Assembly (NCBI RefSeq): GCF_009914755.1
Contig: NC_060938.1
Direction: 5' to 3' (one strand)
DNA: 64,000 bases
Origin: the human T2T-CHM13v2.0 reference genome, Homo sapiens
Shown piece by piece: positions 1-64,000 of this stretch. Under the pieces are notes generated by a model, which did not search any database, was not told the DNA's origin, and saw only the letters and a list, made by a program, of their open reading frames with translations. Position numbers and translations under genes: made by a program. Position 1 is the first letter of the stretch. Each line of letters starts with the position of its first letter.

Positions 1-85
1 AAAATTTTGGAGTCATAAAACGTTTTTTGGTCCCTAACATAATTAAGTTAAATTTACTCATGCGTAGCATCTCAGGATATATTGA

Positions 86-420
<335 letters not shown>

Positions 421-929
421 AGAATTTACCTTTTTAAAAAGCTTTATTTATTATCTTTTTGAGTCCTACTGATGAGTAATTTGGAGTTTCATGTGTCCTT
501 TTTATATAGGTATTAGAGTATGACAATGACATCTATAATGGGATAGAATTTAAATTTTAAAGCAAACCAAACAGCTGTCCTATTTATGAGTGCTAACTTA
601 AAGATGGTTTGATAACATGAAGGTAACGGTACTATGAATGTGAATGTAATGACCCTATATATACACAATAAATATACACAATATATATACAGTTCTCTGT
701 TTATACTTTTCAGCTTCAGTTTTCTTGTTCTGAATTTAAGCAAGAAGGTAGCATTTAATTCATAGCTTATTGTGCTACTCCTGTTTTCATACCTCTTCCT
801 TAAGCTTCTGGTAAAATTAAAACATTTCAAGTAGAGTTTAGGATTGTAGAAAACAAGGCATGTTGTTAAAACCTGTAATTGTGAGCGTGTCTTAAAATGA
901 CAAGATTATTATATATATATATATATTTA

Positions 930-1398
<469 letters not shown>

Positions 1399-1552
1399 TG
1401 AATGGTAGAAACACAACTCCCTCTTCCCCTCGACTCCACAGACTTAATGTGATTTTTTAGGGTATAGGGGAGGGGGTTATGAGAATGTGGGAACCCAAGC
1501 AGGTGTTCTAATGGCTGTGGAGTAACCTGTCTTCTCCTTCCAGTTAGTTTCT

Positions 1553-1830
1553 GTGTTTTGTTTGTTTGTTTGTTTTAAAGAGACAGGGTCTCTCCCTCTG
1601 TCGCCCAGGCTGGAGTGCAGCAGGGTGATCATAGCTCACTACAGCCTTGAACTCTTGGGCTCAAGCAATCCTTTAGCCTCACCCTCTGAAGTAGCTGGGA
1701 CTACAGGTGCTTACCACCATATCTGGCTAACTTTTAAAAACTTTCAGAGATAGGGTCTCACTGTGTTGCCCAGGCTGGCCTTGAACTTCTGGCCTCAGCT
1801 GATCCTCCCACCTCAGCCTCCTGAGTAGCC
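1553..1830 (-). mobile_element. Alu (J-type)
   Basis: Diverged Alu consensus. Confidence 0.88.
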
Positions 1831-1839
1831 TTGCTTTTT

Positions 1840-3000
<1,161 letters not shown>

Positions 3001-3502
3001 CCAAACAGTTGACAAGTAAAATATAGCATTATAGAGTGAGAAATAACTCAGAGTTTCAGAGTAGAACTGAAAATATACTAGAAGAGTATTTTCCTTAGTG
3101 TTGGACTAGATGATTTTAAATTTGAACACAGACATTGTATCAGGTAACATCAAATCATACAGTGAAGGGTTTCTCACAATGTACACAAAATAGTATTTGT
3201 CTGCTTAACACTGGGATTTGCAAAGAACAGTGAAATATTACAGTGTTACAAAGCAAGATCTTCCTCTCTTTAAATGCCTGTTAACCTGATTTTAAGAATA
3301 TCTTTATTGTATACATCTTATTCTTTAAATGTACCCCATAACTAATAGTACCAATTTTATGTTTTCAACATTTAAGTTATGATATTATACATTTCCTTTA
3401 ACTTGCTTTTTCTATTCAAACTGGTTGATAGCTGTAGATCTGATTTTGTTTTCTATATTTAATTCCCTTGAAGTCACATACCACGGTTTATCCAATCCCT
3501 GA

Positions 3503-4082
<580 letters not shown>

Positions 4083-4157
4083 CCCGTTGATGTATTTTAA
4101 AGATTTTCCTCTATTTTTGTCCTATAGACGATTCTGTAGTAACTATCTATGTTATTA

Positions 4158-4530
4158 TGTAGATAGGGTTCTTCAGATAAACAGAACTACTAGAATATGT
4201 ATGGGTGTATCTATGTGTACATATATTCAGAGATTTATTTTAAGGAATTGGTTTATGTAGTTGTAGGGGCCTGACGAGTCTGAAATCTGTGCAGGCCTAT
4301 AAGAAGGAGTTAGGGCCTTAGTCTCAACTTCTGGAAAAATCTCAATTTCTGCTCTTATGACCTTTAGGTGAACTGGATAAGGCCCACCCACATTATGGAG
4401 GGTAATCAAGAGATTATAGATGTTAACCATATCTACTAAATACTTTTCACAGTAACACCTAGATTAATGTTTGATTAAATAACTGGCTACTAGAGTCTAG
4501 CCAAGTTGACACAGAAAACTAAGCAACACA
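4158..4530 (-). mobile_element. MLT2-family (ERVL) solo LTR, diverged
   Basis: Reverse complement starts TGTGTTGCTTAGTTTTCTGTGTCAACTTGGCTAG, like MLT2 5' ends; typical internal blocks (AGATTTATTTTAAGGAATTGG, GGCCCACCCACATTATGGAGGGTAATC). Confidence 0.8.
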
Positions 4531-4960
4531 CTGTCCTTCCATGTGCACCAGAGACTTTCAGACTTTAAAAAACCTCCACCAATAGTTTATACACATACTT
4601 AATGAAACCATATGCTGATGTTTTCTGTTCTTATTCTTTTTTTTAAAATGCTGATTAGGAACCCAAAATTCAATGTGAGTAGATCTGACCAGCAATTTGA
4701 AAAACATTGCATATATATGTAGTCTAGAAATGGAATTGCTGGCTTGCAAGGTATCCACACGTCCACTTTACTATACATTGCCAGTTTTTTTCTCTGAAGT
4801 AGTTGAACCACTGTACAGCCCTACTAGCCGTGTGAATAAACCTTCTTTCTTACCCCCTTGATGGCAACTGGTAATTGCAGTTTCCTTGTAGACCTAATTA
4901 TTCCAGATAGGTCTGGGCTTATTTTTTAAGGTCTTTAAAACTTGATAAAAATCGACTTTA

Positions 4961-5239
4961 GGCCGGGCACGGTGGCTCATGCCTGTAATCCCAGCACTTT
5001 GGGAGGCCGAGGCGGGCGGATCATGAGACCATCCTGGCTAACACGGTGAAACCCTGTCTCTACTAAAAATACAAAAAATTAGCAGGGCGTGGTGGCAGGC
5101 GCCTGTAGTCCCAGCTACAGGCTGGGGCAGGAGAATGACATGAACCCGGGAGGCGGAGCTTGCAGTGAGCCAAGATCTGCACTCTAGCCTGGGCGACAGA
5201 GCAAGACTCCACCTCAAAAAAAAAAAAAAAAAAAAAAAA
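4961..5239 (+). mobile_element. Alu (Y/Sc-type)
   Basis: GGCCGGGCACGG...poly(A); TSD AAAATCGACTTTA/AAAGTCAACTTTA. Confidence 0.93.
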
Positions 5240-5411
5240 GTCAACTTTAAACAAAGAGACCTGCCTGTGTTGGCACCTTCAGCAAATATTAGTATCTACC
5301 CAGAAATTAATGACATTTCTTTATTTTCATTGTATTTATATTTTTTGATTTACATATAGCAAAACTGAATAATTTTTGGTGCACATTTTTGTGAGTGTTA
5401 AGACATGTATA

Positions 5412-5871
5412 CAATACTCCTCCCTTATCCATGAAAGGTATGTTTCAAGACCTCTGGTGGATGCCTGAAACTGTGGGTAGTACTGAACCCTATATATATA
5501 CTATGGTTCTTCCTATGCATACATACCTATGATAAAGATTAATTTATAAGTTAGACACACTGAGAGATCAACAACAAAAAATAATAAAATGAACAATTAT
5601 AACAATATGCCAACATCGCCAATACTTTGGGGCTGTTAGTAAGTAAAATACAGGGGACTTGAACACAAATGCTGCGATGCTATGACAGTCCAGCTGATAA
5701 CTAAGATGACCCAAGTGACTAATGGGCACATAGCACCTACAGAGGGGATGTGGTGCACAAATGGATGATTCAGGTACTATTCCTGGAATTTTCATTTGAA
5801 TGTTTTCAGACCACAGTTGATCATGGGTAACTGAAATCACAGAAAGCAAATTCCAATGCGGGGCACCACTG
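5412..5871 (+). mobile_element. MER44-type (Tigger) DNA transposon relic
   Basis: TA followed by degenerate TIR CAATACTCCTCCCTTATCC; internal GGATGCCTGAAACTGTGGGTAGTACTGAACCCTATATA; degenerate right TIR. Confidence 0.8.
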
Positions 5872-6199
5872 GAGTTTCATATACCACCACCACAATTAGG
5901 ATACCAAAGAGTTCCAGCTCCTCCAAAAGCTACCTCAGACTTTCTTAAGCTTCCTCACACTTCTAGACCCTGGAAACCTTGGATCTATTCATTATCCCTG
6001 TACTTTTGCCTTTTTCAGAGTGTCGTATGAATGAACTTGTACTGGCTTCTTTCACTCACTGTAATGCTTTGGAAGTAGGTCTAGGTTGTTGAATATATTA
6101 GTAGTTCACTATTTTTGTTGCTGTGTACTGTTCCAGTATATGGATGTACTACAGTTGGTTTATCCATTTACGCATTGAAAACATCTGAATATTTCACAG

Positions 6200-8933
<2,734 letters not shown>

Positions 8934-9653
8934 TGTGTGCAGGTTTTATTGTGAACATATGCTAATTCTGTAGGGTATATGGCTGAACAGTGGGGTTGCT
9001 AGATCAGTCATTTGGTAAATATAATTATGTCTTTGTAAAAAACTGCAAAACTTTCCCAGAATGGCTTTATAATTTTGCATTTACACCAGCAGTGTATGAG
9101 AATTTCAGTTGTTCCCATTCTTGTCAGCACTTTGTAGTGTTGATGCCTTTTATTTTAGACAGCCTAACAGGTAAATAATGGTTTCTCATCATGGCTTTAA
9201 TTTACATTTTCCTAATGGCTAATGATGTAGAGCATCTTTTCATCTAATATACCCCCTTTATATCTACTTTGGCGAAGTGACTGTTCAAATCTTTTGGCCA
9301 TTTTAAAAAAATTGTGTTATTTTCCTTATTGTTGACTTTGAAAGTTCTTTATGTATTCTGGATAGAAGTCCTTTGTTGCATATGCGATATGCAAATATTT
9401 TCTTACAGTCCGTAGTGTATCTCAACAGTGCCTTTTGCAGAGCAAAAGTTTTTAAATTTTATTTTTAGTATACCATTAAAAAATGTTTGGTGGATTGTGA
9501 TTTTGGTACTGTATCTAAGATCTCCTTTCCCAATCCAAGGTCAAAAAGATTTCCATGTGTTTTTCTTTAGAAATTCTATAATTTTTCAGTTTTACACTTA
9601 GTTCTGTCATCTGTTTTGAGATAATTTTGAGGTATGGATCCAAATTTTTTTAA

Positions 9654-10118
<465 letters not shown>

Positions 10119-10867
10119 CTTTTCTCTGTCTTTATGCCAATACCATACATTCTTGATTACTGATTTTTTGTAATTAGTCTTGATTTAGATAGTGTAAGTC
10201 TTCCAACTTTGCTCTTTTTCAAAATTGCATTGGCTGTCTCATTTACTTTGCCTTTCTTTATGAATTGTAGAATATTTATCAATTACGGCAAAAGAAGGTG
10301 CTACAATTTTGATTGGAGTTGCATTGAATCTTTAGAGCAGTTTGGGAAGAATGCCTTCTTAATAATAAGTCTATATCTATGATCTATTTCTTCATCTTCT
10401 TAGATCATCTTTAGTTTCTCTCAGCAGTGTTTTGTAGTTTTCAGTGTACACATCTTACTTTATCCCTAAGTTATTTCATATTTGATGCTAATGATCTTTA
10501 ATTTTGATTTTTGATTTTTTTTTTATTGCTGGTATATAGAAATAGAATTGACTATTTACTATTAATATTATTTCCTACAACCTTACTAAACTTGTTTATT
10601 CTGGTACCATTTTGTAGATTCTACAAAATGTAGATTTTCTACACAGATAATCGTGCAGTTTTGATTGTACCTTTCCACTGTGGATGCCTTTATTTTTGTT
10701 TTACTTTAGACTTTTATTGGAAATACAGCAGGACTTATTTGTCTTTGTATTCCCTTTGGGGTCCCTCCCCACACATACCTTTGATGACTTTTGTTTTAGA
10801 TTCTTTGTAGCGTTAGCATTGTTCTGAAGTCAGAACTATGTATATATCTATAAAAAAGGTATACTTG

Positions 10868-11170
<303 letters not shown>

Positions 11171-12236
11171 TCACTCCATCTTTTTTGTCATATTTCTTTC
11201 TCATCTACATCCTCTTCCCATCTGCAACAGAAATTCAACTTTTAATTTTACCTAATTCATACTTTTCACACTTTGGGTCCTTTTCACTATTCTGTTACGG
11301 TTCTTTAAAGTAACTGCCTCTCAGATTTTACTAAAAATGTAAAATTTCCTCTTTATGAAACCTAGAACACATTGGTAGACAAAATTAAAGATGGGAGATC
11401 TGGTGGTATCATAAAAGAAGAAATTCGTCAACCAGACTGTGGGTTTCCTAGATTTTTGTTTATAGTAGGTTGTATGTTATATTTAGTTGCATTTTTCCCC
11501 CTAGAGTTTAGGTTCCATAACTTTCATCATATTTTCAGAGTAATTTATTTAAAGGAAAAAAAGTGGCCAAAATTAACCTTTAGAATGAATAAGTCTGGGC
11601 CTAACCAGTGTGAAGGTATGGTCACTGAACCTCCTGTTTCTCGAGTCTTTGCCTTCTGAAGATATGTGTATTGTAATAGATGACAGCCGCTTGCGGTTAA
11701 TTCAGTAATACATGTCAGCTCCACCCCTGGCACTTTTAAACCTTTTGGCCTACTATTTTGCAAAACAGATTTTTAAGAATTAGTATGCATTTTAGAAGTT
11801 TCCTTTCAGGTTAAACTTTTTAAATAGTTATTCTTTAATAATGCTGTTAAAAGAATTTTGGGATTTCTATTGCCAAGTCACTAAAAAGTAACTCAGGCAG
11901 AGAAGGGTAAGGGTGCTGCAAGCACACATGAAGAATTAACATTTTAAAAGAACCTTTGAGCACCTTGGCACCTGTGGATTTCTTCTTGGATGTCTCATGC
12001 CTAAAAGCAGAGCAGCATACTGTAAAATCAGTAAAAGTAGGAAAGGACTTGCAAGTAGAAATGTTTCAGCAGACTCTCGCCTCCCCCATCTCCATCCTCA
12101 CTCTGATGTTAAGTGTGGGGCCCATTGGGCCAGATACAGGTAAAAAGGTGGGTGATGTCATTAAAAGGTATTGTTACTTATAGCTTATTATATGTGTTAA
12201 ATTTTAATAAGAATTTTCTTTTTTCTTTCTCCCAAG

Positions 12237-12320
12237 CCAAACTGGCAAGACGCAGTCAAGAACGGGACAATCTTGGCATGTTGGTCTGGTCACCCAATCA
12301 AAATCTGTCAGAAGCAAAGT
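12237..12320 (+). CDS. RCOR1: RCOR1 coding exon (exon 3), ELM2 domain part, 84 nt
   Basis: Pyrimidine tract + AAG| acceptor, |GTAAGT donor; translates (A)KLARRSQERDNLGMLVWSPNQNLSEAK(L), matching CoREST as I recall it. Confidence 0.97.
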
Positions 12321-12479
12321 GTAAGTCTTGGAGCACTTTATTTTCCACCTTTCTTGTTTAATGTAAGGTTTTAAAGGTACCTTTGAAGGTAAAAGCTTCT
12401 ATATGTATTAAATTTCTTTTCTATTTTAAGATAAATAATTTAAAGAGTTTTAAAGTGTATATTTCTTTTTTTAAAATTT

Positions 12480-12769
<290 letters not shown>

Positions 12770-13579
12770 TGATCTGTTCCATTTTTGAACATGTTCTTTC
12801 TTACAGAGCACTAAAAATCTGCCTCCCTGTAATTTGTAAAAGCTTTGTTTTCCTGAACTTTGCTAAATAAGTTTGCTTCCATATGTGTCCTTTAAATGTT
12901 CAGTCATCGTATCTCCTTTACTGTCTGAGTCCAAGCTAGTTGCTTCAGGTGCCTTTTCAGATGGTTTTTTTGGGGATCTCTTTTCATCTCCTGTTGTCCT
13001 TCTAAGTGTGTTCCAGTTGGCCACAATGTCCATCTTAAATTGTACTCAGAACTGAATATGAAGAATACTGAGCATTTTTTGAACCTTTATGCCAGCACAG
13101 TACTAAAATGTTTTTCATACTCCTGTATCATTCAGTGTTCACAGTAACCCAGGAGGAAGATTTTTTCTCTGTTTTACAGATGGCATCCCATAGTTCAAAG
13201 AGTCAGAGGGTTGTAAAAGTAGCACAGATAGTGAGTGGCGGAACCCCAAGTAGTTCACTCCTGGGTCATAATCTCACTTATTTCTCAGGCTGTGTTCATT
13301 TAGCCTGTTAGCCACTATCTTTCTGTTATTACAGTTTAAAGTTGTATTAGTCACTTTTCCTATTGTATTGCTTATTGGAGTCTTTGGAGTCAGAATTTAA
13401 TTTTAATGTTATCTTATTTTTCATAGACCTAGAAGAAAAGGGCAGAATATGTAAAGTTAATTGATTTTTAAACAGTGGTGTTGCCTATAAAATAAATTTA
13501 CAGTTTTATTGTAAGCCCTGATTACAATCGTTTTAAGTTTAAAGTTGGTTAAAACTTTAAACTTTAAAAAAACTAACCT

Positions 13580-14930
13580 GTCCACTGAGGCTCCCAGTGG
13601 ACAGCGAGCTCGGCTTGTGGCTGAGACACACTTGAGCCAGGCCAGAGGCATAGGAGGACCAAATTTGACAGATATCAATACACGATTCTTACTGAGGCCT
13701 TTGAAACGGACCCTTGTCCTGGAATTACTGTCAGAAAAGAACCGGCCAGAAAAACAGACTCCCGAGCCACGAGTCCAGGTTTGGTTTCAGAATTGGAGAG
13801 GTGGAGCACGGAAAAGAAGCCAGAGCAGCGCCAGCGTGGAGGCCACCTGGGCGCAGGTCCCCCCGATCCCAGACCCTGGTCAGCCTGGGGTGCTGACCCC
13901 TACTGTTCCACCAGCGGGGCTTCCCCGGGGGTCCCAAGCAATGTGGGCAACTTCTCTTGGGAATCGGAGGATGCTTTGGGCCAAGCTCTCCTCTGGGGGC
14001 GCGCTGATGTTCCGTGCGCGAATGTGGCCCCCGCTGACCTGGAGATGGCAGCCAGTGCGCTCGGCCACGCTTAGGGAGATGTCCCTTGATCTCCGCCCTC
14101 GGGCCCAGTGCTGCTTCCGGGTCCCTCTTGCCACCAGCCCTTCCCACAGCTGGAAGCTGGCAGTGCTGGGCCTCAAGTTCATCCCGGGGCACCCGGCCTG
14201 CTCCCCATACACCAGTCCCTAGCTCTGCGGGGGCTGGGGCTGCACCCTCCTGCTGTGGAGCAGCAGCCGAGGTGGGGCTGGCAGCTGGGGGAGGCGCCTG
14301 GGTGCGCCGTGACCTGGGAGCAGCCCTCTCCGCCCCAGCCCCCGCAGCTCTGACCGTATCCCGCCTCTCTGCCTCTTTCCTGGCCATAGTCACAGCCACA
14401 GCCATCGCAGGACCCGGCTGAGCGCTAGGAACAGGTTCCTTGTCTTCCTCCAGAATCCAACTCGCACGGGAGGCCCCAGCACCCCTGCCCCCAACCCGCT
14501 GCGGAGTCTGAACCTCAAGCGGCTGCATAGCAAACCCGTGGAAATGACCTGTCAGTGTCAGGCAGTGGAAGACAGATGAACTAAGCAAGGGCTCATCGGT
14601 AGTGTTCACGTTATGAAAATTGAAGAGAAATATCAAGATTTATTTACTTTGTCACGGAAGGGCTTCCAGACATACCTTTCAGGGAAATCGAGTTGTTAGG
14701 GTGGAAGGGCCTTGGGGTGCATGAGACCTAGGGGTTTTCCTTAGATGGCATAAAAAAGGATTGACTTTATAGAATACATCTGTCTTTCCATTTATTAACC
14801 GAGTAAACACGGAGCACTGAGAGTGAACAAAGTCCACTAGCGAGAAGGCAGGATGAGGACGGCTTTGTAGAAATGCATTATTTTCTATCAGGAAAGAGCA
14901 ATGATTTCTACTCTGGGAAAAAAACAAAAC
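13580..14930 (+). pseudogene. Intronless DUX-family (PRD-class) homeobox retrocopy, degraded
   Basis: Homeodomain QRHRRTKFDRYQYTILTEAFETDPCPGITVRKEPARKT/QTPEPRVQVWFQNWR (from 13643) broken by a 2-bp frameshift near 13755; Pro/Gln-rich tail with in-frame stops; A-rich tail 14918-14930; degenerate TSD. Confidence 0.85.
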
Positions 14931-15779
14931 AAACACTTACCTAAAAGTAATATTTACATATTGTTGAAAGTTCATAGATAAAAGTATAAAGAATAAAAAA
15001 AATTCACCTATTATTCCATCACCCAGAGGTGATAATCGTTAAACATTTTGGGGTATTTCTTCCAATTTTTTTTGTATGTATTTATATAAGTGAGATGATA
15101 GATTATCTGTGTGTGTGTATGTGTGTATTGTCTTCCTGAGCATCGGACCTAAGCAGTTTCCACGTTGTTAAAACTGCTTATAAAGGTTTTAAATAACTAG
15201 GTGTAATACTTTATTACATGGATATGTCAGTATGTTTAACAATTACTCTATTGAAAATTTAGGTGTCTCAGTTTTGGAAGAATATGGAAGTCTTGGTTGT
15301 CCAGCATTTATTCTGACATTAAGTAGAAATAAGTGATTTAGGACATATTTCTAGCAGATACTAAAAAACTGTGTATAGGATGTCTGGAGATCCCTGGCTT
15401 TTCTTGTGTGTGTGTGTGTGTTTTTTTTTTCCTCTTCTTTTCAAAGTGGCTGTTCAGAGTTCTGCCTCTTAGGGTTACTGAAAGCTTATAAAGTTATGTT
15501 GTAATTATAAAAATAAATGCTATTTTAGAAAATTCAAATAGTACATAATGCATAATATATAATTGTTTTCCACAAAATGTGAACTGTTATCAGTCTGCTC
15601 ATAAGTACATCTGGGACTTTGTTTCATCTCAGTATATCTACAGTTATCTAATTTTTTTTTACTGTAACTAGTATGGATGTATCATAATTTAGCCTTTTTT
15701 TAAACAAAATTACCTGTATTACCTATTGATGAATATTTATAATCTTAGTTCTTTTTTTAAACTCTGTTTTTTAAAAAAC

Positions 15780-17160
<1,381 letters not shown>

Positions 17161-18306
17161 GTATTGTCATGCTAGGAACCCCTCTCCCACCCCCACATTA
17201 CAAACAGACTGATGTCTTCTGTCGTCTTCTCCTTTTTTACATCGTTGTTTCAACTGAAATTATTGGATTATATTTTTTCCTTCACTTACATTAAACTCAT
17301 ACATACTTTGTGCCTGGACTTCATTCTTTTCAGTGTACCTGGCTCTATATTTATTCTTTTAGGTGAATCTTAGATTTGTGGTAACAAGTTCTGTCCAAAA
17401 GTATCTCAATTCAGATTATACGGAATTCGTGTTTATCTACTGAGTTTTCATTTACGTTTTATATTGAACAGCTTTTTGTCTGGGAATGTACCAGGAGTGA
17501 AAGGTTCAGGAATCTCATACTGTAATGGAGAGACAGAAAAAATGAACATGTGAGCAAATAATTTATGTGTAGTTTTCCTAGGCAACTCTTCCTTTTTAGA
17601 GGTAGAAACACTGGGGTCTACAGAAGTAAAGTCAAGTGTTTAAGGTCCCATAGCCAGTTATTACAGTAGCCAAGTTTTAGCTAGATCTCTTGTCTCCAGA
17701 CAATATTTACCACACCTGTCTGCCTTTGTAGGCTGCTTCATTTAATAAACTGTAATTCAACGCTTAAAACATTAATACTATACTAGTTTTTTTGGGCTGT
17801 GTCTAAGTAAAACCCATTTAATGAGAGATATAACTTATGGGATATGCCTAGAAAATGTGGCCTGTAGAGAGACATTTCATGTTGAGGAAGCGTAAATAAT
17901 TCCCAATAACATAGATTAGAACAATGAGTTTAAATATTAAGTGATCATGGAAAATTACTTGATGAAACCATGGCTTGAGATTTCAGCAACAAAGGAGTGA
18001 ATGAAGTACAATCTGCCATCATGTGTAATCTGGAGGGTGGCAGACTGAGAAACTGAAAAATGTTCACTTATTGGAGAAGAGTACAGTTGACTCATATGAT
18101 TTTTACATCAAGCATCTCCCATGTACCACTGAGTCAGTATTCTGATGTTCCCGTTGGGACTCAGCAGAAGGTGCTAGCTTTCCTAGGTAGAAACAAAGAG
18201 TTGAAGATGGTTGACATTTGATTGAAATGTGGAAGAATGAGTAGGAGTTTGCTGGCTGGACCAGGGGCATAAGTGCACACTAGACAGAAGAAATGATAGC
18301 ATTTCC

Positions 18307-18630
<324 letters not shown>

Positions 18631-20048
18631 TGAAGATGTGGAGAGGAAATCCAGCACTTAATTTTGGAGATTTGCCTGACTGTGACAAGTGTTGTCCTGG
18701 GGCAGAGAGAAATGAAACTAGAAAGGCAGGCCAGCTTCTTAAAGGTTTGGAGGATCTCTTGACGGAGTTTTAGCTAGAACTGATATGATTTACACTGAAA
18801 AGCTCTTGACAGTCCTGTGGTTTAGAGAAGAGTAGAGAAGAGGTTTATTGGTGGTAGTAAGGTGTTGATGCAATTCCAAGTCAGAGAAGTTGATTGCCTA
18901 ACCGGGTCAGTGCTGTTAAAAGGCGGCATGATGGAAATTCAGGAAGTCAAGTCAGGAGTATCTTAACTTGCCCCAAAGAGATGGAGACCATAGAATTGTG
19001 GGCTTAGTGACTGGTTCAGGCAGCCTTTAACATGCCTGTAAAGACTATTAAATGCCGTTAAGTATAGGTGCACTGTTCCATCATTTACTCCACACGTTTC
19101 TGTTGAACCCCTATGAGGCACTCCGTTGCTGTGATACGGTATCATCTCTCCTCAGTCCCCACTGTGATATTGTGCAGCCACCCTTTGCATGGATTCCACA
19201 CCCTACCTCTGCACATCCTGTTTATACCATTCCAGGCTGCCCGCCTTTGGGGACTCCATCCTCATTCCAGTTGATCTGCACCCTAAATGCCCACCTTGCT
19301 CAGCCCTACCCACCAGCTTTAGGATACCACCTCTTGCCTTCATGCAGACACCACTGCACTGCGCAGTGTACTTTTGACAGTCCCCTCTTGTCACTGTGCT
19401 TACGTGTAGACCTACCTCAAGTTTGGACTTCGTTTGTTTAGAGAAGCAGCTGAACGTTAACAAAGTGGGCGTATTAGAGTTTAAAATATATGTAGAGTTT
19501 AGGCCAGATTGTAGGCCCAGTCTGGTTCCTTTTACTGACTTAGGAAAAACAAAGTTTACCCAGGCACGTGTGGTTAAATATAATGCAAAACTGTGGTCCA
19601 AGGGTCTTAATGAAATGGATAGATTAATCTGAGGATTTTTTTTTTGTTGCTTGATTATTATTATTTTTTTTAAGGTAGGGCTTGAAAAGAAGGGGAGTGG
19701 AACTAGAGGGGAAGCTCGGGTATAGCCTTGTCTGTTGTTTATAGTCTGCTTTTTAAAAATATATAATCAACTAAATTGCTCATGCTGAATGATGTTGATA
19801 GTTCCCAGAAGGAGCAAATTTCTCAGATGGGCTGCTGTTGCCTTGGGTGTAGAATTTAGCAAGGTGACTTTTGGCTATTGGATATCCATAGAAACAGATG
19901 GTCTTGCTCATTTATGCATTATGCATTTTATAAGTTATATATAGTAAGTGTTTGTGCAGTTATTTAAGTGTTTGCATTTTGGGTTTTTTATTTTATAAAA
20001 ATGAGGAAAAACTGGTCCAGTGGTAAGAATCATGGATCTCTGTGTTAA

Positions 20049-20385
<337 letters not shown>

Positions 20386-20744
20386 TGATTTTTTTTTTAA
20401 GCTAGCTATTAACTATATAAGGAAAAAAATTGCATGTAACATGGTGGAGGTAGATAATTTAAAGTTGTGTCAAAAGACAAGTTTAAGTTAGGGATTTAAA
20501 AGTAAGTTTTAGCTTTCTTGGAATAAGAGCCGTACCTATGACATACGCACAATTCATTTCTACTTTAGGATGTTTGACTTACTATATTGTACATGAAAGT
20601 TTAGAGTAATATGAATAATGTGTAATATATCATATATAATTCTAAACTTTCATGTAGATACATAGTAAATGTCAGGTGTCTCTATTCAGAGCATCCCAGT
20701 AGCTTTTCAATTCATTGTAAGTTAAAGTCAAAAGAACCTGACAC

Positions 20745-20970
<226 letters not shown>

Positions 20971-20989
20971 GAACTTGATGTCCACATGG

Positions 20990-21260
20990 CTCACCCCCCA
21001 GTTCATTCTGGTTATTGCTTAAGTGTCACTATATCAGAGAAGCCTTCTTTGACCACACAAACCACTCACTGTCTTAACTCACTTTCTTTCATTCTGCTTA
21101 TCATCACCGGACATCGTATTATCTACTTTATGTCTCTCGTCTCTCTCCACTGTAGTGTAAAACTGAGTGGAGGAACTTGGTATGTGTGTTCAGTTCTCTG
21201 TCAGTCCCCTCTTGGCATGTGGTGGGTGTATAATAAATAAGTTATTGAATGAATGAGAAG
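20990..21260 (+). mobile_element. L2 3' fragment
   Basis: TCAGAGAAGCCTTCTTTGACCAC ... AATAAATAAGTTATTGAATGAATGA terminus. Confidence 0.6.
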
Positions 21261-21559
21261 GTGGTGGGAGTGCAGGATTCCCCTGGATAGAGATTTGCAA
21301 ATACAGGCTTTTCTGCCATTTGCTCTGTAACTTGGGTTGTCTGGAATCTTATAACATTTCCTTCTTTGTCCCTTACCTTGTGGCTATCATTTGTTTACTC
21401 AGTAACTTGCACAACTGCTTGTGTACCAAGCGCTAGCAGGCACTGGCGAAATACACGAACAGTCCGACAAGTCCCTGCCCAAGTGTAGCTTACAGTCTAC
21501 GGGAAGCTGCACTGGTAAATAAGTTCATTGAGCGCCGTGAAGGAGAAGTGTGCTTAAAC

Positions 21560-21820
21560 AAATACCACATATTCTCACTTACAAGTGGGAGCTAAACATT
21601 GGGTGCACATGGCCATAAAGATGGGACCAATAAGACACTGGGGACTACCTAGGATGGGGAGAGGTGGGGACAAGGGCTTAAAAAGAACCTGTGCTGAGTG
21701 AGTCATGGGTTCATTTGTACCCCAGACCTCAGCATCACGCAGTGTGTCTTTGTAACAAACCTGCACACGTGCCCCCGATTCTAAAATAAAAAGTTGAGGG
21801 AAAAAAACAAAACAAAACAA
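21560..21820 (+). mobile_element. L1PB/L1MA-type 3' end fragment
   Basis: TTCTCACTTACAAGTGGGAGCTAAAC...GTAACAAACCTGCACA...CTAAAATAAAA + A-rich tail. Confidence 0.85.
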
Positions 21821-22777
21821 CTTATTCTTTGACTTGGGTGTGAGCAGCAGTAGCGATAGGGTAAGCCTATATTGGCCTAGTTTTCAGCTTTTTAAAAATA
21901 TATGGCTAGAAGAGGTTGAAACTTGTGATTAAAATGAGTCTTTTGAGTGTGTGAAAAGTATTTTCATCACTTTAATTTTTTTAAGTGCTCTAGAACTAGC
22001 TAAAATGGGCAAAACGTACTAGAATAAACATAGCTGAATGAGTTGAATTTACAAACTAGTGGAAGCCTTCTATTAAACAGTAATTTACCTTGTAATCATA
22101 TTAATGTCTAATCTGTATCTTTATACAGAAAAACGTTTCATTGTGTTCAGTTTTAGTTTATCCTTTCTGTTGACAGTGGACATCCATTATCAGTTCTTGA
22201 CTATTACAAATATTACTGCTGGGGAAGCATTCTTGGACCTATTTCTTGATGCCCATCTAGAATATATATGCTAAGTTCTGAGAGATCAGTGCCAAATTAT
22301 TTTCAAAGTGGTCAAACTGGTTTACACTGCTACCAGCAAAATGCAGAATTTATTTGCTCCACATCCTCTCCAATAATTGCTGTTGTTGGACTTATACGTG
22401 TTAGACCAGTCTAGTGTGAGTATAACACTGTTTCATATACCAAGGAATTTTGCTGTTTTAGTTAGGTCTGTTAATGGCATTGGTGTTATGAAACAAATAT
22501 TCCCACATTTTAAAAAGAGGTGTATATTGATATATGTAGGGATGAAATGAAATAATTGGGATTTACTTTAAAATTCTTCAGCACATGTAAAGCACATTTT
22601 GGGATCAGTTCACCAAATTGTTCTGTGGATGCAGATTAAAGTATTGTTTCCGTGTTTAATTTACTGTCCTGTGGTTATGTAGGACAGTATACCTACCCTT
22701 AGAAAACACTTGCTGAATGTTTAAGAGTACTGGGTCATAATATATGAAAGCTGCTCTCAAGTAGTTCAGGAAAAAGT

Positions 22778-22780
<3 letters not shown>

Positions 22781-22809
<29 letters not shown>
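22781..22809. repeat. (CA)n microsatellite
   Basis: Direct reading. Confidence 0.95.
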
Positions 22810-22812
<3 letters not shown>

Positions 22813-23005
22813 TATTTTTATTATTAAAAATAGCCTCTAACTTACCCCACCATGTGGACATAACCACTATTAAAGTTTGCTTCCGGATCTTTTCGGTATG
22901 CTTATATGCACTCTGATTTTAAGCACAAATGGTTACATCTTCTATGTAGTGGTTTTCAACTTTAATTTTCCTGCAATTAAAAATTAAACCGAGTTTTGAT
23001 CCTGA

Positions 23006-23411
<406 letters not shown>

Positions 23412-24038
23412 ACATCCCATTCTTGAACATTTAGATGTTCTTCTTTTTTCCTCCTATAAATAACACAAGTACACAGGAATTTATAATGTCCTCTCCCCAG
23501 TTGAAAAGAAAGCCCTCCTTAATTCTGCAGATCAGGTTTCTCAATTATGTGCATTCATAGTTCTTTTTCTCGGTCACTTACGACAATTGGAATTCATTTG
23601 TATGACTATTTCTCTCTCTCCAGTCAGACATGCGGGTTCCATAAGGGCAGAGATTGTCTATTTTAATCACAGCTATCAAAGCAGCACCAGGCACACAGTA
23701 GGCCTGAAAGATTTGTTAAATCAGTGGAGAATAATTTCAACATAAACAATATATTTTATAAAAGATCACTGTGTTGCAACTTACTTTGAAAGCTCTTAAA
23801 TAACTTGTTTGTATAGCAGTGCTTATGGAAGGCTACTCTATTGGATGAAGAATAGAAAACCCTCCACATTGCAAACAGTGGGACTTAACAGTGGGAGGGC
23901 CTGCCCCTCCCAACTCCCTCTCACAGGCAGGAGAGCCTGCCCTCTCATACTCAGTCTCACAATGGGGTTTAGCTTCCTTTTCAGAGCTAAAGAACCCACC
24001 CAGCCTTCCTATAACACAGACTCTCTTTCATCTTTAAT

Positions 24039-24919
<881 letters not shown>

Positions 24920-25056
24920 AAGAAATAGCATTTTTATAAAGAACGTACATTTTGTTACCTACTTGGAAGGACGGATTGATGAAATCCTCAGGCAGAGTCT
25001 CTGGCTTGGCTTCCTGTGCTGTTTTCCACCCCAGAGAGGGAGCGTTCAGATGTTTA

Positions 25057-25088
25057 CTGTAGTAATGTCTGTACCCACCAGGTGGCAC
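25057..25088 (+). promoter_or_regulatory. Candidate CTCF site (core + upstream motif)
   Basis: CCACCAGGTGGCAC at 25075-25088 fits CCASYAGRKGGCRS; CTGTAGT ~17 bp upstream resembles the TGCAG upstream motif. Confidence 0.55.
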
Positions 25089-25732
25089 AATTGCTTTACT
25101 TAAATGATTTAAGCTCATTTTGATTCTCAGCGAGGTGTGATAACTCATTTCTTATTTTAATAATAAAAGATGCCACAATATTTGTTACTGTATTTTTAAA
25201 GAGAATTTTTGCATGTTCAGTTGAGTGATGAGAGAGAAATTGGTGTCATGTTTCCTCTGTGGTACCTAATCCTACAGCAAGAGTTTCAAAAATATTTTTT
25301 TAAAAAAGCTCTAAGAAGGCTATAAGCCTTGTCATCAGCCCACCATATGGTGCCAGCCTATTGCTTTGCATAGAATATCCAAGATCACACAGTGTTCTGA
25401 ATATCTGCAGTATCTAGGGGGAGGGAAGGGTGAGTTAAGGTTACTGTGGCAATTTTCATCTGCATTTCTCCCTTCTTTTGCACTTGAGACTTACTGAGGG
25501 TACTAGGGCATTTCGTTCATTGAATTAAAATGAATATAGAAACAATTGAAGTTTAGCGTCCATCTGTTTCTTACCCCTGCTTTCTGTCACTTCATCAACC
25601 ACAGTTCTATTAACTTCATTCAAGCTAGATACAGTATGTTGATTAGCCTTGGTTCCCTGTACCAAGGAGGCTGTTCTAATCTGAAGAGCCCTTCTGCCTC
25701 TATCTTCTCTCCTCAAGAGATAGAACTGTGTT

Positions 25733-26190
<458 letters not shown>

Positions 26191-26229
26191 AGTGCATAGA
26201 GGTCTTAAACCTTATACCTTATCTGATAT

Positions 26230-26385
26230 TTACCAGCTGTGTGACCCTAGCCAGACTACTTCTGTGAGCCTCAGTTTCTTTGTGAATGAGAGTGATAATG
26301 GAACTATCAGAGAAGATTAAAAAAAAGATTGTAAAGAGCTTAAAACAATGGCTCATAAATAATAAATTCTCAGACGTTAGCTGTT
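26230..26385 (+). mobile_element. MIR
   Basis: AGCTGTGTGACC...TCTGTGAGCCTCAGTTTC core. Confidence 0.65.
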
Positions 26386-26999
26386 GTTTCTGCTTGTCAG
26401 TATAGATGCCGAACCTTTAGGAAGCATTCCTTCATTGATCATTATTATCATCTGATGACTTGGCATTCCCATACTGTCCTACATCTGTGTTGTTATTTCG
26501 TGTGTTTGTTCTCTTCTGTTGCCTGTGTGTTGTCTCAAGCTACTGTGGGAAATCGGTTCATTTTTGCTTATTTCGGCTTGCTATTTAATACAGTGCTTTG
26601 TTCATGGTAAGTTTAATTCAGTACATGCTTGATTAGGCTTTTGGAATTTTATAAATTTTCTTGAAGAATGAGGATTTCACATTCTGTCTTTAAGTGATAT
26701 TATGAGGAAGCCCATAACTCATTCACCTATGCTCTCCATAATGGTAAAACGCAGTGGATGGATTCTTGTGCTTCTGACTGACAGATTGGAATGTCGGCCA
26801 GGTTGCACAGGCAGGCCTGCTTTGCGCACCCTGTACACTGGGGAAGGGTGATGGGTGCAAATGCCTGGGCCCATAGAAACGTGCTGGCATTTTCTTGAGC
26901 AGCGTGGACTTTGCTCATTGTCCTGATTAGCGTTTACTTCATGAGTCCCTGCCCTCAGTGGCTCCTCACTTCCAGATTGGTGAATTTTTAATCGATAAG

Positions 27000-27322
27000 G
27001 GACAGAATTAAGATTGTTGTTGCCAGAGTTGGAAAAGTCCCCACGGATCCCTCTTTTCTTTAAGAGCAGTTTTTTGTAGGTAGCTTGTATTTCTCCTGCT
27101 CCTCTTCCTTCCTGTTTCATCTTTTATTCACTGACTTTTAAGCATCTGCTTATCTTTTTTTTTTTTTTTTTTTTTTTATAAGGGTAGCTGGGAACACATT
27201 TTATTTTCTTGGGTTGAAAGCTTTTTTTTTTTGCTTCAGTTAAGGAAACCACGTGGGAGGTTTTGAAAAGTGCACTTTTCATTTTCATTGCTGTCCTACC
27301 AGCAGCTACTGGTATAACTCTG
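27000..27322 (+). repeat. Ancient local duplication, copy 2
   Basis: Shared blocks GGACAGAAT.AAGATT, GGTAGCTTGTATTTCT, AGGGTAGCTGG, TTAAGGAAACCA, TGCACTTTTCATTTTCAT, CCTACCAGCA.CTACTGGT. Confidence 0.85.
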
Positions 27323-28045
27323 TAAAGGAACAGGGTAGGTGGTGGGAAGGGAATAGCATCAGGGATTCTGAAAAGTATGGCAGCTATGCATGTCCCTTGA
27401 TTAAAGAAAACAAAAGCTGAGGATTATGTAGAGCAGGAATACAGTAAGAGACAAGGTCTGTCAACAGCATTGCTTGTGCAGATGGCTATATTCTGAGTAA
27501 ACTCTAGTCCAGAACATTCTGTGAGGAGAGGAGGAGGAGTACCTACTGTGGTGTCATTTTCCCAGTTAGGTGATAACCTGGCTTTATTGGTGAGAACTAA
27601 TTCTTGGGAAGGTCAGGGCGTTGCTAAAGATAACATAGTCATACAGTGCTGACTGTGTGCCATGCACTGCTAGACAAACTCATTTTATTTTGAGACAGAG
27701 CCAGAATTTGACCCGGGTCTTTCTTACCCTGTACATAACCTGTGCTGCCTTTTATCTTGTGGGACAGGAAACCTCATATGTTGACATTGTACATAATACA
27801 GCACCCCAGGCATTCATTCAGCAAATGTCTGTCTGATTTTTGTTGGACATTGGGAACAATGAAAAGAATGAAAAAGTGTATATTTGCTAGTAGGTATTAG
27901 ATGGTAATTCCTTTTACAGGTTAGAGGGCTCCTGGTACATTAACTTACTTCATCACAACCTTCCGAGCACCTAGTAGACACACCATGTGTCTTCATTTAA
28001 GTAGTTACTACAGTAGAGTGCTTTCTTCCTTTACTTTAGATTTGA

Positions 28046-28511
<466 letters not shown>

Positions 28512-29271
28512 TGATTCTTAAGATATAAAGCAAAAGAGGAGTTGAAAATGGAGTAGCATTCAACAAATGCTTGTGTGTGTCTTAAAATTTGTAGCTAAAT
28601 CTGGTTGCAGACAGTGGGCACAGGCATTACAGGCCTTGTTACTGATGTAGCAGGAGGGACTCTGAGCAGATAACATATGCCCAAGAACCACAGGCAGGAC
28701 TAGCCCCTGTGCTGGGCCACTCCAGGGACTCCTGCATCACTTTTTCAGCCTGTGCATGTGTTTGCTCAAAGATCGTGCTACTGGTGATCATACATACATT
28801 CCTTACTCAGTTAAGGTAGATAATAGTGTGCTCTGAGACTTGAGATTTACAGCAGAAGCTTAAGGTTCATTTGTTGTTCATTCACCAAGTATTTATTAAA
28901 GGAAGGAACCCTTCAAGCCAGTTTTAAACAAGCAGACCTTCTCCAGAGTTGACCCTCAATTTACCGCAGATTGTTTTCGCCTTCTGTCCTTACATATTCC
29001 TGAGTGCATCTCATGACCTGGTTTTTAATCAGCTGGCCTGCTGTCTGTTTCTAGGTCTGGTATGCTGCCATTTGCATCTCATCTCCTCCAGTATGAACCC
29101 CCATATTACCTGTGTCTCTCTGCAGGGTTCTGGCCAGGTATACAGAACCACCTGTTCGAGCAGCCTCATCTGACATTTTTTAGAATCTGAGAGCACTTTT
29201 ATTTGGCATAATCTAATGTATTGTGAAGGAAAAAGCAAGGGACACACTTTGGAGTAATTCCCTGCCCTGCC

Positions 29272-29530
29272 TTTTTTTTTTTGAGATGAAGTCTTGCTCT
29301 GTCACCAAGGCTGGAGTTCAGTGGCACGATCTTGGCTCACTGCAACCTCAGCCTCCCAAGTAGCTGGAACTACAGGCATGCGCCACCACGCCCAGCTAAT
29401 TTTTGTATTTTTAGTAGAGATGGGGTTTCACCATGTTGGCCAGGATGATGTTGATCTCTTGACTTCGTGATCCACCTGCTTTAGCCTCCGGAAATGCTGG
29501 GATTACAGGCGTGAGCCACCGCGCCTGGCC
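29272..29530 (-). mobile_element. Alu with internal deletion
   Basis: Alu consensus. Confidence 0.9.
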
Positions 29531-30532
29531 TCTGCCCTGCTTTTTAAAATCACCAGTTATACTTTTGTGACAAGCTATGGTCATTTCATTTGTCATTTGC
29601 TGACCTTCAAGTAAATTGAAATTTTACTGTAATCTGAGTGAAGTAACCAGTTTGTAACTATTTTAAATATTAAATCGGAAATTAGTGGCTTAGTATTAGA
29701 ATTAATATTGAGCTGCAGTATATAATTAGTTATTGTTTGAATTAGGTTGACTTTTTCTTTTGTCAATGGAATATTTTTCCCCAATTTTTAGAATACATGC
29801 TTCTATAAGAGTTGGAATTCTTTTTCAAAATTGATTTCTGTTTCCTAAATTGGTTGACAGTTCTCCCAGAGCTGGGAGCATGCTTTTGGTATAATCGCAT
29901 GGCAAACTAAGTTGTAGAAGCTCAGACTTTTATTAGGACTCCTCTGTTTACTCTTTGTGTCATAGTGGGAAAGTGGATCACTCTGAGCCTGTTTTCTCTA
30001 AGTTTGGCCATTGTACCTAGAGAGTAAGATTTAGGAGCCAAGAGGGAATAGGGGCTAGTCAGGATTTTACTGCCTACTTCATACAGTTCTATGCTCCTTG
30101 ATTTTTTTTTTTTTTAGCTTGTGTTGTTGTTATTTTTTTAATTCATAAAGGAAAATCATGCATGAACATATGGCAGTGCTATTGACTAGTGCATTATTTT
30201 TTCTTGTACACTTGGGAAGAAAGACTAGAATATCCTCAGGGAGGAAATTGATTCATCTTTGGGGGTGGCAGCTTCTCCTAGAGGTTGAGTCAATTCATTT
30301 TCCTTGGTATTTTCCATGGTTCTTGAAAGCTAGCCACCTTATATTGGAGTAGTACATATTTGAAAGCAAATACCAAGCACTGGGTCACGTAATCTATCTC
30401 TTAAGAATTTTTTAAAACATAAAGAATAGTTTGTTCATTATTCAACCTGAGCTGAAACTAAAAATGACGCCCAATTTCATATTTCTTTTTACTGCTAGAC
30501 ATGTTGTTTAAAGTAGTACTTGTTTGTTGTAG

Positions 30533-31000
<468 letters not shown>

Positions 31001-31166
31001 CTTTGTTTTTCTCTTTTAAAGAAGACTCATAATCTCATCACCAGGTGATACTGCTGTTAATATTTGAGAATATTCATTCAGACGTTTCTCTGCAGGATCA
31101 ATAACTATTATAATGGTTCTGTTTTGTTACTGTGTGTTCTTTATTTTTAGTCTTGTACAGGACAAG

Positions 31167-31528
31167 TGTATTAGTCCGTTTTTATGCTGTTGGTAAAGAC
31201 ATACCCGAGACTGGGAAGAAAAAGAGGTTTAATGGACTTAGAGTTTCACATGGCTAGGAAGGCCTTACAATCATGGTAGAAAGCGAGGAGGAGCGAGGAG
31301 CAAGTCATATTTTACATGGATGGCGGCAGGCAAAGAGAGCTTGTGCAGGGAAACTCCCCTTTTTAAAACCATCAGATCTTGTGAGACTTACTAACAGGAG
31401 AATAGCACAGGAAAGCCCATCCTCCATGATTCAGTTACCTCCAGTTGGGTCCCTCCTACAGCACTTGGGAATTGTGGGAGATACAAATCAAAATGAGATT
31501 TGGGTGGGGACACAGCCAAACCATATCA
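31167..31528 (-). mobile_element. THE1 (MaLR) solo LTR
   Basis: Reverse complement starts TGATATGGTTTGGCTGTGTCCCCACCCAAATCTCA and ends ...CTAATACA; imperfect 5-bp TSD ACAAG/GCAGG. Confidence 0.92.
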
Positions 31529-31623
31529 GCAGGCCTGAAATATACACGTATATCAATTCTAGCAGACCATAGGGTGTACTCTGTCCCTCAGTTTGTTTAA
31601 TGGCATCTCTTCTTGTTTTTCAG

Positions 31624-31676
31624 TGGATGAATACATTGCCATTGCCAAAGAAAAGCATGGGTACAACATGGAACAG
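31624..31676 (+). CDS. RCOR1: RCOR1 exon 4, 53 nt
   Basis: CAG|...|GTAA; (L)DEYIAIAKEKHGYNMEQ; phase matches exon 3 (T+TG = Leu). Confidence 0.97.
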
Positions 31677-32080
31677 GTAATATCATGGTTTTCTTTCTTT
31701 TGCTGTTAAAAAATGAGTATTTGTAACTAAATAATTATATTTTTTTCTTCTTTGTATTGAGTAGCAGTGTTTCTTCATTAGCAACTTTTTGGTAATTACT
31801 AGTAGTGTTACACAAACTCTGGTCTTCTTTTTCTTGTTCAAGATGAATATTAGAGGACCCTTTGATTTGAAAGGCATATCTGTCATCTGCAGATCTACAG
31901 CCTTTAGGACACTGATTACTTAGTGATTACTAAGGAGCTGGATGCTTGAGCATAATGCTTTCTCATTTGAATATGTGATTTGTTTGTCATTCTTCTGGTT
32001 GTATCATGATGTTTTTTGACGCATGTTTTCACATTCTTACCTAAAGTGTTTTAATATTCACCATTTTGAATCATTTTCAG

Positions 32081-32312
32081 TTTGAGATGGAGTCTCGCTC
32101 TGGTGACCAGGCTGGAGTGCAGTGGCGCATCTCAGCTCATTGCAACCTCTGCCTCCGGGGTTCAAGTAGTTCTCGTAATTCTCGTGCCTCGGCCTCTCAA
32201 GTAGCTGAGATTACAGGTGCACACCACCACGCCTGGCTAATTTTTGTATTTTTAGTAGAGAAGGGGCCTCCCAAAGTGTTGGGATTACAGGCGTGAGCCA
32301 CTGCGCCTGGCC
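32081..32312 (-). mobile_element. Alu with internal deletion
   Basis: Alu consensus lacking most of the left arm. Confidence 0.88.
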
Positions 32313-32989
32313 AAGATTTTCTTTTAAATATTGTTTGGAATGTACTAATAAGAAATCCACAAGATTTATTTTTCTGCAAAAGTGTGGTGATACCTTATTT
32401 CAGCTTTAATGATTTATTTTAAACACATCAAGTTGGATTAATGCTTTCCATGGCATTAATCTAGATCTTACAACCTGGAAGTTACTGACATTTCTTATTT
32501 TTCTGAATGATGGAAGTTACCAAGAGTTTAGATTATGTGAAATTGTACCCTTTCTTTTGGACTTGGCCTTACATTTAATTACTCTATCCTGGTCATTGAA
32601 GCTACTTTTGATTGCAAAATATACCTGTATGAATTCTTAAGGATGGTAGTCTTGATCATTTCTCCTTTAAAAATGATCATTAGCATGAAAATTTCCTATA
32701 TTATAATTCCAGCATAAAAATTACCATTAGCAAAGTATTGCTGGATCTCATCTTACCTCTTTTGTTGCTTATTCTATTTCTACTTTTTTTCTTTCTAAGC
32801 TGAGAAGACCTTTATATATCATATATATAACATATAAATATATATAATTTTTAAAATAAAAGAATAACAGCAATTGTTCTTTCATAAATTACTTTTTTCA
32901 TTTATATATTGAGGCAGTAAAGTGTGATACTTGAAGAGCACAGATCCTAGAACTATGCTGGTTCTGTGACCAGAGGCAGGGAAAGGCAG

Positions 32990-37194
<4,205 letters not shown>

Positions 37195-37696
37195 ATTTTT
37201 TAAAATTTATTTTAGAAGAATTATTTATAGTTTCTCTGTGACCACTTCCCTGATGATACATATGTTGCCATACTTAACAAATACCACCTTCCCTTGTTGC
37301 TGTACCTAACAAGTTATCACCATCCTGAATTGTATACTTATCATTTCCAAGAAAAATATTTTTATTGTATGTGTAATTTCCAATTAAAACATATTGCATA
37401 TTGTTTGAAAATTAAATAATTTATTTAAATTGCTTCACTCTTTCTTGATACTTATACCTATATTAAAAGACATTATACCTATAATAAAAATTACATCACC
37501 TGAAAAAAAAGTATGTGTATATTACCACAGTTACAAAGAATAGAAAAAGGGGCCTCTGACAGTGTCTGCCACTTAGCGCTGTAGATGAGTTAGTTTGTCT
37601 AAATATGAAGTCGTTTTTACTTTTCTTTTGCTGGTCTCATTTCCATTTTCATTGTTTTTTGTTTGATCTAAAATTTTACTGATATCATTTTTGTAG

Positions 37697-37858
37697 GCTC
37701 TTGGGATGCTCTTCTGGCATAAACATAATATCGAAAAGTCATTGGCTGATTTGCCCAACTTTACCCCTTTCCCAGATGAGTGGACTGTGGAAGATAAAGT
37801 CTTATTTGAGCAAGCCTTTAGTTTTCATGGGAAAACTTTTCATAGAATCCAACAAATG
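37697..37858 (+). CDS. RCOR1: RCOR1 exon 5, ELM2 end / SANT1, 162 nt
   Basis: TAG|...|GTAAGT; [54 protein letters not shown]. Confidence 0.97.
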
Positions 37859-38143
37859 GTAAGTAGATGAGACCACTGAGTTCTATTTTTTTTCTCCTAT
37901 CTAACTCTCTTTTGCAGCATACTTGAGATAGGGATATCATACTCAAACATAAATATTCCCATTTTTGATAAAGTTCCCCTTTAGATTCAGCTTAGTACAT
38001 GCTGCTCTGTGGATGGGAGTTTTCCAGTTACAGGAGTAAAGCACTTCTAGCACTTCCCATCCTGTCGTCTGTGACTGGACCCTCCCCACCCACCCCAGTC
38101 CCTCTTGTTGGGACTCCCAAAAGATTAGACCCATACGAAGGAC

Positions 38144-38745
<602 letters not shown>

Positions 38746-38810
38746 TTAAACATTTGATTTTTAAAGATTACTTTTTTATTTAAATAAACCAACTCATTTT
38801 TTATGTTTAG

Positions 38811-38929
38811 CTTCCAGATAAATCTATAGCAAGTCTGGTGAAATTTTACTATTCTTGGAAGAAGACGAGGACTAAAACTAGTGTGATGGATCGCCATGCC
38901 CGGAAACAAAAACGGGAGCGGGAGGAGAG
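38811..38929 (+). CDS. RCOR1: RCOR1 exon 6, SANT1 end, 119 nt
   Basis: TAG|...|GTGAGC; [39 protein letters not shown](S). Confidence 0.97.
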
Positions 38930-41280
38930 GTGAGCACATGGCTGGGGTGTTGTCTAACCACTTAGGGGACTATCTAAGAGCCCCAGATACACAAAGGCAA
39001 GGCAGAATGACTGGTTTTCCCTCCGCGCCTTCCTGGTGGAACCACATGTTCATGAGATGTATTAGAGCGTGTCACATTATTCAGGTATTTTTTCTCACCA
39101 CTCTTTCCCTGCAGTCAGTGAACTTCCATTTTGAGTCAGTTAACTTTGACCCATTTTTTTTCCTTCCCATTTAGAAGGGGTGGCTCCTTTTAATAAAAAA
39201 GAATCTTTTATTTTGTAGTTTGAGGTTTAACGTGGTATATTTTTACAAGATTCATTTGGTGTGTTTTTATGTTTGCCATGTGGAAACAAAAATACAACTT
39301 AGAGTTGCTGCTTCTTTTTTTGACCATCTGTTTTTTGTGTGTGAATGAGAAAGAGAAACATTTTATAATCTCTTAGTAAGGATATTAGTTTTAAGGATAG
39401 CTCAGTATGGAGAATACTTCTTAACCATCACTTCCTCAGTCTTATATGTAGCATAGAGAAGTAGAAATGGCCAGGTACTCACACTCAGAAATGGGCTCTG
39501 GTCTCAGCTCTGAAGATTCCACTTACATGCCACAGGCTACACTGGGATGTTTAAGGTCTTTAATTTATTTTTTAAAATGTGTAAAATTGTACATACTCAC
39601 AGGCAGGTGACTTCAACATGCGTCTTCCCCAAGCTTCTGTTTTCCTTAACTCTAAAATGAAGATGTTTGAAGTCCAGAAGGCAGCATGCAGACCTAGTGG
39701 TTTCCTTGTTAGGGTGGTGAGATATATAGGTGGGTTTTAAAAAATCCTATTTTCCACATTTCCTGTAATATTTTTATCAATTAATAATAAAAAAATAAAA
39801 TGAAGGAGGATGAAATATATGGTCCCCGGTGTCCCATCTCAGGATGGAATTTTATCATTTCAAATGAAAGAGTAACATGTGAGAACACATTGAAAGTTGA
39901 GTATCACTTTTGGAGAATTCAAACCTCTTGGCCCAAGTATAAATTGAGAGTGATGTTAAGAACATCTCCAAAGCTCTTTTAATTGTAAGAGCCTATAAAA
40001 TTATCGACCATGATACATCTGCATATTTTTGCCTCTGACTTATATACTAGTAGGTTTATTTATGGATGAGTACTCTTATTAACTTTTAATGAAGCTTTTT
40101 CATTTCCCTAGTTTACTGTCTATATAGTAAGTCTGTTACTATAAGCAGATGCAGTTTACTAAGCAGCAATCAAAATTAAATAATACAGAGTGGGATTGGA
40201 TATCCTTGAGTGTGAAATAAGAATACCTGCCAACACTTCCATTCTTACTCCCTGGAGGCTTTTTTTTTGCATTAGTCCCGATGGGGCCAGGAAGTGCTTT
40301 GCCTCCACCTCCCATGTGCACCTCAACCACTTTTGGGATGCGGGGATGGAGGTGCTGCAGCAGCACCTGATAAATTGTTGGCTTTCTAACAGGACTTGCC
40401 TGTGAAAGTCATGGCAGGGACTGGGACAAAATTCCCTTAGCCGAAGGCTCTTTCTTGTTGTGGACACTCTTTCCTCAGCTAGAGCTTCCTGCTACCTTGG
40501 TGGAGGATGGGGAGGAGGTGGCGCGTAGTGGGCATGGTCCCGTGGGATGGATTCCAGAGGCAGTGCGAGGTGGGCAAACTGGGGCAGGCTACTTGACTTC
40601 TGTAGACTTAGTTTTCTTTTTTTACAGTTGCATTCCTACCTACATCGGGGCTTTTCTTGTTTCTTTGTTTTAAATTAAATGAAATACTACATTCAGGATA
40701 TTACAAAAAGCATTTAAAGTGCTATACCAATGTAAGTTTTCTTTTTAAAATTAAACATAATTTTAAAACATCAGTTGTCCAGGACACCAGAAAAGCCTCA
40801 GACTTTGTGTGGCCTTGGGTAGAAAGACGGTACTTGGAAAAGGATTTTTTTACTGTTAGCAGGTTTATTCCCAATGCAGTGGAAATTTATTCTCCCATAA
40901 TTTCTCAGTTTTGTTTAGTAATCATATCCTAGTCCTCAATAGATAATTATGAGAAAATAACATGTAAATGCATTTTCATTTTGATATTTTCAGTTTACAG
41001 ATATAGAGCAATAGTGTTTTAGATCTGGATTGGGAAGTTAGGAATCTATTTTAGTAGTTTCTCATCACTTAGACTGAAAGAACTATGGAGTTGGTATTCT
41101 GTTTGAATTACAAAGATGTTTTTATCTCAGCAGCCTGAAAACATACTAATTTTATATTAAATCAGTTTATTATTTATATTTGGTAAAATTAGTACAAAAT
41201 TTTCAGTTAAATCAATTTATCGTTTGTATTCGGAAAATTAGTACAAAATAATCATTCAGTAACTTGTTCTTGTCTTCCAG

Positions 41281-41359
41281 CGAGGATGAACTGGAAGAGG
41301 CAAATGGAAACAATCCCATTGACATTGAGGTTGATCAAAACAAGGAAAGCAAAAAGGAG
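41281..41359 (+). CDS. RCOR1: RCOR1 exon 7, 79 nt
   Basis: CAG|...|GTATTT; (S)EDELEEANGNNPIDIEVDQNKESKKE. Confidence 0.96.
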
Positions 41360-42334
41360 GTATTTTTTCCCCCTAGTATTGTTTAGGCGAATAAATTTTA
41401 TTACTAGTTTCATAAATAAAACATTCATGTTGCTTGTTCTACTTAATATATTAAGTGCTATGTGGAAAGCAGCATGATATGACTATTTTTCAACAATACT
41501 GTCTTTGCTTTATAGATTGTATAATTTTGTTTGCTAATAGATATGAATAAAGGAAGGCTTAAAGGATAGAAAATAGCACTAATGAGTAATGATGTTCCCT
41601 AGAACAGCAGTCCTCACTGACTTTCTTCGTAAGCCATTAGCTCAGTAGGTTAACAAGTGGTCTAGTGAATTCCAGGCAGCCTTAGGGTCTCCATTCACGC
41701 TATAGATGCCCCAGCGTCTGCCCATCCTAGGCACCCATGCCGTGCCTGGGGTGACTGCAGGGAGCTGGCAGGGACTCGGCACAGCCCTCCTGTTACTCAG
41801 AAGCAGCAATTTGGTCACACCAGGGGGAGCCAGGACCATCCTCTCTCACATGGTGACTGTTTCATCTTATCATTTTAAAAAATCATTATACAAGAGATTG
41901 TAGTTTCTGGATTCAGGGGGCTCGTGAACCTCTACAATTGCATGTAACTTTTACATAGGTTCATAGAGGTATTTTTCCAAAGACACAGTCTATAGTTTCA
42001 AAAAAATTTCTCAGAGAGTTCTCTCTCTCTGCTCCAAATTATAAGAATAGTTATTATTTTAAGCCTATAAAAACAGAAGGGTCTAAATTTATCTAAACTT
42101 TAAAATGACATCAGTAATATATGTTTCTTATAGACAAGGTAGGAAATACAGCTAACTGAAAGAAGAAAATTAAAGTGATTTATAATATTATCCATAATCA
42201 CTGTCAACCTTTTGGTGACTTTTTCCTGAGAACTCTTTCTGTAAAATGTATATGCCTGTATATTCATAATTCTGAATCTAGTCACTTTTTAAAAATAATA
42301 TAATGGAAGCTTTGTAATTTTTAGAACCTTTTAA

Positions 42335-43930
<1,596 letters not shown>

Positions 43931-44768
43931 TGGCCCGTAGTTTTTTTAAGTATTAAAATGATACTAGAACAGACGTAGTCAGTTGGTGATCTTTATTAAA
44001 CATCGTAGTCCCATACACAGCAGTTTATTGCCTACTAATATTTTTGTATTACCCACTTGTTGAAGAAATTATCACTACCATTATAGTTTTGCAGTGTCTT
44101 TAGCTCAGTCTTTTAAAATATGAAGCAGAAAGTCATATTTTCAGCTTTATCAGTGAATGCTAATGCACTAACAAGATGGAATTATGAGCAATTATAAAAA
44201 CTTCTTGTTCTTAAAATGGTTACCAGTAAGTTATATTCTTTAACTTGACAAGATTTTACTGTGTTTCATTTCTGAAAGTTTTGGTTTTACAGAAATTAAT
44301 AGCCGTCATGCATTTTAAAATGATAAGGTATATTATTTTAGAGTAAGTTATATAAGTTGCCGTAAAAATTGTGTTATCCAAAAATGTGTATAAAAAGCTG
44401 TAATTTCATGTAGCTAAATACAGATGTGTGTGTGGCCACAAAACTCATTAGCAGAGAATACAGATTTTTTTCTTTCTATATTACTAGAGGAAGCTGAGAA
44501 TTCTTATTTTCATTGGCTTGAAACGATAGAGTAAGGAAGTATTTGTACAAGAAGGAGTGGAACACAGTTTCATTGTGTTTAGTCAAAACTCAGTAGCCCA
44601 AATTCTGTCTGTGAACTGCCTGTTAGAATTTATAGATCTCATTTGGTTCTGATAGGGCATGGTATTTGTCTTAGATTGTTTTGGTGCCATGTTAAGGAAA
44701 TAAATATGTTTATTACTGATCATTTGACTTTTTTTAAGTTTCATTCATCACCTGTGTATATCATGCAG

Positions 44769-44963
44769 GTTCCCCCTACTGAGACAGTTCCTCAGGTCAA
44801 AAAAGAAAAACATAGCACACAAGCTAAAAATAGAGCAAAAAGGAAACCTCCAAAAGGAATGTTTCTTTCTCAAGAAGATGTGGAGGCTGTTTCTGCCAAT
44901 GCCACTGCTGCTACCACGGTGCTGAGACAACTAGACATGGAATTGGTTTCAGTCAAACGACAG
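44769..44963 (+). CDS. RCOR1: RCOR1 exon 8, linker (LSD1-binding region), 195 nt
   Basis: CAG|...|GTACTC; [65 protein letters not shown]. Confidence 0.97.
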
Positions 44964-45402
44964 GTACTCATAAGCCTGGTCTTGGATGTAAAAGAATTAA
45001 TTAGCACTTTAGAGGTGTTTCTGTTATTCATATATGTGAATGTTCTCTTTCCGCAAATCTCAAAGGAGCATTTTGTTTCGAAGGAATTGGACAGATCTTA
45101 AGTACCAGCCCATTGTTTTTCTTTTTAATGAACATATAAATTGAAGTGTATGGATATAGTGTGATCTGAAAGTATTTCTGAAGTATATAGCAAAGCATAT
45201 GAATATCATATTTATATTATATATGTGTCTGTGTCTCCATGATTTCTCACAATATGAACATACCCTAGTAACCTGCATCTGGATCAAAAAATGGAATGTT
45301 GCCCCCAGGCCCATGCATTTTCCCTCCTGGTCACTATTCCATGGAATGTTGCATTCCCTCAGCAACTCCACCCCTCTTTTATTACCTGACTCCTCCTTGT
45401 AG

Positions 45403-46030
<628 letters not shown>

Positions 46031-46195
46031 CTGTTCTGATTTTTAAAACCATAAGTTGTTTTTGTCCATTTTTGAATTTTATATAAATGAAAGTCATGTG
46101 GTACTGTTTATTTTATGTCTGGCTTTCTTTCAACCTGAGAGCTAAACAGTTTTTCAAAGTGGTCCTGTCATTTTATGTGCGTTTTGTTTGCACAT

Positions 46196-46388
46196 CAGCG
46201 TTTCCCAGCTGTAGCACTATCCTCATGATGGGCCGTTCTGTGCACTGTAAGATGTTGAGCAGCATCCCTGGTCTTGACCCAGTAGATGCTAGTAGCACCC
46301 TCCCCTACCAGTTGTGACAACAGAAATATCCCTAGGCATCACCAGATTACCTCACAGGGGCAAAATTGTCCCCATTTGAGAACCACTG
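46196..46388 (-). mobile_element. MER20 (hAT) relic
   Basis: AGCATCCCTGG...TAGATGCTAGTAGCACC...GTTGTGACAA...GGGGCAAAATTG...TTGAGAACCACTG is the reverse of the MER20 consensus. Confidence 0.85.
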
Positions 46389-49139
46389 CTCTACATCATT
46401 GCCATATTTTGGTAGTCTTAAATTTTAGCCCTTCTGATGGGTTATAATGATGCCTCATTGTACTTTTTATTTGGCAGTTCCCTGATGACTAATGAGGTTG
46501 CTCACCTTTTCATCCATTTGTTGGTCATTTGGATATCCTCTTTTGTGACATGTCTACTCAAGTCTCATCTGTTTTTTTTCTGTCAGGTTGCGTATTTTCT
46601 TATTGGTTTATAGGTGTTCTTTAGGCTCTGAGTTGTTTTCTACAACTTGTATTTTAAATGCTGTAAATATGTTTTGCATTCTGTGACTCTCAATGGTATC
46701 TTTTGATGAACAGTAATTCTTCATTTTAAGGTAGTTTAGTTTCTTAGTCTTCTGAGGTTAGTGTTTTTGAGTTCTGTTCACCTTTCTCAAGGTCATGACG
46801 ATATTCTCTCATGTTAGTCTTAGAAGTGTTGTTTTACCTTTTACATTTTGATCTAGAAATGTTTTTCTGTATTTGTTGTTACATGTCGGATTAATAGTCA
46901 CTGTTTTGTTTTCATATGAGTATCAATTTGGTCAAGTATTTATTGAAGAAACTGTCCTTTATCCTTTGCAACGCAGCAGGACCTTTGTTTTACATCCAGT
47001 GTCTGTATGCATATGGGTCTGGTTTGAGGTTCTCTGTTCCTTTAATCTCTTTGTCCATCCTTCACCAATACATACTGTCCTAACTTTATGTACTTTATTA
47101 ATTTAGTTATCTGGTGTAATATAAGTTCTCCAAGATTGTCTTGGTTATCCCTGGCCTTTTACTTTCCATATAAAATTTAGAATTACTTTATCAATTTTCA
47201 GAAAAATAATTCTATTAGAGTTTTGATTGGGATTGTATTGCATCTATAGATAAAAATGGAGAATTAACATCTTTATTGAGTTTTCTGATCAGTGAACCTG
47301 ATATACCCCTCTACTTCTATAGGTTTGTAATTTCTCTCAATGTTGTATTGTTTTCTGTGTAAGAACTTAACGCATCTTTTGTTAGTCATTCCATGATATT
47401 TGGTACTTTTTTGGTGCTCTTGTAAAGGATATTGTTTTTTAAATTACTTTTTATAATTATTTTTGCCTGCTATGTAGCTTATTATTTTAATCTGATTGCA
47501 TAGTACATTTAAACTGAAAATTCAACCTAGTAGTTGGGTCCTGTCCTTTCATTCTCTCTCTGGAATTCAGTTTCCAGAAATCCATCAGCAAGTTGTTGAC
47601 TGACTATTTTTGGTTTTTGCTGCTTTTGATTTATCTTGATGGTTCCCTTGGAAGGTCAAACAGTAGACCAACTGTCATCTCATAGACGCGAAGAGCAGGG
47701 CGTGCTGCTGTCTTTCTTGTGGTTTAGGGAGGCAGCCCAGACCAGGACCCAAGCACACTCTGTGTGCTCAGAGGAGCGGCTTCTTCTTGTGGCTGCTGGC
47801 ACAGCTGCACTCTAATCTTAGGAGAATCACTTAATCTTTCTAGGCCTCTTTTCAAATGAGATTAATCCTGGCCTGCCTGATCTCACAGAATATGTCTGGG
47901 CTACTGTGTGAGAGAGCATTTGAAGTTCTGTTTGCACTGGAAGAACTGTCTCGGGCTGTGAGCTCTTGTTGACATTGTCATCTTCCTTTACAAGGATGCT
48001 CCTTTCTCCCTCTGCTGAGTGAGCTCCTGGTGGTTGCTGTTTAATATATTGAGAAAAGAAAAAGAGGCCTTCCTCTTGCACCGAGGTGTTATTGACTCCA
48101 TAGGGTGAGAGAGAAAAGATTCTTTAGTTTTCAGAGCAGGGTCAAGAGCAAGAATTTTTAAAATTTGAAGGTCGCTCACAATTATGAAGAGGGAGGACTC
48201 AGCCTCACTCAGAGAGGAGGTGGGTGATTTCCTTTCCACAGCCTTTTAGCGCCACAGTGCAGCAGTGTGTTCATTGCCAAATGTGCTTCTAGACTCAAAA
48301 TGGGCAGTCAGTCCACTTGGGCCACTTGTTCTGGAGGCCGCCATGTTTGGTATATCAAGGATATATTCTGAAAATAACAGCAAACTCGACTAACAACAGC
48401 TTAAACAATTTAGGGTTTATTTTTCTCAAATGGCAAGAAGTGCCAACATCAGTGGCTACTGGTGTTAGTTCATGTGTTCAGTCATGCTCTCAGGGACCCA
48501 GGTACTTTTCAGGTCTTCTACTGTGCCATTCTCAGCTGTTGGCTTTTCATCTTGCTTGTTGCCTCATGTTGGAAGCTACTGGAGCCATTTTGCAACCCTC
48601 ACATCTGCATTCAGGGCAGTATGAAGAGGAGGTGGGGGTGGAGGTAACCTGTCTGTCCCTTTTAGCAGGACAAGCAAAAGCCTTACCGGAAGCTCCTTAG
48701 CTGAATTCTGTGTGCCCGTGCGTTGCGTACTGCTCTTCCTCCTTCCCAAGACATCATCAACCTCTACCAGCGAGAAGGGGGCTGGGCATGTCTCTTAAAT
48801 TAGCCAGTGAACAGTGCTGGTTGCATCAGGTCTTTCTCTGAGTGGAGAATAAAGTGATCTGATGTTAAAAGAGGAATCACTGTGCCCACAGTAAAGTAGA
48901 AAACAGAAAGTTCTGTATGACTGAGGGTTGGGTGGGAGGGTGGTGTCTAGGTAGGGCGTCAGGACAAGTGGATGGCTTTTCTTTTTCATCTTGTTTTTTC
49001 TTTAAGTGTGATTACCTTTGCATCCTATTTCTTACCTATTTCATTGCCACTCACTTTCCAGTTAGCATGATGGTGGCAGTAATCTCTGTTTTTTTCCTGC
49101 TTAATAAACACTAGATGTTTGGCGGGGGGAAGGGGGCGT

Positions 49140-49966
<827 letters not shown>

Positions 49967-51352
49967 CAGCCTAGATATTTCTGATACGGAAAATGCATCA
50001 GGAAGAGGGGTATAGGCTACTGAGCATTTAGAGCTAGCTTTTAGTTCAGAATTTTAGATGTTTTGCATTTACTCTCTCTGCTTCTTTTATAACGTTACTT
50101 AATCACAGTGCAATATATACCCAGTTTTGTACTATCTATGAACAACCAGCTAGAGTGACAAGAGTGGTCTGTTTCACTGGAATGCGAAGAGGACATGTAA
50201 TATTCTAAACCTTGACTTTTTCCTGCCAAAAGTTGCTATGTTGCATTTTTAGCCAAAAAGGAATCCAGTGAACATAATCTGAGTACTTTGCAATTTTCCT
50301 GGGTTTTCGGTAACTGAAAGACCACTGAGCAAGATCCTAAGAGATTGTAATGTCTAGCATGGCAGCCAGCAGCCCCATGTGTGGTTGTTTAAATTTAGAT
50401 TAATTACAAGTGAAAAAAATTTAAAAATTTTCGGGTAGCATCTTCTACTCATGAATGTCTTTTACATTTTACTTGAGAAAATCAAGCTCCTCTTCCGTTG
50501 GCTTTCTTAGTTGCTTGTGTGATTATTCAAAGATGAAAAATGCTGGAGTTCAGAGTTCCCTGGTGCTTGACACGGATATGCCCTCTACTTGGAGTAGAGA
50601 GAAAATAGCATACTTCCGTGACCTGTCTCATTCAAGGGTCCATGGGAAAATTAAGGAGCAGCCATAGCCTGGGAGGTTGGTATTGTTTGTGGTCTTTCTT
50701 TCGACTGGGTAAGGACAGTGAAAGATTACCTTGAGCCAAGGCAGTAATGTGGAAAAAGATAATTTGTAGGAAAGTGAAGACGTGACAGTTAATCAAAGTT
50801 AGACTTCTGGAAATCTCACTGACATTGTGTTTTCCTCGCCCCCCCATCATTAAAGAAATCTATGCTTGTGCACTTCTGCCCTGTGTAGAAGCGGTGGACA
50901 GCACAGTGATCTTGGGGCGCTGTGAGGCTGCACCCGCAGTTCTGTTGTAAAGACTGGGCCTTTTTGGTCCTTACTGTGGCTGCTCTGTTACTTCAGTTCA
51001 ATCCTATGTGGTAGTAAGCCCAGGGATTTCTTCTGTCTTTTATGTAAGACTCCAGGTAGGTGTTTTGCTGCTCAGGTATCACCTGTTAGGAAGCTGTGGA
51101 TCCAGGACTGTGTACGTGAGAGCCCTCCGTCCCCTCCTCCTTGGGTTGTACCTTATCTGTTGCTCTGAACAAGCAAATAATAAACCTAGTTAGATGCTTC
51201 AAAGGATACCATAGGGATCTCAGAATTCAGCTACAACAGATGTTAGTAACGTCTTTACTCTTGGGTTTTTGTTTCTTTAGGTTTTTAAGTTCTGTTTTCA
51301 TACCTTTATATAGTTTTTATTTTTAAAATGAAAATTATTTTTTCCTTCCTAG

Positions 51353-51430
51353 ATCCAGAATATTAAACAGACAAACAGTGCTCTCAAAGAAAAACTTGAT
51401 GGTGGAATAGAACCATATCGACTTCCAGAG
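51353..51430 (+). CDS. RCOR1: RCOR1 exon 9, coiled-coil linker, 78 nt
   Basis: TAG|...|GTAGGA; IQNIKQTNSALKEKLDGGIEPYRLPE. Confidence 0.97.
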
Positions 51431-51665
51431 GTAGGATTATGTTAACATCATCTTAGAAGTCATATTCAAGTTTTACATGTTTAAGAATTTAATATCGGTG
51501 TGATACATCCCCAGTATACATCTCTTGGAAGAGTATATGGACATAATTTTATGAACCCAGTTGATGTTAAAATTCCGATAAGAGAAAATGAAAGGTTCGT
51601 TAAGCTCATAAGGACATACTCATCTCTAAATGTAATGTGCTAAAATGACTCATTTGGATATCCAG

Positions 51666-51723
51666 GTCATTCAGAAATGTAATGCACGTTGGACTACAGA
51701 AGAGCAGCTTCTCGCCGTACAAG
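51666..51723 (+). CDS. RCOR1: RCOR1 exon 10, SANT2 start, 58 nt
   Basis: CAG|...|GTAGGG; VIQKCNARWTTEEQLLAVQ(A). Confidence 0.96.
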
Positions 51724-51753
51724 GTAGGGGGAAGTTCTTCTAAAGAGTTTAGG

Positions 51754-51909
51754 AGGCCGGCTGTGGTGGCTCACACCTGTAATCCCAACATTTTGGAAGG
51801 TTGACGCATTTGCTTGAGCCCAGGAGCTCAAGGCTGCATTGATCCATGATCACACCACTGCATTCCAGCCTGGACAACAGAGGGAGACCCTGACTTTAAA
51901 AAAAAAAAA
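51754..51909 (+). mobile_element. FRAM/Alu monomer, 30 bp downstream of exon 10
   Basis: GGCCGGCTGTGGTGGCTCACACC...A tail. Confidence 0.85.
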
Positions 51910-52532
51910 TTTTTTTTTTAATGGAAAAAAAAGAGCTTAGGAGCATTGGTAGATTTTAGGGAAAAGTTACGTCCTGCCCTACTCCCAGCACCTAGATTCT
52001 TGGACAATTATGTCCTAGTGGATATCATTTTAGCCAAATTACTGTATTCCTTTGGGCTTTTTTCTTTTCCTTTCCCACTTCTCACAAGTTGTAAAAACTT
52101 AACCGGGAACCCTGAGTCTTCTAAAGGTGTATTTCATTTTACTAGTTACTCATCGAGCTCTGACTAGCCAGGAAGTACAAAACCCCAAAAGAAGCAGACA
52201 GAGTGTTCAGCTTTAAAGGTTGGGGGTGCTCTGGACCTGCGATACCAAAAGATGAATGCAGAATGTCCCCAACCCTAGGGCAATTGCTGGGTGACTTCAG
52301 CTGTTATGTGACATGTAATGGGAAGACAGATATCAAAATGACAGGGTCGGTCATCTCCAGAATGTGTCTAGAATTGGCTGGTACTTTTTCCTACTCTAAT
52401 AATACACGAAATTATTGCCTGCTGTTAAAAGCCTGTATGTTTTCTTATCTGGATAAAGAGGTAAGTGTCACTTGTGGTTTTAAAAAAATGTTTTTCTCTT
52501 GTATTTTAAAAAATGCTTTCTTACATCCTTAG

Positions 52533-52762
52533 CCATCAGGAAATATGGCCGAGATTTTCAGGCAATCTCAGACGTGATTGGGAACAAATCAGTGGTACAA
52601 GTGAAAAACTTTTTTGTAAATTATCGACGCCGCTTCAACATAGATGAAGTTTTACAAGAATGGGAGGCAGAACATGGTAAAGAAGAGACCAATGGGCCCA
52701 GTAACCAGAAGCCTGTGAAGTCCCCAGATAATTCCATTAAGATGCCCGAAGAGGAAGACGAG
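52533..52762 (+). CDS. RCOR1: RCOR1 exon 11, SANT2, 230 nt
   Basis: TAG|...|GTAAAT; (A)[76 protein letters not shown]. Confidence 0.97.
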
Positions 52763-54587
52763 GTAAATCTGAAACAAAACAGTCACTTCTCTTGTCAGGT
52801 TCACGCTTGATACTCCAGTTTCTAAAGTGATGAATTTTTTCAGCTATAGAGATTTTTAGGTATCAGCTGTATTAGTAACTTCACTCTTACCTGTAAATAG
52901 CCGGAATGTGTATGCATTGACTCCAGTTCTTGGTGCCTGTATATTATTCACATGTTAATTTCTGGGCAAATCCTGAATTACATCCTGATTTCCTCCAGCT
53001 ACAAAATACTCTGCATTATCAGTTTTTCCTTAAATACAGTAAAATCTTGAGTGACAAAGACAGGGGAGTGGGGGCATAAACAAAAAGTAAAAATGCAGTG
53101 AAAGCTGTCCTGTCTGTGAGGGATGTCGATGAAGCTCCGTCATCTGCAATGTGCAGTCACATCATCATGACGCAGCACAGCGAGCCAGCCAGGAGCTCCT
53201 GAGGCCTCTCCCTGCTGTCCAGATCTTTCAGCCTTTGATGCTCTTTGGGGCTGATTGGCTTAAGTATTGATGGGGACAGTTCTGTGGCTGGCTGGAACTT
53301 CTGTGATGGTGGCTAATTTCTGGAATGATAACCCTGGTCTCATCTGTCACCTCCCTGCTTCCTGTGTCAGGGGCACCTGCCATTTCCCCATCTAGCCTGG
53401 CCTGCCTTGCTGTTACATTTGTCCCTCTATTCCCAGAGCAGATGAGCCTGGGGCTGGGCATAAGAAAGAGTTACTTGCCAATCACTTTGCATCTGAATTT
53501 GTTCACAGGCATGGTAATTTAAGAATTAATTTAGCTTTGTAAGGAAAGTCACTTTCACATCAAAGCCTTTTCAAACCATACTGGAATGTTTTGAGATTAC
53601 CTATTTTGTATTGCGTGTGCTACCATTTTGCTCCAAGGGCCTGGCTCTGGAAACAGCCCAGAAGGCCCCTCCTGACCTGAGCATGGAAGTACCTCGTGAG
53701 GTATTGGCATCCCCTGGGAGCGTGGTGCCGCCACTCCATGCAGGGCCTCTTTGCTGACTGGAGAAAGGACCTCAAGGCACAGCCATCTGTAAGAACACCA
53801 TTGAAACATATTAAATTTGTTAGAATTAGATTCTTTAGAGCCTTTTGCCAGAAAATCTTTATAATAAGTGTACCACGTCTATAATATTGCCAAGGTCAGT
53901 ACCCCTGAATCACCCCCATGCATAGCTCTGCCTGAAAAGAGCATGTGAATTAAATGATGGTGTTTTTATCTTTCAGCAGTGATTTTTTTCTTTATTATTA
54001 TTTCTTTTTATTTTCAGTGATTTTTGTACCAGCACTAATTGCCCCTGTTAGCACTCAGTTTCGGAAGCATTGAAAAGCTGGAGACTGCTGGGGAAGAACC
54101 ATTAGAATTTGCAGGAATGAAAGCTTGCTTCTTGTGTGTGTGTTTTCCGGCTTCGGTCCCAGGATGACTGGAAGCAGAAACAGTTGGGAACGCTGGCTCT
54201 ATTCCCTCTTCGCATTTGATCAAAGCCAGTGTTGGCTGGGCTGGCATAACAAATCTCATAGTAAATTTAGGACCAAGAGTCCCTACCAACAGGATGTCAG
54301 TTGTTGTGCATATGTTTTTTTCTTCATTCTCTTATTCTTGGATCATTGGTTGACTGACTTAAGTGAGTCAGGTATTTTTTTTTTAACCTTGTTATTAGCC
54401 CAGAAGGTTCTTCCGTAATGATCCACTTACCGTGTGGATTGCATTATCAAAGTACCGTCTTTCTTTTCACAGTCTAGTTATGGCTCCTCCAAGCAGCAGA
54501 TCATAGTTTTTCCTTGGTGATTGATCTTCCATGTCTCTATTTACCCAGCCTTCTCTGCAAAACAAAATGAAGAATGGTATTATCTAA

Positions 54588-54978
<391 letters not shown>

Positions 54979-55914
54979 TATTTCTTGAGTTTCTTTCTTT
55001 TTCTGCTTCTTGTAGTGCCACCCCTGCCCTGCCACCTAGTTTTATGTTCTCCATATGTTAGTTTGCAGAAGGAAATTAATCTAGTGACCAGCTGCTTCTC
55101 TGTGTCCAAGGGCCTAAGGGAACTTGTTAGAATGCTGGCTTACTTGTCTGTCTGGTGAGTCCACAGAACTTGGGGTGTGTGTAATTTCACCTTTTTATTT
55201 GTCCTGTAGAGTCCAACAGCTGAGAAAGATGTCTGCTGGTGTCTTGCCTGTCCCTTCTGCCCTCAGGTTTTATGTATTATGCAGAAGCCACAGGGAGAAC
55301 ATGAGAATTCCTAGAAGTTCTAGTAACAGAATGGTCTGTCAGTTATAGATTATTTCCTTCAGGGCTTAGAGGCAGGTAGGTAGCCCAAGGCATTTTGAGC
55401 TTTTGAAATTCATAGTTATTTGACGTGGACAAGGGTGGGTTGGGAACAGTGTCATATCCAACCTTACACTGAAGAAAGGATGCCATGGATTGGACAGAAA
55501 GATGTCACTTAAAATTATGAAATGATTAAGTCTGTTACCAGTGAGGAGAAATCTCCTCCTGTATCTAAGAACAGTTCTTGTACATGGTATGGTTTTTAGC
55601 TGAAGGAACAATCACTTTGCGATTTTGGATGCATGGCCCAGTTGTTTCTCCAGCAATGAGATGCCATGAGCATGGCAGAGAGCAGTAAGACGCTATGCAG
55701 CCTTTAGGTTTGGGTCTGGGAGTCCTTTTTAAAAAATGGGAGAGGGGAGTTAGGAAATGCCTCATAGCTTTTAAAGAAGATCCTGGGATCGTATGGGCTC
55801 CTGTATCCCAGCTAGAACCAGTGACTGGGTGCTGAACGGGCTGGGTGCCACAGCATGCCCTCAAGCCAGTGAGAGGAGTTAGGGCTGCCACTGTGCTTAT
55901 ATGCCCTTTTCAGG

Positions 55915-56216
55915 TTTTTTTGTTCATTTGTGTTTTTGAGACGGAGTCTTGTTCTGTTGCCCAGAGCAAGTGGAGTGCAGTGGTACGATCTTAGCTCACT
56001 GCAGCCTCCATCTCCCGAGCTCTTGATTCTCGTGCCTCAGCCTCCCAAGTAGCTGGGACTACAGGTGTGCGCCACCACGCACGGCCAATATTTCTTTTCA
56101 GTAGATAGGTTTTGCCTTTTTGGCCAGGCTGGTCTCGAATTCCTGACATCAAGTGATCCACCTGCCTCAGCCTCCCAAAGTGCTGGGATTACAGGCGTGA
56201 GCCACTGTGCCGGGCC
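55915..56216 (-). mobile_element. Alu
   Basis: Alu consensus. Confidence 0.92.
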
Positions 56217-56392
56217 GTTTTCAGGCACTTAAATTTAATCCTGGTGAAGTAGGTATTATCACTATGTGTCTTCTGCACATGAAGAAACTGAAACTCAAAA
56301 ACACTGATAACTTCTTTGCACATATTGGGGTTTGAGGCCAAGACGTCTGGCTGGAGAGGCCACACGCTTGCCCTGCCCTTAAGAACATGGTG

Positions 56393-56690
56393 GGCTGGGC
56401 GTGGGGGCCCACACATGTAATCCCAGCACTTTGGGAGGCCGAGGCAGGCAGATCACGAGGTCAGGAGTTCGAGACCAGCCCGGCCAACATGGTGAAACCC
56501 CGTCTCTACTGAAGGTACAAAAATTAGCTGGGCGTGGAGGCAGGTGCCTGTAGTTGCGGCTACTTGAGAGGCTGAGGCAGAGGAATCGCTTGACCCAGGA
56601 GGCGGAGGTTGCAGCGAGCCGAGATAGCGCCACTGCACTCCAGCCTGGGAGACAGAGTGAGACCTGTCTCCCCTCCAAAAAAAAAAAAAA
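56393..56690 (+). mobile_element. Alu
   Basis: Alu consensus + poly(A). Confidence 0.92.
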
Positions 56691-56813
56691 GAACTCGGTG
56701 TTTGCTCTGCAGGTTTGCTGGCTACCTTCTCTTTTCAGTACACTGGAAATAGCAGCTTGTGTTGTTTACCTACTCTTTGATCCTTTTTTTTTTTTTTTTC
56801 CTCTTGGCCTCAG

Positions 56814-56852
56814 GCTCCTGTTCTGGATGTCAGATATGCATCTGCCTCCTGA
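56814..56852 (+). CDS. RCOR1: RCOR1 last exon, coding part to stop
   Basis: Long T tract + CAG|; APVLDVRYASAS-TGA. Confidence 0.96.
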   Translation, partial: APVLDVRYASAS

Positions 56853-59800
56853 GAAACTGGTGGCTTTGAACACTTGGTGTGGACTACTGTGTTATCCGGG
56901 ATATCAGGTATTATGAGACATCACCTAGCCATCTGCATCACATCTCTCTGGACAAGCAGCTATTACCAAAAAAGGCATATACTTCCAGTCCTGTGCTCCA
57001 TCTGCCTTAATTCTTTGCTCGTTCCTCCATGTTGGCACCACTTCCCAGAGAGCTCCACTGCATCTCACACTCTGCCCACGTGCTGGGGAAGTCTCACGGC
57101 CTGCACATCTCTTGTGACTCTGGGAACCGCCTCTCCCGCCGGAGCCCCCGAGCCCCACCAATGGCAGCTCTTCCCAGTCAGCAGCTTCAGAGCAGGCAGT
57201 CTCCTTGGAAGGCCCGACTCTGTTCCTGCATGGCCTGCAGTTTCTACTTTGTGCATAGAGTCATTTTCAGAGTCACCGCGACCCTGTTGGCCTTCTAGAA
57301 AGTTTCTTTTGTTCTTTTCTGAGACAACCACCTAAGTGATAATACGCTTTTTTGGAAACTAATATATATTGCCAGACTGCATCATAACCTTTATCATGCC
57401 AAGCATCCTGATGCAACTCACATTTCCCTAAACATGGGGTACAGTTATGATTTATAAATTGAGTTGGCTTAAATCTCCCTCTTCTCCCTTCCCAAGTGTT
57501 ACAAAGATCATTTACTGCAACTGTCGTTGGACACTGTAGCTTAAAGGGAACGTGGACCTCAATGCTTTCTGCCTTCAACTTTTCAGCATTGTGACCCCAG
57601 GGTGGTTGCCACCCCATCTTTTCCTGACCCCCCCCACCCCCCCACCTCCAAGAGGTTCGGCCCACATCACTGTACCTGGTGCTTGTAAATTTGGAATTGG
57701 TGCCTTCTCCTTTTGGCAACCATGGTTATCAATCCTTTTTCTGTTTTAGTGTCTTATTTCTTCTTTCAAGTTATTTGCTAGCCAAAGATGACATCACTGA
57801 GATTAGGAGACAGGGGAGAGCTTGCTGCAGATTCTGACAGTGCAGATTTTAAATGTCAGGATATTAGAATAGCTGGCGCTGGTTTATGAAAGCTGCGCGT
57901 TGTTCCGCGTTCTCTCGGTGTGCCTGGCCTTTTATGTGGCACTCTGTATGTCAGTTTGTGTCCTTCATGTGCTGATGTGATTACACAAACACCATGCACT
58001 CTCTTTTCATATCAGAGTACAGGACAGAGAAGTGATCAATGTATTGGTCTAGTGAGACTGAGATGAAAAGAAATAACCTACAGAGTGGTCTGTAATGCCT
58101 TTTGGTTGGACTGGGAACAAGTAAAAATTTCTAATAAACATTTTGAGACTTCCAGAATCACTTTTGTTATCTTATCAGACCATGGGCCTGCTGAGGGTTG
58201 AGCAGACAGCCTGCATTCTAACATACCCTGTTCCCACCCCACGGCCATTCAGACTGCACTCAATACGCTGAAGTCGCTTTTGTTGTTGTTGTTGTTGTTT
58301 GCATCATTTGGATTTTTTTCCTGCTTTCAATACCAAAAAAATGCAGATGCTTTAAGGCCTAAACAGAATTCTGAAGAATTTAAAATATGCAATTAAAGTT
58401 TGATATGTTTTGTCTCCCAAGCACCTTGTTTTTTGTTGTTGTTGTTGTTGTTGAAGTCAGCTGATTTTCTCTTTAGAAAGAGGGTCAGCTAGAAACCTAG
58501 GTTTTTTGGAATTGTAAATTTTTTTTTAGTATAGTCTGGAGAGAAAGGTCATTCAAAAGGAAAGTACAATGGGACTTGCTGCCCTTCATCATCTCGTTCC
58601 CGTGCCAGGTGTGTGTTGGTCACGTAAAAGCCTGGGAAGCATCAGAGGAGTCCCGGATTGCTGCTGCTACCTGGAGACAGGGTTAGCAAAATAACACTAG
58701 TGATGAGGGAGAGGCTTCTTTTCACCATAAGCCTGCTGTGTACACCGAGGGCGGCAGGAGAAGCATGGGAAGGAGTCAGCCTAAGTTTGCACATTGCATA
58801 AAGGGTACACTAAGGTATGAGCTGAAGCTTTAGGTTCTCCGTGCTTCCCTCAAGACCTCCTTCTTGCTAACAGAAGCAGTAGGCAATTGCTGCAGTGCGT
58901 TTCTCACCCTGCCAATAGGTCTGTCTGTATCTCTGTTAAGGAAAATAGCCTGGTCCCTCCTGGCAGTGCTTGGAAGCTTGATGCTAATTTTTATATAGCG
59001 TGGCAAACTGACCAGCAGTGCCAGGCCTTGATCTGTATTCTGCACTATCCCTTTACTTGGTTCCTGGCACTGAATGGTCTCCAGCCCTGAAGAATCACGT
59101 GTGATCACAGCAGCTGACCTGGGCTTTCTCCCCGAGAGGAAGGGGCATGTCATTTTTATTTGACAGAGGGAAAATGGGAGCTGTCCTTGACTGCCTTTGT
59201 TGTGCTTTCCCGCGTAAGATAGCACTGTGTTTTAAACTGTTGCATTACACTGTCTTTGCAATGATGTAAATGTAAGAAATCACTTAGCTTTAAAAGCGCA
59301 GTGGTTTGATCTTATTTATATGAAGACTTTTTAACATATCAAGAATTAGGTGCATTGGCAGGTAGGGTTTGGGGTGTGATAACTGCTTCAGATGGAATGT
59401 TCACTTAAGCTTTGTCTTCTTAAAAATTATCAATGTGAATGTCATAATTATATATATTTTTGTGGAAAATTTTCTCCTAAGTATAAGTTATTGTGCAAAA
59501 TATAGTGTCATTGATGCAAATAATAGTTTAACTTTTAGTTTAGAACTCCTAAAAGATATAAATTGTATTGCATATGCATTAAAAGTTTGTTTTATTTAAT
59601 TTTATGTAGATGTGTGAAGTGTTAGGTAAAATTTTTTTCACTTATCCATTTAAACACCTTGTTACTTGAATATTGTGTTGACTGGTCTGCAACAGTGATC
59701 CATTCTGTAATATAGCTCTTTTAACTGGGAAGGAACCACACCCCAGTTGTGCCGATTACATTAGTGTTGGCACACAGTCGGGTGCTAGTGTAACACAAAT

Positions 59801-60925
59801 GCCGCGTTGTCTGGGTGTACAGTGTTTGTGGAGACGCCACTTCCTCAAAATGGTTTTTGATTGTTTTTAACCTATAAGACGTTCTGATGCTCACAAACCT
59901 CTATTCAACACACAAAACAAACATGAAAAGGTAGTTAGTTGGGTTGTAACAGCTTACTGGGGTGGACTCATAAAACAGTGGCTTTCTGTTCATCTAAAGT
60001 TTCCTCAGATACCACAGACCACTGTTAAGTGTGCTCATTGTCACTTTAAATTTCAACGATACCCTATTTTTGTCATTCTAAATATCAGATGTACTATTGG
60101 TATAATTGCACACCAAAAATAAGCCAAACAGTGCATTACGCTAACTGGATCCCTGCTTTTATGTGAGCTAAGGAAAGATGGAGCCAACTCCAACGAGGGC
60201 CTCTTTTTCTCTCTTGTCTAGCCTGTTTCTAAACCGAATGATCCAGGATTCAAGCTTCTATTGTCAAGTGAAACTTTCCTCAGATGGACTCCAGGTAGCC
60301 AGGTCACCTAAACCTAGTGGTCCTGTGCGATGCTCTTTCTGCCAGTCCCTGAATCTCTGCAGCTTCTCTTACCTGTCTTACCTGTAGTAAAGCACAATTG
60401 CAGTGGCGTCGCATTCAGAAGAAGGGAAGGTCAGCAGAGGCTATGCATGTTGTGTGATGATGAGTGTTTACAGCCACCTTCTCCTAAAACGAAATTTATA
60501 CCGGGGTGGATAGTATTCCATTAGGTAGACTTATCGACTTTGCTAAGTGCTTTTTAGACAGCTTAAAAAATTTTCAAGATTTTAAAAGATGTATAAGGTT
60601 AAGTTTGCAAATATAATGGAAATGCTGTATATCTTTTGAAGTGATGAAATCCACGTTGGAATTTTAAAGAAAATATGTTGTAATAATGCTGTTGTAAGTA
60701 ATATTTTAATGTCTCTTTGCCTGTTTTCTATTTCAGCACATTCATTGTGGTGAATGTTCATAGCATTATAACTGCTTAGCCATTGAATGATAACATTTGT
60801 TAGTGGAAATTGGAAAATTTATTTGTGAAATTCTGCAGAATTCATTTTTCTATTTCCAATATTTGCTGAGGTTAAATAAAAATTTTCAAGCCATTGATGT
60901 AATAAAATATGAAATGAAAGCATTT
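56853..60925 (+). other. RCOR1: RCOR1 3'UTR (~4 kb)
   Basis: Alu-free, increasingly AU-rich stretch after the stop codon that ends at tandem AATAAA; end coordinate approximate. Confidence 0.8.
60875..60906 (+). terminator. Distal polyadenylation signals (AATAAA 60875-60880 and 60901-60906)
   Basis: Two canonical hexamers at the end of the AU-rich UTR, T/GT-rich sequence downstream. Confidence 0.75.
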
Positions 60926-62991
60926 TCTGCACCCCCACGCTCCATCAAAGCAGTACCCTTCCCTGTAACAAAGTGGGGTTCTTTCTTTCCTTTTAAGTGA
61001 GGCTTGGGGTTTCCAAATGTTGAATTTCTTCCAAATCAGACCCTGTGGAAACACTGCCAGGGATGCCTTTTGTTTTTAGCCTTTTGCTCTACCTGAACTG
61101 ACATTCTTTTTTATATATGATAATTTTATAGTTGGAATCAAGTTGAAGCACATGAATTCATAAAGTTTGTGATAGTTGTGGGTTTAAATGCAAGGGTTCA
61201 GTAAGAGGCATTTTTCCCCCCATGGGTGGATTTTCTTTTTTCAGCCTGACCAGGCTTTTGGCCTGATACCTGGAGGCAGGATGGTGGCAGTGCAGAGGCA
61301 AGATCACTGCCGCTGTGGCCTCTGCTCAGCCAAGAGTGCATGCACACCAGTGCCGGTAGTTTCCTGAGTAGCGTGAAGAAGCTGGCGGTGGCTGTGGTCT
61401 CATGGTCTTCCCTTTATTAGCTGGGATGTAGAATTTGATTAGATGACTACTGTAGATTGGGGCTAGAAGTCCAGTGCACTATCCATTGTGCCACTGAGCT
61501 TGCTCACTAGATAACTTCTATAGAAACCCAATTTCTAGGTCCAGGCAGATGGGGCCCCTGTGTGTGACTGCACAGTGTAGGAGGGTTGTAGAAGGGTGAC
61601 CGGGTCCAGCCTTCCCAGCGTGGACAGTCTAGTGGAGGACACTGCACATATCCTCCAGGTGACAGCAGTCAGCACCACGGCGAGTGGAGCCACAGCTACA
61701 GGCAGGTCTGGGAGGGAGGCTGCAGCTGCCTCGCATCTAATTTAGAGAGTGCCTGTCCCGGAGCTGAGCCTGTGGAAAGGGGAGAGGGTCTGCTTGGGTG
61801 AGGGTGGCACCTAGGGGCCGAGGCCAAGAGTGTTGGGACCTCCGCTGTGATTTGTGAAGGTGGCTTGTGGTCTAGAACAAGAGGAAATGAGTGCCAAGGA
61901 CAGAGAGGAGGAAGGTTGAGGCCAAGGTGGCCCCCTGCCAAGATGCTGCTGGACATCTGCTAGGTTGGGCACTGAAGGTGGAGCCATTTGGACTTGGCCT
62001 TTAGTGACTTCAAAGAACCCCGGGCGATGGCTGAGGCTGGGAAGAGGGAGCTATGGAGGGTTGAGGGAGAGCCCCTCTCAAAGACTGGCCTAACTTGAGC
62101 GCGTGCAAGGGCACAGGATAGGAAGGGATAGCAGGCGGGCTGTGAGTCCCGAGTCAGACACATGGAGGCCCTGGCTCCAGCTCCCTTTTCTCGGACTGAG
62201 GGGGAAAAAAACACCTGTATACAGGTGTAGATGAGGCGCCTCTGTGCCTCACTTCCCATCATCTTGGCCCTCCCCACAACCCCGGCTTCAGACAGGTGTG
62301 ACTGCAGCACCCTGAGGTAGGTGACCTAGGGGAGCTCAGGAACAGCAGCCTGGAAGTAGCAGGGAGCTCCATCCCCAGGGGCAGCTCTGGGTAATCTGGG
62401 TAAGGCAGCCATAGACAGCAGCTCCCCCTCAGCGGCCCCCTGCAGAGACCAGCTCAGAAATGGTCTAGGACTGATTCTCCTTCCCTGCCTCACTTTTTCT
62501 GGCCCCCTACTTCTGTTGCCTGGGATTGGTTTCTAAAGCAAACCATTTACCCACAAAGCCTCATCTCAGGCTCTGCTTTTGCGGGGAATCTAGGCCAAGA
62601 CAGCACCACAGTGAGAATTACAAGGCTCGGGAGAGGCCTGGTGAGGTCCCTGCCAGGCCTGTCCCAGCCTTTCAGCTTATGGGAGGGAGAGATCTTGAGA
62701 GCACTTGGTGCTGACACTGCTGGAAAGGCCATAGTACCCACGCCCAACGGGGAGCAGCTGCACTGCTTGGAGGCAGGTGCTGGCTCTCAGAAGCTCCCTT
62801 CCCTGCAGCTCCCAAGCACCGTGCTTCCCACGCGCCAAGCACATGCTAGGCACTGACTCTTGGAGCTGACAGGTATTTGAGGCTCTATGCAAATTGCTTG
62901 CCTTCTCGACAGATCAGAGGCCATGCCTGGGGCATCATTTGGGCCCAGACTAGCTCATGGATGACCCTGACTTATTCTTTGTTTTGGGGTC

Positions 62992-63626
<635 letters not shown>

Positions 63627-64000
63627 TGACACTGCTGTGTATCTGGTCGCCAAGTTAGAAGCACTTTGATCGATCACTACTGCCAGGGACAGCACAAGTC
63701 CTTCTTCCCACCCGAGGGGGTGCCGTGGCCTCCTAACTAACCTGCCCCTAATCCCCACCATTCCTCTTGCCTTTTCTCTCCCACCCCCCACCTAATCAGG
63801 GACCTCTCCTGTGGAAAGCGGAAAGCATTGCATCTGTCTCCCAGAAAATGCACAGCCCTTCATTCTGCCCTAACCTGACTTCAGGGGTGCGGCCAGGCAC
63901 CTTCCCTTCAGCTCGGCCTGCCCCGGGCCCAGTCATGCGTCCCCGTCCGTCTCTGGTCCTGACGAACCCCTTCCTCCACCTTCTGCAGGGGGACTGATTC

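What the first reader, a model, noticed from the sequence alone, without database searches (positions are those of the whole stretch)
13580..14942. Hidden DUX-family homeobox retrocopy inside RCOR1 intron 3
Seen: an abrupt GC-rich island in AT-rich intron. One frame from 13643 reads QRHRRTKFDRYQYTILTEAFETDPCPGITVRKEPARKT, and another frame continues QTPEPRVQVWFQNWR. Restoring 2 bp (ACAG to ACACAG, ~13755) gives exact homeodomain register: R5, F8, Q12, L16, F20, P26, R31, W48-F49-Q50-N51, R53. The odd residues C25, P34, T40 and W52 are each one transition away from Y, L, I and R. The ORF track hides this because each half lies in a different frame. No intron splits helix 3, although intron-containing PRD-class genes typically have one there. 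Also seen: a TT|AAAA target site at 13564-13569, an A-rich tail at 14918-14930, and a 10/12 direct repeat (AAAAACTAACCT 13568-13579 vs AAACACTTACCT 14931-14942), i.e. hallmarks of L1-mediated retroposition. Established: AFE.D..PGI..R.ELA..T..PE.R.Q.WFQN is the DUX homeodomain signature, and DUX genes are cleavage-stage/germline activators. Inference: the sequence is too divergent from DUX4, DUXA or DUXB as I recall them to be a recent copy. It may be the fossil mRNA of a distinct, possibly extinct or unannotated, DUX-lineage gene expressed in the germline or early embryo.
Basis: partly seen in the sequence, partly recalled or inferred. Interest (0 to 1): 0.88.

Follow-up and report, generated by a model that had tools for sequence, protein, structure and literature searches.

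The report
Fossil of a lost DUX-like gene
A decayed, intron-less copy of a single-homeobox gene of the DUX lineage sits in an intron of RCOR1; the gene it was copied from is still predicted in many other mammals, but no working or closer copy can be seen in the human genome.

Summary
Window 13580-14942 is a full-length processed pseudogene. It has a short 5'UTR, a start-codon relic, a 60-codon homeobox split by a 2-base loss, a roughly 270-codon ORF relic with 3 frame breaks and 4 stops, a 3'UTR, a poly(A) remnant and 10/12 target-site duplications.

It is not a copy of DUX4, DUXA, DUXB, the 10q22 DUXBL remnant or CPHXL (33-46% identity over 37 residues). It matches, along its whole ORF (67%), a family of predicted single-homeodomain proteins that I call X. 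These carry automatic names such as "DUX4C-like" or "Pax-6-like". They occur in monkeys, a gibbon, a lemur, carnivores, a rhinoceros, cetartiodactyls, bats, moles, a marmot and an elephant.

On a homeodomain tree X falls with DUX/sDUX, next to the HD2 group, with modest support.

Human T2T-CHM13 shows only one other X-derived locus: an unannotated, equally decayed copy on chr7 (K2P 0.26). No parent is visible. Both copies are old, roughly 45-90 My, and the date is poorly constrained.

The element itself looks dead. The interest lies in what it records: a DUX-lineage homeobox gene absent from the visible human genome, for which my searches found no published name.

The parts
13564..13569 (+). 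TT|AAAA, an L1-endonuclease-type target at the 5' junction
   Evidence: Read. The consensus for the L1 target is recalled, not tested.
13568..13579 (+). 5' target-site duplication (AAAAACTAACCT)
   Evidence: It matches 14931-14942 at 10 of 12 positions. Only 0.6-0.9% of control positions do as well.
13580..13616 (+). 5'UTR relic of the source mRNA
   Evidence: Homology with the chr7 copy starts at 13581, and the flanks upstream do not align.
13617..13619 (+). start-codon relic (GTG here, ATG in the chr7 copy)
   Evidence: It lies about 8 codons before the homeodomain, as in the intact relatives P0001 and P0004. It is out of frame with the homeodomain by one base.
13643..13820 (+). homeobox relic (60 codons), with no intron at position 46/47 and broken by a 2-base loss near 13755-13760
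13617..14428 (+). whole ORF relic (about 270 codons) of the single-homeodomain protein. Frame breaks lie near 13760, 13905 and 13924. In-frame stops lie at 14072-14074, 14087-14089, 14351-14353 and 14387-14389. The original stop is at 14426-14428.
   Evidence: Frameshift-aware alignment to P0004 gives 175/261 identical residues.
14429..14917 (+). 3'UTR relic. AGGAAA at 14890-14895 aligns with AGTAAA in the chr7 copy, a possible poly(A) signal.
   Evidence: Alignment A1 and sequences. This part is as diverged as the ORF: K2P 0.25 vs 0.27.
14918..14930 (+). poly(A) tail remnant (AAAAAAACAAAAC)
   Evidence: Homology with the chr7 copy ends just before it.
14931..14942 (+). 3' target-site duplication (AAACACTTACCT)

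Best explanation
The element is a dead, full-length processed pseudogene. A spliced, polyadenylated mRNA of a single-homeobox gene of the DUX/sDUX lineage (family X) was reverse-transcribed by the L1 machinery in the germ line of an early primate. It was inserted in sense orientation into RCOR1 intron 3.

**What the source gene encodes.** The protein is about 270-340 residues long, with a homeodomain roughly 10 residues from the N-terminus and a fast-evolving tail specific to the family. Gene models from two species imply an intron at the usual PRD position 46/47.

**Since insertion.** The copy has drifted neutrally. It has lost its ATG, has 3 frame breaks and 4 stops, and its ORF is as diverged as its 3'UTR. 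A second retrocopy of the same mRNA, most simply an independent one, lies on chr7. The source gene itself is not visible in T2T-CHM13.

**Shown:** the anatomy, the homology, the lesions, the absence of a closer human locus among visible regions, and the absence of a RefSeq annotation.

**Inferred:** L1 mediation, germline expression of the source, the age (about 45-90 My), and loss of the source in the human lineage.
For: **Structure.** The 5' and 3' ends coincide with those of the chr7 copy (74% identity over query positions 2-1335 of 1351), while the flanks do not align. Poly(A) remnant, TT|AAAA and a 10/12 duplication are present.

**Homology.**
- P0001 matches at E 7.1e-45; it was the only hit among 10 scored candidates.
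- The family was then found with 28 of 495 scored candidates and 103 of 1075.
- Matches covering 81-98% of the 298-residue first query sequence come from cat, fox, rhinoceros, hippopotamus, cetaceans, a bat, reindeer, yak and ibex.
- Against P0004 the window copy is 175/261 (67%) identical and the chr7 copy 177/244 (72.5%).

**Intron in the source.** The gibbon and yak models carry 27- and 28-residue insertions exactly between Q46 and V47. Human DUXA, DUXB and CPHXL have their exon boundary at or near that position.

**Not a known human gene.** DUX4 HD2 is 46% identical, DUXA and DUXB 38%, CPHXL 36% and the 10q22 remnant 33%, each over 33-37 residues.

**No third locus.** Searches with P0004 (142 of 2098 candidates scored) and with its post-homeodomain 205 residues (112 of 112 scored) find only chr14 and chr7.

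**Neutral decay.** K2P is 0.27 in the ORF and 0.25 in the 3'UTR. Lesions are listed.

**Not annotated** in RefSeq.
Against: - The chr7 copy has no recognisable poly(A) tail or duplication (judged by eye). Its retrocopy status therefore rests on shared mRNA ends and the lack of the homeodomain intron.
- The evidence for the source's intron is indirect. It comes from two gene models and no genomic DNA.
- The primate models look decayed. 3 of 6 start at a Met inside the homeodomain (P0002, P0005, P0007), and 2 of 6 run in the wrong frame after the N-terminal third (P0001, P0003). Only P0004 is fully in frame. Gibbon, monkey and Cebus models are only 80-87% identical, close to what I would expect for neutral drift. 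The source may already be dying across anthropoids.
- The AU test rejects none of 4 alternative placements, p 0.057-0.22 (only 2000 replicates). Dating and the independence of the two copies are therefore weak.
- I could not see any non-human genomic DNA, so there was no test of synteny or of an empty site.
Confidence: 0.85

Rival explanations
1. Family X is not a separate gene. It would be the second-homeobox half, or a single-homeodomain isoform, of a known double-homeobox gene such as DUXBL (exons 3-5) or DUXC-alt. The fossil would then be a retrocopy of that isoform.
For: - Passages of PMC13558733 say that characterised DUXC transcripts have a dominant single-homeodomain isoform.
- Passages of PMC3004920 say a 10 kb deletion removed DUXBL exons 3, 4 and part of 5 in human, chimpanzee and gorilla, but not in orangutan, baboon or marmoset. 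That pattern resembles X being predicted in gibbon and monkeys but invisible in human.
- X is sister to the HD2 group on the tree.
Against: - In the same orders X and DUXC are clearly different proteins. Compare fox, mink and cat X with raccoon-dog DUXC, and reindeer, ibex and yak X with reindeer, buffalo and goat DUXC.
- The HD2 clade of DUXB, DUXC and DUX4 excludes X at 92% ultrafast bootstrap.
- The Met plus about 10 residues before the homeodomain recurs in mink, moles, cetartiodactyls, bats, marmot and monkeys.
- No remnant of the X 3' part was found in the 96 kb SFTPD-TMEM254 interval that holds the human DUXBL remnant. The only hit was an 83-base homeobox match at 69%.
- The X tail has no significant match to 22 DUX4, DUXC, sDUX and other PRD-class tails; the best E-value was 0.12.
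- I never had a DUXBL HD2 sequence, so this rival is not excluded.
Confidence: 0.1
2. The RCOR1 copy and the chr7 copy are not independent retrotranspositions. One derives from the other, or both descend from one event followed by DNA-level duplication.
For: They share both ends. The AU test does not reject the two as sisters, p 0.22. The chr7 copy shows no poly(A) tail or duplication of its own.
Against: - The flanks do not align at all.
- The ML tree separates the two by a branch with 85% support.
- Each is nearer to the anthropoid genes (68-72%) than to the other (62%).
- A copy of a copy would need a promoter exactly at the old 5' end.
Confidence: 0.12
3. It is a heavily diverged retrocopy of a gene still present in human: DUX4, DUXA, DUXB or CPHXL/CPHXL2.
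For: DUX4-like repeats are the nearest other human sequences, at 43-54% over 37 residues. DUXA and DUX4 have many pseudogenes (passages).
Against: - Identity to those genes is 33-46%, against 67% over the whole ORF to family X.
- There is only one homeobox, and the shared 5' end of two copies argues against 5' truncation.
- The tail is homologous to X tails and not to DUX4.
Confidence: 0.02
4. The relic has been co-opted and works today, for instance as an intronic regulatory element of RCOR1 or as a source of a short peptide or RNA.
For: CpG observed/expected is 0.47-0.50 at 58-68% GC. That is higher than in the chr7 copy (0.37-0.38) and, as I recall, above bulk genome values. The relic lies in sense orientation in a large intron.
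Against: - RefSeq lists no functional element or transcript here.
- Divergence is equal in the ORF and the UTR.
- The ORF is broken 7 times and the ATG is lost.
- I had no expression, chromatin or conservation data.
Confidence: 0.05

Closest known systems
sDUX, the single-homeobox ancestor of the DUX family, described in non-eutherian vertebrates (PMC3004920, PMC10514451; passages read)
   Same: It has one homeodomain near the N-terminus, an intron inside the homeobox at the PRD position, and a long ORF after it. The best single-domain PDB match of the intact relative P0004 is platypus sDUX 8EJO, at 70.8 bits. Helix 3 ends in WFQNRRAR, as in sDUX and DUX HD2.
   Different: Family X is found in eutherians, where the passages I read place only double-homeobox DUX genes. 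The tails show no detectable similarity. For mink X, DUX4 HD2, sDUX and Paired score about equally, 64.5-65.6 bits. Orthology to sDUX was not tested, because no synteny data were available.
DUX4/DUXC second homeodomain
   Same: It gives the best PDB hits for the window's own first half (E 1.7e-6, aligned to HD2). X is sister to the HD2 clade at 66% support.
   Different: X has a single homeodomain. Identity is 46% over 37 residues. I saw no C-terminal activation-domain motif of the DUX4 type in the X sequences I read, and there was no significant tail similarity.
Known human retro-pseudogenes of PRD-class and DUX homeobox genes (DUXAP1-12, DPRXP, ARGFXP, TPRX1P1)
   Same: They arose by the same mechanism and share the same fate. 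The passages cite such copies as signs of germline expression of their parents.
   Different: Their parents are still in the human genome and the copies are annotated. Here neither holds.
MSX3, named in PMC3141429 as the only homeobox gene lost in human relative to mouse (passage read)
   Same: It is a homeobox gene present in other mammals and missing from human.
   Different: MSX3 left no retro-fossils that I know of. No mouse or rat protein appeared among the listed X hits, though those searches see only some candidates.

Membership tests
Processed (L1-mediated) pseudogene | Co-linear with a mature mRNA, lacking the parent's introns | tested here: met
   The relic is continuous from the start-codon relic to the stop and 3'UTR. 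There is no interruption at homeodomain position 46/47, where the gibbon and yak models carry 27- and 28-residue insertions and where human DUXA and DUXB exons end. The parent's intron is inferred from gene models, not seen in DNA.
Processed (L1-mediated) pseudogene | Poly(A) tail at the 3' end | tested here: met
   AAAAAAACAAAAC at 14918-14930 lies directly after the end of homology with the chr7 copy.
Processed (L1-mediated) pseudogene | Target-site duplications flanking the insert, with an A-rich target | tested here: met
   The repeat matches at 10/12. It is equalled at 357/62363 control positions, and at 66/7438 AT-rich ones. TT|AAAA lies at 13564-13569.
Processed (L1-mediated) pseudogene | Empty site in outgroup species | not testable with these tools
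   No non-human mammalian genome DNA was available.
Homeodomain, PRD class (Pfam PF00046) | 60-residue register with W48, F49, N51 and R53 plus the hydrophobic core (L16, F20) | tested here: met
   The register was read across the break. Each half alone falls below the Pfam cutoff, at 19.4 and 12.7 bits against 22.9. Intact relatives carry PF00046 and hit DUX4 at E 1.4e-29.
DUX (double homeobox) family | Two homeoboxes in one ORF | tested here: not met
   The relic and every family X model read have one homeobox. Only about 60 bases lie upstream of it in both human copies.
DUX/sDUX lineage | Homeodomain clusters with DUX and sDUX and not with other PRD-class domains | tested here: inconclusive
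   On a tree of 60 homeodomains X lies inside the DUX+sDUX group, but that node has 52% support. X monophyly has 74% and X+HD2 has 66%. PDB ranking puts DUX4 and sDUX first. The ETCHbox, SEBOX, NOBOX, RHOX and mouse Duxbl domains were not in the tree.
DUX4/DUXC clade | Conserved C-terminal activation domain | tested here: not met
   I found no such motif in the X tails I read. A profile of 13 X tails finds nothing in 8 DUX4/DUXC tails, all at E 3.8 or worse.
Retrocopy of DUX4, DUXA, DUXB, DUXBL remnant or CPHXL | Highest similarity to that gene along the transcript | tested here: not met
   Identity is 33-46% over 33-37 residues, and nucleotide matches are confined to at most 174 bases of the homeobox region. 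Against X it is 67% over 261 codons.

The most novel reading that the evidence does not exclude
Family X would be an unrecognised, pan-eutherian single-homeobox member of the DUX/sDUX lineage. On this reading placental mammals did not simply replace sDUX with double-homeobox genes.

A single-homeodomain relative would have persisted. It is still open-reading in carnivores, a rhinoceros, cetartiodactyls, bats, moles and a marmot. It would have been active in the germ line of early primates, is decaying in anthropoids, and has vanished from the human genome. Its only human traces would be two unannotated retro-fossils, in RCOR1 intron 3 and on chr7.

The 2026 DUX survey kept only models with two adjacent homeodomains (passage), so it would have filtered such a gene out by design.
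Probability: 0.4. Interest if true: 0.72.

Novelty: new member of a known kind. Interest (0 to 1): 0.6.

Why it matters
As an object the element is ordinary: a dead processed pseudogene. Its value is as a record.

- **Catalogue.** It adds two unannotated homeobox loci to the human list. It also points to a homeobox gene family that many mammals still carry and that is not visible in the human genome.
- **Origin of DUX genes.** In the passages I read, the DUX literature describes DUXA, DUXB/BL and DUXC/DUX4 as the eutherian descendants of sDUX. A single-homeodomain relative with a DUX-type recognition helix (WFQNRRAR) would bear on how the double homeobox arose. It would also bear on which factors share DUX4-type binding sites in cleavage-stage embryos of cattle, pigs, dogs and monkeys, which are used as models for DUX4 biology.
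- **Public databases.** The automatic names of these proteins ("Pax-6-like", "DUX4C-like", "MIXL1-like", "SEBOX-like") are misleading. Several primate models are built on broken frames.

Tried and rejected
**Known human parent.** Local tblastn and blastn against DUX4, DUXA, DUXB, CPHXL, CPHXL2 and the whole SFTPD-TMEM254 interval at 10q22 found only homeobox-level similarity, 33-46% at the protein level. Rejected.

**Kinship of the X tail with DUX4.** A "PWWGW"-like motif looked shared by eye. A profile of 13 X tails against 22 tails of DUX4, DUXC, sDUX and other PRD proteins gave nothing better than E 0.12. Dropped.

**Dating by tree position.**
- The ML trees place the RCOR1 copy beside the crown anthropoid genes.
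- The AU test rejected none of 4 alternatives, and I ran only 2000 RELL replicates, below the 10000 that IQ-TREE advises.
- I therefore give only a broad age. It rests on K2P 0.22-0.26 between the copies, 68-72% residue identity to anthropoid genes against 80-82% for Cebus vs catarrhines, and recalled divergence dates.

**Atlas search.** The search with mink X returned only generic homeodomain clusters. No use.

**Literature.** Five searches found no name for family X and no mention of a homeobox pseudogene in RCOR1.
- Read as passages only (find mode): PMC3004920, PMC13558733, PMC10514451, PMC3141429, PMC11542365 and bioRxiv 10.64898/2026.03.05.709741.
- All other papers were seen only as search listings.
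The additional files of PMC3004920 and the supplementary data of PMC13558733 (lists of BLAST hits and predicted genes) could mention X, and I could not see them.
- GENCODE, HGNC and Ensembl could not be consulted.

**Rows left out.**
- The homeodomain tree used 60 domains. 54 came from 46 of the 123 proteins held. P0002, P0005, P0007 and P0039 were left out because their homeodomain is incomplete or interrupted. Most of the near-identical reindeer, goat and sheep DUXC models were also left out.
- The labels "sDUX", "DUXC" and "X" on tree tips are mine, assigned from sequence. Only 8EJO is confirmed as sDUX by a paper.
- The full-length tree used 24 rows and 244 of 461 columns. P0001, P0002, P0003 and P0042 were cut to their first BLASTP match to P0004, because the rest of each model is out of frame.
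Full report
**Observation.** The sequence is as described. GC rises from about 0.3-0.4 in the surrounding intron to 0.60-0.69 between about 13700 and 14600. Frame A from 13643 reads the first 38 residues of a homeodomain, and frame B from 13755 reads QTPEPRVQVWFQNWR. The mechanical ORF list splits the domain between two ORFs.

Alone, the halves are weak Pfam Homeodomain matches: E 9.3e-4 at profile positions 1-36 and E 0.11 at positions 41-52, both under the curated cutoff. The first half finds DUX4, aligned to its second homeodomain, as the best solved structure (E 1.7e-6, 13 sequences at E up to 1).

TT|AAAA at 13564-13569, the A-rich run at 14918-14930 and the 10/12 direct repeat are all there. 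A repeat that good, in the same geometry, occurs at 357 of 62363 other positions of the window and at 66 of 7438 AT-rich ones. The host intron is intron 3 of RCOR1 NM_015156.4, and the element lies in sense orientation. The stretch is not repeat-masked and carries no RefSeq feature.

**A second human copy.** A DNA search of the window's own genome gave three matches: the locus itself, chr7:89936710-89938001 (minus strand, 74% identity over query positions 2-1335 of 1351), and a 107-base homeobox-level match in the chr14 short arm.

The chr7 copy starts and ends within a few bases of the RCOR1 copy, and the flanks do not align. Both therefore reflect the ends of one mRNA. It is unannotated in RefSeq and lies inside the span of a lncRNA on the other strand.

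- It has CACAG where the window has CAG.
- It has Tyr, Leu, Ile and Gln codons where the window has Cys25, Pro34, Thr40 and Trp52.
- TGG (chr14) and CAG (chr7) are the two CpG-decay products of CGG, so Arg52 is the likely original state (inference).

The chr7 copy has its own lesions: 6 frame breaks and 4 stops against P0004. I could see no poly(A) tail or duplication. An Alu abuts its 5' side.

**What it is a copy of.** Against the human genes the match is poor. DUX4 HD2 is 46% identical, DUXA and DUXB 38%, CPHXL and CPHXL2 36%, and the 10q22 DUXBL remnant 33%, each over 33-37 residues. Nucleotide similarity is confined to at most 174 bases of the homeobox region.

The protein word search with the 225-residue ORF (region 71-225) returned one protein of 10 scored candidates, with 122 unnamed ones left out. 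This was P0001 of Rhinopithecus bieti, at 63% identity, full coverage and E 7.1e-45. Searching with P0001 gave 28 hits of 495 scored candidates. Searching with a profile of six relatives gave 103 of 1075.

Together these revealed a family that I call X. Its members are predicted proteins of about 200-370 residues, with one homeodomain beginning about 10 residues after the first Met and an alignable tail. Members come from:
- Pygathrix (a 90% cluster of 17 sequences), Rhinopithecus, Cercocebus, Cebus, a gibbon and Lemur;
- mink, fox and cat;
- black rhinoceros;
- hippopotamus, two cetaceans, reindeer, yak and ibex;
- a bat and two moles;
- a marmot and an elephant.

Their automatic names, such as "DUX4-like protein 4", "DUX4C-like", "Pax-6-like", "MIXL1-like" and "SEBOX-like", carry no weight.

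A frameshift-aware alignment of the only fully in-frame primate model, P0004, gives these figures:
- The RCOR1 copy is 175/261 identical (67%) from just before the homeodomain to the stop.
- Frame breaks lie near 13760, 13905 and 13924.
- Stops lie at 14072, 14087, 14351 and 14387.
- The original stop is at 14426-14428.
- A GTG sits where chr7 has ATG (13617).

The relic is therefore full length: 5'UTR of about 36 bases, ORF, 3'UTR of about 490 bases, and tail.

**Retrocopy and not the gene.**
- The homeobox is uninterrupted in both human copies.
- The gibbon and yak models carry insertions of 27 and 28 residues exactly between Q46 and V47. The gibbon insertion begins with Val and ends with Lys, as an in-frame GT...AG intron read through would.
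- In human DUXA (both homeoboxes) and DUXB the exon ends at that point, and in CPHXL within a few residues of it.
- A passage of PMC3004920 says the same for sDUX and all four intron-containing DUX genes.

I take this as indirect evidence that the source gene has the usual intron.

**Where X belongs.** On a tree of 60 homeodomains (LG+G4, ultrafast bootstrap):
- X, including both human copies, is one clade (74%).
- X is sister (66%) to the HD2 clade of DUXB, DUXC and DUX4 (92%).
- The whole DUX+sDUX grouping has only 52% support.

PDB ranking agrees in kind. For P0004 the best single-domain hit is 8EJO (70.8 bits), which PMC10514451 identifies as platypus sDUX, ahead of DUX4 HD2 chains (about 62 bits) and Paired (52.6 bits). 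For mink X the three are level at 64.5-65.6 bits.

X is distinct from DUXC in the same orders. Its tail matches no DUX4, DUXC or sDUX tail.

X is therefore a single-homeobox gene of the DUX/sDUX lineage, with architecture like sDUX. Whether it is the orthologue of sDUX, an offshoot of the HD2 half of an early double-homeobox gene, or part of DUXBL could not be settled. I had no DUXBL HD2 sequence and no synteny data.

The DUXBL reading deserves mention because the published ape deletion of DUXBL exons 3-5 would fit X's absence from human. Three results argue against it:
- the 92% HD2 clade that excludes X;
- the recurring N-terminal Met;
- the lack of any X-like 3' remnant at 10q22.

**No source gene visible in human.** P0004 against the whole assembly gave the RCOR1 copy (58%, residues 8-269) and the chr7 copy (75%, residues 45-142). 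All other hits were DUX4-like repeats at 60% identity or less. Only 142 of 2098 candidates were scored.

To escape that saturation I searched with the 205 residues after the homeodomain. All 112 candidates were scored. Only the chr14 and chr7 loci were significant, and the next hit was E 0.004 at 35% on chr1. Matches in closed regions are not shown, so loss is likely but not proven.

The gibbon and monkey models are not orthologues of either human copy. They are 68-72% identical to them, but 85-93% identical to each other.

**State of the source in primates.** Among 6 primate models:
- 3 begin at a Met inside the homeodomain (P0002, P0005, P0007);
- 2 continue in the wrong frame (P0001, P0003);
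- only P0004 is fully in frame.

Anthropoid models differ by 13-20% of residues, near my recalled expectation for neutral drift. The gene may be dying across anthropoids.

In Laurasiatheria frames are kept across orders over 244 aligned columns, and by my count the homeodomain is about 78-83% identical between rhinoceros, mink and hippopotamus. This suggests a live, fast-evolving gene. I could not compute dN/dS.

**Age and independence.**
- K2P between the two human copies is 0.265, or 0.217 without CpG sites. The ORF (0.27) and the 3'UTR (0.25) are alike, so both copies have drifted neutrally.
- The full-length ML tree puts the RCOR1 copy beside the crown anthropoid genes (their clade has 95% support). 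The chr7 copy lies across an 85% branch, towards Lemur and the non-primates.
- On the homeodomain tree the RCOR1 copy groups with the monkey genes at 98%.
- The AU test rejects none of the alternatives tried (2000 replicates only):

| Alternative placement | p (AU) |
|---|---|
| the two copies as sisters | 0.22 |
| RCOR1 copy inside catarrhines | 0.09 |
| chr7 copy inside catarrhines | 0.10 |
| both copies outside primates | 0.057 |

Using recalled primate dates and the identities, I place both insertions somewhere between the boreoeutherian split and the platyrrhine-catarrhine split, roughly 45-90 My. That is a rough estimate.

**How it works.** It does not work now. Most likely the X mRNA was expressed in germ cells or very early embryos of an early primate. 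It was captured by L1 target-primed reverse transcription at a TT|AAAA site, inserted into RCOR1 intron 3, and has decayed since.

The protein it once encoded has the Q50, N51 and R-type helix 3 (WFQNRRAR) of DUX4 HD2 and sDUX. Passages of PMC10514451 link that helix to TGAT-type core sites and, for sDUX, to binding as a head-to-head homodimer. That X did the same is inference only.

A present regulatory role for the GC-rich relic (CpG observed/expected 0.5) cannot be excluded, but nothing supports it.

**Novelty.** The element is a new member of a known kind. RefSeq does not annotate either locus. Five literature searches and the passages read from six papers gave no name for X and no mention of these loci. 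Supplements, GENCODE and HGNC were out of reach, so prior description cannot be ruled out.

Noticed in passing
G000 chr7:89936710-89938001, minus strand (L002 about 1501-2792): A second, unannotated retrocopy of the same mRNA. It has 6 frame breaks and 4 stops against P0004, no poly(A) tail or target-site duplication that I could see, and an Alu abutting its 5' side. It lies within the span of lncRNA LOC107986816 on the opposite strand.
   Followed up: yes
proteins P0007 (gibbon) and P0039 (yak): Public gene models carry 27- and 28-residue insertions exactly between homeodomain residues 46 and 47. They look like an unspliced small intron read through, so the models are probably wrong at that point.
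   Followed up: partly
proteins P0001 (Rhinopithecus) and P0003 (Lemur); window ORF 13545-14222: Two public models leave the conserved frame after the N-terminal third. They run on in the same alternative frame that is open for 225 codons in the human relic. P0001 even reads into what is 3'UTR in the human copy. Long open alternative frames are expected in DNA this GC-rich.
   Followed up: partly
window 13731-14636, minus strand: A 301-codon antisense ORF lies across the relic. This is most likely another by-product of GC-rich sequence. I did not search with it.
   Followed up: no
window 13580-14917 vs L002 1501-2792: CpG observed/expected is 0.50 in the RCOR1 copy and 0.38 in the chr7 copy, at similar GC (0.58 vs 0.56). 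I have no explanation for the difference.
   Followed up: no
L015 (chr10:80881625-80891624), minus strand, about 4451-4600 of the reverse strand; L013: The first-homeobox exon of the human DUXBL remnant is well preserved (HMM score 72 bits). On the tree it groups with DUXB HD1 at 98%. A CPHX-like homeobox remnant lies nearby in L013.
   Followed up: partly
G000 chr1:152670394-152670726: A weak match (E 0.004, 35% over 109 residues) to the proline-rich tail of P0004. It is probably compositional.
   Followed up: no
proteins P0035-P0063 (Rangifer): Many reindeer DUXC-like models contain three or more homeodomain-like segments and repeated blocks. This suggests gene models that run across tandem array units.
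   Followed up: no
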